This document shows, piece by piece, positions 1 through 46,784 of a DNA stretch of 46,784 nucleotides. Source of the DNA: a virus. Lineage: Duplodnaviria > Caudoviricetes. The notes below the pieces were generated by a model. It saw only the letters and a program-made list of their open reading frames with translations. It was not told where the DNA came from and did not search any database. The DNA lies in IMG/VR virus record IMGVR_UViG_3300012231_000016, positions 1 through 46,784 of that record; one strand, 5' to 3'. A program made the translations under genes and the position numbers. The stretch's first letter is position 1; the number at the start of each line of letters is the position of its first letter.

Positions 1-1
1 C

Positions 2-361
2 CAGCACCTGCTGGATGCTGACGGGGTCGAGACCACAGCGTTCGTGTCGGTCATCGGCACGCATCCGCTGGTCACGGCTGCGATCTCTCCTGCGCTCGAT
101 CCGACGGCTCCAGCTGCGCCGGCTGCTGCGGATGCAGTGGCCAAGCCACAGACACTCTCGACCCCCGTCTACGACGCCATCAGCGACACGTACTCGACCG
201 TCGAGACGACGAAGGCGGCGGGTGAGACGGAGACCGACTTCATTCGCCGGCACAACGGTCTCGTGCATGCGCTGGTGGCCAACAACAAGGCCGATGCGAA
301 GCGCGAAGGGATCGACTACGACAAGGCGAAGAAGGAACACGACGGCGCATCTTCCGGCTGA
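2..361 (+). CDS. hypothetical phage protein, 5'-truncated by window edge
   Basis: The frame of ORF 44..361 stays open back to position 2 (QHLLDADGVETTAFVSVIG...); codon usage is GC3-rich like its neighbours. Confidence 0.6.
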   Translation, partial: QHLLDADGVETTAFVSVIGTHPLVTAAISPALDPTAPAAPAAADAVAKPQTLSTPVYDAISDTYSTVETTKAAGETETDFIRRHNGLVHALVANNKADAKREGIDYDKAKKEHDGASSG

Positions 362-435
362 GCTGAAGCGGGGCCCCATCTCGGGTGCTGTACGGGATGG
401 GGCCTCTGTGTACCTACGACGATTCAGGAGGCTCT

Positions 436-714
436 ATGTCGGTGCGAAAGCTCGCGAGCCTTCTGTTCGAGGGCTTCGGACAATCCAGCTCCGCTACCTT
501 CGAGACGTGGGGCGTCCTGGCCGGCGCGTATCGCGGCAGGGACGTGTCCAAGCGCGCCCTGCTCACGCACTCCGTCGAGCTCGTCGGGGGTCGTGAGGTT
601 CGCGTTCTCTGTGGGCGCGTGCCTCTCGATAGCGTGACGTGGGACGCTCACGAGGATGTTCCGCCGACCTGTCCGATCTGCATCAAGCGCGATCCTCGTT
701 TCCGAGGCGCGTAA
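436..714 (+). CDS. hypothetical protein with Zn-finger-like C-terminus and N-terminal SVRKLASLLFEG motif
   Basis: AGGAGG RBS before ATG436; H...LCG...CPIC motif. Confidence 0.65.
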   Translation: MSVRKLASLLFEGFGQSSSATFETWGVLAGAYRGRDVSKRALLTHSVELVGGREVRVLCGRVPLDSVTWDAHEDVPPTCPICIKRDPRFRGA

Positions 715-735
715 TCACTGGGGGAGGAGAGAGTT

Positions 736-1116
736 ATGCCAAGGCACGAAGTTCCTGAGTACAAGGTCATCCCGCTGCCGAGAGCTCCCGCGGATCTTGT
801 CAGGCTCCTGAATGAGTTCACTGCTGGCGACTGGATCTTCGATTCGGTGCTACCGAACTCGGAGCATGTTGGCTCGGGGCGCGATGTTCAGGTGGCTGGG
901 ATCTTCTACCGGCTGCGTCAGGTAGATCGTCCTGGTCCACAGCCCGGCGACAAGATCGAGCCGGAGGTCCACTCCGAGCCCCAGCTCACTGAGGTCGCCA
1001 AGCTCGTCAAGAAGTGGTGGCAGGATCCGGTCGAGATGCGCAGGCAGTTGGCGCTCAAGCTCGGCATCCTCTCTCCCGAGCCTGTGGGTACCGGCTTCTC
1101 CGGAAAGGTTGATTGA
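736..1116 (+). CDS. hypothetical protein
   Basis: GGAGGA RBS and ATG; 126 aa. Confidence 0.6.
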   Translation: MPRHEVPEYKVIPLPRAPADLVRLLNEFTAGDWIFDSVLPNSEHVGSGRDVQVAGIFYRLRQVDRPGPQPGDKIEPEVHSEPQLTEVAKLVKKWWQDPVEMRRQLALKLGILSPEPVGTGFSGKVD

Positions 1117-1119
1117 GCC

Positions 1120-1296
1120 ATGGACGAGTGCTGCAGGAAGTGTGGGTCTGGCTGTCCTCAGGTTCATTACACCAACGATGGCCTGGAGGAGCGGCTTGTG
1201 TTCACCTGCAGGTGTGGGTATACCTGGGACACGCCGCCCAAGGATGCGAAGCCTGAGGCGCAGCAGCAGCCTCCGCAGAAGCCGCTGCACGGATGA
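1120..1296 (+). CDS. small Zn-ribbon protein (58 aa, below ORF-track cutoff)
   Basis: MDECCRKCGSG...FTCRCGYTWDTPP; fills the gap between neighbours and its stop overlaps the next start (ATGA). Confidence 0.6.
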   Translation: MDECCRKCGSGCPQVHYTNDGLEERLVFTCRCGYTWDTPPKDAKPEAQQQPPQKPLHG

Positions 1297-2126
1297 TGGC
1301 CAGGGGAATGGAGGAGCGGATGCTCGATCTGGATAGCGTCAAGGAGTGGTCCGACGAGGTGGCTGCGTATCAGCTACTCAAGTCGATGCGGTGGGGCAAA
1401 GACATGCCAGTCTGCCAACCGTGTAAGACCGCTCGGAATATCGTCAAGAACGTGGCGACCGACGATCCTCGGATGCCTCCAGCCGAGCGCTTCGCCTTCC
1501 GCTGCCGCACCTGCAAGACAAGGTTCACCGTTCGAACCGGTACGGTGTTCCGCAGCGTCGGTCGCGCCGCCTATCCCCTGTCGCTCTACTTCGCTGCACT
1601 CGCGTCCATGTCGGACTTGCAGAACTCGTCCTTCCTTCGTGAGTACATGGCATCGGCGCACGACACCTCGCTTCATCGCGTCGACCTCGTGATCGAGAAG
1701 ATCCTCGAATACCTCACGAATGACGGCGATGAGCAGGCCAAGGAAGATTGGGCGCTCTGTAAGAAGCTGATGGACCGTTGGGGCCTGACGATGCCGGACC
1801 CTGCTGCGCTCGGGCAGATGTACGCGGCGACGCATCATGCACCCAAGACGACGCGAGACCTGCTGCCTCCCGCTGGGCCTCCGCCGGTGATGCCGCCGCC
1901 TACTGTGGTGAAGATGCCACGCACGATCATGCAGGCAGGGACGCCAGATGCGCGCTTCGAGTGGAAGATCTTTGAGCATGGTGATGCTGGGGGCTACGTA
2001 GTCGCGCAGTCTGCTGAACGCCTGTGGCGGTACTTGATGGAGATAGCCTCGAACGAGAAGCGGCCGCTCAAGGACCACACGATCCTGATCGGCATGCCGG
2101 AGCCACAGATCTCGAAGCTCCGCTGA
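1293..2126 (+). CDS. protein with IS1595-family transposase-type Zn-ribbon N-terminus, no DDE domain evident
   Basis: EVAAYQLLKSMRWG..PVCQPC...FRCRTCKTRFTVRTGTVF matches the IS1595 N-terminal Zn-ribbon pattern; the remainder is Pro-rich and unrelated. Confidence 0.6.
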   Translation: MMARGMEERMLDLDSVKEWSDEVAAYQLLKSMRWGKDMPVCQPCKTARNIVKNVATDDPRMPPAERFAFRCRTCKTRFTVRTGTVFRSVGRAAYPLSLYFAALASMSDLQNSSFLREYMASAHDTSLHRVDLVIEKILEYLTNDGDEQAKEDWALCKKLMDRWGLTMPDPAALGQMYAATHHAPKTTRDLLPPAGPPPVMPPPTVVKMPRTIMQAGTPDARFEWKIFEHGDAGGYVVAQSAERLWRYLMEIASNEKRPLKDHTILIGMPEPQISKLR

Positions 2127-2156
2127 TCTACTGACCGTACTTCTCTAACTCTCCTC

Positions 2157-2195
2157 GCGACCCTGGTGATCACTCACCAGGGTCGCTTCGTTTCC
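2157..2195 (+). terminator. intrinsic terminator-like hairpin
   Basis: 13-bp perfect inverted repeat GCGACCCTGGTGA/TCACCAGGGTCGC followed by TTCGTTT. Confidence 0.55.
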
Positions 2196-2234
2196 ACTTC
2201 GATTCAATCCACCCATGGCCATGGGAGAACTGTC

Positions 2235-2699
2235 TTGGCTGCTTACCTGAACGCGAATGCGAAGCTCGCCCTCGATCTCCTCACTGCCAAGTGTGACACT
2301 GGCAGCGGGACTCCGTCGGGCGTCGCGCACCTCAAGATCTATAGCGGCAACGTGCCGACCACGTGTGGTACCGCACTTGGCGGGGGCAATACGGTTCTCG
2401 CGGACCTTCCGATGAGCAACCCGGCCTTCGGCGCAGCTGCGACGATCAACTCGGGACTGTTCAATGAGTCCGCGCAGTCGACGGCGGCTGCGATCACGAC
2501 GGACAACTCGGCTGACGCTACGGGCACGGCCACGTTCGCTCGCATCTTCGACCGCTCGCAGACGACCCCCGTGGCCGTCTTCCAGCTGACGATCAGTGCG
2601 ACGGGTGGTGTTGGCGAGCTGCAGCTCAACTCGGTCAACCTCGTCGCGGGTACTCCCGTCGCGGTGACCGCGCTCACGCTGACGCTGCCGAATACGTGA
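2235..2699 (+). CDS. putative virion structural protein (tail/fibre-associated)
   Basis: GGAGA RBS and TTG2235; Ala/Thr/Gly-rich, with LKIYSG..P...LA and ADATGTATFARI motifs typical of small phage virion proteins. Confidence 0.6.
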   Translation: MAAYLNANAKLALDLLTAKCDTGSGTPSGVAHLKIYSGNVPTTCGTALGGGNTVLADLPMSNPAFGAAATINSGLFNESAQSTAAAITTDNSADATGTATFARIFDRSQTTPVAVFQLTISATGGVGELQLNSVNLVAGTPVAVTALTLTLPNT

Positions 2700-2743
2700 T
2701 CGTGGGTCGGGGCGTCTCGGCATAACCCTAGGAGCTGGCCGGC

Positions 2744-5700
2744 ATGGCGCTCACCGCAGTCATCACCGCTCCGGTTATCGGTGTACCGGGGGTGCCCGAT
2801 CCGTACATCTTCACCGGCTACAGCTATGTCCGGTTCCATGGGTACAACACGCAGCTCGCCGGACAGACGAAGAAGATCGTTGACTACACGTGGTCGTGGG
2901 GCGACGGGTCATCATTCACGTATGGACCCGTCGCCTCGCACCGCTATCTCACGTCAGGCACCTACACCGTCACGCTGATCGTCACGGACACGGATGGAAC
3001 GATCTCGCAGACCACGACGACCGTGGTCGTGCAGGATTGGAATGCGGCATGGGGGACGATCTACGTCTCTGCGGCCGGCAACGATACGACGGGTAACGGA
3101 ACGATCGGCAATCCCTACCGCAGTCCGCTGAAGGCCTTCCAGGTCGCGTGGGATTCGAAGGTCAAGGGACAGCCGAAGAAGATCCTCCTCAATCGCGGAG
3201 ATACGTACTCCTACACCGGCAATGGTGGGGACGCGTCGCGCGGCACGTTCACTCGCTCGTCGATCTGCGACACGTACGGGTCAGGTGCGAAGCCAGTCAT
3301 CAACGTGAGTGAAGGTATCGACATCGTCCACGGCAACGACAGCAACTCGCATGATTGGGGTTGGACGACGGCCGTCGTTGATTGGAAGTTTGTCTGGCCG
3401 ACTCCCAGCCAGAGCGTGTTGTCGATGACGACGGCCGGATCCTCTTGGATCCGTGCCGAGCACGTGAACGGCACGTTCGAAGCAACGGACGGCAACTTCC
3501 CTCCGATCAAGATCACGTTCGATGGGTGCGATGCGACCGGGCACCTCGGCATTCCAGGTGGCGGTGGCATCGGCTTTTCGAACGCAGGCTCGGCGCGCTC
3601 GACCTTCTTCGGTGTACTCAACTGCAACTGCCACGGCAACTCGGCGAACCGCGCGACGAACGCCTACTTCCACGGCGACATCTTCGAGGTGCGTGGGAAC
3701 ACGTTCGACACCGAGAACAACGGAGTCACCGACGCACTGCTGATGAGTGGCTGCCAGAAGTACCTCGTGATGAACAACGTGTTCTCCGGAGGCACGAATT
3801 CGTGCCTGTCGGCGGGCAGCAACGGCTCGACCGACGGCAGCGCGGAGGCCCAGGACTGCTGGATCGAAGGGAACTTCGCCACCGCGCTCGGGACTGGCAT
3901 CGACCTCCACTACACGAACCGAGGCGTCGTCAAGAATAACGTCATCAACGGATGCTCAGTTGGCATCTTCCTGACGCGCAGCCACGACCCGTACACTACT
4001 GAGTATACGCAGAACATCGATGTCATCGGAAACACGATCATCGGTGCGACCAACCAGTCGATCTGGACGAATGGCGTTCGTACGATCCGCTTCCGCAACA
4101 ACGGCATCACCAAGACGAACAGCGTTCCGGGTGGCGGCGGGGATAGCCACTTCGTGCAGCTCGGTCAGGGATCCCAGAACACGCAGGACGACTACCTCTA
4201 CGTCACGTGCGATGGGAATGGCTACTACGACCCGCTCGTCACCAGCTCGACGGACTACGCCTTCGTCTTCAACAACGGGAACAAGACCTTCGTGCAGTGG
4301 CAGGCGCAGGGCTACGATACGACGACGACCGCAGCGTTCGGCCAGAATCCGCTCTTCAAGAACGCGGGTGCTGGTGACTACTCACTTCAGTCGGGCAGTC
4401 CATGGATCAACGCCGGAGTCGCTACGCCCGAGCTCTACCGCGACTACACCACCGTGGCTCGCTCGTCGATCGACTCGACCGTCGACATCGGCGCCTTCGA
4501 GTTCACGACGGGTCAGTACACGGGCACCGGCAACGGTCAGCTGGGTCGGGTCGTCGGCGATGGCGATGCTCAGATCGGGCAGGGTGGCTCGGGTGGTGGC
4601 GTCTTCAAGAAGATGACCTCGACCGGCACCGGCACGATCGGCTACGTCGGACAGACGAGCTGCAGCGGCGGCGCAGCCCTAGCGGCTCTCGTCGGCGCTG
4701 GTACGGGCGGCACCGACTACACGGGCTCCGGCTCGGGCCTGCTCGACGGCCTCACCGCCGCGGGCGTGGGGGCCCTTCAGACGGCCGGCAGCGGCAACGG
4801 CGTCCTGGCGCGCATGACGGCCCAGGGGACCGGCGCGGTCGGCTCCGAGGGGTCTGGGGCAGGTGTCCTGCCGGCCCTCGTGGGCGTAGGCGTGGGCCAG
4901 ACCTCCACGATGGGCACGGGGGCCGGTGTCCTCCGGCAGCTCGTTGCAGCGGGCCAGGGCGGCTCGAACAACGGGTCTGGAGATGGCGCCCTGGCTCGCA
5001 TGCAGGGCGGCGGCGTCGGGGTCACCGGGATCACCGGCGCAGGCGTAGGTGTCTTCCAGAAGATGACCGGGTCTGGGGTCGGCGGCCTTTTTACCGGCAC
5101 CGGCGCAGGCGTCCTTAGGTCCCTCCTTGCATCTGGCGTCGGAGACAGCAACATCTCCGGCTCGGGAGGGGGGACCTTGCGCGGCATGCAGGCGTCGGGC
5201 GTCGGCGGGTACATCGAGGGCGTCGGTGACGGCCCTCTACGCGGCATGATCGGATCCGGTCTCGCGTTCTTCGGCACCGTCGCTGAAGGCACCGCGCTGC
5301 TTCAAGGCGTCGCCGCGTCTGGCGTCGGCTCTGTGTACATCGTCACGGGTACGGGCACCGGAGTTCTCGGGTCGCTCGTGGGCGATGGTGAAGGCGGCGG
5401 CAACTATGGTACGGGTGATGGCGTTCTCGGGGGCCTCGTGGCTCTCGGCGAAGTGTCCATCGCTCTCGTCGTCGATCTGAGCTCCGACATGTTCGTTAGC
5501 TCGGGCCAGCAGGGTGGCACAGGTACGGTACTCATCGGAGCAACTGACAGCCCGTCGTCCGGGACGCTCTCGTTCCGAATCGGCGACGTGTACCTCGATG
5601 TTCAGAACCATCGGCCGCTGCGGGTCATCGCGATCGGCGGCACGATCACCTTCCAGGTGATCTCGAACCCGAAGGTTCCTGGAGTGATCATCTCGATGTC

Positions 5701-5755
5701 TCTGCAGCGTGCGCGCACGCTCGTGCTGCAACGCAAGCTGCGTCGGATCTCATGA
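2744..5755 (+). CDS. large virion/adhesin-like protein: PKD domain, right-handed beta-helix and Gly-rich repeats
   Basis: YTWSWGDGS...HRYLTSGTYTVTLIVTD (PKD); IYVSAAGNDTTGNGTIGNPY followed by Asn/Gly beta-helix repeats; DIGAFE; C-terminal GxGxGxLxxLxGxG repeats. Confidence 0.75.
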   Translation: MALTAVITAPVIGVPGVPDPYIFTGYSYVRFHGYNTQLAGQTKKIVDYTWSWGDGSSFTYGPVASHRYLTSGTYTVTLIVTDTDGTISQTTTTVVVQDWNAAWGTIYVSAAGNDTTGNGTIGNPYRSPLKAFQVAWDSKVKGQPKKILLNRGDTYSYTGNGGDASRGTFTRSSICDTYGSGAKPVINVSEGIDIVHGNDSNSHDWGWTTAVVDWKFVWPTPSQSVLSMTTAGSSWIRAEHVNGTFEATDGNFPPIKITFDGCDATGHLGIPGGGGIGFSNAGSARSTFFGVLNCNCHGNSANRATNAYFHGDIFEVRGNTFDTENNGVTDALLMSGCQKYLVMNNVFSGGTNSCLSAGSNGSTDGSAEAQDCWIEGNFATALGTGIDLHYTNRGVVKNNVINGCSVGIFLTRSHDPYTTEYTQNIDVIGNTIIGATNQSIWTNGVRTIRFRNNGITKTNSVPGGGGDSHFVQLGQGSQNTQDDYLYVTCDGNGYYDPLVTSSTDYAFVFNNGNKTFVQWQAQGYDTTTTAAFGQNPLFKNAGAGDYSLQSGSPWINAGVATPELYRDYTTVARSSIDSTVDIGAFEFTTGQYTGTGNGQLGRVVGDGDAQIGQGGSGGGVFKKMTSTGTGTIGYVGQTSCSGGAALAALVGAGTGGTDYTGSGSGLLDGLTAAGVGALQTAGSGNGVLARMTAQGTGAVGSEGSGAGVLPALVGVGVGQTSTMGTGAGVLRQLVAAGQGGSNNGSGDGALARMQGGGVGVTGITGAGVGVFQKMTGSGVGGLFTGTGAGVLRSLLASGVGDSNISGSGGGTLRGMQASGVGGYIEGVGDGPLRGMIGSGLAFFGTVAEGTALLQGVAASGVGSVYIVTGTGTGVLGSLVGDGEGGGNYGTGDGVLGGLVALGEVSIALVVDLSSDMFVSSGQQGGTGTVLIGATDSPSSGTLSFRIGDVYLDVQNHRPLRVIAIGGTITFQVISNPKVPGVIISMSLQRARTLVLQRKLRRIS

Positions 5756-5771
5756 GGGAGGGAAGAGTACC

Positions 5772-6029
5772 GTGCCGAACGATTACGACGTTTGGTTCGT
5801 TGACCGCATGCGAGATCGCGTGGACGAGTACAAGAAGAGCGGAGAGTTCCGCCCGGTGACTCCCAGCGAGCTCGTGCGGTTGGTGAAGGCTCTCAACGTG
5901 GTCGAGGGTGATTTGATCGAGGCCCGAGCTGCGCTCGTGAAGCGCGAGAACTACGCGCAGATGGTGAGCGGCCCGGCCCCCAAGGCGACACCGGCGTACG
6001 ACCCGGTGTATGACGTGGAGTTCGACTGA
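5772..6029 (+). CDS. hypothetical protein
   Basis: GGAGG RBS and GTG; stop overlaps the next start. Confidence 0.5.
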   Translation: MPNDYDVWFVDRMRDRVDEYKKSGEFRPVTPSELVRLVKALNVVEGDLIEARAALVKRENYAQMVSGPAPKATPAYDPVYDVEFD

Positions 6030-6241
6030 TGGCGCTCGTCTATGGGATCGCCGCGCTGGTCAGCATCGCGACGGTGTTCTTCTCGTTCCTCAACTTCTCT
6101 GACCTACTCGACGACGCCATCCAGCTGGCGTCCGTGCATCGCACCGTAGGGTGGGCGAAGGTAAGCCGACTCGGCCTCCACCTCTCCCTGCTCGTCCTCG
6201 GAACCGCAACTCTCTTTTGGTCCGTTCACAGCCTCACCTAG
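6029..6241 (+). CDS. small two-TM membrane protein
   Basis: Two hydrophobic stretches in 70 aa. Confidence 0.55.
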   Translation: MALVYGIAALVSIATVFFSFLNFSDLLDDAIQLASVHRTVGWAKVSRLGLHLSLLVLGTATLFWSVHSLT

Positions 6242-6250
6242 GAGCTACCC

Positions 6251-6481
6251 ATGTTGGGTACCTGCGAGGAGTGTGATACCGACGACGTGGAAGTCCGTTT
6301 CGTCCATCATCGCAAGCTGTGCGAGGAGTGCGTCGTAACGCTCGGATTCGGACTCGATGACTTGTCCGAAGACGAGGACGACGATTGGGATGACGACGAA
6401 GACGAAGATGAATTGGAGCTCGAAGAGTATGGCTGCGACCTCGACGAATCCGACGACTGCGAAGGGTGCGACGACGAGTGA
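6251..6481 (+). CDS. small, extremely acidic Cys-containing protein
   Basis: AGGAG RBS; CxxC pairs and a D/E-rich C-terminal half. Confidence 0.55.
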   Translation: MLGTCEECDTDDVEVRFVHHRKLCEECVVTLGFGLDDLSEDEDDDWDDDEDEDELELEEYGCDLDESDDCEGCDDE

Positions 6482-6698
6482 GGAAACGAAGCCCACTCTT
6501 CCACCCGTGACCGCTACGGTTCCGGCAGCACCTCCAGCCGCTCCGATCAACGAGAGCGTGAAGGCGGCCATCCTCGCGGTCGGTGCCAAGTCGGATGATC
6601 ATACGGACCAGCTCATTTCGCTTGCGGCTCAGCTCCGCGAGCTCGGAGAGCGGGTCGGCCGAATCGAAGAGAAGCTCGCCTCACTGCACCTGCGCTGA
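6429..6698 (+). CDS. hypothetical protein with coiled-coil C-terminus (start uncertain)
   Basis: Part of ORF 6357..6698; heptad-like LAAQLRELGERVGRIEEKL. Confidence 0.4.
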   Translation: MAATSTNPTTAKGATTSEETKPTLPPVTATVPAAPPAAPINESVKAAILAVGAKSDDHTDQLISLAAQLRELGERVGRIEEKLASLHLR

Positions 6699-6796
6699 CT
6701 ATCTCCTGCCAATGTCTGCGCCTACATGCACTGCAGATGTCCTCTGTGGTTCCCAGGTAGGACTCCGAGTCGCCCCTTATCAACGGAGTCTGATTC

Positions 6797-7207
6797 ATGG
6801 ACGGATCTGCACAGAGTGCCATCGTTCCGAGCCTCCCTGCTCTTCCAGAGCTGGAGAGCCCGACGCTGCACACGAAGCTGAACAGCTTCCTTCAGACGCT
6901 GCTCAACAACGATGCGACGGTCAATGCGTTCGTGGCGAATGGCCTCGGCGCAGTGACGAGCAAGTTCCGTGGCGGCGTGGTCACGGCATCCGCGTTCCCC
7001 GTCACGGCCTCCCTCGCCGGCATCTCGACGATCAGCGGCGTCGTCGGCGCGGTCTCGGGCTCGAACACGGCTGCGGGCGCGGCGATCGGCATCGTCCCGG
7101 TGTTCTCGATCGGGACCACGAACGTGTTCTCGATCTTCGCCCTGGCGACGAACGGCTCGTCCGCGACGAACAGCCCGGTCGTCTACTACAACGCCTTCGG
7201 GGCGTGA
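6797..7207 (+). CDS. putative virion structural protein
   Basis: GGAG RBS; Ala/Gly/Ser/Thr/Val-rich; strongly biased codons. Confidence 0.6.
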   Translation: MDGSAQSAIVPSLPALPELESPTLHTKLNSFLQTLLNNDATVNAFVANGLGAVTSKFRGGVVTASAFPVTASLAGISTISGVVGAVSGSNTAAGAAIGIVPVFSIGTTNVFSIFALATNGSSATNSPVVYYNAFGA

Positions 7208-7275
7208 TGTACTCAGCTTGACAGGCGCCCCTCAGGGTGGGATACTCGCTACCATTCCACCCTGGGAGGAGGCCG

Positions 7276-7584
7276 ATGCGGCTGCGGAAGGTCGGGCTGA
7301 TCTACGTCTTCCAGTGCACCTACGGCGGGCGGCAGGTAGCGTCCGCGGCCGAGCTGTGGTGGCATGGGTATGCGGCCGAATGCGAACGCTCGTTCTGCTC
7401 TCCCTGCGAGTACGGCGTCGAGCGTTGCTGGTGGACCTTCGACGACGAGAAGGCCTGGAAGCTCATCCAGTACGCGGCTCCGAAGGCGAAGGCTCGCTTG
7501 GAGCAGATGCACCGGTTGAAGCTGAATGCTGCAGCGTGCGAACGAGAGATCAGTTCGTGGGGGGACGGGACACCACTGCCATGA
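7276..7584 (+). CDS. hypothetical protein
   Basis: GGAGGAGG RBS before ATG7276. Confidence 0.55.
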   Translation: MRLRKVGLIYVFQCTYGGRQVASAAELWWHGYAAECERSFCSPCEYGVERCWWTFDDEKAWKLIQYAAPKAKARLEQMHRLKLNAAACEREISSWGDGTPLP

Positions 7585-7844
7585 GTCCAGTCTTCGACGT
7601 TGATCGTGGCGGAGTATGGCGCAAGCCAGCCGATGTCTCTTCCGTCTCTAGGCAGCACGCCAAGATTGGAATCGACTTCGTCGAGTTCCTCGCAGAGCAT
7701 GAAGCATCCGGCGGCAGCATCCGCTGGAATGCATCCAGTTACTGCCTGCGGCTGAGGTACACCGACGAGCAGCGCAAGTTCTTCGTGAACCTGCTCGACA
7801 CGTACATCCACAAGGTCCTGCGCAAACTACAGAAATTGGAGTGA
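7581..7844 (+). CDS. hypothetical protein
   Basis: 3' part of ORF 6969..7844; ATGA and GTGA overlaps with both neighbours. Confidence 0.5.
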   Translation: MSPVFDVDRGGVWRKPADVSSVSRQHAKIGIDFVEFLAEHEASGGSIRWNASSYCLRLRYTDEQRKFFVNLLDTYIHKVLRKLQKLE

Positions 7845-8092
7845 CCCGAATGCCACGCGAGGATAGCGCACTCCTACAGATCGACCGCGCCGCTGACGAC
7901 GTGTACACCGGCATCCTCAAGCTGCAGGACTCCGCCGCCGACCAAGAGACCCACGAGCTCCTGCAGGAAGCCGCGAAGCAGATGTACGCCGTCATGGTGA
8001 CGCTCGGGAAGGCGCGCAAGTACGCGCAGGCCAAGGGCGGAGCTGAGAACGTCCGTGGGCTGGCCGCTGAGCTCCACCAGAAGGAGCCGTGA
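7841..8092 (+). CDS. hypothetical helical protein
   Basis: Translationally coupled to both neighbours. Confidence 0.5.
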   Translation: MTRMPREDSALLQIDRAADDVYTGILKLQDSAADQETHELLQEAAKQMYAVMVTLGKARKYAQAKGGAENVRGLAAELHQKEP

Positions 8093-9039
8093 CGATGGAC
8101 CCGCGCAAGCCGGTCCCCGCTCGCGAGCTGGCTGCGCAGGTCTTCCTCGGTGAGCGCCCGATCGATGTCGAGTTGCAACGAGCAGCTCACACGTTCTACG
8201 TGGACCTGCGCGACTGGCTGACCTACCTCGTCAACGACGCCACGCCGAAGGAGGTCGAGGACTACACCCGGGTGTCCAACTCTAACGGTGGTCTCATCCT
8301 GTACCCATCTCAGTTCGCTCCATGGAGCGGGCTGGAGCTAGTGGTGTTCAAGTCTCCGGAGAACATGATCAATCCCGCGCTGTCTGCGCAAGGCGGACAG
8401 CGGATCGCTGCGGGCGGCACGTACGATCCGCAGTCTGATGTGCTGACGGTGGGTATCAACGGGCTGAACGTCGAGGATCATGTCAAGAAGATCCTCAAGA
8501 TGGTCCTCACGCGACTGTCTACGGCAGAGCGGACCATTACTCACGAGTTCGTGCATCACTTCGACAATCAGCGTTCTGGCGGGAAGGCGTTCATCCATGG
8601 ATCCAAGGGTAGTCAGCCTGGGTGGCGCGGGCGCAAGCAGTCGAAGGAGCCGTTCCTGAGTCCGGAGTGGTCCCGTCGGTTCTCCTTCGACAACCCCGCA
8701 GAGATGAACGCGTACGTGTCGCACAGCGTGCAGCCGATGTTCGATTGGCTTCGTCTTGCACGTGAACGAATCCGTGATGGCTCCGCTTTGGATGATTCGG
8801 GGTTTGCCTTGATGCTGTCGTCCTACGGCCGCTTCGAGGACTTCTTCAACTGGGCCATGATCGGATACGCCACGGATTGGCAGAACAAGCTGTCGCCAGA
8901 AACGCAGAAGAGGCTTCGCAGCCGGATGTACTCAGTGTGGTCCACTTGGAGGGGTCGCCTGGAGCAGATCCGCGCAGAGAACTGGCGCAACTCTGCCGCA
9001 CGTCAATTCGCATCTAGGAATCCACAGGTCGGCTCTTGA
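8089..9039 (+). CDS. zincin-like metallopeptidase-domain protein (putative head-internal protein)
   Basis: TITHEFVHHFD (HExxH) with downstream PAEMNAY glutamate. Confidence 0.6.
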   Translation: MTMDPRKPVPARELAAQVFLGERPIDVELQRAAHTFYVDLRDWLTYLVNDATPKEVEDYTRVSNSNGGLILYPSQFAPWSGLELVVFKSPENMINPALSAQGGQRIAAGGTYDPQSDVLTVGINGLNVEDHVKKILKMVLTRLSTAERTITHEFVHHFDNQRSGGKAFIHGSKGSQPGWRGRKQSKEPFLSPEWSRRFSFDNPAEMNAYVSHSVQPMFDWLRLARERIRDGSALDDSGFALMLSSYGRFEDFFNWAMIGYATDWQNKLSPETQKRLRSRMYSVWSTWRGRLEQIRAENWRNSAARQFASRNPQVGS

Positions 9040-9071
9040 CCTGTCTACCTACCACTCAGAAGGAGAGAGTC

Positions 9072-9434
9072 GTGCTGAAGACGAAGAAGGCGGAGCGGTC
9101 GTCCAATCCCAATGAGATGATCAAGCTGCGCACGAAGTGCCGCTTGATGGATGACAACCTCCTGGTGCAACCCTACGAGCCGCCGCAGATGCTGTCGGCC
9201 GGCGGGATCCTCCTCATCCAGGAGCGCCAGGAGACCTCGATGAAGCAGAAGCCGAACGGGTACGTCCTCGCGACGGGCCCCGGCAAGCTGCTGATGGACG
9301 GCACGCGCGTCCCTGTCGACGCGAGGGTCGGAGACAGGATCGTCTTCTCCTCTGGCGCCGGCCAGGAGATCCGCTTCGACGGGCACTACCTGAAGATCGT
9401 CCGCGGCATCGACGTTCTGATGGTCTTGGAGTGA
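9072..9434 (+). CDS. groES: phage co-chaperonin GroES (Cpn10)
   Basis: DNLLV...SAGGILLI...KPNGYVLATGPGK...GTRVPVDARVGDRIVF...GQEIRFDG.YLKIVRGIDVLMVLE is the Cpn10 signature. Confidence 0.9.
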   Translation: MLKTKKAERSSNPNEMIKLRTKCRLMDDNLLVQPYEPPQMLSAGGILLIQERQETSMKQKPNGYVLATGPGKLLMDGTRVPVDARVGDRIVFSSGAGQEIRFDGHYLKIVRGIDVLMVLE

Positions 9435-9437
9435 TCA

Positions 9438-9707
9438 ATGGACACCTCAAAGGTTGGCCTCGCGATCCGCCGCGCTGAGCTCGAAGGCACGGCGATCCTC
9501 TCCTACCTCAAGGGCGAGGCGGGGCCAGCTCTCACGAAGCTCTTCGACGACATGGGCGACACCGAGATCAAGGATGTCCTTGAGACACGCGTCGACCCGC
9601 TCATGGCCATGAACGATGCCAATGACGAGACGCGCGAACGTGCCGAGCGCGTCTACGTGTCGTACTGCGAGGCACAGAGGCTCATCGTGGCACGTTCCAC
9701 CAAGTGA
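9438..9707 (+). CDS. hypothetical protein
   Basis: GGAG RBS and ATG; 89 aa. Confidence 0.55.
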   Translation: MDTSKVGLAIRRAELEGTAILSYLKGEAGPALTKLFDDMGDTEIKDVLETRVDPLMAMNDANDETRERAERVYVSYCEAQRLIVARSTK

Positions 9708-9714
9708 GGTTCTC

Positions 9715-10938
9715 ATGGTCCACCCTCTCGCGATCGATCCTCCGGAGGATCCTGAGTACATCATCTGCCGCGCGTGCAATCCTGAGATGGAGTGGTACCG
9801 CGACGAGGACGGTGACCAAGTCCATGGAAGGATTGATGAGGGCGACTCCCTGCGTGGCCTGAAGATCGTCAAGGCTCGTGGGTACAGTGATGCTCATTAC
9901 GAGCATCACCCAGTCTGCCTCGACCACCTCGATGAGTACTACCCACCGGGCGGGTACAAGGATGAATCCGTTGATCCGGTTGATCCGTTCTGCGTGATCT
10001 GTGGCAAGGACACGACGGCCCCTGTCACCGAATCGGTGCGCTCCATGTCGAAGAGTCTGCTCAAGTACTACGAAGACCGCGAGCCCGAGGCGTCCGACGA
10101 TGCCCCCGCTGCAGGTGACGGGATCGTCTTCTACAAGGGTCCGTCGGAGCTTGACGGGAAGCCGATCGTCGCCATCGCGACGGGGATCAGGCGGGACTCG
10201 GCGAACGTGAAGACGGGTCCGATGGTGCAGACGTGGATCCTGCGGCAGGATGAGAATCCAGTCGCAGCCGTGAAGTCAGGCGCCGACGCCAGCGTCTGCG
10301 GCAGTTGCATCCATCGACTCATCGGGCGCAGCCGCACCTGCTACGTGAACGTGGGGCAGGCCCCGAACGCGGTGTACAAGGGATGGCAGCGAGGCATCTA
10401 CCCAGATCTTTCTGACTTCGATGCCAGCACGATCAAGAAGCCCAAGCCGCTTCGTCGCGGATCGTACGGCGATCCAGCAGCTGTGCCGGCAGAAGCCTGG
10501 AACGCGCTGCAGGCAGTCGTCCACCCGAAGGGTTCGATGGGGGGCACCGGCTACACGCACCAGTGGAAGACGGCTGACCCCAATCTCGCCAAGTCGGCGA
10601 TGGCTTCGGTCGACTCTCCCGAGGAACGCGCGCAGGCGAAGGCCAAGGGCTACCGCACCTTCCGTGTCCGCAAGCAGAGCGAGCCGCTGGATCCGAACGA
10701 GATCGCCTGCCCTGCGTCTGAAGAGGGCGGCCATCGTACGACCTGCGACAAGTGCAAGCTCTGCTCGGGCGCTGGGCCCACGAAGCCGAAGAAGGACATC
10801 GCGATCATCGGACATGGTGCGGTGGCGCAGAAGAAGTACCACGACCAGCCGAAGATCCGCCCGCCAGCGAGTACCCACGAATCGACCAGCTCGATGGCGC
10901 GTCGGCTCTTTGATGAAGGTCACCGAATGTCGCGATAG
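9715..10938 (+). CDS. Cys-rich conserved phage protein (possible Fe-S/radical-SAM-like domain) with N-terminal Zn modules
   Basis: GPSELDGKPIVAIATG..SANVKTGPMVQTWIL, SVCGSCIHR..CYV, LRRGSYGDP, GYTHQW, CPAS...TCDKCKLC. Confidence 0.6.
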   Translation: MVHPLAIDPPEDPEYIICRACNPEMEWYRDEDGDQVHGRIDEGDSLRGLKIVKARGYSDAHYEHHPVCLDHLDEYYPPGGYKDESVDPVDPFCVICGKDTTAPVTESVRSMSKSLLKYYEDREPEASDDAPAAGDGIVFYKGPSELDGKPIVAIATGIRRDSANVKTGPMVQTWILRQDENPVAAVKSGADASVCGSCIHRLIGRSRTCYVNVGQAPNAVYKGWQRGIYPDLSDFDASTIKKPKPLRRGSYGDPAAVPAEAWNALQAVVHPKGSMGGTGYTHQWKTADPNLAKSAMASVDSPEERAQAKAKGYRTFRVRKQSEPLDPNEIACPASEEGGHRTTCDKCKLCSGAGPTKPKKDIAIIGHGAVAQKKYHDQPKIRPPASTHESTSSMARRLFDEGHRMSR

Positions 10939-10973
10939 CGCACTCGGCACATCTCCAACTCTCCGAGGTGCAC

Positions 10974-11285
10974 ATGACTTTCTTGCTGACGTTGCTGGAG
11001 ATAGTCCCACAGGATGCCAAGGATCTTGGTGATACAGCTTCCAAGTTCGGCATGCCCATCGCAGTACTCACCATCTGCATGCCGCTCGTTCCGTTCTTCA
11101 TGAAGTACATCAAGGCGAAGATCGCGCAGACGAATCGCCTCACCGAGAGCCTGCCTCGGATTGAGAACCACCTGCACTCCATCGCGAGTAGCGGTCAGAG
11201 TGGGTTGCACCTCTCCCAAGAGATGCTTCGTGGTCAGCAGCGCGCCGAGGTGAAGATCGATCGGTTGCTGTCGCGTAGGCAGTGA
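10974..11285 (+). CDS. membrane protein, possibly holin-like
   Basis: GAGG RBS; one TM segment followed by a coiled-coil tail. Confidence 0.5.
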   Translation: MTFLLTLLEIVPQDAKDLGDTASKFGMPIAVLTICMPLVPFFMKYIKAKIAQTNRLTESLPRIENHLHSIASSGQSGLHLSQEMLRGQQRAEVKIDRLLSRRQ

Positions 11286-11316
11286 CTGCGGGTACGGACA
11301 CGCGGGGAGGGAATCA

Positions 11317-11889
11317 GTGGCCGCAGGAACTATCGTCGCGGAGGATAAGCTCCTCCGTTTGTCTGCCATGGGTCTGGCGCTCGAAGGTGTGACCTTGCGA
11401 AGCCAGATCTACATCGAGGCAGCCGGGCAGGCGGTGACGCTCGCCTCGCAGGTGATCATCAGTGAGCCGGTGCCTCGGCCCATGCGCTCCCTCCCCCGCC
11501 GAGAGGCGGAGCTGCGTCTACACACGCTACGCGGCGACTTCATCGGTCCTCCGGATCCAGGCACGAAGCGCTTCTGCGTCAACGTCGCCTCGATCCAAGA
11601 GGCAATGCGCGAGACCTACGTGGTGCGTCGCAACGATCGCCCGATCTTTGCGCTCGTGGACTACGTGCATAATCCAGAGATGTCGTGGCTGGTGTGCGAT
11701 ATTCCGACGGACCGCTTGACCCCCTACCAACGCAACGCGGGCAAGCGGGCTCATGTCTACTTCTACTACTTCGATCCGAAGTGGGTAGTAGGAATCAATG
11801 GCATTCCGCTCGCGACCTTCGAGCGGCTTTGGGTGAATCAGGATGCTTCCGCTCTTCCAGAGAAACCATCCCGCCCACCCGCGGAGTGA
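11317..11889 (+). CDS. hypothetical protein
   Basis: GGAGG RBS and GTG; 190 aa. Confidence 0.55.
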   Translation: MAAGTIVAEDKLLRLSAMGLALEGVTLRSQIYIEAAGQAVTLASQVIISEPVPRPMRSLPRREAELRLHTLRGDFIGPPDPGTKRFCVNVASIQEAMRETYVVRRNDRPIFALVDYVHNPEMSWLVCDIPTDRLTPYQRNAGKRAHVYFYYFDPKWVVGINGIPLATFERLWVNQDASALPEKPSRPPAE

Positions 11890-11893
11890 GTCC

Positions 11894-12370
11894 ATGGACA
11901 ACAACGACGCGGCAGACGCGAAGAACATCAAGCCGTACCCACGCAAGATGCAGGTGTACGGCGACCTCGACAATCACGAGCTCTCCACTCCGCAGCGTGA
12001 CCAGCGCGCGAAGCCTGAAGAGACAGACGCAGTGACGACTTCGGATCACGGGACGGGCCTGCTGTACCCATCGTTCTATGGGGTCGGCCTGGACGGTCTT
12101 ACGAAGCACCGCACACTCGACTCGCCCCTGAGTGCGATGAAGAGCATCATGCTCAAGTCGCGCTTGGCTATGATCGATGCACCCACGCTCACCGACCCAG
12201 AGGACAAGGGCGTCGTCAACATCAAGTATGGGTTGATGGATCCGGACGGCAACGGAATCGCTCCTGTCTCCGATCAGACCATCCGGTTCTCCTGGCTCAA
12301 GGTCGCTCCGGACGGGTACGTCGTTACGGCCTACCCAGCCGGCAGCAGTGCAACCGCGGGGCCAGCATGA
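11894..12370 (+). CDS. hypothetical protein
   Basis: GGAG RBS and ATG11894. Confidence 0.55.
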   Translation: MDNNDAADAKNIKPYPRKMQVYGDLDNHELSTPQRDQRAKPEETDAVTTSDHGTGLLYPSFYGVGLDGLTKHRTLDSPLSAMKSIMLKSRLAMIDAPTLTDPEDKGVVNIKYGLMDPDGNGIAPVSDQTIRFSWLKVAPDGYVVTAYPAGSSATAGPA

Positions 12371-13014
12371 CTGCAGACACCTATGCCGTGCTGATCTGGA
12401 TGAAGGACAATCTCGCCGAGAGCGTCGCCTGTGCGGTAGGGCGCGTCGGTGAGAAGTATGTACTCACCGAGCACATCCGACAGATGTTCGCGGAGCAGTT
12501 CGCTGCTCAGCGTGGTGAGATCAAGACCTCGGAAGAGGGACTCATCGTCGACCTCTCGAACTCCGTCGTCGGGAACGTCAACTGGGACGAGGTGACCGGG
12601 CACGTAGCCGGCGCCATCGCCGTCGACTTCAATGAGGACGAATGGGAGCAGCGCCTGCGTGGCGAGGCGACGACTCATCAGCTCTCCGAGGTCGACTACC
12701 ACCAGTGGGTGAACCGTGAGACGTGGGCTCTCTACGAGTGGCTCAGCAAGACCAATGAGTGGGGCGACGAGATCACGGACAACGCGAAGAAGGCGACGGT
12801 GCTGGCGCACCTGCCGCAGTACATCGAGCGCTTCACTCGGAACATCGTCACCGCTGGACTGCGTCAGTTCGGGCCGGTGTACAAGCCCATCGTTGAGGTC
12901 GCGCTTCAGCGTGCGCACTGGCCGGCGTTGGCCAACTACTTCGGGCCTCCGATGCCGAAGACCGAGTCAGCGCGTGACATCGCGAAGCACCTCTATTCGA
13001 AGGGTGGGGAGTAA
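12367..13014 (+). CDS. hypothetical protein with C-terminal ESARDIAKHL motif
   Basis: ATGA overlap; 215 aa. Confidence 0.6.
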   Translation: MTADTYAVLIWMKDNLAESVACAVGRVGEKYVLTEHIRQMFAEQFAAQRGEIKTSEEGLIVDLSNSVVGNVNWDEVTGHVAGAIAVDFNEDEWEQRLRGEATTHQLSEVDYHQWVNRETWALYEWLSKTNEWGDEITDNAKKATVLAHLPQYIERFTRNIVTAGLRQFGPVYKPIVEVALQRAHWPALANYFGPPMPKTESARDIAKHLYSKGGE

Positions 13015-13017
13015 TCG

Positions 13018-13413
13018 ATGGCAACGCGCACGCTGGCACGCAGCCAGTACCAGAAGGAACACTCGCAAGTCGCCCAAGGCTCGGTGCCTGCAACCGGGGC
13101 TAACTCCTATGTCTTCGCCAACGCGTACATGGGTGAGGCGAAGAAGATCAGTGTGAAGGTTGAGTTCTCAGCCGCGGTCGGCACGCTCGCAAGCTGCGTC
13201 ATCCGCGTCATCTGGACCGCGGCGGATGGCACCACGAAGTTCCTCCAGAAGTCCACGTGTACCAACCAGGACCTGACCGGTGACACGATCGAAACTGGTT
13301 ATCGGCACGGCGATGAGCTGACCTTCGACGCCCACGGCGCGAAGTCCTGCCGCGTCGACATCGCCTCGGTCTCGGGAACCGGCAGCACCTCGGTTTGGGT
13401 AGCGGCTTACTGA
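13018..13413 (+). CDS. putative small beta-sandwich virion protein
   Basis: Alternating beta pattern; resembles 17062..17436 and 17450..17884 (DG-TT motif). Confidence 0.55.
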   Translation: MATRTLARSQYQKEHSQVAQGSVPATGANSYVFANAYMGEAKKISVKVEFSAAVGTLASCVIRVIWTAADGTTKFLQKSTCTNQDLTGDTIETGYRHGDELTFDAHGAKSCRVDIASVSGTGSTSVWVAAY

Positions 13414-13429
13414 TCACAAGGAGTACTGA

Positions 13430-13756
13430 ATGGACGCAGACTTGATCGGAAAGGTCGACACGTCGACCATCGCAGGTGTCGCGCTCGCGGCCTATCTACT
13501 GGTCGGAACGTTGAAGCACGCATGGCCGAACTGGGCCTCCGGCAAGGAGCAGCTGCTCTCCTTGATCGGCTCGATCGTGATCGGGGCCGTGATGAAGAAG
13601 TGGGGCGCCGCCTTTCAGACCATGAACTGGGGCAACCTTGCTACCCAGTGCATGATCGCCGGCATTCTCTCCCAGCTCTTCCATGACAAGCTGATGGATC
13701 CGATCCTCGGCCAGATCCGCAGGCCGGGAGATCCTCCTGCAGCTCCGCCTGCATGA
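13430..13756 (+). CDS. putative holin-like membrane protein
   Basis: AAGGAG RBS; three hydrophobic segments in 108 aa. Confidence 0.55.
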   Translation: MDADLIGKVDTSTIAGVALAAYLLVGTLKHAWPNWASGKEQLLSLIGSIVIGAVMKKWGAAFQTMNWGNLATQCMIAGILSQLFHDKLMDPILGQIRRPGDPPAAPPA

Positions 13757-14055
13757 TCCCGAATGAACTCGACCAAGCGATCGAGGCTGTTCGAGACGGT
13801 GTACCTGCAGAGTTCGTAGCTCAGATGATTCGTGAGGGCCTGACGGCTCACTACTACATCGACTACGACGACTACGACGACACGCTCGTGCGTCCTGCCC
13901 CTCGTCCCGTGCTGGAGGTTGCGCCTCCAGGGATGAAGATGATGGTCAAGGCAATGAGGCGGGCGAAGGGTCGTGGCGACATCGGCAAGAACTCGAACGT
14001 ATTCGCCCTTGCTTGGTCCATGAAGAATCGTGGGTACCGCTCCCACCATGACTGA
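13753..14055 (+). CDS. hypothetical protein (possible head-internal protein)
   Basis: ATGA overlap; basic C-terminus NVFALAWSMKNRGY. Confidence 0.55.
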   Translation: MIPNELDQAIEAVRDGVPAEFVAQMIREGLTAHYYIDYDDYDDTLVRPAPRPVLEVAPPGMKMMVKAMRRAKGRGDIGKNSNVFALAWSMKNRGYRSHHD

Positions 14056-14097
14056 TCGGTTCACCTCAACACTCGCCCATCTCCAGGAGATTCCTCG

Positions 14098-14376
14098 ATG
14101 GCATTCGTAAGCTCGGCGACGATCACCCAGAAGCTCGTGGCTGAAGGTCAGGCAATGATCCAGAACTCGCGGTCGGGCCTCTACAAGGCCATCCGCAAGC
14201 TCTCGGATCCGACGAACTGGAAGGTCTTCGTCGTGAACGGCGGCACTGCTGCCGGCACGCCAGCTTCCGGCAAGCACTGGCTGATCTTCGAAGTCGACGA
14301 CACGCTTGCGCTCGCGCTCGACGACAAGGCGTTCGGCATCCCGGCGCCTGCGAAGTCGGCGCAGACGGGTACGTGA
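14098..14376 (+). CDS. hypothetical protein
   Basis: AGGAG RBS; biased codons. Confidence 0.55.
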   Translation: MAFVSSATITQKLVAEGQAMIQNSRSGLYKAIRKLSDPTNWKVFVVNGGTAAGTPASGKHWLIFEVDDTLALALDDKAFGIPAPAKSAQTGT

Positions 14377-14391
14377 TCTAGCTTCCTCCGG

Positions 14392-14451
14392 GTGGTCCCG
14401 TCCTGGTTCTTCCTCTCTCCTCCTTCTCACCAGGACGGGACCACTTTGTTT
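14392..14451 (+). terminator. intrinsic terminator with 21-nt pyrimidine-only loop
   Basis: 16-bp perfect stem GTGGTCCCGTCCTGGT/ACCAGGACGGGACCAC followed by TTTGTTT. Confidence 0.7.
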
Positions 14452-14483
14452 CCTGTACTCACTACCTCTGGAGGCCCCTGATC

Positions 14484-14834
14484 ATGGCAACCACCCCTAC
14501 GCAAATCGGACTGGGGTCGTCTGGAGTCCGGACGGCGTACAGTGTTCAGAAGGTCATCGTGGACGTGACGGGCATCACTGGCCTGTCGTCCGCGGCGACC
14601 TACATCATGGGTGTCGACTTCAATCGCTCCATCCGTGAGGCGATGCCGGACCTCCTCTCGCGTGTCGGCATCTACCCACCGTTCGTGCTCTCGACCACCA
14701 ACAAGCCGAAGTACAAGCTCACGATCAACGACACCCGCAATGGGTCGACGTACAACGACGTGGCAGACCTCGGCAAGACGTGGGCGGAGTCCGGTGTGCA
14801 TGCCGGCGACACGATCAAGATCAAGGACGCTTGA
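14484..14834 (+). CDS. hypothetical (putative virion) protein
   Basis: GGAGG RBS and ATG. Confidence 0.6.
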   Translation: MATTPTQIGLGSSGVRTAYSVQKVIVDVTGITGLSSAATYIMGVDFNRSIREAMPDLLSRVGIYPPFVLSTTNKPKYKLTINDTRNGSTYNDVADLGKTWAESGVHAGDTIKIKDA

Positions 14835-14844
14835 TGAGGGTCCG

Positions 14845-16659
14845 ATGCAATTTCAAAAGCTCGGTCCTGGGAAGTTCTCGGACAGCGTGCAGGAGTACTT
14901 GCACGAGCTGACGATGAACGGCGCCGACTCCGAGAAGGAGACGGATGGATCGAACCACTACCTGCTCCATCTGACGCCAGAGGAGCAGCAGCACCTCCAG
15001 CAGGCGGGGCACGGGTACGAGACTGCGAAGTCCGTGATCGTGTCCGAGGACCACTCCGGGTTCGTGACGGTCGAAGTCTTCCCCACCGACGCCGCTGGCC
15101 AGCAGGCCTTCGAGTCGTTGGGCGGCAAGCAGGGACCTTCTGATCCGGACGTGCCTCATCCTCCCATCGGGGAGGAGGACAAGCCCAAGCAGCCTGAAGA
15201 GGAAGATCCCACTGAGGGGGAACCTCCCGACGAGGAGCCTCCGGAAGACGAAGAGCCCGTGGATACTGACGGCTTCCCTGGCCAGGGCGACCTTCCGCCT
15301 CCGCCCGAGGAAGACGACTACGAGCTTCACCCAGACCTCCCACCGCCCGAGGAGCCAGAAGCTGCGGCTCCTCCTGTGGATGATCGATCGGAGCGCCTGA
15401 TGGATGTACTCAAGGCTCTGCACGACAAGATCACGCAGGCGATGCAGATGCGCCGCTCGGGTCAGATGGCCAAGGCGGTGCAGCTCGAAGAGATCGCCGG
15501 TCGCATGATCGACGACGCTCGGTCAGAGGGCTACGGCCCGCAGGCCGAGGATGTCGAGCTACTCACTCACTCCGGCGACACGTGGGACGAGATCGAAGCG
15601 GATCTGCGCGACTCGCTGGGCATCCGGGCCCCTGTCGCACCGGATGCTCCTCCCGCCGAAGAGCCGACGCTTCCTGACGACACGCAGGAAGAGGCAATCA
15701 GCAACTACCGCGTCCGTCAGCTGCGCAAGTCGGCACAGAAGTTCGCCAGTGACGAGAACAAGCCCTACCACGTCGTCTATCGCAAGGACGACCGAGGCGA
15801 GAGCTACGAGGTCATGGACGATGATCAGTACTCCATGTACCACAAGACGCATACGAAGAAGTACACGTATCGTCCGATGAAGAAGACCGAAGCACGCCTC
15901 AAGGCACCACCGCCGGCAGCATCAGCTCCTGAGGCTCCTCCTGAGTACACCGTGATGCGCAAGCCGTACGCGCATCAGTCGCAGTGCTCGCGCTGCGGAT
16001 ACGAGGGACGTGTCTACGAGTACGGGCATGACTATCCCGGCAAGGGCATCCAGTGGATGCCGGGCAAGTTCTGCGGCAAGTCGTGTTACTACGGGTACCA
16101 CGACAGCAAGTCGCAGATGCCACCAGCGGCGTCCGCAATGGGAGAAGACATGAAGACTGAGTCTGGCCCACCGGAGCCAGGGAGCGCGGCCTACAGGGCC
16201 CGAGTTGCCCTGCGTCTCGCTGCTGGTGGCGGCAATCCGAAGAAGATCATGGAAGACCTGTTCGGCGACGGGCCGGACATCGGCGCGCAGAACCAGTCCT
16301 CCATGTACATGGTGATCCAGCCGAACGACAAGGTCACGGTCACCGGTCCTGATGGTCAGCCAATGGCGGCCGTTGCGATCCGCAAGACGGATGACGGCTC
16401 GGGCTGGGTGCTCGACGTTCAGGGCGCTCAGGGCCTCGCAAGCAAGGAGACCGTCGTCTCCGTCGCCTCTCCCGTCGCTGACATGGATCAGGGCTTCGGT
16501 CCTGAGCCGGGCGGCATGGAGGACGAGTTCGGTGACGAGGGCGAGCCTGAGCCCGAGCCGGACGGCGATGAAGGCTTCCCTCCTGACGAAGACGACGGCT
16601 CGGTCTCCGCTGGACCTGCCGAGGTCGACATCGAGGAGCCCGAAGACGAGGAGTCCTGA
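14845..16659 (+). CDS. large acidic, Pro-rich modular protein (putative head-internal protein)
   Basis: GAGG RBS and ATG14845; E/D/P-rich linkers; one CSRCG...FCGKSC module. Confidence 0.65.
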   Translation: MQFQKLGPGKFSDSVQEYLHELTMNGADSEKETDGSNHYLLHLTPEEQQHLQQAGHGYETAKSVIVSEDHSGFVTVEVFPTDAAGQQAFESLGGKQGPSDPDVPHPPIGEEDKPKQPEEEDPTEGEPPDEEPPEDEEPVDTDGFPGQGDLPPPPEEDDYELHPDLPPPEEPEAAAPPVDDRSERLMDVLKALHDKITQAMQMRRSGQMAKAVQLEEIAGRMIDDARSEGYGPQAEDVELLTHSGDTWDEIEADLRDSLGIRAPVAPDAPPAEEPTLPDDTQEEAISNYRVRQLRKSAQKFASDENKPYHVVYRKDDRGESYEVMDDDQYSMYHKTHTKKYTYRPMKKTEARLKAPPPAASAPEAPPEYTVMRKPYAHQSQCSRCGYEGRVYEYGHDYPGKGIQWMPGKFCGKSCYYGYHDSKSQMPPAASAMGEDMKTESGPPEPGSAAYRARVALRLAAGGGNPKKIMEDLFGDGPDIGAQNQSSMYMVIQPNDKVTVTGPDGQPMAAVAIRKTDDGSGWVLDVQGAQGLASKETVVSVASPVADMDQGFGPEPGGMEDEFGDEGEPEPEPDGDEGFPPDEDDGSVSAGPAEVDIEEPEDEES

Positions 16660-17072
16660 TGGACTACCGCATCCGTCCACCCACGAAGGGATTCGACCAC
16701 TTCCAGATTCGTAGGGCGGTCGGCGCGACGGAAGTCGAACTGCATCTGCTCGACGGTTCGTATCAGATGAGCTTCCTCGAAGCTGCGAAGTGGATGGCCG
16801 ATGCTGGCTTCCGCGACGCGCACAGGGTGCTCGATGCTGTACACAATGTTCGCATCGTTGATTGTGATCTGACCACGCAGGCGTTCTCGGTCCCAGCCGA
16901 TCAAGACATCATGACCGAGACGACCTACGAGATCGATTCAATCATGGATTGCGTCGTGGGTCAGAGGCTGCCATTCGATCCGTCGATCGTCGTCAGCCCG
17001 TTTGATCAGCAGTTCGGCTTCAATCGCCCGTCCTACTACGTGAACCCAAGGAGCAACGGCAATGGCCAATGA
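16659..17072 (+). CDS. hypothetical protein
   Basis: GAGGAG RBS; stop/start overlap. Confidence 0.55.
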   Translation: MDYRIRPPTKGFDHFQIRRAVGATEVELHLLDGSYQMSFLEAAKWMADAGFRDAHRVLDAVHNVRIVDCDLTTQAFSVPADQDIMTETTYEIDSIMDCVVGQRLPFDPSIVVSPFDQQFGFNRPSYYVNPRSNGNGQ

Positions 17073-17436
17073 GGGCCTGGGCAGGCTCAGCACGATTCTC
17101 AACATCACCCTGACTGGTTCGGCGCAGACCTCGACCGTGCTCCACAGCTACGGTGCAGAGTACCTCGCGCTCTACACGAGCCACGTCCACACCACGGCAA
17201 ACATCACGACCTTCAAGGTCGAGGTGAGCGACGATGGTGGTACGACCTACCGAGAGATCCCGCTGCACACGCGCAGCACGCTGACCACGAGCGACAACTG
17301 GCGCAACGTGGTCCGCTGCGGGCGCTTCGATCGTCTCTTCCGCGTGTCGGTCACCGGATCGGGCACGGACACTGCCGGCACGGTCGTGACCAAGGCGCAG
17401 TTCAACCGCGTCAACAAGCCGGCTCTGGTGAGCTGA
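17062..17436 (+). CDS. putative small virion (decoration-type) protein
   Basis: AAGGAG RBS; KVEVSDDGGTTY motif; Thr-rich. Confidence 0.6.
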   Translation: MANEGLGRLSTILNITLTGSAQTSTVLHSYGAEYLALYTSHVHTTANITTFKVEVSDDGGTTYREIPLHTRSTLTTSDNWRNVVRCGRFDRLFRVSVTGSGTDTAGTVVTKAQFNRVNKPALVS

Positions 17437-17449
17437 GGAGCTTCCAACG

Positions 17450-17884
17450 ATGGCAACGAATCCAGCTCTGGGTGCATTCCAGACGGTACTGAGCGTCGCG
17501 TCGATCGCCTCGACCCTCTCGAATGCCTCCTCGCCTCCGGGCGGTGGTCTCGCGAGCTCGACGATCGACCTCTCGAATCAGACGACTGGCAGCCCGAAGG
17601 TTCACCGCACGGTGGGTGTCACCTTCAAGAACGACTTCACCCTGGCCGGCTCGAACGTGACCACACTGTTCACGGAGTTCTCTCCGGACGGCGGCACGAC
17701 CTATTACGTCGACCACGAGTATGACCAGACGCTCGATGCGAGCGCGGACGACTTCCAGTGGGAAGCGCTGTTCGTGTTCGGTCACGAGTCCTACGCGCGC
17801 ATCCGTGCGCGTGCGGTGACCTCGGATGCGGGTGCGGTCGTGGTCTCGGCGCGTCTGTCGGGTCCGACGCGCGTGGCGGTCTGA
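17450..17884 (+). CDS. putative small virion (decoration-type) protein, paralogue of previous gene
   Basis: GAGGAG RBS; EFSPDGGTTY motif. Confidence 0.6.
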   Translation: MATNPALGAFQTVLSVASIASTLSNASSPPGGGLASSTIDLSNQTTGSPKVHRTVGVTFKNDFTLAGSNVTTLFTEFSPDGGTTYYVDHEYDQTLDASADDFQWEALFVFGHESYARIRARAVTSDAGAVVVSARLSGPTRVAV

Positions 17885-20523
17885 TGAATTCGGGCGGCTC
17901 CCCTGAGCTGCTGACGGAGGAAGTACTCGCTGAGCTCATCGCACAGGAGGACAACCTTCCGCTCTTCGAAAAGCTAGGGGACCGCCCGAACTGGTTGCAG
18001 CTGAACAAGCTGACGGTCTCTCAAGCACGGCCCACCCGAACGGGTGAGCTGACGCTGCGTCTTGGGACGAAGCACCCGAAGGACTACTGGTTTCCGGTAG
18101 ACCCCTACGCGTACACCAAGTTCCTCGACCTCGCGAAGACTCGGAATCGTGGCGCCGCTCTGCGATATCTGCAGCAGTACATCCGTCAGCGCAAGGGCTA
18201 CCGCGGCAACTGGCCCGACTCGCAGTATTTCAACGCGTTCCACATGCGTCCTGGGGATCCGAAGACGAATCCGCTCCGAACCGTTCGCGGCAATGCTGTC
18301 GCGGGTGGTTGGCCAGCGAAGGCGACTGATCGGGTCCAGCGTTACCTGCAGAACCTCAAGGCTCTGCAGGCGAAGAACCGTGAGGCCTTCCTTGCGCGTC
18401 AGCGTGGTGAGGCGACAGCTCCGACGCTGCCGCAGCAGCCTGGATCGACTCCAGGTGGACCCATGCTCGTGCGTAAGGGTGGCATGCCACGGAGCTCCAT
18501 CCTGCACAAGCCTGATCCGCAGCAGGCCGTGCAGCCAGGAATGCAGCCCGGGGCGCGACCGGGTCAGGTCACTCCACCCGCGGCGGATTCTTCTCGGACG
18601 GCGAATACCTCGGCACTGAAGCAGCTCATGCAACGAGCGGCGGAAGACGAGGAGACGCCCAAGAAGCCCAACACCAAGGTGCCGAACAAGGCACTCAAGA
18701 AGGAATCCACGATGGCTGATGCTCCGATGGTTCAGCCGGTTCTGCTCGGAAATCTGATCGGGCTCACCGGCCTCAGCGTCGACCAGTGCTTCGAAGCGGT
18801 CGCGATGTTTCAGTCGGGCAAGACGATCGACGCGGTCGCCTCGGCTCTCAACATCCTCCCGAGTCACGCTGAGCAGCTGCAGATGTACATGCAGTACTAC
18901 GGCTCGGACATTCCGAAGAACGACTCGAAGACGGAAGGAGGTCACGGCGAAGACCGGCGGCCCTTTCGCGAAGGAGCCTCCAAGCCAGACAAGGAGTGCT
19001 CATCGGGGACCTGCGAAGGGCCGATGAAGTATCAGGCCGACCTGAAGCACTTCACGCACGGCAAGCAGCCGGGCTGGCGGTGCGTCACGTGCGGCGACAT
19101 CGATCCAGACACCGACAGTGATGAGTGGAAGAACTCGGACAAGAAGAAGTCCGAGGCCACGACGGTCGCTGAGAAGTTCCAGGACAAGACGCATCCAGTC
19201 TGGAGGTCGAAGACCTACGCGGACTACGTCAAGAGCAAGAAGCCGAAGTCCACGAGCCGTTCGTGCCCGAAGTGTGGAAATGAGTCGGGTGGGTCCTCGC
19301 GCAATGCGTGGGAGCCAACGAGCGGTACGTGTGGCAAGTGTGGTCACAAGGCTGAGTCCGTGCCGTTCAGTCCTCGATATGCAGCCTACAATGCCAACCG
19401 CTGCAAGGCGTGCGGCACGAAGATGCAGTCGAAGGACTACAAGCACGACGACGGCACGCGCCAGTCGGGCAAGTTCTCCGGTCAGTACTGCCCCAAGTGC
19501 AAGAAGATGAACGCAGGGCCACCGAAGAACGAGGCCTTTCCTTCCTGCAAGTACTGCGGCAAGAGCGGAGCGGGCGTCCAGTTCCAGATCTTCAATCCGC
19601 GCTTCAAGCCGTTCGGGACTGCTTGCACCGACTGCGAGAAGAGTCTGCCGACGGACACGCCGAATCGCGGCGAGGAAAAGCCGAAGGCGAAGAAGCGCTT
19701 CCCTGCGAACTTCCCTCGTGTGAAGTCCGAGGCCATCAATCCGAAGTGCCCGTCTGGCAGCGGCTGCAAGTCGATGATGCAGTACGAGCCAGATCTCGGG
19801 CGTCATCATCCAGCACGCTCTGCAATTCGTGGTACTGGTAAGTACCTGCCAAAGGGCGCACGTGCTCCTGCGTCACCTGGATGGAAGTGCCAAGACTGCG
19901 GCACCGAAATTCATGATCGTCGCCCTGCCTCCCGCTTGAAGGATCGTCGTCGCCTCGCTGCAGATCATGAAGGCGAGGAGTGGAAGGGCGAGTCCACCAA
20001 GAAGCCGTGCAGCAAGTGCGGCAAGGATACGGACTGGCCCGACGATGCAGGTCGTCACCTCTGCCCATCGTGTCAGGCTGACTTCCAGGGCAAGGCTCTC
20101 GGCGCGATGGCGAAGGCCGGGATGAAGATGAAGTTCGTCGTGGGCAAGAAGTCCGAGTCGACTGATGACCTCGACGACGAGGATGCGGGCCGCAGCTGCT
20201 CTGCGTGCGGCGGCCAGCTCGGCAAGCTCGGTGATTTGGGTACCCGTCGTCACTATCGCTGCCGCAACTGCGGAGCTCAGTTCTCGCGCTCGACCGCACC
20301 GCAGCAACCGCAAGCGGCACAGCCACAGCGGAGCGCAACGAGTCCACGTGAAGCTGCCGCCGCTAACTCGCAAGCGACCGATACGCGATCGGAGGCGAAG
20401 CGGACCCAGCCAGACAACTGGTGTCTGGGGTGCAAGCGAAAGAAGCTCCTGACCTCCGCTCCTGGGTACTGCAGCCATTGCCGACGCGAAGGCAAGGACA
20501 AGCAGAAGGATGGCAAGCCATGA
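17884..20523 (+). CDS. modular polyprotein: KTSC-like N-terminal region and eight Zn-ribbon modules
   Basis: YWFPVDPYAYTKFL...NRGAALRYLQQYIR resembles KTSC; eight paired Cys-motif modules in the C-terminal ~500 aa; lies directly upstream of the prohead protease. Confidence 0.65.
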   Translation: MNSGGSPELLTEEVLAELIAQEDNLPLFEKLGDRPNWLQLNKLTVSQARPTRTGELTLRLGTKHPKDYWFPVDPYAYTKFLDLAKTRNRGAALRYLQQYIRQRKGYRGNWPDSQYFNAFHMRPGDPKTNPLRTVRGNAVAGGWPAKATDRVQRYLQNLKALQAKNREAFLARQRGEATAPTLPQQPGSTPGGPMLVRKGGMPRSSILHKPDPQQAVQPGMQPGARPGQVTPPAADSSRTANTSALKQLMQRAAEDEETPKKPNTKVPNKALKKESTMADAPMVQPVLLGNLIGLTGLSVDQCFEAVAMFQSGKTIDAVASALNILPSHAEQLQMYMQYYGSDIPKNDSKTEGGHGEDRRPFREGASKPDKECSSGTCEGPMKYQADLKHFTHGKQPGWRCVTCGDIDPDTDSDEWKNSDKKKSEATTVAEKFQDKTHPVWRSKTYADYVKSKKPKSTSRSCPKCGNESGGSSRNAWEPTSGTCGKCGHKAESVPFSPRYAAYNANRCKACGTKMQSKDYKHDDGTRQSGKFSGQYCPKCKKMNAGPPKNEAFPSCKYCGKSGAGVQFQIFNPRFKPFGTACTDCEKSLPTDTPNRGEEKPKAKKRFPANFPRVKSEAINPKCPSGSGCKSMMQYEPDLGRHHPARSAIRGTGKYLPKGARAPASPGWKCQDCGTEIHDRRPASRLKDRRRLAADHEGEEWKGESTKKPCSKCGKDTDWPDDAGRHLCPSCQADFQGKALGAMAKAGMKMKFVVGKKSESTDDLDDEDAGRSCSACGGQLGKLGDLGTRRHYRCRNCGAQFSRSTAPQQPQAAQPQRSATSPREAAAANSQATDTRSEAKRTQPDNWCLGCKRKKLLTSAPGYCSHCRREGKDKQKDGKP

Positions 20524-22235
20524 CGGCGACCGCTCAGCTGAAGCTGCTCATCGAGCGAATGGATCCCATCCTCTTCGAGGTGGTTCAGGACTCTGACGGA
20601 GTGATGCGCATCCGCGGCCGCTTCCAGATCTGCGAAGTGGTCAACGGGAACAAGCGCAAGTACCCACGCATGTTGTGGGAGAAGGTCGTCAACGATCCGG
20701 ACGTGCAGCAGTCCATTGCCGCACGAATGGTCAAGGGTGAGTGTGAGCATCCAGCCGACGGAAATACTCACCTGATGCGCGTCAGCCATGTCATCACCGG
20801 ACTCAAGATGAATGGTGATGAGGTGGTTGGCGAGGCTGAGTTGCTCGATACGCCATCGGGGAAGGTCTTGCAGGAACTCTTCCGCAAGAAGATCCCGGTG
20901 GGCATTTCGTCTCGTGGTCGCGGCTCCTCCGTCTACCGAGACGGCGTCGAGATCGTCGAGGCGGATACGTACCGCTGGGAGACGTTCGATTTCGTCAATT
21001 CCCCGAGCGCGCCCGGTGCATACCCAGGACTCGCCGAGTCTCTGAAGCAATGCATCCCCGGCCCGTATCGCACGGAGTCTTCGATGGCAGACAAGAAGAA
21101 CGAGATCTTGAAGCTGCAGGTCGCTGCGCACGAGATCTTGGAGAACCTTCAGAAGGCCGACCTTCCGACCCTCGACAAGAACGCCAGCGATCTGGTGGCT
21201 GCAGAAGCCAACATCCAGACTCTGGCGAATCAGCAGCCGGACCTCAAGGAGGTGGCACTGACTGCCCTCGATGTCGTCCAGCGTGCGCGTGGCGCAGTCC
21301 TCGAAGCGCGCCTGAAGAAGTACCAGGAGTCGTCGAAGACCTTCGACCAGCGCGTCGCGATGGCGACGACGGTGACGACTGGGACGACGGGTTCTCCATC
21401 CGTCGTCGACAACAAGATCAACATGTCCGGCAGTTCTGACATCGTGGGGCTTCTTGCCGAAGCTGCGCGGCGTGAGAACTTCTGGCGTGAGATGGCCGAG
21501 CAGCACATGGCCGCCCCGGATTCGGTTCCGGCGGTGACCTACAACGCGGCTCGTGCAATGTGCGAGGCTCTCGTGAACGAGAGCAAGGTCGCAGCAGAGG
21601 CGATTGCCGACCTGCAGACGAAGTGCGAATCCGTTCAGGAGGCTCGGCGCCGGGAGGCAACGGTCCTCGAACAGATCATCGTCCAGAACGACAAGGCGAA
21701 GCTGCTGCGTCGGCTTGGCGAGGCCTTCGCGGCCAACCCCAAGCTCAAGCGTTTCGAGTCGAAGCTGAAGGAGGCCAAGAGCATGGTCGAGCTGACGAGT
21801 CAGATCGACCTGATCAATCAGGCACTCACCGGCGACGATGAGAAGAAGGCCGAGACTGCGCCCGCCTCGGCGGATGCGGCGAAGCCAACCACTCCCGGGA
21901 AGTCCACTACTCCAGCCCTGGTCTGCTCCAAGTGTGGCCAGAAGACGGAGTCTGCGAAGAAGATGGCCCCCTGCCCGAAGTGCAAGCAGGGACGCCTCGT
22001 GTCTGAGACGGCAGCTTCGGCTGTCGCGAAGCTCACGACGGAATCGAAGGACAAGGCGCCTGCTGAAGGTGAGCCTGCCTTCGAGTCGGACCTCCCAGCC
22101 ACGGGTGGGGCCGGTCCAGTCTCCGATGCGGCCAAGGACATCACGGAGGGTTCGCCCTCCGAGGCTCCTGTTCGCCGCTCGACGCCCCTCATGGAAGGGC
22201 TGCGTCGCACTCTCGCTCGTCGCGGCATGAAGTAA
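20520..22235 (+). CDS. prohead protease (T4 gp21-like) fused to coiled-coil scaffold region
   Basis: NGNKRKYP, GECEHP, RVSHVIT, LDTPSGKVL and VGISSRGRGS are gp21 motifs; helical C-terminal part; directly upstream of MCP. Confidence 0.9.
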   Translation: MTATAQLKLLIERMDPILFEVVQDSDGVMRIRGRFQICEVVNGNKRKYPRMLWEKVVNDPDVQQSIAARMVKGECEHPADGNTHLMRVSHVITGLKMNGDEVVGEAELLDTPSGKVLQELFRKKIPVGISSRGRGSSVYRDGVEIVEADTYRWETFDFVNSPSAPGAYPGLAESLKQCIPGPYRTESSMADKKNEILKLQVAAHEILENLQKADLPTLDKNASDLVAAEANIQTLANQQPDLKEVALTALDVVQRARGAVLEARLKKYQESSKTFDQRVAMATTVTTGTTGSPSVVDNKINMSGSSDIVGLLAEAARRENFWREMAEQHMAAPDSVPAVTYNAARAMCEALVNESKVAAEAIADLQTKCESVQEARRREATVLEQIIVQNDKAKLLRRLGEAFAANPKLKRFESKLKEAKSMVELTSQIDLINQALTGDDEKKAETAPASADAAKPTTPGKSTTPALVCSKCGQKTESAKKMAPCPKCKQGRLVSETAASAVAKLTTESKDKAPAEGEPAFESDLPATGGAGPVSDAAKDITEGSPSEAPVRRSTPLMEGLRRTLARRGMK

Positions 22236-22264
22236 GCCGCAACTACACACTGGAGTCATGACAT

Positions 22265-24316
22265 ATGGGCGCTGCTGTACTGACCGAAGAGAAGGTCAAG
22301 CGCGGCCGGGATCAGCTGATGAGCATCGGTGAGCGACTGGCCGACAACTGGCCAGAGCTGACCGAAGGACTCGACGGCGTCGACAAGTCCTACATGGGCT
22401 TGCTCCTGCAGAACCAGGAAGACCACCTCCGGACCGTTCGTCCGCAGGTGACCTTCCGGGATAAGTCGCTGCAGGAAACCACCAAGATCCTCAACATTGG
22501 TGGCTTCGACAAGTTCGCTTCGTAATCGGGAAGGCGAACTAGGTACACAGACCGGATGTCTGTCCATGTTCCCGATCATCCGGGCGGTGTACCCGAATCT
22601 TGTACACAAAACGGGATTCGTAAAATCTGGTGAACTGCTGGAACCCCCTAAAGCTCCACCCCAACAGCGTGGCTGGTAACGGCGAGCGCGACTGGTTGAA
22701 AAGCGTGGAGATGGTACAATGGGAAATCAGCATCCAAGCTCCCGGGCGACCGGGTGAAGGTTCAACGACTACCAGGAGTAACCTGTGGATTGGAAGACCG
22801 CTATTCGTCGAGGCCACCAGCGAGCGTTCGCTGCGCGGTTGCGGCGGGATCGTGCGGTCGATGGCAAGAAGTACAGTCACTTGTACAACGTGCTCGGGAT
22901 GACTACGGCACAAATCGCAGCCAGAGAGGGCTGTACCCCGGAGAACATCCAGCGGAAGTTAGGTTGGCGAGTATTGCGCATCTCAAATGAGCAAGTGACA
23001 AGTGACATCCAATCCGTGATTCGAAGAATTCGATCAGCACTCAGGTGAAACTGGCACGAGCTCCAGACACTACGTACACGTAGTGATGATATAGTCTGTT
23101 CTGCAGGGAAACCTGCAGCAGTCTCGGATAAAGAGCCGAGACGTTAACAACAAGCGTGGCCAACGAGATCTGCTCGGTTCAGCCGATGCAGGGTCCGTCG
23201 TCGATGGTGTTCTACCTCGACTACCTCGTCGGCACGACGAAGGGTTCGACTGCGACCGGCACCGCGTACTTCGATGCGCGCACCGGTCCGATCAACGACG
23301 AGTTCTACCCCTCGGGCACCGTTCCGTCTGAGAACCCAACCAGCACCATCGGCACGATCAACGTCGCGAAGGCGATCGGGGTCGCGCACACGCCGCTGCG
23401 TCCTGGTTCGATCTCGGGCACCATTCTCGAAGAGACGCCGGGTTCCACGACGTTCTACGATGATGGCAACGGCACCCTGATCCTGTCGGCGACGACCTAC
23501 GTCGCGACGGGTACGGTCGTCTATGGCACGGGCATCTTCACGTTCACGCCTGCGTCCGGCAAGACGATCTCGGCCAACGGTCTCACGGTGTCGTACGACT
23601 ACGACACGGAGGCCAACGATGACGTTCCCGCGATCGACCTGCAGCTCACGGCTGCGACGATCCAGGCGGAGGTTCGCAAGCTCCGTGCTCGGTGGTCGAT
23701 GGAAGCGGCGCAGAACCTGGAGAAGCTCCACGGCATCAACGCGGAGTCGGAGCTGGTCGGCGTGCTCGCCGAGGTCATCAAGGCCTCGATCGACCGTCGC
23801 ATCGTAAACGACATCTACGCGTTCGCCAACGCGGGCTCCGTCCAGTGGGACAAGGCTGCTCCGGCTGGTGTTCCGTACGCGGAGCACAAGCTCACTCTGA
23901 TCGACGCACTCATCCAGAACTCGACGCAGGTCTACCGCGCGACGAAGCGCGCCAAGACGAACTGGGTGCTCTGCGGCACGGACATCTGCAACGTCATCGA
24001 ATCGCTGCCGATGTTCAAGGCGGATGCGGACGGTCTCCGTGCGAGCTCGGCAACGGGCGCGCGCAAGATCGGCATGCTGCAGAACCGCTGGGTCATCATC
24101 GAGGATCCGTTCTTCCCGTCCGATCGGTGGCTGACCGGCTACCGCGGTGAGAGCTTCCTCGACAGCGGGTATGTGTACGCGCCGTACATTCCGCTGGTCA
24201 CCACGCAGACGATCTACCTCGACGACTTCATGGGCCGCAAGGGTGCCATGACGCAGTTCGGTGTGAAGAGCACGAACTCGAACATGTTCGCGACGGGGCA
24301 GATCCTGAACGTGTGA
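22265..24316 (+). CDS. major capsid protein (T4 gp23-like), split into three exons: 22265-22519, 22569-22600, 23155-24316 (482 aa after splicing)
   Basis: Joined exons total 1449 nt and read ...LLLQNQ...GGFDKFA|FPIIRAVYPNL|VANEICSVQPMQGPSSMVFYLD...RKLRARWSMEAAQNL..HGINAESEL...GYVYAPYIPL, all gp23-family motifs. Confidence 0.92.
22520..22568 (+). other. 49-nt core-less group-I-like mini-intron in the MCP gene
   Basis: Preceded by U and ends in G; internal guide 22525-22540 pairs with the ligated exon junction over 16 nt with a single G.U at the 5' splice site; contains an in-frame stop and shifts frame; removal restores the conserved MCP motif. Confidence 0.8.
22601..23154 (+). ncRNA. group I self-splicing intron (IA-like, ORF in P7.1 loop)
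   Basis: P1 CGAATCU/GGATTCG with U.G; P element AACTGCTGGAA; Q element AATCAGCATCCAAG; R element GTTCAACGACTA; P3 TCTGG/CCAGA; P8 CACTACG/CGTAGTG; S element GATATAGTC; P9 CTGCAGG-GAAA-CCTGCAG; second hairpin GTCTCGG/CCGAGAC; terminal G23154; splicing gives a CT|C Leu codon. Confidence 0.93.
22785..23048 (+). CDS. intron-encoded 87-aa protein: HTH plus DUF559/Vsr-like endonuclease C-terminal remnant
   Basis: AGGAG RBS and GTG; LYNVLGMTTAQIAAREGCTPENIQRKL (HTH-like); RDR...LGWRVLRISNEQV..DI..VI..I (DUF559 tail); no catalytic DF..EVDG segment. Confidence 0.6.
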   Translation: MDWKTAIRRGHQRAFAARLRRDRAVDGKKYSHLYNVLGMTTAQIAAREGCTPENIQRKLGWRVLRISNEQVTSDIQSVIRRIRSALR

Positions 24317-24398
24317 CGATCTGTCAGGTCTCTTTCCGCACACATCTTGACCTCCCGTGGCTGCTGCCTACCCTGGTGGTGGTCGCGGGAGGGTCATC

Positions 24399-25223
24399 GT
24401 GCTCAGGTGCTTGTTCTGTAAGTCCAAGCCGATCCGCGCCAGCGCCAACTTCTTCTGCGGGCATTCCTGTGCTCGCTCTTGGAAGATCGCCAACCCGAAG
24501 CGCGCTGGTCCGTTTGTGCGTGGTCTCTGTCGAGAGTGCGGCCGCGCGTGGAAGGCGAAGTACCGCAAGGAATTCTGTGGACGTAGCTGCGCGGCGCTTA
24601 ACTGGCGTCGTGCTGCGCGTGAGGCAGTTCCAGTGAAGCGTTGCATCCGCTGCCGCGCCAAACTGCGCTACGACACTTCGCACAAGCTCAAGTTCTGCTC
24701 TCTCACGTGCGCGACGAGATGGCAGTGGGATCGCGGAGACAAAAAGAAGTGGCGTACCCATAAGCCACTCTGCCTTAGCTGCAAGAAGCGCCGTGGTAGT
24801 CACAGCGGGGCGAGGTTCTGCTCGCACGCTTGTGCTGGTACGTATCACACGACCAGTCTGCTTCGTCCCGCGGTCGCCTCGAAGTGCCGATTCCTCGGCA
24901 TCCAGATGCGCTCGGCGTACGAGGTGGCTCTTGCGCGGCAGCTGCGAAAGGCCAGGATCAAGTTCACGTACGAGTCGAAGACGTTCCGCGGCAGGGTTGG
25001 CAGCCGTTCGTGGAACTACACACCAGACTTCTATCTCCCTGAGTACGATCGGTACTTGGAGGTGAAGTCGTGGTACACGTGGAAGATCGGCAGGTCTAGA
25101 CTGGTACCCATCTTGCACCGCATTCGTGAGCGCGGCATCAAGATCCTGCTGGTTACTGGGTCAAAGATAGAGCGCATGCGGAAAGAGTCCGTCCTCGACG
25201 TTCTGCGGCTCAAGTCTGAGTAG
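24399..25223 (+). CDS. free-standing putative homing endonuclease: CxxC...FCxxxC repeats and a PD-(D/E)xK nuclease domain
   Basis: GGAGG RBS and GTG24399; four FC[GS]xxCA repeats; MRSAYE...FTYES..F....YTPDFYLPEYDRYLEVK. Confidence 0.8.
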   Translation: MLRCLFCKSKPIRASANFFCGHSCARSWKIANPKRAGPFVRGLCRECGRAWKAKYRKEFCGRSCAALNWRRAAREAVPVKRCIRCRAKLRYDTSHKLKFCSLTCATRWQWDRGDKKKWRTHKPLCLSCKKRRGSHSGARFCSHACAGTYHTTSLLRPAVASKCRFLGIQMRSAYEVALARQLRKARIKFTYESKTFRGRVGSRSWNYTPDFYLPEYDRYLEVKSWYTWKIGRSRLVPILHRIRERGIKILLVTGSKIERMRKESVLDVLRLKSE

Positions 25224-25255
25224 CACGTCGAGGTTTGGTCTGAGTGAGATCATCC

Positions 25256-25303
25256 GGCCCGGGTGGGTGGCGAGGAGTTCGCCCCATCCACCCGGGCCTT
25301 TTC
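25256..25303 (+). terminator. intrinsic terminator
   Basis: GGCCCGGGTGG...CCACCCGGGCC stem followed by TTTTC. Confidence 0.7.
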
Positions 25304-25359
25304 TTACCGAGTGCTAATGCCCGCGTGGCTCATGCACTTGGGAATGGAGCACGTTGTCC

Positions 25360-25848
25360 ATGTCCACGGAAAAGGTCCGTTCCACGACGAAGCAGCCTCT
25401 CTGGTTCAACCCACGGAAGTACCCATGCAACGTCCCGCACCCGAAGGGGTCGGTGACGGTCCCGCCTGGGCACTACGTGATCGGACGCTGCTTCGCTCAG
25501 TGTGCCCAGCCTCCGTATGGAACGAGCAACCGCTCGATCATCTTCGCAGGTGAGGGCTTCGAGGCGCCACGCAACAAGGTGCTCGATCCTCTCGGACTGC
25601 TCCGCCTGCCAGCGGATCGGGCTGAGGAGAAGATCGCCGAGACTTCGCGCGGTGCGCTGGAGATCTACGAGGGCCGCACGGAGGAGTCGTGGCGGACGTA
25701 CTTCGGCAAGGCGTCTGATGAGCAGATCATCGGCGACTACCAGGACGCGAAGAAGCTGAAGAAGATCGCCAAGTTCCTCGGTGTCCCGGTCAAGAAGGAA
25801 GCGACGATCGAGGATGTCGTCGCGCAGCTCAAGGCATGGGCCTCCTGA
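25360..25848 (+). CDS. hypothetical protein with C-terminal helix-extension-helix-like tail
   Basis: GGAG RBS; KKLKKIAKFLGVPVKKEATIEDVV. Confidence 0.55.
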   Translation: MSTEKVRSTTKQPLWFNPRKYPCNVPHPKGSVTVPPGHYVIGRCFAQCAQPPYGTSNRSIIFAGEGFEAPRNKVLDPLGLLRLPADRAEEKIAETSRGALEIYEGRTEESWRTYFGKASDEQIIGDYQDAKKLKKIAKFLGVPVKKEATIEDVVAQLKAWAS

Positions 25849-25850
25849 CC

Positions 25851-26282
25851 ATGGAGACCATTGATGCCACCGTGCGTGTTCTGCCAACGGCTCCTCTGCC
25901 TCCAAAGGCGGTGCGGCTGGAGGGCGCAGACAAGGCGCGGATCGAACGCGTCGCGATCGAGGCTCACTATCTCGACCGCGAGAACAAGCGTGTACTCGAA
26001 CGGGTGCAGGTTCTCAAGGAGGACCTCGCCACTCTTCAGATCGAGATGCAACGGAAGGGCCGGGCTCTCGATTCTGAGATCCGATCTCTCTCGGATCAGC
26101 AGGTTGTCGTGCAGACGCGCACGACGATGGCATTCCAGGCACTTGAGGACATGAAGTCGTCCATCCTCGGTGCAGCGGGTGTGCCGTCCTCGGACCATGC
26201 GAACTACGTCCCCGAGTTCGGACCGAACTTCACTGTGGTGCAGCTCAAGCTCAAGGAGGCTGCACCGGCCAAGGAGTCCTGA
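25851..26282 (+). CDS. hypothetical coiled-coil protein
   Basis: Heptad-rich; operon spacing. Confidence 0.55.
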   Translation: METIDATVRVLPTAPLPPKAVRLEGADKARIERVAIEAHYLDRENKRVLERVQVLKEDLATLQIEMQRKGRALDSEIRSLSDQQVVVQTRTTMAFQALEDMKSSILGAAGVPSSDHANYVPEFGPNFTVVQLKLKEAAPAKES

Positions 26283-26285
26283 TTC

Positions 26286-26783
26286 ATGGCGGCAACTGTC
26301 GTCTGGGAAATCTCGACGCAAGCTACCACCCCGTCTTGGAGCACGGTCACCCAGGTCCGCTTCAAGAAGGCGAACAACAACACCATCGACCTCAACAACC
26401 CGCTCGTCAAGCCGAGCGGTGGCTCCTTCGACTACTCGTTCGAGAAGGTGTTGCGCGTCGATGTCACGGTGGCCCCGTCGAACCAGCTGAGCAACGGCGC
26501 TCTCTACGTCAATGGCACGTTCCCTACGGGCGTGAACATGTCGTACAAGTGGCGCGCGCTCGGCAGCTACGCGACCCCCGTGCAGATCGATGCTGGTGTG
26601 TGGGCGACCTACACTGCGCTCACGGCCAACACGGCCTACGCGTGGTCGAACTTCGGCACGCCGACCGGAACGGGCGCTCCTGGTGACAACCTGCTGCTCG
26701 GCACGCAGATCACCTCCGCGGTGTCCGCTGGCGTTCTGACGAGCCCGAGCACGAATTTCCAGCTCCAATACAACGAGATCTAG
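26286..26783 (+). CDS. putative virion structural protein
   Basis: AAGGAG RBS; N...P.VKP..G..YSFEKVLR pattern; Thr/Gly-rich. Confidence 0.6.
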   Translation: MAATVVWEISTQATTPSWSTVTQVRFKKANNNTIDLNNPLVKPSGGSFDYSFEKVLRVDVTVAPSNQLSNGALYVNGTFPTGVNMSYKWRALGSYATPVQIDAGVWATYTALTANTAYAWSNFGTPTGTGAPGDNLLLGTQITSAVSAGVLTSPSTNFQLQYNEI

Positions 26784-26842
26784 GCCCTTGCCCATCAGGG
26801 CCGCTTCCTAGGTCTCCGGTTCTTCATTCGAAGGAGGGTGCT

Positions 26843-27430
26843 ATGGAGCCGATCGACGCAGACGTTGTAGTTCCGGCGCCTACTGCTCGTGCAACCTCGG
26901 ATGTGGCTGCTCAGTTGGGGCAGACCCAGCAGGCAACCGAGGCCCAGGCTCGATACATCATCCAGTCGAAGTTCCGGTTCGTGTACCGCATCTACTATGC
27001 GGATGGCTTTGTACTCAATCAGCTTGATGCGGCGGGCGTGGAGCAGAAGATCGACTTCTTGCGTCCCGCCCGCCGCATTGAGTGGGTTTCCGTGGTTCCC
27101 GGACAGAGGTCCTTCCACCTGGACGTACCACCCGAGACGGTCTTCCGCATCTGGCGGAACGTGATCAAGAAGATGGGCGCGCCGGACATCATCGGTGGGT
27201 ACATCCTTGGTTACGACCGATTCCGAGATGGCCAACTCACTGAGCAGAGCTGGTACTACTGCAGCCCCCTCCGGCAACTCCTCCTGAAGGATCTGGTGGG
27301 TACGTCAGAGAGCAAGACGCGACTGTTCCAATTCGAACAACAGTTCGAGGGACCACAGCCGGAGGGCTTCAAGTACGCGTTCAATCGCTGGTGGGAAAAC
27401 AACAGCCATCTCGTCATCGCCGCGGAGTAG
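26843..27430 (+). CDS. hypothetical protein
   Basis: AAGGAGG RBS. Confidence 0.6.
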   Translation: MEPIDADVVVPAPTARATSDVAAQLGQTQQATEAQARYIIQSKFRFVYRIYYADGFVLNQLDAAGVEQKIDFLRPARRIEWVSVVPGQRSFHLDVPPETVFRIWRNVIKKMGAPDIIGGYILGYDRFRDGQLTEQSWYYCSPLRQLLLKDLVGTSESKTRLFQFEQQFEGPQPEGFKYAFNRWWENNSHLVIAAE

Positions 27431-27461
27431 CGCTCCTGGGTGACGACCTGGGAGGTCCTCT

Positions 27462-27902
27462 GTGTCTGACAACTCAACCGTCAATGGAACCACGATTGGT
27501 GGAGGTGATACCTTCGCTGCTGATGACATCGGCGGCGTCAAGCACCAGCGCGTGAAGATGGAGTATGGCGCGGATGGTTCGGCGACGGACGTGTCGGATA
27601 CGAGTCCGCTGCCGACGAAGGCACGCCCCTCCGGAACCGGAACGATCACCCGCGTGAATGCGGCGGCCGCCTCGACCCTGATCCTCGCATCGAACGCGAA
27701 CCGGCTCGGAGCCTCCATCTTCAACGACTCCGATGCCATCGCCTACGTGGCCTGCGCCGCGTCTGCGAGCACGTCCCTCTTCACACTCAAGATGCTCCCG
27801 AACACGGGCCCCTACGAACTCCCGTTCCACTACACGGGTGATGTGTACGCGACGTGGGCCTCGGCGACGGGTGCGGCTGTGATGACGGAGTTCACCACCT
27901 AA
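27462..27902 (+). CDS. putative virion fibre/decoration protein
   Basis: GGAGG RBS and GTG; DDIGGVKHQRVK..G.DG...DVS...PLP; N.NR.GASIFNDS. Confidence 0.6.
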   Translation: MSDNSTVNGTTIGGGDTFAADDIGGVKHQRVKMEYGADGSATDVSDTSPLPTKARPSGTGTITRVNAAAASTLILASNANRLGASIFNDSDAIAYVACAASASTSLFTLKMLPNTGPYELPFHYTGDVYATWASATGAAVMTEFTT

Positions 27903-30487
27903 TGCCGTACTCCTCCATCGCCATCGGTTCCGTCTCGGCAGGAACGACGAACGCACTGGGTCCGCAGCTGGTCATCTCGAACAGCAACAATGTGTCGTTT
28001 GGGATCAGCGGATCCACACTCACCGCCAGCATCCCCAGCGGCGCCACGGCGACCGGCAACCTGAACGGCATCTCGGCCGGTACTCGCATGGTGAGTACCG
28101 GAACGGTCGTCTTCGCCAACGCGAACAGCGTCACGTTCGGTATGGCCGGCAACACGATCACGGCGTCCTTCAACGCGGTGGGTGGTGGTGCGTCAGGCGT
28201 CGCGATCTCCGCGAACGGAAGCTCGGTCAACACCGGCACGGCTATCTGGAGCAACTCGAACAACGTGTCGTTCGGGATGTCTGGCTCGACGATCACGGCC
28301 TCGGCCACGGTTGCTACCAGCCTTACGAACATCAAGGTGTCCGCCGGCACGCTGTCGAACAACCTCTCGGCGCTTACGTTCGCGGACGGCAATGGCGTCA
28401 GCTTCGGACTCAGCGGCTCGACGCTCACGGCGTCGGTGGCGCCCGCAGGAGCGGCAAGCGTCAACGTCTCGGCAGGCACGACCTCGAACAACCTGACGGC
28501 CGTTGTTCTCTCGAACAGCAACAACGTCAGCTTCGGCCTCAACGGGTCGACGGTGACGGCGTCGGTCACGGTTGCTACCAGCCTTACGAACATCCTGCTG
28601 TCCGCAGGAACCACCTCCAACAACCTCTCACAGTTCGTCCTCTCGAACTCGAACAACGTGAGCTTCGGGCTCAACGGTTCGACGATCACCGGGTCGGCTC
28701 GCATCTCGATCGCTGCGGGTACGACGGATGCGGGGCTGTCCAGGTTCACGCTGTCGAATTCGAACAACGTCAGCTTCGGGCTCAGCGCCTCGGTGATCAC
28801 GGCGTCGGCGCAGATCAATCTGTCGGCCGGCACCACGTCGAACAACCTCTCGGCACTGACGTTCTCGAACTCGAACAACGTGAGCTTCGGGCTCAACGGT
28901 TCGACGCTGACCGCCTCGGCGTCCTATGCGGCTGAGACTCCGTTCGGGATCTCGGCGGGTACTCAGTCGGTGAGCACGGGAACGCTCGTGCTCTCGAACT
29001 CGAACAACGTCACCTTCGGGATGTCTGGATCGAGCCGGATCACGGCCTCGGTCCATGTCAATCTCTCAGCAGGTACGACCTCCAACAACCTGTCAGCGGT
29101 GACGTTCGCGAATGGGAATGGAGTCAGCTTCGGTCTCGACGCCTCGACGATTACGGCATCCATCGCGACCAGTTTGACGAACATCCTGCTGTCCGCAGGA
29201 ACCACCTCGAACAATCTGTCTGCGTTTGTACTCAGCAACTCGAACAACGTCAGCTTCGGCCTCAACGGGTCCACGATCACAGCGACGGCGACTGTTGCTA
29301 CCAGCCTTACGAACGTCAACTTCTCAGCAGGTACGACCTCCAACAACCTGTCAGCGGTGACGTTCGCGAATGGGAATGGAGTCAGCTTCGGTCTCGACGC
29401 CTCGACTCTGACGGCTTCGGTTGCCACGAGTCTGACTGCGGTCAATCTGTCGGCGGGTACCACCTCGAACAATCTGTCGGCATTCGTCCTCTCGAACAGC
29501 AACAACGTGTCGTTTGGCCTCAACGGCTCCACGATCACGGCAACTGCCACTGTCGCCACCAGCCTGACCGCGGTCAATCTGTCTGCCGGTACGACCTCCA
29601 ACAACCTGTCAGCGTTCGTGCTGTCGAACAGCAACAACCTGTCGTTCGGATTGAGTGGGTCGACGATCACAGGATCGGCCTCGGAGACTCCGTTCGGGAT
29701 CTCCGCGGGTACTCAGTCAGTATCGACAGGTACTCTCATCTTCTCGAACGCCAACGGTGTCAGCTTCGGTATGTCGGGGTCCTCTCGGATCACGGCATCC
29801 ATGTCCCGTCTCACTGGAGACATGTGGGACAACGCCGTAGCCGGGGGGCAGACCTCTCCTTTCGCGACGCATCAGCTCACGGATGATGCTGGCTCGATGC
29901 GCCTCTTCCCGCTGGATGGACATGACTTCGCCTTCCCGTTCGACATGACCGCGAACACGATGTTCCTGAACATGTCGATCACGGCGAACACGCAGGTGCT
30001 GTCTCGGCAGTTCTCGTCGAGCTTCTTCTTCGCTGTGTACACCAGCACAGCAGACAGCCTTAGTCTGCTGAACTCCGCCTCAGTGTCGTATGGATTTGCG
30101 TCTCCAGCGACGAACAACTCCTCGCTGTTCGCAGGCCAACGCTTCCTCTCGTTCCACAGCTCTCAGTGGAGCAGCTCTCCTGTCTTCTCAATGGGCAGTC
30201 GCTATCACGGAGCTCTCATCTGGTCGTCGTCCTCTAACTCGAACACGAACATCGGAGTGTTCGGGCACTATGCGTACTCGACTGGGTCTCGCATGGGCAC
30301 GATTGGAGTCGGGCAATCGGACAGCGCATCGCACCAAGGAATGGCTCCATTCTACGGAATGTACAGCACGACCACTGCTGGTTTCCCTGCTGCGATCGCG
30401 AATAGCGAGATCAACAAGCAGCTGGCGAGCGCCTTGTTCACTCCGCACGTCGTCATGGTGAACAACACCGGGGCGAGCTCTTTCTAA
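27902..30487 (+). CDS. Ser/Thr/Asn-rich repeat fibre protein (~40-aa repeats) with globular C-terminal domain
   Basis: Tandem NLSAGTTSNNLSAxxxSNSNNVSFGLNGSTITAS repeats. Confidence 0.75.
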   Translation: MPYSSIAIGSVSAGTTNALGPQLVISNSNNVSFGISGSTLTASIPSGATATGNLNGISAGTRMVSTGTVVFANANSVTFGMAGNTITASFNAVGGGASGVAISANGSSVNTGTAIWSNSNNVSFGMSGSTITASATVATSLTNIKVSAGTLSNNLSALTFADGNGVSFGLSGSTLTASVAPAGAASVNVSAGTTSNNLTAVVLSNSNNVSFGLNGSTVTASVTVATSLTNILLSAGTTSNNLSQFVLSNSNNVSFGLNGSTITGSARISIAAGTTDAGLSRFTLSNSNNVSFGLSASVITASAQINLSAGTTSNNLSALTFSNSNNVSFGLNGSTLTASASYAAETPFGISAGTQSVSTGTLVLSNSNNVTFGMSGSSRITASVHVNLSAGTTSNNLSAVTFANGNGVSFGLDASTITASIATSLTNILLSAGTTSNNLSAFVLSNSNNVSFGLNGSTITATATVATSLTNVNFSAGTTSNNLSAVTFANGNGVSFGLDASTLTASVATSLTAVNLSAGTTSNNLSAFVLSNSNNVSFGLNGSTITATATVATSLTAVNLSAGTTSNNLSAFVLSNSNNLSFGLSGSTITGSASETPFGISAGTQSVSTGTLIFSNANGVSFGMSGSSRITASMSRLTGDMWDNAVAGGQTSPFATHQLTDDAGSMRLFPLDGHDFAFPFDMTANTMFLNMSITANTQVLSRQFSSSFFFAVYTSTADSLSLLNSASVSYGFASPATNNSSLFAGQRFLSFHSSQWSSSPVFSMGSRYHGALIWSSSSNSNTNIGVFGHYAYSTGSRMGTIGVGQSDSASHQGMAPFYGMYSTTTAGFPAAIANSEINKQLASALFTPHVVMVNNTGASSF
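29064..29406 (+). repeat. 85-bp exact direct repeat (29064-29148 and 29322-29406) within the fibre repeats
   Basis: Identical TCTCAGCAGGTACGACC...GACGCCTCGAC copies 258 bp apart. Confidence 0.8.
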
Positions 30488-30499
30488 GGGATCATCTGC

Positions 30500-31783
30500 A
30501 TGTCGATGTCCCAGGATAACTGGCTGTGGAGTGACTCTAACTCTGTCAGCTTCGGCGTCTCAAACGGGTCAGTACTCACCGCCTCCATCTCCACGTTGCC
30601 GGAGACCCCGTTCGGTGTCTCAGCTGGGGGGCAATCGGTATCAACTGGCACTGTCGTCTTTTCGAACTCGAACAATATGACCTTCGGGTTCGTTGGTTCT
30701 AGGACGATCACAGCCTCGGCATCAGAGACCCCATTCGGTCTCTCCGTCGGGACGCAGAGTGTGAGTACCGGAACACTCGTCTTCTCGAACTCGAACAACT
30801 TCACGTTCGGGATGTCGGGGTCGAGCCGTGTCACGGCGAGCTTCTCCGCGAGCAACCAGGACATCTCGCTCTACGCATTGGGAAACACCGCCCAGAACTC
30901 CTCGACGGTACTCAATGCCAGCGTGTTGTCGGTGAGTGGAAAGAACGCGGTCACCGTTGGGTATAGCGGCAGTGCCCTCCAGGTTGATGCTCCTGTCGTT
31001 GCAATCAGCGGGGCCGGGGCATCAGCCTCGAACGGTACGATCGTCTTCTCTAACTCGAACAACTTCTCGTTCGGGATGGCCGGATCGACGGTGACCGCAT
31101 CTCAGGGAAACCTGACGGGGGATGTCTGGGACAATGCGTATGCCGGCGGGAATGCTGCGACTCAGCTGACTGGCTTCCAATACACCGGCTCGCATCGGTC
31201 CCTCTTCGTTGCGCCGATGCATGACGATCTGTTCCCGTTCAACCTGAGTGTATCGACGAACATGATCATGTTCTCGATCTCGGGGTCGACGGCCACCATG
31301 TCGGTCGCGCATACCTCGAAGTACCTCATCGGGATCTACACGCGTAACGCCTCCTCGCTCAGCCTCATCAACTCGTTCTCTACGGCATGGAGTACGGGCG
31401 CGGGCGCGAACAACTCCAGCCTGGAATTCGGGGCGAAGTTCTTCACGGTCCACTCATCGCAGTGGAGCTCCGAGCCTGTCTTCGTCCAGGGTAGTCGATA
31501 TTACATCGCGTGGCTCTGGTCGAGTGCGGGTGGAACGGTCGGGCAGACTGCAAGCGCGATCGGGCAATTCAAGTATCTATCGGCCCAGGCGTCTGGCACG
31601 TTCGGTGTGTCTCAGGCAGCCACGTCGGTCGGGTACGCGCCGTTCTATGGCATCTACACAGTCACGACAGCCGCGCTTCCCGTGAGCATCTCGAACAACG
31701 AGCTCAACAAGGCCAACGCCAATGCAGGCTTCGTGCCTCGGATGTACATGGTAGGAAACAACGCATCTGTCACCGCGTTCTGA
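30500..31783 (+). CDS. shorter paralogue of the repeat fibre protein
   Basis: Same SNSNNxxFG repeats and homologous C-domain (LTGDxWDNA, HSSQWSS.PVF..GSRY, APFYG.Y). Confidence 0.75.
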   Translation: MSMSQDNWLWSDSNSVSFGVSNGSVLTASISTLPETPFGVSAGGQSVSTGTVVFSNSNNMTFGFVGSRTITASASETPFGLSVGTQSVSTGTLVFSNSNNFTFGMSGSSRVTASFSASNQDISLYALGNTAQNSSTVLNASVLSVSGKNAVTVGYSGSALQVDAPVVAISGAGASASNGTIVFSNSNNFSFGMAGSTVTASQGNLTGDVWDNAYAGGNAATQLTGFQYTGSHRSLFVAPMHDDLFPFNLSVSTNMIMFSISGSTATMSVAHTSKYLIGIYTRNASSLSLINSFSTAWSTGAGANNSSLEFGAKFFTVHSSQWSSEPVFVQGSRYYIAWLWSSAGGTVGQTASAIGQFKYLSAQASGTFGVSQAATSVGYAPFYGIYTVTTAALPVSISNNELNKANANAGFVPRMYMVGNNASVTAF

Positions 31784-31834
31784 TCTTCTTCGTGTATCAC
31801 CAGCATCCCGCGCGGGCCCTGGTGGTCACCACTT

Positions 31835-32581
31835 ATGGAGGACCTTGTGACGACTGTCACAGAGGCAGCGGAGCTACTCAATCCGCTCGGGTATGAGCGG
31901 GTCAAGATCTTGCCTGGATCTACGTATCAGGACGCATCGACGGTGATCATCGTGCCGACCCTCGGCACGATCCACCACAAGGTCGTCAGTGCGTGGCAGA
32001 GCCTCATCTCTCCGATGAACCAGAAGAGGGCCTTCCTCTTCGCGGTCGGAGATGAGGTCGGCAAGGCGTACGACAATACGATCAAGAACATTCTGGCTAC
32101 TCCTGAGTTGCGCGCGTTCAAGTACATCCTCACGCTGGAGGACGACAACACTCCTCCTCCGGACGCGCACATCCGCCTGCTGGAATCGATTGAGTACAGC
32201 AAGGTCGATGCTGTCGCGGGTCTGTACTTCACGAAGGGTGACTTGAATATGCCGATGGCGTACGGGAACCCAGCCCAGTACGCCAAGACTGGAGTGCTCG
32301 ACTTTGCTCCGGTCGACGTTCGCTCTGCCGTTGCGAATGGTCATCTCGTCGAAGTCAACGGTGTGGCTTGTGGCTGCACCCTGTGGCGCATGGATCTGTT
32401 CAAGTCCCTCCCAGCTCCTTGGTTCGTGACAGTCGCTGACGTGGTCCCAGGCAAGGGAGCCATGGCGTTCACCCAGGACCTCTACTTCTGCCAGACGGCG
32501 AAGTTGGCCGGGAAGCGCTTTGCAGTCGATTGTCGCGTCAAGGTGGGACACTTGGACCCCAAGACAGGAACGGTGTATTGA
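31835..32581 (+). CDS. GT-A fold glycosyltransferase
   Basis: IIVPTLG, YILTLEDD (DxD-like), VACGCTLW, QDLYFC..AK.AG....DCRVKVGH. Confidence 0.8.
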   Translation: MEDLVTTVTEAAELLNPLGYERVKILPGSTYQDASTVIIVPTLGTIHHKVVSAWQSLISPMNQKRAFLFAVGDEVGKAYDNTIKNILATPELRAFKYILTLEDDNTPPPDAHIRLLESIEYSKVDAVAGLYFTKGDLNMPMAYGNPAQYAKTGVLDFAPVDVRSAVANGHLVEVNGVACGCTLWRMDLFKSLPAPWFVTVADVVPGKGAMAFTQDLYFCQTAKLAGKRFAVDCRVKVGHLDPKTGTVY

Positions 32582-32582
32582 A

Positions 32583-33305
32583 ATGGAAACTGCTGAGTCG
32601 CCGACCTTTGTACCCACTGCGGTCGTGCCGTCGGTGGTCCGGATCGACCTCGCTTGCGGACAGAGTCCGCGCGAAGGATTCGAGGGTGCAGATCTCTATG
32701 CACCGAATGTCACGTACCGAATGGACGTGCTCAAGTTCCCGTGGCCGTGGGCGGACAACTCGGTCGACGAGTTCTTCTGCAGCCATTTCATCGAGCACAT
32801 CCCGAATCGAGAAGTCGAAGAGCGCGACCTCGCTCGCGCTGAGGTGATGCTGTCGCCGACGCCGGTCTCCGGCGATGACGCAGCTGAGGGCGTGGCTGAG
32901 CTCAAGCCGAGGATCGCTACGGCGATGGGTACGCACGCGAAGCTCGCAGCTTCCTACCTCGGCCACGACATGCTCTTCACGTTCTTCGACGAGATGTACC
33001 GCTGCCTCAAGAAGGAAGGGTCTGCACTCATCGTCTGGCCGGCGTGCACCTCGACGCGCGCCTTCCAGGACCCGACGCATCGCCGGTTCATCTCACGGGA
33101 TGTCCTCTACTACCTCAACGCCGACTGGCGCAAGGCGACTGCGTTGGATCACTACCCAGTCAGCTGCAACTTCGGGTTCACCGTGACGCACACGATGCCA
33201 GTCGACGAAGGGCTGCGCTGCGCCGAAGTGCAGGCGAAGCGATTCAATGAGTGCTGGAACACCATCTTCGACTTCCATGCGACCCTGAAGCCCCTCAAGC
33301 CGTAG
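32583..33305 (+). CDS. class I SAM-dependent methyltransferase-like protein
   Basis: IDLACG..PREGFEGAD, FPWPWADNSVDE...SHFIEH, EMYRCLK, AFQDPTH. Confidence 0.8.
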   Translation: METAESPTFVPTAVVPSVVRIDLACGQSPREGFEGADLYAPNVTYRMDVLKFPWPWADNSVDEFFCSHFIEHIPNREVEERDLARAEVMLSPTPVSGDDAAEGVAELKPRIATAMGTHAKLAASYLGHDMLFTFFDEMYRCLKKEGSALIVWPACTSTRAFQDPTHRRFISRDVLYYLNADWRKATALDHYPVSCNFGFTVTHTMPVDEGLRCAEVQAKRFNECWNTIFDFHATLKPLKP

Positions 33306-33311
33306 TAGGAG

Positions 33312-34817
33312 TTGCCCATCGTGCTGCTCCCGCTTCTCCAAAACAACCTTCTTGGACCTAGCGGGGCGTATCTTGACCTGGGGTCTGACCTCGCCACGCA
33401 AGATCGATCCTCACTGCCTCTAGGAGCTGATCTCGTGGTAACTGGAATCGGCCTGAAGGTTCCACTCCTCTCCGACGTATCAGTCTATGGATCTGGAGTC
33501 GCGAACCTCACGTCCTCGGTCCCGGTGCAGACCTCAGCGTCCTTGTCCCTCGGCAGCACGGTGGGCGTCCTTCAAGCTCTGACTCAGGATCTCGCGTCCG
33601 ACGTTCTTGTCAGTGTGTACTTCATCGATCTCGCGTCGGACTTGGTGGTCTCGCTTGGCCTGTTCACGGTTCCTCTCGCGTCGGACCTCGTGTCTCTCGC
33701 GCAGCAGACGGTGGGTCTCGGCAGCTCGGTGGGCGTCCTGCTCACGGGCCAGTCGTTGGGGCTCGCCTCGGACATCTCGGTCGTCCTCTTCCTGAGTCAG
33801 GCCGTGCCGCTCAGTTCGGATGTGCCGATCTCGCAGGATGGCGTGATCGTCTCGCTCTCGTCCACCATGGCGGTGCACGTGGGCGCGGTCACGGCGGACC
33901 TGGGCTCGGACGTGCTCGCCTCGCGCGACACGAACACCATTGTCAACAGCGACGTGCCGGTGCAGTCTTCGGGCCTTGCGCTGCTCGTGTCGGATGCCCT
34001 GGTCATGTTGGGTCCGACGCTCTCGCTCGCCTCGGACGTGCTGGCGCTCGGTGCCGTCTCGGTTGACCTGTCCTCGGACGTGTCGATTGAGACGACTGCG
34101 AACCTCGGCTCGGACATCTCGATCACGGATGCTCCGGCAATCCCACTCTTCGGAGATGTGCTTGCCAGCGAGAACCTGACGATCGACCTCACCAGCGATC
34201 TGCTGGCGCAGGGCGGTGTCTCGGTGTCACTGATCTCGATGATGGGTGTCGGTGTCGATCGTGCGCTGGGCTTGAGCTCCACGTTGCTGGTGCTGGCTGC
34301 GGCGACGAGTGATCTGTCTGCGGATCTGCTCGTACTCGGCGCTGCGACTTCTTTGATGGACAGCGATGTACTCATCTCGCTGGACACCGTTCTCAAGAAT
34401 CTGACGAGCTCGGTGAGCGTGGCGAATGACCTCGTCATCTCGTCGCTCGATGCGAACATGTTCGTCGTGGATTCGTTCGGCGTCGCTCTGGCCTCCGATC
34501 TGGCGGTTGCGGACGCGGTCGTCAATCCGCTCGCCTCTAGCCTGATCGTCAGCTACCCGACGTACTCGAACCTCAGCAGCGAGATCTCGGTCCTCTCGGA
34601 TACGACGCAGACGATCACCTCGGTGGTCTTCGTGTCCGTTGCGCAGACTCTCGGCCTCTCGGCCGATCTCATGGCGGTCAACGCGGTCGCGTCGAACCTC
34701 GGTGCGGACGTGAACGTCATCGACATGACCTCGGTGGACCTCGGCGCGTCGCTGGTCGTCCGGAATGACCTGACTCCGACGATCCGCAACAAGCCAGTCC
34801 CGCGGCCCAGGAGGTGA
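33312..34817 (+). CDS. repeat-rich (L-x-S-D-x-x-V, ~15 aa) putative virion protein
   Basis: AGGAG/TTG start; regular LASD/LSSD repeats throughout. Confidence 0.6.
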   Translation: MPIVLLPLLQNNLLGPSGAYLDLGSDLATQDRSSLPLGADLVVTGIGLKVPLLSDVSVYGSGVANLTSSVPVQTSASLSLGSTVGVLQALTQDLASDVLVSVYFIDLASDLVVSLGLFTVPLASDLVSLAQQTVGLGSSVGVLLTGQSLGLASDISVVLFLSQAVPLSSDVPISQDGVIVSLSSTMAVHVGAVTADLGSDVLASRDTNTIVNSDVPVQSSGLALLVSDALVMLGPTLSLASDVLALGAVSVDLSSDVSIETTANLGSDISITDAPAIPLFGDVLASENLTIDLTSDLLAQGGVSVSLISMMGVGVDRALGLSSTLLVLAAATSDLSADLLVLGAATSLMDSDVLISLDTVLKNLTSSVSVANDLVISSLDANMFVVDSFGVALASDLAVADAVVNPLASSLIVSYPTYSNLSSEISVLSDTTQTITSVVFVSVAQTLGLSADLMAVNAVASNLGADVNVIDMTSVDLGASLVVRNDLTPTIRNKPVPRPRR

Positions 34818-34820
34818 TTC

Positions 34821-35849
34821 TTGGCTCTTCCACTGACCCTCGACTATCGCTTCGTCGATGAGGCGTCGGGTTTGGGCGTGGCCGTCGATACGACGCTGAC
34901 GCTCGAAGTCTGGGAGTCGGGGGCATCCTCGGCCACCGTGACGCGAGTGCTCGGCACGGATGCGAATACGACGATCGTCCAGGCAACCGATGCGGCTGGG
35001 GTCTTCTACTCCAGCACCGTCGATGTTTCGAACTTCGCCAACGGAACCGTGACGGCGAAGTGGTTCGCGCAGTCGGCAGGGGTGCCGCTGGATCCGTACC
35101 CGGCGGAGGAGACGTTTGAGTACCCGACGCCTCCTCCGCTCAGCTTCTCGTCGATCAAGGACTACGTCTTCTCGATGATGGGGGCGCCGTTGGTGAGCGT
35201 CGAGCTCACGGACCAGCAGCTGAACCAGCTGATCGACTCGACGCTGCGCAAGTACAACCGGTACGTCCCGCTGCCGCTGACCGGCAACGTGACGCTGATC
35301 TCCGGCGTGAACGCCTACCCACAGCCGCACGTCGGCTCGCGTGGCGTCGTGCGCGTCTCCTTCGTACGCAAGCTGCCAGACACACTCTTCACCAGTCCGT
35401 ACTTCGGGCGGGAGTTCCCCCGCCTCGGCACGATGCCGTTCGATGAGTTCGTCCTCGGGAGGACTCACCTGGAGTCCGTGCGCTACGTGACGGGGACGGA
35501 TCCCGATTGGCGCTGGGACAACTCAACGAAGATCCTCTACCTCGTGAACGGGAACTATGACGGCTGGCTCGATCCGACGCAGTGGCTGGTCACGTACGTG
35601 CACTACGCCGATGCGTCGATGGAGCAGGTCCCGCTGCATCACCAGGACTGGTTCTTCCGCTACGTCCTCGCGAATGCGCGCATTCTGGTCGGCACGAACC
35701 GGAACAAGTTCTCCGGCACCGTGCCGATGCCCAGTGGCGCGATGACGCTGGACGGCGCAGCGCAGATCCAGCAGGGTCAGGCCGAGCTCGCAGCGGCGGA
35801 AGAAGACATCCGCACGATGGGCGAAGTCGTACCTCCGGCGCGAGGTTGA
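34821..35849 (+). CDS. neck/head-completion protein (T4 gp13-like) with N-terminal Ig-like extension
   Basis: IKDYV..MMGAPLVSVELTDQQL...ID..L; W...YVLA.A...G..R.KF...PMP.G.MTLDG. Confidence 0.75.
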   Translation: MALPLTLDYRFVDEASGLGVAVDTTLTLEVWESGASSATVTRVLGTDANTTIVQATDAAGVFYSSTVDVSNFANGTVTAKWFAQSAGVPLDPYPAEETFEYPTPPPLSFSSIKDYVFSMMGAPLVSVELTDQQLNQLIDSTLRKYNRYVPLPLTGNVTLISGVNAYPQPHVGSRGVVRVSFVRKLPDTLFTSPYFGREFPRLGTMPFDEFVLGRTHLESVRYVTGTDPDWRWDNSTKILYLVNGNYDGWLDPTQWLVTYVHYADASMEQVPLHHQDWFFRYVLANARILVGTNRNKFSGTVPMPSGAMTLDGAAQIQQGQAELAAAEEDIRTMGEVVPPARG

Positions 35850-35851
35850 TC

Positions 35852-36064
35852 ATGGGCATTGCTCGTGTTGGTTGGATTTCTCCTACCGGAGAACTTTTTC
35901 CGATTACGACGGAGCACGTGGATTGGTTGTGGGCAAATAGGAAGTGGCTTCTCCCGATAGTCCCAGTGATGAGTGATCCGGAATTCCGGAGGATGGATCG
36001 AGACTATCGAAAGGAGCTCGCCTTCCCTTTCATGTTTCGCGGGTTGTACATGCGGTGGAGCTGA
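35852..36064 (+). CDS. small hypothetical protein (lower GC)
   Basis: GAGG RBS and ATG35852; GWISPTGE...H. Confidence 0.45.
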   Translation: MGIARVGWISPTGELFPITTEHVDWLWANRKWLLPIVPVMSDPEFRRMDRDYRKELAFPFMFRGLYMRWS

Positions 36065-36067
36065 GTA

Positions 36068-36529
36068 ATGGCCCTCCTCTCGCAGATCGAGCTCCCAGAC
36101 TTGCGCATGCAGATGCAGTTCCAGCGCGAGGCCTGGGAGCGGCACTACCCATTCGTGTCTCTGATCCGACGCAGGAACGAGGACACGAACGTCGACTCAC
36201 TCAACAATGAGGCCATCGATCCGCGCTTCGACACGGAGCACCCATTCCAGGTGCGCGGCTGGGTCGAGCAGAACCCCTCGCAGCAGAAGCTGATGCGGTG
36301 GGGGATCAACGAGCCTCGCGACGTGATCGCCAGCTTCTCCACCGTGCTCCTCGATGATCAGAACCTACTGGCTGCGACCTCGCAGTTCATGATCGGCTGG
36401 CTCGTCAGGTTCGATGACGACCTCTACGAGATCAAGGAGCAGCACCGTCCCAACGCGGGGTATTGGGGAGGCACGAACATTCCGTTCTACTTCTCCTGCA
36501 CCTGCAGCCGCTTCGTCTTCGGGAGGTGA
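36068..36529 (+). CDS. putative head-closure/neck protein (gp14-like)
   Basis: Position after the neck gene; LMRWGINEPRD...F...L......IG..VRFDDDLYEI. Confidence 0.6.
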   Translation: MALLSQIELPDLRMQMQFQREAWERHYPFVSLIRRRNEDTNVDSLNNEAIDPRFDTEHPFQVRGWVEQNPSQQKLMRWGINEPRDVIASFSTVLLDDQNLLAATSQFMIGWLVRFDDDLYEIKEQHRPNAGYWGGTNIPFYFSCTCSRFVFGR

Positions 36530-36531
36530 GC

Positions 36532-37056
36532 ATGAAGGTCACCTTCGAGTCGAATCTTGGTGGCGCGCCTGAGGACATCCTTCGGGCTCTCAATGCCGCC
36601 AAGGCGGACTTCGCTCACCACGCAGTGGAGGAAGTCGCGACCGATGTGCGTGCGGACATCAGTCAGCGTCAACGTGATTGGCTCTTCGAGGGCGAGAAGG
36701 GGCTGCTCGAACAGAAGGCTCCGAAGAAGCTGCTCGAATCGATTCGCGCGTACCTGATCAAGCTCAACGTGACTGTGACGCACACGAGCACAGCCTCCGG
36801 ACTCTCCGTCGAAGTGGACGGCCGGCAGATGAGTGAGATTGGGTACCAGTACGAGACCCTCGCCCGCCTGCTTGAGTATGGCGGACAAGTCGTCGTGGGT
36901 GGCAAGACCTATCTGATCCCGCCGTATCCCCACTGGCGATCCATGGTAGTTGCAGCTCAGAAGTCCGTCGAGATTCGCGGACCCGCATGGCTGCAACGAT
37001 TCATCACAGAAGTCCAACGACGCCTCTCGGGAGCCATCCCTCTACGGCGTGAGTGA
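36532..37056 (+). CDS. putative tail-completion/neck-associated protein
   Basis: LARLLEYG......IPPYPHWR resembles the HK97 gp10-like EYG/PxxP motif. Confidence 0.55.
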   Translation: MKVTFESNLGGAPEDILRALNAAKADFAHHAVEEVATDVRADISQRQRDWLFEGEKGLLEQKAPKKLLESIRAYLIKLNVTVTHTSTASGLSVEVDGRQMSEIGYQYETLARLLEYGGQVVVGGKTYLIPPYPHWRSMVVAAQKSVEIRGPAWLQRFITEVQRRLSGAIPLRRE

Positions 37057-37077
37057 TTTCTGCTCGGAGACTCGCTC

Positions 37078-37614
37078 GTGAACATCATCTGCAACAACTT
37101 CCTGGCGGACGTGCAGGCCGGCACACCTGATCGGCCGAGCCTGCTGACGCCAGACGGGCGCACCTTCCACTGCATCGTCGATCGCTGGTGGAACCTGTTC
37201 TCGACGATGAAGCTGCGCCTCTACATGGTCGACCTGCCCGAGGTGCGCAAGGATTCACCGCCTGAGGTCGTCGAGTCGGCAGCACGTGCGACGAAGTGCC
37301 TGTCGCTGCTCCTGATCGGCGACTACTTCGAGCGTGATCCCCAGCCCAACCCGTTCAGCCTGCGCGGACGGTCGATCATCATCTCGCCGCTGCGCCCGAA
37401 CGACGACGGCAAGGCTGCGGTGCGCGCGTACGTGCAGGTCGCGAGGAACAGCATGCTCATGGGGCACCTGACCTCGTCCATCCGCCAGTTCAACTTCCTC
37501 AACGTAAACGCCTACATGACCTATCTCGGTGACTGTGGGTGGGATCTCGCCAAGGCGAAGGAGATCATCTCCTCCTGCGAGCCCATGGACGCGAGCTTCG
37601 TCCCGCGAAAGTGA
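37078..37614 (+). CDS. hypothetical protein
   Basis: GGAG RBS and GTG. Confidence 0.55.
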   Translation: MNIICNNFLADVQAGTPDRPSLLTPDGRTFHCIVDRWWNLFSTMKLRLYMVDLPEVRKDSPPEVVESAARATKCLSLLLIGDYFERDPQPNPFSLRGRSIIISPLRPNDDGKAAVRAYVQVARNSMLMGHLTSSIRQFNFLNVNAYMTYLGDCGWDLAKAKEIISSCEPMDASFVPRK

Positions 37615-37802
37615 GGTCCGTCTTGGAATCAACGCGCAGTCTCGCACGCAGGCTCTTCCTCGAAACGACGACCACGATGAGCGTGCCTGCGGGAGTGCAG
37701 ACGGCGCTCGGGCACATCCCATCGACGAGGAAGATCTGCAAGTGCCGCAAGTGCAAGGGCGCATGCCTTACGCGCTGCGCATGTAAGGGGCACAAGCGAT
37801 GA
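37611..37802 (+). CDS. small Cys-rich basic protein with N-terminal ESTRSLARRLFLE motif
   Basis: GTGA overlap with upstream stop and ATGA with downstream start; CKCRKCKGACLTRCAC. Confidence 0.5.
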   Translation: MRSVLESTRSLARRLFLETTTTMSVPAGVQTALGHIPSTRKICKCRKCKGACLTRCACKGHKR

Positions 37803-38548
37803 GCATCGTCCATGGTGAGGTCGATCTGACCGTCAACCAGATTTATTTGTACGACCAAGCCGTGCGGAAGTGGGTAGTCGCGCTCGTCAAGCGGACTGGC
37901 GGCCTGAATGATCTGAACGTCATCTTCGCAACTCCTGAGCGCGCATTCGCGAAGCTGAAGGACGTGCTGCAGAAGAAGTACGGCGACCGGGCTGAGCACC
38001 TGAAGAACATGCCCTATCCGTACGCGTCGATCTCACGACTTGGGTCGACCTTCTCTCCGGTGCGATACCAGGGCCGCGGCCTCTTCCGTGCCAACTCGAA
38101 CTCCGCCGACAACGAGCTTGCCTACACCGTCCAATGGCCACTGCCGTGGGACATGAACTACCAGATCGACTTCTGGGCACGCACGGTCGATACCGCGCAG
38201 ACGTTCCAGCAGTGGTTCGAGGCCGACACGACTCCGGAGGGAAACCTCCTCGTCGACCTCACCCCCGTCTGGCCTCCCTTCGGGAAGAAGATTGTCTTCA
38301 CGACTAACTCCGGCATCACGGACAACACGATCCTCGAACCAGAAGGAGAACAACGCGCTGTACGTCTGACCGCAACACTCACTGTCAAGTCCTGGATCCT
38401 GATGCCGCCCGTCCCCATCAGGACGGTGCATCGGATTCTTGTCGAGGCCTACAACGCCATCAACTCCACGGCGGCTGAAATCGATGCCGCGCCGTCCACG
38501 TACCCATCTCTGGGAACCGTGACGGTCAACGAGGATGGCTGGGTCTAG
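37799..38548 (+). CDS. tail terminator/sheath stabiliser (T4 gp15-like)
   Basis: VIFATPERAF, PYASISR, P.PWDMNYQIDFW; upstream of the sheath gene. Confidence 0.7.
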   Translation: MSIVHGEVDLTVNQIYLYDQAVRKWVVALVKRTGGLNDLNVIFATPERAFAKLKDVLQKKYGDRAEHLKNMPYPYASISRLGSTFSPVRYQGRGLFRANSNSADNELAYTVQWPLPWDMNYQIDFWARTVDTAQTFQQWFEADTTPEGNLLVDLTPVWPPFGKKIVFTTNSGITDNTILEPEGEQRAVRLTATLTVKSWILMPPVPIRTVHRILVEAYNAINSTAAEIDAAPSTYPSLGTVTVNEDGWV

Positions 38549-38559
38549 GAGATCTCCAC

Positions 38560-38760
38560 ATGCGTAGAGCGACCCTTGTGAATCTTCGCAAGAACGAAGC
38601 TCTCGTCATCGAGCTCAAGCTGGACGGAAAGATGATTCCGGTTCTCGTGACTCCGGGCATCAAGCAAACCGTCACCGCGGATAGCTTCCAATCGGTGCAG
38701 ATCGAGTCTCTCGTTGCGCGCGGCTGGCTCAAGATTGAAGAGCCGGCGAACGTCGCGTAG
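38560..38760 (+). CDS. small hypothetical protein preceding the sheath gene
   Basis: AGGAG RBS; 66 aa. Confidence 0.55.
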   Translation: MRRATLVNLRKNEALVIELKLDGKMIPVLVTPGIKQTVTADSFQSVQIESLVARGWLKIEEPANVA

Positions 38761-38827
38761 TCCGAATTCCGATCTGAACCATCTCTCCTCGCACAATCGT
38801 GCGAGTGACAATTCCTGAGGATGGTTC

Positions 38828-40381
38828 ATGCCTAACTCTCCGGGCGTATACCCACGTGAGATCGATCTGAGCCAGTACGCGGCTCGCTTCGCGTCTTCCG
38901 TGGTCGGCATGGTCGGACCTGCTACTCGCGGGCCGATGAACGAGGCAACGTACGTCACGAATCAAGAGCAGTTCGTCAGCACCTTCGGCGCCCCGATGAC
39001 GGGCGTCGGCGCCGTACCGTACGCGACGCATGCAGGGATTCAGTTCCTGCGCGAGGGCAGCCAGCTCTGGTTCGTTCGCATCGAGTCCGGCTCGAATGCC
39101 GCAGTCGCGTCCAGCGCCAACGTGCTCGACTCCAATGCAGGGGTCGTGTTCTCGGCGGCGGCCGCGACGGCTGGTACGTGGGGCAACTACACGACGAGCG
39201 GTACGTTCGTGGATGGCCTGCAGGTCACGATCACTGACCCGCTCGACTCCACGTACAACAGCACGCGCTTCCGTCTCATCGTCGTGTTCAAGGGTCAGCA
39301 GGTCGAGTCCTTCGACAATCTGACCTGGGCGTCTTCGTCGGACGCGAACTACTTCACCACGCGGGTCAACGGCGTCTCGCAGTACCTGACGCTGGCCGTG
39401 GGTGGAGCTTCGAACAAGCCGGCGAACACGACCTACAACCTGTCGGGCGGAACGAACGGAACGACCGGGCTTGCGGATGCCGACTACATCGGCACCGCGA
39501 CGAGCGTCGCTCGCACGGGCCTGCAGATCTTCGAAGACAAGGACCTCGCGGAGATCAACATCCTCGCGATTCCTGGTGCTTCGCGGACCGTCATGCAGGC
39601 AGGCGTCGCGATGGCTGAGCTGCGCCAGGACTGCATGATGCTCATCGACCCGCCTGTGGGCATGACGAGCGTCGCGGCGGTCCGCAACTGGGCCAACGGC
39701 ACGGACGGCAGCGGCAACTCCTTCAACTCCAGCTTCGCCGCCGTCTACTGGCCGTGGATTGAGTACTTCGACAACTACAGCGGCCAGTACGTGTGGACCC
39801 CTCCATCCGGCTGGATCGCTGGTGTAGTGGCGCTGACGGACAAGGTGGCGGAGCCGTGGTTCGCTCCGGCTGGGCTCGTTCGTGGCATCCTCAAGACGGC
39901 GAATCGCATTGAGTACAGCCCGACCTTCGGAGAGCGCGAGCTGCTCGCCAATCCTGGCGAGATCGTGAATCCGATCGTCAAGAAGGCCGGCTACGGCATC
40001 GTCGTCTGGGGTCAGCACACGGCCCAGCGGATCACCTCTGCGCTCGATCGCATCAACGTCCGGCGCATGCTGATCCTGGCCGAGAAGACGATCGCGAAGT
40101 CGATCGAGTTCCTCGTATTCGAGCCGAACGATCCGGTGACTTGGCGGCGCTTCACGAACATCGTGAATCCTGTCCTCGCCTCGATCCAGGCGCGTCGTGG
40201 TTTGGAGCAGTTCCAGGTCATCTGTGATGCGTCGACCAACACGAACCTTCTGCGCGATCAGAACACGATGCGCGGGATCCTGTTGCTGAAGCCGACGAAG
40301 ACCGCGGAAGTGATCAACCTCGACTTCGTGCTCACCAGCGCCGGTGCTTCGTTCAGCGAAGTGCTGTCGTCGGTGGCCTGA
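38828..40381 (+). CDS. contractile tail sheath protein
   Basis: SPGVYPREIDLS, GPATRGP, PPSG.IAG, PWFAPAG..RG, VWGQ.T, LDRINVRR, FEPND..TW. Confidence 0.95.
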   Translation: MPNSPGVYPREIDLSQYAARFASSVVGMVGPATRGPMNEATYVTNQEQFVSTFGAPMTGVGAVPYATHAGIQFLREGSQLWFVRIESGSNAAVASSANVLDSNAGVVFSAAAATAGTWGNYTTSGTFVDGLQVTITDPLDSTYNSTRFRLIVVFKGQQVESFDNLTWASSSDANYFTTRVNGVSQYLTLAVGGASNKPANTTYNLSGGTNGTTGLADADYIGTATSVARTGLQIFEDKDLAEINILAIPGASRTVMQAGVAMAELRQDCMMLIDPPVGMTSVAAVRNWANGTDGSGNSFNSSFAAVYWPWIEYFDNYSGQYVWTPPSGWIAGVVALTDKVAEPWFAPAGLVRGILKTANRIEYSPTFGERELLANPGEIVNPIVKKAGYGIVVWGQHTAQRITSALDRINVRRMLILAEKTIAKSIEFLVFEPNDPVTWRRFTNIVNPVLASIQARRGLEQFQVICDASTNTNLLRDQNTMRGILLLKPTKTAEVINLDFVLTSAGASFSEVLSSVA

Positions 40382-40393
40382 TAGGAGATCACG

Positions 40394-40948
40394 ATGGCAC
40401 TTCCGACTACTGCAGACTTCCTCGCACAGGCTCGTGGCCTGTTCGAGCCGCAGCGCAAGTACAACTTCGCGGTGGAGTTCTTCCTCGTCAATCAGAAGGA
40501 CCAGGAGAACATCACCCTGGCCGTCGAGACGTTCCAGCTGCCCAGCGAGAAGAGCGAAGTGATCTCGCTGCACTACGGGAACGTCGTCCGCTACGTCGCA
40601 GGCAAGACCTCCTTCGCCCCGCGTCAGTTGGTGCTGAAGGACTTCGTCAGCGTCGGTACCGCCAACGCGCTCGTCAAGTGGCGCCAGAAGGTGTACCAGC
40701 CGCTGACCGACGCGATGGGCTTCGCAATGGACTACAAGACGATGGGCACCGTCGTGCTCGTCGGTCCCGATGGTACCCATGAGCGGTACTGGGATCTGAT
40801 CGGGTGCTGGCCGGCCGAAGTCAGCTACGGCGACCTCAGCCAGTCCGACGTTATGGGCACCGTGCAGATCACCGTGTCGATGATCGTCGACAAGGCGATT
40901 CCGCGCGTCGTCCCGCAGCTGAGCGTGAACATCGCGCTCCCGACCTGA
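40394..40948 (+). CDS. tail tube protein (T4 gp19-like)
   Basis: FEPQRKYNF, YVAGK, DYK, W.LIGCWP..V.YGDL; follows the sheath gene. Confidence 0.85.
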   Translation: MALPTTADFLAQARGLFEPQRKYNFAVEFFLVNQKDQENITLAVETFQLPSEKSEVISLHYGNVVRYVAGKTSFAPRQLVLKDFVSVGTANALVKWRQKVYQPLTDAMGFAMDYKTMGTVVLVGPDGTHERYWDLIGCWPAEVSYGDLSQSDVMGTVQITVSMIVDKAIPRVVPQLSVNIALPT

Positions 40949-40968
40949 TCTCGTTCTGAAGTAATGCC

Positions 40969-41056
40969 AGTGGGGCGGGGGTGGTACTTCCAGCATCACT
41001 CCTCCTAACTCTTTCCTCCTGCTGCTGGGGGATCGCTGCCCTCGCCCCACTTTTTC
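40969..41056 (+). terminator. intrinsic terminator with long pyrimidine-rich loop
   Basis: AGTGGGGCGGGG...CCAGCA / TGCTGG...CCCTCGCCCCACT stem followed by a T-run. Confidence 0.65.
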
Positions 41057-41115
41057 TCGCTCACATCTCGTGTTGGGTACATCCCAGCACGAGCTCTGCA
41101 CTCCATGAGGAAACC

Positions 41116-41934
41116 ATGCTCCCCAACTCTCAGCCCGTCGACAAGTTCGCCGGCCGCAAGCTGGTTCGCGAGATCCAGCTGCCATCTCGTGGCCTGCTGT
41201 ACAACGACGCGATCCGCCAGACGAACGGCAAGATCCGCGTTGCAGCACTCACGACTTTGGAGGAGAAGATCTTCTCCGGGTCTGGCAACACGCCCGAGTC
41301 GAAGCTCGACATGGTGTTCGATCGCTGTGTCGATTGCGGCGACTTCCCTCCCCGCGACATGATTCTCGGGGACCGCATGTTCTGTCTGATGCACATCCGT
41401 TCCCTCTCCTATGGCGACAAGTACAGCTTCCCGTTCTCATGCGTGCGCTGCGGTCAGCAAGCCACTCAGGAGCTCGATCTCCTGAAGGACATTCCGCTGA
41501 CGGTGGCCGATGAGAACTTCCGGGAGCCGTACGAGGTCACGCTGCCAGTCTCCGGCAGCGTCGTCGGGCTCAAGTACTTCCGCGGCTCCGACGAATCGAA
41601 GGTCGCCAGCTACACCGAAAAGAACTCCCGACAAGGTCGCATCGATCTGACGTTGGGGGACATCTCTTACGTGTACCGACTTGCTCGGCACATCGTGACG
41701 GTCGACGGCAAGCAGCTGCCCTTCGAGGCAGACACGCTGAAGTTCGTGGAGCGCCTGGAAGGTCCAGACTCCATCGAGTTCCGCTCCGCCGTCGAGTCCC
41801 ACTTCATCGGGTTCGCCATGACGGTCGCGATCGCCTGCAAGTTCTGCGGGTTCGTTCACGACGATGTGGGGGTCCCGATGACGGGAGAGTTCTTTCGTCC
41901 CAAGCCCACCCGGCATCTACCAAAGCATCCTTGA
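41116..41934 (+). CDS. baseplate hub/tail assembly chaperone (T4 gp26-like)
   Basis: LPSRGLLY, T..EEKI, GDR...L..IR..SYG..Y, CxxC, LPVSG, CxxC, C-terminal FFRP. Confidence 0.75.
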   Translation: MLPNSQPVDKFAGRKLVREIQLPSRGLLYNDAIRQTNGKIRVAALTTLEEKIFSGSGNTPESKLDMVFDRCVDCGDFPPRDMILGDRMFCLMHIRSLSYGDKYSFPFSCVRCGQQATQELDLLKDIPLTVADENFREPYEVTLPVSGSVVGLKYFRGSDESKVASYTEKNSRQGRIDLTLGDISYVYRLARHIVTVDGKQLPFEADTLKFVERLEGPDSIEFRSAVESHFIGFAMTVAIACKFCGFVHDDVGVPMTGEFFRPKPTRHLPKHP

Positions 41935-42097
41935 GGACGAGCACTCGCTCGTCTACATCGGCGGCTTTGATCACGGGTCCGTCGAGCGGCTTTGTCCAGG
42001 AGAGCGGAAATGGCACGTCGAGCGTCTGCTCAAGCGCCTCGCGGGCGAGAAGGAAGCCATCGAGCAGCAGCGTCAGCGGGCCACGCAGGGCCGCTGA
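41894..42097 (+). CDS. start-less +1-frame extension of the chaperone (gp51-like/GT-type), not in ORF track
   Basis: FVPSPPGIYQSILEDEHSLVYIGGFDHGSVERLCPGERKWHVERLLKRLAGEKEAIEQQRQRATQGR; no ATG/GTG/TTG after the upstream in-frame TGA. Confidence 0.6.
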   Translation, partial: FVPSPPGIYQSILEDEHSLVYIGGFDHGSVERLCPGERKWHVERLLKRLAGEKEAIEQQRQRATQGR

Positions 42098-42182
42098 GCG
42101 GCGCCGCTCCGGCCTTCCGGTCGTCCAGCCCCAATCGCCCCGCCTGAGTCAACGTGGCCCCAGGCGTTGGGCGGATTCCGAA

Positions 42183-42401
42183 CTACAGCACGGCAAAGAC
42201 GAGCGCGCCGAAGAGGAGGGTCCATCCGACCCGCTTCAGGGCCCGCAGGTTCGTCAGGATCGACAGCACGAGGACCTCGTAGATCGAGGCGAGGACCACG
42301 CACTCGCGCACGAACGCAGGCATCGGCGTCCAGGCGATCAGCCACATCCAGACCCACAGCAGGCCTTCGGGGATGTGCGCGATCCAGTCGTAAATCGTCA
42401 T
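42183..42401 (-). CDS. small membrane protein on the opposite strand (moron-like)
   Basis: GAGGAG RBS on the minus strand and ATG at 42401; 72 aa, highly hydrophobic. Confidence 0.55.
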   Translation of the reverse strand: MTIYDWIAHIPEGLLWVWMWLIAWTPMPAFVRECVVLASIYEVLVLSILTNLRALKRVGWTLLFGALVFAVL

Positions 42402-42483
42402 GGCGGACTCCTCGTGCCCTCCTTGCGCATGAGTGTACTCACGAATTCCGTGCTTGCAAGACCCTCTCCCGTTGGATGCTCCA

Positions 42484-44562
42484 ATGGCTCTTTCGCACCA
42501 ACTGCAGATGAACTTCAAGATCGAATACTCCGGGCATCAGGCGTTCACGGACTTTGCGAACGATGCCAAGTACTCGGAGACGGTGGGAAAGTCGCTGACG
42601 AAGACGATGCGTGAGGCGGCGTCGGCGGAAGAGGAGCTCGGGAAGCGGGCCGAAGAGGCTGGCGGGAAGATGCGGAAGGCGGCGGAGGGTTCGGGTGCTT
42701 GGAAGTCGTTCACCGGCGGCGTATTCAGCGGTGGACTCAACTCGCTCGGCCCGCTCGGCGCGCTGTTCACTTCGACGAGCTCGCTCGGTTGGGCAGGTCT
42801 CGGCGCGCTGATCGGTGATGCGATCGGAGACACGGTCCGCTACCAGCACGCACTCGTGCAGGTGACGATGGAGTCGGAGCGCGCGGCTGGCAAGTCGAAG
42901 GAGCTCTACAACGAGATCCTCAGCTCTGCGCAAGCCCTGCGCATCAACGGCATCGAGGCTGCGAACCTCTTCCAGATCGCGGAGCAGTTCAAGGTCCAGA
43001 AGGACCGCGTCGTCGAGTTCGTGACTGCAACGGAGATGATGGAATCGACGCTGCGCCTCAGCCACGAAGAGGCAGCCGCGTTCAACTACGAGCTCACGCG
43101 TCTCCCAGGCTTCACCGGCCCACTCGCTGCAGTGGGTAGCACGATGAAGAGTCTGACTGAGAACTTCCGCGTGTCGTCGCAGCAGCTCGTCGCAGGTGTG
43201 ACCGGATCGGAAAGCCTCCTGTTCGAGGTGCTGCCGCAGTTCCGCACGAAGGCGGTGGCTGAGCTGCAAGCCGCGACGGCGCAATGGTCGGATCTCGGCG
43301 CGCCCGACAAGATGATGAACGAGATCATGCTCGCGCTGTCCCAGTTCAAGTGGGATCCGAAGAAGAACATCCTCGCGATGGCTGGACTCAGCCCCGAGGC
43401 AGCGCGCGCGATGATCCAGCGCGGTGAGTTCATTCAGCTGTCGCAGCTGGTCGTTGACGCGCTGCGCACGGATGTGAAGCGCATCGACGTGGCCGGACGC
43501 CAGGAGATCGCCGCCTCGCTGCTCGGAATCGATGCGAGCTCGATGCTGCGCATCGTCATGCGGGCGGAGACGGCGGGCACCGATGTCGGCAAGAAGCTGC
43601 GTGAGGCCGCCGACAAGCCGACGGACTACATGGAGAAGCGGTGGGAGGACACGTTCCAGTCCATCCAGCGCAGCTCACAGGCGCTCGCAGATGCACTGAG
43701 CAACTCCGAGGTCGCCGCGTTGGGTCCGATGGTCTTGGGTACCGCGGACGCGCTGCGGAAGCTCTCCGAGTCGGTCTCTCAACTGAATTCGATTGCGGTT
43801 GCAGGCGGTCCTCTGGCGACCACGGGATTGGCCACGCTCCTCGCGGGCGCTGGGATCTCCGGGGCTGGCACCCTGCTCGGGGCAGCCATTGCCGGCGGGC
43901 CTCTTGCGGCCGCGCTCGTGGGTATCGGCGCAGGTGCTGCGATTGCAGTTGGCGGACTCTTCGCGCTCGATCAGCGGGAGCAGCAAGCCTTCCGCAAGCA
44001 GCACGATCAGCGCATGTCCAGGGCCCACATGCTCGACGAGGCGGCAGCCACCGAGGCACTCAGCGAGATGCCAGGAGGCCCGATCCGCTACGACCAGCTC
44101 ATCAAGAACGTCTTGGCAGGTCGTTCTCGTTCGGAGCTCACTGCGGATGACATGGACTCCGTCAACGCCGCGATGGCGGATGTGTACCGCGAGTGGAAGG
44201 AAAAGCACGCGCACGCGTTGTGGAAGGAGCAGCAGCCGAGTGTCGACATCGGCAACATGGAGCCGATGCGCACGCAGGAGCACATCGAAGGTCACGGCGA
44301 CGGCGCTCTCGTCCTTCCGAAGAACAACGGTGTGTACCTGAACAAGCCGGTCGCGGAGCGCGGGGAACCAGAGGCGATCATGCCGCTGTCCCGCCTCAGC
44401 GATTACGGATTCGATGACGAGAACGTCAAGAAGATCGTCGGTGCTCTGTGGGATCTCGGCGAGAAGCTCATTCTCAATCTCAAGCCGAAGCCGGCGACGT
44501 TCATTCCACGTTCGACTGGGCTCGCAGACTCGGATCGTGCCACCCTACGCTATCGGAGTTGA
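42484..44562 (+). CDS. tape measure protein
   Basis: Ala/Gly-rich and helical, with hydrophobic segments; C-terminal GHGDGALV...AERGEPEAIMPLSRL; position after the chaperone. Confidence 0.8.
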   Translation: MALSHQLQMNFKIEYSGHQAFTDFANDAKYSETVGKSLTKTMREAASAEEELGKRAEEAGGKMRKAAEGSGAWKSFTGGVFSGGLNSLGPLGALFTSTSSLGWAGLGALIGDAIGDTVRYQHALVQVTMESERAAGKSKELYNEILSSAQALRINGIEAANLFQIAEQFKVQKDRVVEFVTATEMMESTLRLSHEEAAAFNYELTRLPGFTGPLAAVGSTMKSLTENFRVSSQQLVAGVTGSESLLFEVLPQFRTKAVAELQAATAQWSDLGAPDKMMNEIMLALSQFKWDPKKNILAMAGLSPEAARAMIQRGEFIQLSQLVVDALRTDVKRIDVAGRQEIAASLLGIDASSMLRIVMRAETAGTDVGKKLREAADKPTDYMEKRWEDTFQSIQRSSQALADALSNSEVAALGPMVLGTADALRKLSESVSQLNSIAVAGGPLATTGLATLLAGAGISGAGTLLGAAIAGGPLAAALVGIGAGAAIAVGGLFALDQREQQAFRKQHDQRMSRAHMLDEAAATEALSEMPGGPIRYDQLIKNVLAGRSRSELTADDMDSVNAAMADVYREWKEKHAHALWKEQQPSVDIGNMEPMRTQEHIEGHGDGALVLPKNNGVYLNKPVAERGEPEAIMPLSRLSDYGFDDENVKKIVGALWDLGEKLILNLKPKPATFIPRSTGLADSDRATLRYRS

Positions 44563-44565
44563 GCC

Positions 44566-44949
44566 ATGGCCAAGGAGATTCGTCTCAAGCCGCACAGCTA
44601 TCTCGTCGGCACGCCGCTCTTCCAGCTGCGTGATTCGGATACCGGACGACCGAGCGGTACGTACGCGTGGGGCTCGGTGGTCTTTCCGGAGTTCGAGCCT
44701 GATCCTTCCGACGACGTGTACGTCACGACCGAGACCGACATCGGCCGCCTCGACCTCGTGGCTTATCGCTTCTACGGCGACATCAACCTCTGGTGGGTGA
44801 TCGCGCACTCGAACGACATCCTCGATCAGTTCAGCGACTCGACGGACGGTGGTCTGCCGGCCGGCACGAGGCTGCGCATTCCCAAGCGGGAGCGCGTGCT
44901 GTCTCTCCTACAGCAGGGATCGAGCACGGCCACCTCCGCCACCGAATGA
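44566..44949 (+). CDS. baseplate wedge protein (LysM-like, T4 gp53-like)
   Basis: RLDLVAYRFYGDINLWWVIAHSN....G..LRIP. Confidence 0.85.
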   Translation: MAKEIRLKPHSYLVGTPLFQLRDSDTGRPSGTYAWGSVVFPEFEPDPSDDVYVTTETDIGRLDLVAYRFYGDINLWWVIAHSNDILDQFSDSTDGGLPAGTRLRIPKRERVLSLLQQGSSTATSATE

Positions 44950-44958
44950 GGTGTACTC

Positions 44959-46251
44959 ATGGCCCAATTCTCTCGCCCGTACTTGAGCCCAGGCATGCCG
45001 TTCGTCGAGTTCGTGGCGGGCACGAAGGACCCGGGTGTCATCCCAGGATCGCTCATGAACCTCTCGCACCGCATCGAGTCGAACTACATGGGAGAGGCTC
45101 ACCTGAGTCTCTTCGATCCGACGTTCGATGGCATCGAGAACCTGCTGATCCAGTTCCAGGACAACATCACGCTGCGCTATGGATGGGTTGACGGTCCGCA
45201 GTCGCAGGTGCTGCAGATGCGGATCAACAAGTACATCCCGACCTTCCTCGCCACAGGGACGCAGGTCGAGCTCTATCTCACGAGTGTCGGCATCACGTCG
45301 CATCAGAAGGTGTACAACCGGACGTTCGCCGGACGGATCAGCGACATCGTCCGCCAGCTTCTGCTGGAAGACGGATACACGCTGGATGAGGGCGCGATCG
45401 AGCCGACGAACCGGGTAGGCATCTACTACCAGTGCAACACGACGAACGCCAACTTCATCCTGTCGATCTTGCAGCCGCAGGCGCAGTCCGCTTCGAACGC
45501 GGAGGGCTACCGGTTCAATGTCGTCGGCCACAAGGCGTTCTTCCGCCCTCCCGGGTTGCGTGCCGAGCTCCGTCAGTACGTCTTCGCACGCGAGCACAAT
45601 GGCGTCGTGCTGTCCTTTTCGCCGGCCTACGACGGCAACGCGGTGATCTTCTTGGGCGGCGGTGAGACGCGCGTCGATGGCTGGAGCACGCTCGACAAGG
45701 GCAGCCTCATCAGCCGCAAGCTCGCTGCGGGTACACGCAAGGACGGGAGCCGTTCTCTTCCTGGCATCGTGATCAACAACGCCATCCCCGTCCCGGTCCT
45801 CCAGTTCGGAGATCGGGGTGTCGAGCCGGCGCCGCTCGGGAAGGCAATCGCATCCCGTGCCTACGCCGTCCCATTCGACAACGTCGAGCAGGCAGAAGAT
45901 TGGGCCCTGACGAAGTGGGCCAATGCACGCTCGACCGCTTGGCAGGCAACCGCAAGCATTCTGGGTGACCCCACCATCCTCTCGCAGGACTATGCCGAGT
46001 TCATCGTCCTCAAGGATGACTTCACCCCGCACTACGTGTCGGGTGTCTATCGCGTCAACAGCATCGAGCATGTGATGACGCAGGGCAGTTTCGTGTCCAA
46101 CTTGACCATGGAGCGCAGCACGTCGAAGGTCGGCACGAAGCTCGATCCTCGCGTGAAGTTCCAGTCTCTCGGCGAACGCGACGAGACGACGGGATCCATC
46201 CTGGTGAAGTCGCAGATGGAAGATCTGGTGGACGCGCCGTTTACGAGGTGA
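44959..46251 (+). CDS. baseplate hub protein (gp27/gpD-like)
   Basis: LRYGW, ISDIVRQL, ILGDP.I, SGVYRVNSIEH....SFVS.L.MER. Confidence 0.75.
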   Translation: MAQFSRPYLSPGMPFVEFVAGTKDPGVIPGSLMNLSHRIESNYMGEAHLSLFDPTFDGIENLLIQFQDNITLRYGWVDGPQSQVLQMRINKYIPTFLATGTQVELYLTSVGITSHQKVYNRTFAGRISDIVRQLLLEDGYTLDEGAIEPTNRVGIYYQCNTTNANFILSILQPQAQSASNAEGYRFNVVGHKAFFRPPGLRAELRQYVFAREHNGVVLSFSPAYDGNAVIFLGGGETRVDGWSTLDKGSLISRKLAAGTRKDGSRSLPGIVINNAIPVPVLQFGDRGVEPAPLGKAIASRAYAVPFDNVEQAEDWALTKWANARSTAWQATASILGDPTILSQDYAEFIVLKDDFTPHYVSGVYRVNSIEHVMTQGSFVSNLTMERSTSKVGTKLDPRVKFQSLGERDETTGSILVKSQMEDLVDAPFTR

Positions 46252-46254
46252 TTC

Positions 46255-46784
46255 ATGGGCGACTCTCTTGAGGATCGTCGGCAGGGCCAACCGATCCTCT
46301 TCGACGGCATCTACTTCGGGATCGTGGAAGACAACGCCGACCCGGAGAAGCTCGGTCGTGTGCGTGTGCGTGTGTACCACGTCAACTCTCCCGATCAGAC
46401 GATGGTGCCGACGGCCCATCTGCCGTGGGCGGCACTCGTGCAGCCCTTCGGCGGAGCTCCCAGCGAGGGGCAGTACACGCCTCCGTCGGTGGGAAGTCAG
46501 GTGGCCGTGATGTTCGTGCAGGGCTACTCGGGTCGGCCCGTGGTTCTCGGCACGATCTACGGCCGCAGTGACACGCCACCGGAAGTCGCAGGCCGTGCCG
46601 CGGGTCCGCCGAGCAACAACTCGATCGGGACGAACGCCTTCCCCGGTACGAACGTCAGCAGTAAGAACGACACCGCGACGAAGGTGAAGGAGATCCGGAC
46701 GGCCGGCGGCCACAAGCTCGTCTTCGACGACAACGCCGACTCGAACGCCCTCATCCTGGAGACTGGCAAGGGTGCGATCTTCTC
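46255..46784 (+). CDS. baseplate central spike (gp5/gpV OB-fold), 3'-truncated by window edge
   Basis: YFGIVEDNADPEKLGRVRVRV...LPWA....P..G......PSVGSQVAVMF..G...RPVVLG; no stop before the window end. Confidence 0.85.
   Translation, partial: MGDSLEDRRQGQPILFDGIYFGIVEDNADPEKLGRVRVRVYHVNSPDQTMVPTAHLPWAALVQPFGGAPSEGQYTPPSVGSQVAVMFVQGYSGRPVVLGTIYGRSDTPPEVAGRAAGPPSNNSIGTNAFPGTNVSSKNDTATKVKEIRTAGGHKLVFDDNADSNALILETGKGAIF

Follow-up and report, generated by a model that had tools for sequence, protein, structure and literature searches.

A core-less insert in a phage capsid gene, likely excised from the mRNA by the tethered ribozyme of a neighbouring group I intron

A 49-nt insert that lacks a catalytic core interrupts the major capsid gene of a T4-like phage, and it is probably excised from the capsid mRNA by the ribozyme of a neighbouring full group I intron, to which predicted pairing with the intervening exon would tether it. 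There is a reasonable though less secure case for a broader reading, in which satellite introns that live off ribozymes form a class of their own in nature. The insert would provide a guide, a terminal G and an antisense tether that makes a surrogate P2 from exon sequence, and a single group I core would remove two introns from one essential mRNA.

The twice-interrupted capsid gene

The window analysed here is the whole 46,784-nt stretch of virus record IMGVR_UViG_3300012231_000016, which is estimated to be about 22% complete and carries T4-like head and tail genes. Its capsid gene encodes a Gp23-type major capsid protein and occupies the usual place, next after the prohead protease gene. The gene is interrupted twice, by a 49-nt insert at 22520-22568 and then, 32 nt further on, by a 554-nt group I intron at 22601-23154:

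22265-22519, plus strand: exon 1 of the Gp23-type major capsid gene, 85 codons, ending ...GGFDKFA, identified from its open reading frame and homologues
22520-22568, plus strand: proposed core-less mini-intron, 49 nt, with an in-frame TAA at 22523-22525 and G22568 as last base
22569-22600, plus strand: micro-exon 2, 32 nt (FPIIRAVYPN + CT), comprising the P10 partner (22569-76), T2' (22577-83), an internal loop (22584-86), T1' (22587-93) and one strand of the large intron's P1 (22594-600)
22601-23154, plus strand: full group I intron, 554 nt (Rfam RF00028), the proposed helper ribozyme
22785-23048, plus strand: 87-codon ORF within the large intron, with a weak DUF559 match (E 1.9e-4), a probable endonuclease remnant
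23155-24316, plus strand: capsid exon 3 (Pfam Gp23, E 1e-56; PHROG 138, major head protein)

The large intron matches RF00028 at 51.6 bits against a cut-off of 50. It has no P2, and UAAAA joins its P1 (22594-600:22614-620) directly to P3. This intron is the only ribozyme in the virus record; since the record is only about 22% complete, other helpers may exist.

Several other genes of the window merit mention. Directly 3' of the capsid gene, 24357-25223 encodes a free-standing endonuclease with Cys-rich repeats and a phage endonuclease I-like domain, which could mobilise the introns; it has no significant similarity to the ORF of a capsid-gene intron in a related locus (L344). Just upstream of the prohead protease, a 921-aa ORF (17758-20523) contains many CxxC zinc-ribbon-like repeats and matches no family above the cut-off, while an 877-aa ORF (27854-30487) with many near-identical Ser/Asn/Thr-rich repeats is without a match in Pfam and PHROG. 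The phage also encodes a GroES co-chaperonin (9036-9434; Pfam Cpn10, E 4e-14), which together with the T4-like head and tail genes suggests a bacterial host.

The original prediction placed the insert correctly. T22519 precedes it, G22568 is its last base, exon 1 runs into the TAA at 22523-22525, and excision of the 49 nt joins FDKFA to FPIIRAVYPNL, as had been claimed. When all boundary pairs that remove 46, 49 or 52 nt were tried, FAFP was restored only in the register from 22518/22567 to 22520/22569, and among these pairs only 22519/22568 has a U before the insert and a G at its end. The restored motif was compared with 119 homologues (the best 120 of 148 matches, minus the window's own). 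Within these best 120 of 148 matches, FDKFAFPIIRAVYP occurs exactly in 10 of the 119, none of the 114 that cover the motif has an insertion between FA and FP, and the motif is identical in length in 110 of the 114, the other four having two extra residues upstream of the break. Alignment through one homologue (P0005) puts the break inside mature T4 gp23, at about its residue 31.

An insert unsupported by reads was among the outcomes that the original prediction had named as fatal. Contigs of all four DNA runs examined for an assembly error bridge the insert with zero differences; two of these runs are possibly the window's source, and the two others carry the insert unchanged. A further locus (L082) matches the window at 99.96%, and in runs X7, X9 and X10 the insert is not covered. 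The insert is confirmed as a real feature and not an assembly error. The one RNA run (X16) contains only an exon 3 piece from a relative, which begins at 23155, the large intron's predicted 3' splice site, preceded by seven unshown letters; this piece could be either spliced or derived from an intron-less allele, and it bears on the large intron only.

A group I substrate without a core

The insert carries a 16-nt guide, the two halves of which face the two exons:

22512-22519, plus strand: exon strand of the mini-intron P1, with splice-site U22519
22525-22532, plus strand: P10 half of the guide, 8/8 pairs with 22569-22576 (duplex -10.8 kcal/mol)
22533-22540, plus strand: P1 half of the guide, with G22533 facing U22519

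As originally described, the ligated junction and 22525-22540 are reverse complements, the sole exception being G22533 opposite U22519. Three features of group I splicing are found: a P1 of 8 bp with U22519·G22533 at the 5' splice site, a P10 in which the guide makes 8/8 Watson-Crick pairs with the 3' exon, and a terminal G, G22568. The terminal U22519·G22533 pair is predicted with a probability of only 0.45, as the top of the stem can also pair in other registers. The guide matches at 15/16 positions, and 100,000 shuffled versions of the insert give no more than 13. In a window-wide scan, the guide scores 16 and ties for the top of 19 hits, while 12 shuffled windows give 90 hits and none above 15. 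Its score-16 twin lies inside an open tail-sheath ORF, so such scores are possible by chance where the reading frame imposes no constraint.

The catalytic core is missing. No group-I-like Rfam match occurs in 22300-22700 at E up to 10, and only 28 nt follow the mini-intron P1, 14 of them in the tether described below. The argument that P3-P8 have no room in the insert thus stands, with neither a core match nor a P7 G site found, and the insert falls outside the group I family proper because it has no core. It likely acts as a group I substrate. A local hairpin within the insert (z -1.25) was considered and rejected, as it is gone once exon 2 is folded along.

Removal by an archaeal bulge-helix-bulge endonuclease and ligase is barely credible. 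The short size of the insert would suit that route, and nothing else does; P10 is the sole duplex between the junction regions, no bulge-helix-bulge is present, and the GroES and T4-like genes point to a bacterial host.

Translation might instead pass over the gap, in the manner of T4 gene 60. Ribosomes would take off at UCG 22520-22 and land at UCC 22563-65, giving the product FA-S-M-FP. The UAA stop right after UCG is in keeping with bypassing, as are the position of UCG at the top of a hairpin, the GGA placed 6 nt before a Ser codon in frame (a mini Shine-Dalgarno falls 5-7 nt away) and the Ser-stop end shared by the exon 1 protein of a relative (P0122). However, UCG and UCC are not identical codons, nor do they form a G/A or U/C pair as in all cases in the accessible text of 10.1101/2022.08.31.505936. 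Moreover, the resume frame holds neither GCU nor UCG, and the gap is 53% G+C (26/49) and lies in a predicted helix, so it is not AU-rich. The product would gain two residues where 0 of 114 motif-covering homologues (from the best 120 of 148 matches) have any, and bypassing would leave P10, the U·G wobble and the final G as coincidences. Bypassing is accordingly highly improbable, and excision as a group I substrate remains the preferred reading.

Thirty of 33 insert bases read as antisense of the surrounding mature mRNA, an arrangement that a template switch could give. In a synonymous recoding control, 4,848 of 50,000 recodings score at least 30/33, so the match to the gene's own codons is not special. 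The insert might be an inert inverted copy, or a dead intron remnant, in a capsid gene that is defective or yields its protein in two parts, translation restarting at ATG 22566. That ATG is in frame with exon 2, and an intact second capsid gene is possible in the unseen part of the genome. Nevertheless, the order of the two antisense blocks is swapped and a G faces the splice-site U exactly; 4/4 runs show the insert without change, and a relative with 73% protein identity has the same stop. The gene also stands where expected, behind the protease, the break interrupts the mature chain, and only GGA precedes ATG 22566, compared with GGAG at the gene's own start. An inert insertion is very unlikely on this evidence, which favours an excised insert.

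A predicted tether to exon 2

Downstream of the guide, the tail of the insert is antisense to exon 2:

22542-22548, plus strand: tether T1, which pairs over 7 bp with 22587-22593 of exon 2 and adjoins the large intron's P1 with zero gap (predicted probability 0.99-1.0)
22552-22558, plus strand: tether T2, 7 bp with exon 2 22577-22583 (predicted probability 0.97-1.0)

Together these make 14 bp, predicted at a probability of at least 0.97 in unconstrained folds of both 128-nt and 801-nt contexts. T2 is predicted to close an 18-nt loop that contains the 3' splice site and the P10 partner. The tethered fold is calculated at -43.5 kcal/mol versus -17.5 untethered, a gain of 26, as a prediction that leaves the P10 pseudoknot outside its scoring. 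Tail and exon 2 match at 15/17 positions, and the best of 10,000 shuffles reaches 14; the eight full capsid-gene introns compared, the neighbour included, score 9-10 against their own 3' exons, that is, all 8/8 are without such a tether.

Exon 2 would be paired along its whole length apart from a 3-nt loop, with no base between T1' and the large intron's P1. With the entire 32-nt exon paired, the splice sites of the mini-intron would be presented to the neighbour's core. The original prediction overlooked this tether, and its predicted abutment on the neighbour's P1 strengthens the reading of the insert as a core-less intron served by the neighbour's ribozyme. The P1 loop of the large intron (22602-22607) reads GTACAC, complementary to exon 2 22587-92, and GTACACA is common to the mini-intron tether. 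Exon 2 could instead form a hairpin with the large intron's 5' terminus, which might have acted as a switch, but this hairpin has a predicted probability of at most 0.01 and the switch was dropped.

Group I chemistry might also be supplied by another catalyst, whether a free excised intron, an intron in the unseen genome or the insert itself assisted by exon sequences. The evidence of P1, P10 and the terminal G applies equally here, and the record is 22% complete. For the self-splicing variant, which is claimed for the fungal PaSSU intron, the accessible text of PMC3160393 reports that a 67-nt intron having P1, P10 and a pairing from its middle to the 3' exon was spliced in vitro. Against these routes, neither a trans nor an autonomous reaction needs a tether that ends exactly at the neighbour's P1, and an autonomous one would have to fit a G-binding P7 into the 10 nt left after guide and tether, which are too few. 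Another catalyst is therefore unlikely, and the neighbouring ribozyme is the better candidate.

One argument for the neighbour has weak support. Both the mini-intron and the full intron do end in CA-N-G, as stated, and the original prediction took this to mean that either end could pair, as P9.0, with the two bases after P7 of the full intron. This rule fits only one of the seven other full capsid-gene introns. The end AACA-N4/5-G is found in 7/8 full introns and is absent from the mini-intron, for which a P9.0-type 3' end would have two possible pairs only. The insert has no clear similarity to the neighbouring intron.

Proposed mechanism

Larger group I introns have the layout P1-P2-P2.1-core. 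In the folded capsid transcript, the chain P1(mini) - A - T1/T2 tether hairpin - P1(large) - UAAAA - P3 would mimic this layout, with the tether as a surrogate P2, and such mimicry could allow the core to dock the upstream P1(mini). Guanosine would then attack U22519, after which the strong P10 would bring G22568 out of the tether loop and place it in the G site. Exon 1 would be ligated to exon 2 and not to exon 3; skipping exon 2 shifts the frame. P10 would select G22568, as guide pairing is worth -10.8 kcal/mol with exon 2 versus -2.1 with exon 3.

The large intron would be spliced through its own P1. Either order of splicing would be workable, since the tether would also keep P1(mini) near a ribozyme that had stayed on the ligated exons or bound them again.

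Relatives and further copies

The exon 1 protein of one relative (P0122) is 73% identical to that of the window, has the same length and ends FDKFAS. It stops at the same point, which indicates that insertion at this site has persisted; the P0122 insert may be a full intron. Two further exon 1 proteins (P0125 and P0126) also break after FDKFA, and four (P0127 and P0130-P0132) do so a few residues earlier, such that P0125, P0126, P0127, P0130-P0132 and P0135 all break within about ten residues of the site. In L344, the DNA that encodes P0129, a full 325-nt group I intron (4224-4548) lies one base downstream of the mini-intron site. These sequence comparisons suggest that the region may be an intron hot spot, which makes descent of the mini-intron from a full intron through loss of the core plausible.

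Other capsid loci vary in intron content. The L344 capsid gene has two full group I introns (4224-4548 and 5186-6212), the first of which shares with the window's large intron a GATAAAGAGC hairpin motif near the 3' end. The capsid gene at 2336-5035 of L338 (also L291 and L320) combines three full group I introns with a 62-nt micro-exon, and no mini-intron was seen there. Single-base frameshifts in the capsid genes of L126 (at about 70) and of L063 and L133 (at about 5261) are probably sequence errors.

The original prediction had proposed a search of related capsid genes for short inserts of the same kind. A same-site short insert was found in none of 138 other capsid loci. A same-site short-insert pattern search gave 0 hits, and a guide-pattern search gave 22 hits, 0 of them in capsid genes. 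Beside 66 group I cores there were 4 hits versus 3 in shuffles, only the window's own copy being convincing. The core-motif survey covered 127 sampled stretches of about 4,200, and a P1/P10 scanner run on the 127 loci returned 15 hits versus 8 in shuffles, with the reading frame checked for L175 only. The L175 hit was rejected, as it spans a stop codon and the start of the next gene, ahead of an ordinary intron. Across viral sequences, a metagenome, a genome and annotated phages, no second mini-intron was found.

Significance

Group I ribozymes in nature are taken to act a single time, and on their own RNA. If the proposed excision is correct, the neighbour would be a natural multi-substrate group I ribozyme, the insert would be a parasite that lives on another RNA's enzyme, and the pair would offer a living model of introns handing catalysis to a shared machine. 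A core-less intron that leaves a capsid mRNA would make the step from self-splicing to dependent intron testable with one 0.8-kb transcript, and the tether hints at a compact way of steering a ribozyme to another target. Metagenome annotation is affected as well, since inserts of this kind split capsid genes, with exons 1 and 3 then recorded as two proteins. Group I action on a separate substrate is otherwise known from engineered constructs, according to the accessible text of PMC2532722.

Comparison with known systems

Other systems resemble the insert in part. Phage group I introns (RF00028), including the capsid cases in L344, L036, L338 and L135, likewise have a U·G P1, P10 and a terminal G. 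Among them, the full L344 intron is inserted 1 nt from the mini-intron's site, and the group I introns of L338 likewise cluster around micro-exons. In contrast to these introns, the insert is 49 nt long, lacks a P3-P9 core and an AACA-N4/5-G end, and has a predicted 14-bp tether to its downstream exon. The capsid gene of Bacillus phage SP-15 is a joined one, with an endonuclease ORF inside it.

Group III introns, found in euglenid plastids, are reduced forms that retain splice-site elements and are believed to borrow their catalytic parts. Although similarly reduced, they differ from the insert in their organellar location and in their descent from group II introns, with lariat chemistry.

The T4 gene 60 cassette is alike in its length of about 50 nt, a stop right after the hairpin codon and a GGA 6 nt before a codon for the same amino acid, as far as the accessible text of 10.1101/2022.08.31.505936 describes it. 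The insert differs in that it has no matched take-off and landing codons, is not AU-rich and has splice-type guide pairing to both exons.

Small degenerate introns of fungal SSU rDNA (PaSSU of Phialophora; those of Arthonia and Porpidia) come closest in anatomy. In the accessible text of PMC3160393 they measure 56-81 nt, with a G·U-bearing P1, P10 and PM present and most core helices absent. P1, P10 and a pairing from the middle of the intron to the 3' exon are thus shared with the insert. The same text places the fungal introns in eukaryotic rRNA, ends them in U, credits them with P7 and describes them as self-splicing with the help of flanking rRNA. The insert instead ends in G, lacks a P7, lies in a phage capsid mRNA and would be tethered beside a complete ribozyme. 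The original suggestion that this arrangement is undescribed in phages therefore holds in one respect and needs amending in another, as no natural case was found and the anatomy has a precedent in fungal rDNA (PMC3160393, accessible text). The accessible literature on group I introns, small introns and trans-splicing, mostly from outside the subscription journals, gave no natural example of a phage intron that lacks a core and is spliced by a neighbour.

For the proposed chemistry, the nearest parallels are engineered. In vitro and in trans, pseudoknot substrates that form P1 and P10 are spliced by a truncated, guide-less Tetrahymena ribozyme (Sargueil and Tanner 1993, through PMC2532722); the accessible text of PMC2532722 gives 10-100 mM Mg and 55-65 C as the conditions required for the in vitro trans reaction. 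Trans-excision-splicing ribozymes are likewise engineered group I constructs (PMC2532722, accessible text), and engineered trans-excision is used in the available part of PMC12270912. As far as these partial sources describe them, such cores also remove a segment between a U and a G, and the substrate of the truncated ribozyme brings its own P1 and P10. They are laboratory constructs, whereas the substrate proposed here is natural, covalently upstream of the core and would be placed by an exon tether.

Follow-up and report, generated by a model that had tools for sequence, protein, structure and literature searches.

The major capsid gene of the virus fragment studied here raises the question of how a reading frame closed by a 49-nt insert is restored, when this insert carries the splice-site signals of a group I intron and no catalytic core. 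The window, i.e. the whole stretch of DNA analysed (46,784 nucleotides), is a T4-like myovirus fragment from a viral record about 22% complete, and at least half of it is present in four freshwater-sediment metagenome runs, two of which are possibly its source. The host gene is of the T4 gp23 type: its exon 3 matches phrog_138 (major head protein; E=9e-49), PF07068 was matched on its homologues, a prohead protease gene is located upstream and a tail sheath gene further on. The gene comprises the following parts.

22265..22519, plus strand: exon 1, whose N-terminal part aligns to intact homologues and whose last base is the U of the mini-intron U·G pair
22520..22568, plus strand: mini-intron of 49 nt, core-less, with an in-frame stop at 22523-25 and G as final base
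22569..22600, plus strand: micro-exon of 32 nt, covered in turn by P10 of the mini-intron (22569-76), hairpin H (22577-93) and P1 of the large intron (22594-600)
22601..23154, plus strand: large group I intron of 554 nt with a full core and terminal G23154
23155..24316, plus strand: exon 3 of the capsid gene, carrying the phrog_138 match and, on homologues, PF07068

Excision of exactly 49 and 554 nt leaves a single frame that is open over 482 codons and closed by a stop. Retention of the insert leads to a stop at codon 87, while skipping of the 32-nt exon shifts the frame. Seven frame-keeping registers were tried per junction, and one alone combines the conserved peptide with an exon-final U and an intron-final G. 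The motif across the micro-exon is gap-free in all full-length homologues aligned (106/106). The insert is real DNA and no assembly error, since a second assembly (L205) and two further runs agree over the element: 4428 bases of L205 were matched with two differences, both outside the element, and the contigs of runs X3 (22320-22596) and X4 (22447-22613) show no differences over it. An RNA contig of a relative (run X16; 7 differences in 199 positions) starts matching exactly at 23155, the predicted start of exon 3; such a contig cannot discriminate a spliced from an intron-less transcript. No RNA run extends over the mini-intron. Runs X7, X9, X10 and X12, each with a small share of the window, do not reach it either, which does not speak for its absence from them.

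It is very improbable that the 49 bases simply stay unspliced, being crossed by the ribosome through a +1 shift or hop, bypassed by a restart at the ATG at 22566, or left in a dead gene. The frame of exon 2 is open through the whole element (22521-22568), with this ATG directly before the micro-exon, the stop lies one codon after exon 1, and the translational gap of T4 gene 60 is reportedly 50 nt, near the 49 nt here. However, a shift would insert 16 residues into the motif that is gap-free in all homologues. Bypass of the T4 gene 60 type uses a take-off codon and a matching landing codon on either side of a stop, and no TCG or GCT landing codon was found in that frame. Crossing by the ribosome also leaves the P1 and P10 pairings and the U and G ends unexplained, and the capsid is essential, with the element unchanged in the second assembly and both further runs. 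Restart at the ATG would yield a capsid protein lacking its first 85 residues.

Three pairings connect the mini-intron with the flanking exons.

22512..22540, plus strand: P1 of the mini-intron, formed by exon 22512-19 and 22533-40 (mean pair probability 0.89); the U22519·G22533 pair marks the 5′ splice site
22525..22576, plus strand: P10 of the mini-intron, formed by 22525-32 and exon 22569-76 with 8/8 Watson-Crick pairs, in register with P1
22542..22593, plus strand: hairpin H, the proposed tether, 22542-58 paired with exon 22577-93, with a G-C pair enclosed by two A·G mismatches

The element consists of a 5-nt leader, a 16-nt guide, one A, the 17-nt strand of H and a 10-nt tail ending in G. 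The guide is complementary to the joined exon ends (8/8 in P10; 8 bp including the U·G pair in P1). Thus, the hallmarks of group I splice sites, an 8-bp P1 with U·G, terminal G22568 and an in-register P10, are all present. The catalytic core P3-P9 is absent: none of six group I core motifs was found in the 49 nt (0/6), nor any P7-like motif, while the neighbour has these motifs, and the RF00028 match begins only at 22591. The guide forms 8/8 pairs with exon 2 and a single wobble in its first eight positions with exon 3, an inability that, judged from the complementarity, disfavours skipping of the micro-exon. The guard against skipping that the initial annotation had ascribed to the pairings around the micro-exon is better explained by this difference in P10; H itself is probably of importance for accurate splicing. 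The two introns share the end C-A-N-G, and a 2-bp P9.0-like contact would be possible through it, a weak indication. The mini-intron was also considered as a duplicate of the large one; this was rejected, the similarity being not significant (543 of 3000 shuffles as good). The in-frame stop sits in the loop of the mini-intron P1 (22520-22525). A terminating ribosome would open this P1 and should halt short of H at 22542, and therefore translation may compete with splicing.

The neighbouring intron contains what the insert lacks. Its RF00028 match (22591-23118; 51.6 bits at a cut-off of 50) is the sole one in the record, and its P3-P9 core, P1 with U·G and terminal G are those of a group I intron. 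Among canonical phage group I introns (RF00028) the 554-nt neighbour is therefore a member, whereas the 49-nt element is devoid of P3-P9.

22594..22620, plus strand: P1 of the large intron, 7 bp up to U22600·G22614 plus a 3-bp extension; no P2
22621-25, plus strand: A-rich linker to P3, following P1
22765-71/23092-97 and 23101-18, plus strand: P7 and P9 of the core
22785..23048, plus strand: 87-codon open reading frame (DUF559, E=2e-4, residues 55-86; weak helix-turn-helix, E=0.007)

Judged from these matches, the 87-codon frame is probably a decayed remnant of a homing endonuclease. A relative in run X12 (window positions 23088-23229) shares the 3′ end of the large intron on one low-depth contig, and because of its differences at 23141 and 23155, wobbles replace Watson-Crick pairs in the last hairpin and in P10.

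The complementarities described in the initial annotation are exact (22542-48/22587-93, 22552-58/22577-83, 22602-07/22587-92 and 22547-52/22558-63), and the loop of H does contain the 3′ splice site of the mini-intron and the P10 strand. H is in fact longer than its two segments, with 15 of 17 positions forming Watson-Crick pairs in one register; the central G-C of what would be a 3x3 internal loop also pairs. This match was reached by none of 20,000 shuffles, nor by any of 200,000 in which the exon segment was kept fixed; 14 pairs or more are seen at six places of the genome (10 of 9,345 windows), H itself being one. By energy alone H is less striking, since 42 of 20,000 shuffles equal it, as do 961 of the 46,723 windows of this GC-rich genome. 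Among control pairs of tandem full-core introns, none of four has a comparable match between intron and middle exon: 52, 973, 755 and 127 of 1000 shuffles were as good, compared with 0/1000 for H, with the intron boundaries of these controls placed by eye or by model ends.

H begins 1 nt past P1 of the mini-intron and ends flush with P10 and the large P1, so that P10, H and the large P1 tile the micro-exon end to end with no overlap. In the predicted fold of the precursor, H (pair probability 0.998/0.994), the mini-intron P1 (0.89) and the large P1 (0.99) are all present together; the minimum-energy fold holds H and the large P1 jointly, and the links between neighbours are 1 nt (mini-intron P1 to H) and 0 nt (H to large P1). 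The region as a whole is more stable than shuffled sequence (z = -2.7; 0/200 shuffles as stable). Folding was computed at equilibrium and pseudoknot-free, with no protein, ligand or kinetics, and P10 of the mini-intron, which crosses H as a pseudoknot, is left unscored by the program.

These features make it moderately probable that H is a tether that sets the core-less P1 of the mini-intron beside the core of its neighbour, which likely excises the mini-intron. The sequence provides the boundaries, P1, P10, H, the lack of a core and the end-to-end coverage; folding provides the side-by-side stems; catalysis, docking and excision order we infer. H would loop out 51 bases between both P1 stems, and the base of the mini-intron P1 would be connected with the A-rich linker into P3 through a single nucleotide and two neighbouring base pairs. 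Such an order of stems would imitate P1-P2-P2.1-P3 of a normal intron, H and the large P1 occupying the positions of P2 and P2.1 in the standard layout. The neighbouring core would dock the mini-intron P1 and cut at U22519, after which the guide, now free, would form P10 with the exon. The result would be helices of 16 bp (P1/P10) and 17 bp (H), joined at both ends by different strands, with G22568 entering the G site. The large intron would splice itself afterwards. The order of excision may not be fixed, and H stacked on the large P1 could retain the excised ribozyme long enough for it to act second.

The geometry was examined in a coarse model of rigid A-form helices, based on fibre coordinates and containing no ribozyme. 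Three of 13 arm lengths (15-17 bp) permit both end links, the observed 16 among them. The U·G pair has its minor groove, the side contacted by the group I core, turned about 174 degrees away from H. For the fuller reading we would give about an even chance: the element would be a non-autonomous group I intron, a 49-nt passenger with its own guide and an antisense tether on a double-crossover-like platform, spliced in cis, such that one core turns over twice per mRNA.

The same geometry bears on the possibility that a group I core, that of the neighbour or of another phage intron acting in trans, splices the mini-intron, with H being a by-product of an inverted duplication or merely presenting the 3′ splice site. 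This appears rather unlikely. A 15/17 match does resemble an inverted copy of the exon sequence, most of the genome is unseen, and PaSSU-type introns have a similar pairing, with a neighbouring core not named in the accessible part of their description (PMC3160393). A by-product is nevertheless at odds with the flush position of H, 1 nt after the mini-intron P1 and level with P10 and the large P1, with arm lengths within the 3-of-13 in-phase window, and with the guide and H strands, whose order is swapped compared with what one inverted duplicate of the joined exons would give. Other cores may exist in the phage, because the record covers only about 22% of it.

The tether has two difficulties of its own. 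After excision, the piece would still be bound to the mRNA through 16 and 15 paired bases (-27 and -25 kcal/mol), and release is a problem that, according to the predicted pairings, would be left to ribosomes or refolding. Furthermore, if the large intron left first and dissociated, a dead-end transcript would result, and no safeguard against this was found at the locus.

The initial annotation had proposed that mutually exclusive pairings around the micro-exon act as a switch, for which two further helices were named.

22587..22607, plus strand: 6-bp helix linking the exon to the large-intron start, 22587-92 paired with 22602-07; probability 0.000-0.002
22542..22565, plus strand: internal hairpin of the mini-intron, 22547-52/22558-63 plus two pairs, which excludes H; probability 0.000 in the precursor

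Both of these helices do exclude H, and exclusivity holds to that extent; H (22577-93) and the large P1 (22594-600) only abut and are compatible. The exon/large-intron helix, supposed to compete with the large P1, is at chance level: 237 and 1,993 of 20,000 shuffles (1-10%) and 3,103 of 46,740 windows (6.6%) do as well. Its probability is 0.000 in the precursor and 0.002 after removal of the mini-intron, where the P1 fold exceeds the best fold containing it by 2.8 kcal/mol in stability. The internal hairpin, put forward as a third option, is likewise matched by chance (931 and 2,447 of 20,000 randomisations of the free positions, 5-12%), statistics that do not demand a function. It is the minimum-energy fold solely in nascent RNA ending at 22566-22580. 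Its probability is 0.56 without the 5′ exon and 0.0 once the exon holds the guide, and P10 combined with it is 6.9 kcal/mol weaker than H. According to these folds, it could be at most a transient or product-release structure.

That the order of excision is fixed by alternation among H, the exon/large-intron helix and the internal hairpin is hence a distinctly unlikely explanation. It draws on the mutual exclusion with H, on the internal hairpin being the predicted fold of nascent RNA up to 22580, on the gap of only 2.8 kcal/mol between the exon/large-intron fold and the P1 fold after mini-intron removal, and on the benefit that a core-less intron would have from leaving first. Against these points, both alternatives remain at chance level, with probabilities of at most 0.002 where their action is needed, and the P10 and internal hairpin combination is weaker than H by the margin given above. 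Equilibrium folding of the precursor and of singly spliced RNA gave no two exclusive folds of similar stability. H does not overlap the large P1; it would sequester the competitor of this P1 and shield the latter, which is the opposite of a lock that lets the mini-intron leave first. An ordering switch would matter less than a tether, and it is unsupported here.

The closest published architecture is that of the PaSSU-type fungal introns. The accessible part of PMC3160393 describes SSU rRNA introns of 63-78 nt with P1, P7, P10 and a middle/3′-exon pairing (PM). Like the element studied here, they are tiny and core-depleted, with a G·U pair in P1, a P10, and PM pairing comparable to H with its 15/17 pairs. 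They differ, as far as described there, in their location in nuclear rRNA (position 1516), terminal U, a proposed P7 of their own and reported self-splicing, whereas the phage element has 49 nt, lies in a capsid mRNA, ends with G, lacks P7 and has a full intron 32 nt downstream. The retention of P1, P10 and the middle/3′-exon pairing in these introns would agree with the mini element splicing itself or with a protein, as was described for the 67-nt PaSSU intron, H being its PM pairing. This is highly improbable, given the absence of a P7-like motif, the length of only 49 nt and the terminal G instead of U; even PaSSU splicing required about 300 nt of flanking RNA, according to the part of the report available (PMC3160393).

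Other known systems share parts of the arrangement. Tandem introns around a short exon, as covered in the sections available of PMC10136302, include Twort orf142 (23 nt) and Coxiella 23S rRNA (34 nt); two sets of group I splice sites there surround a micro-exon, and the two introns can act as one ribozyme or use the distal splice site. These are paired group I introns of named subgroups whose reported cooperation ends in skipping, whereas one partner is core-less in the capsid gene and skipping would break the frame. Exon skipping and a small exon are also described for Bacillus phages (phiNIT1 rNDP large subunit and SIOphi) in the accessible part of PMC11878797; the small exon of phiNIT1 was rejected as a precedent, both of its introns scoring as cores. 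Engineered trans-excision ribozymes, in which a group I core removes short non-catalytic segments of 28-100 nt by means of P1, P9.0 and P10, are artificial, act in trans and carry the guide on the ribozyme, as outlined in the portion of PMC4094466 available; at this locus the guide would be on the passenger and the core in cis. The portions available of PMC3984707, PMC3590771 and bioRxiv 2021.05.01.442275 contain nothing on such an arrangement. In the literature searched, outside which most subscription papers lie, we found no account of a naturally occurring group I intron that lacks its core and is spliced by an adjacent intron.

Relatives of the element were sought by several routes. The gap pattern gave one match in viral contigs, in an unrelated gene. 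The pattern of an intron before a micro-exon gave none in viral contigs, none in genome contigs and two in metagenomes, i.e. the own contig and a 99.96% identical assembly. A blastn search with the 126-nt region against cultured phages returned five records, all with short matches (E >= 0.1). Among 203 loci searched by tblastn, capsid matches were obtained in 202, with an intron-type break at the own locus alone. A divergent homologue was thus not found in viral, metagenome or genome contigs, nor among the cultured phages. A detector for P1 and P10 found no similar element upstream of related cores among the 262 and 202 contexts listed. The mini element itself ranked joint first of five matches in the window and first among the 202 listed core contexts, with a score of 15, although the detector is loose, controls scoring 14 and 17. 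The tied match, at 39755-39822, lies within the open tail-sheath frame and was taken as chance.

Full introns occupy the same motif in the gp23-like genes of L463, L344, the L502 group and L583, and in these genes full-core introns alone were found by Rfam, by eye and by the detector. One to four full group I introns are present in such genes at L583 (G004), L344/L584 (G003), L463/L587 (G005) and L502, two of which carry micro-exons of about 17-18 nt. The tandem full introns at this motif flank exons of about 17-18 and 63 nt. Since other phages have full group I introns at this capsid motif, some of them in tandem, loss of the core by the upstream member of such a pair is a plausible origin of the mini-intron. 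Two other loci show different features: at L581 (G001), another capsid-like gene, identified by eye and located on the minus strand from about 1570, carries several group I introns from its fourth codon, and at L147 a frame change occurs at about 2950 inside a gp23-like gene.

If the tether is real, a group I intron can lose its entire catalytic core and survive as the passenger of a neighbour. Nature would then have moved from self-splicing in the direction of a separate RNA machine that does the splicing, a step we have so far met only in engineered systems. Spliceozymes are said to be such engineered systems, in which a group I core removes a short segment without a catalytic part. The locus is compact (about 700 nt) and would then provide a design rule, a guide plus an in-phase tether, for the removal of a second intron by one ribozyme. 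It may also hint at the role of the unexplained PM pairing in fungal mini-introns. Inserts of this kind escape Rfam and split essential phage genes in annotation.

Directly after the capsid gene, positions 24357-25223 contain a free-standing endonuclease open reading frame (phrog_9019, 945 and 1271; Phage_endo_I weak). Its product could mobilise the two-intron allele in trans.
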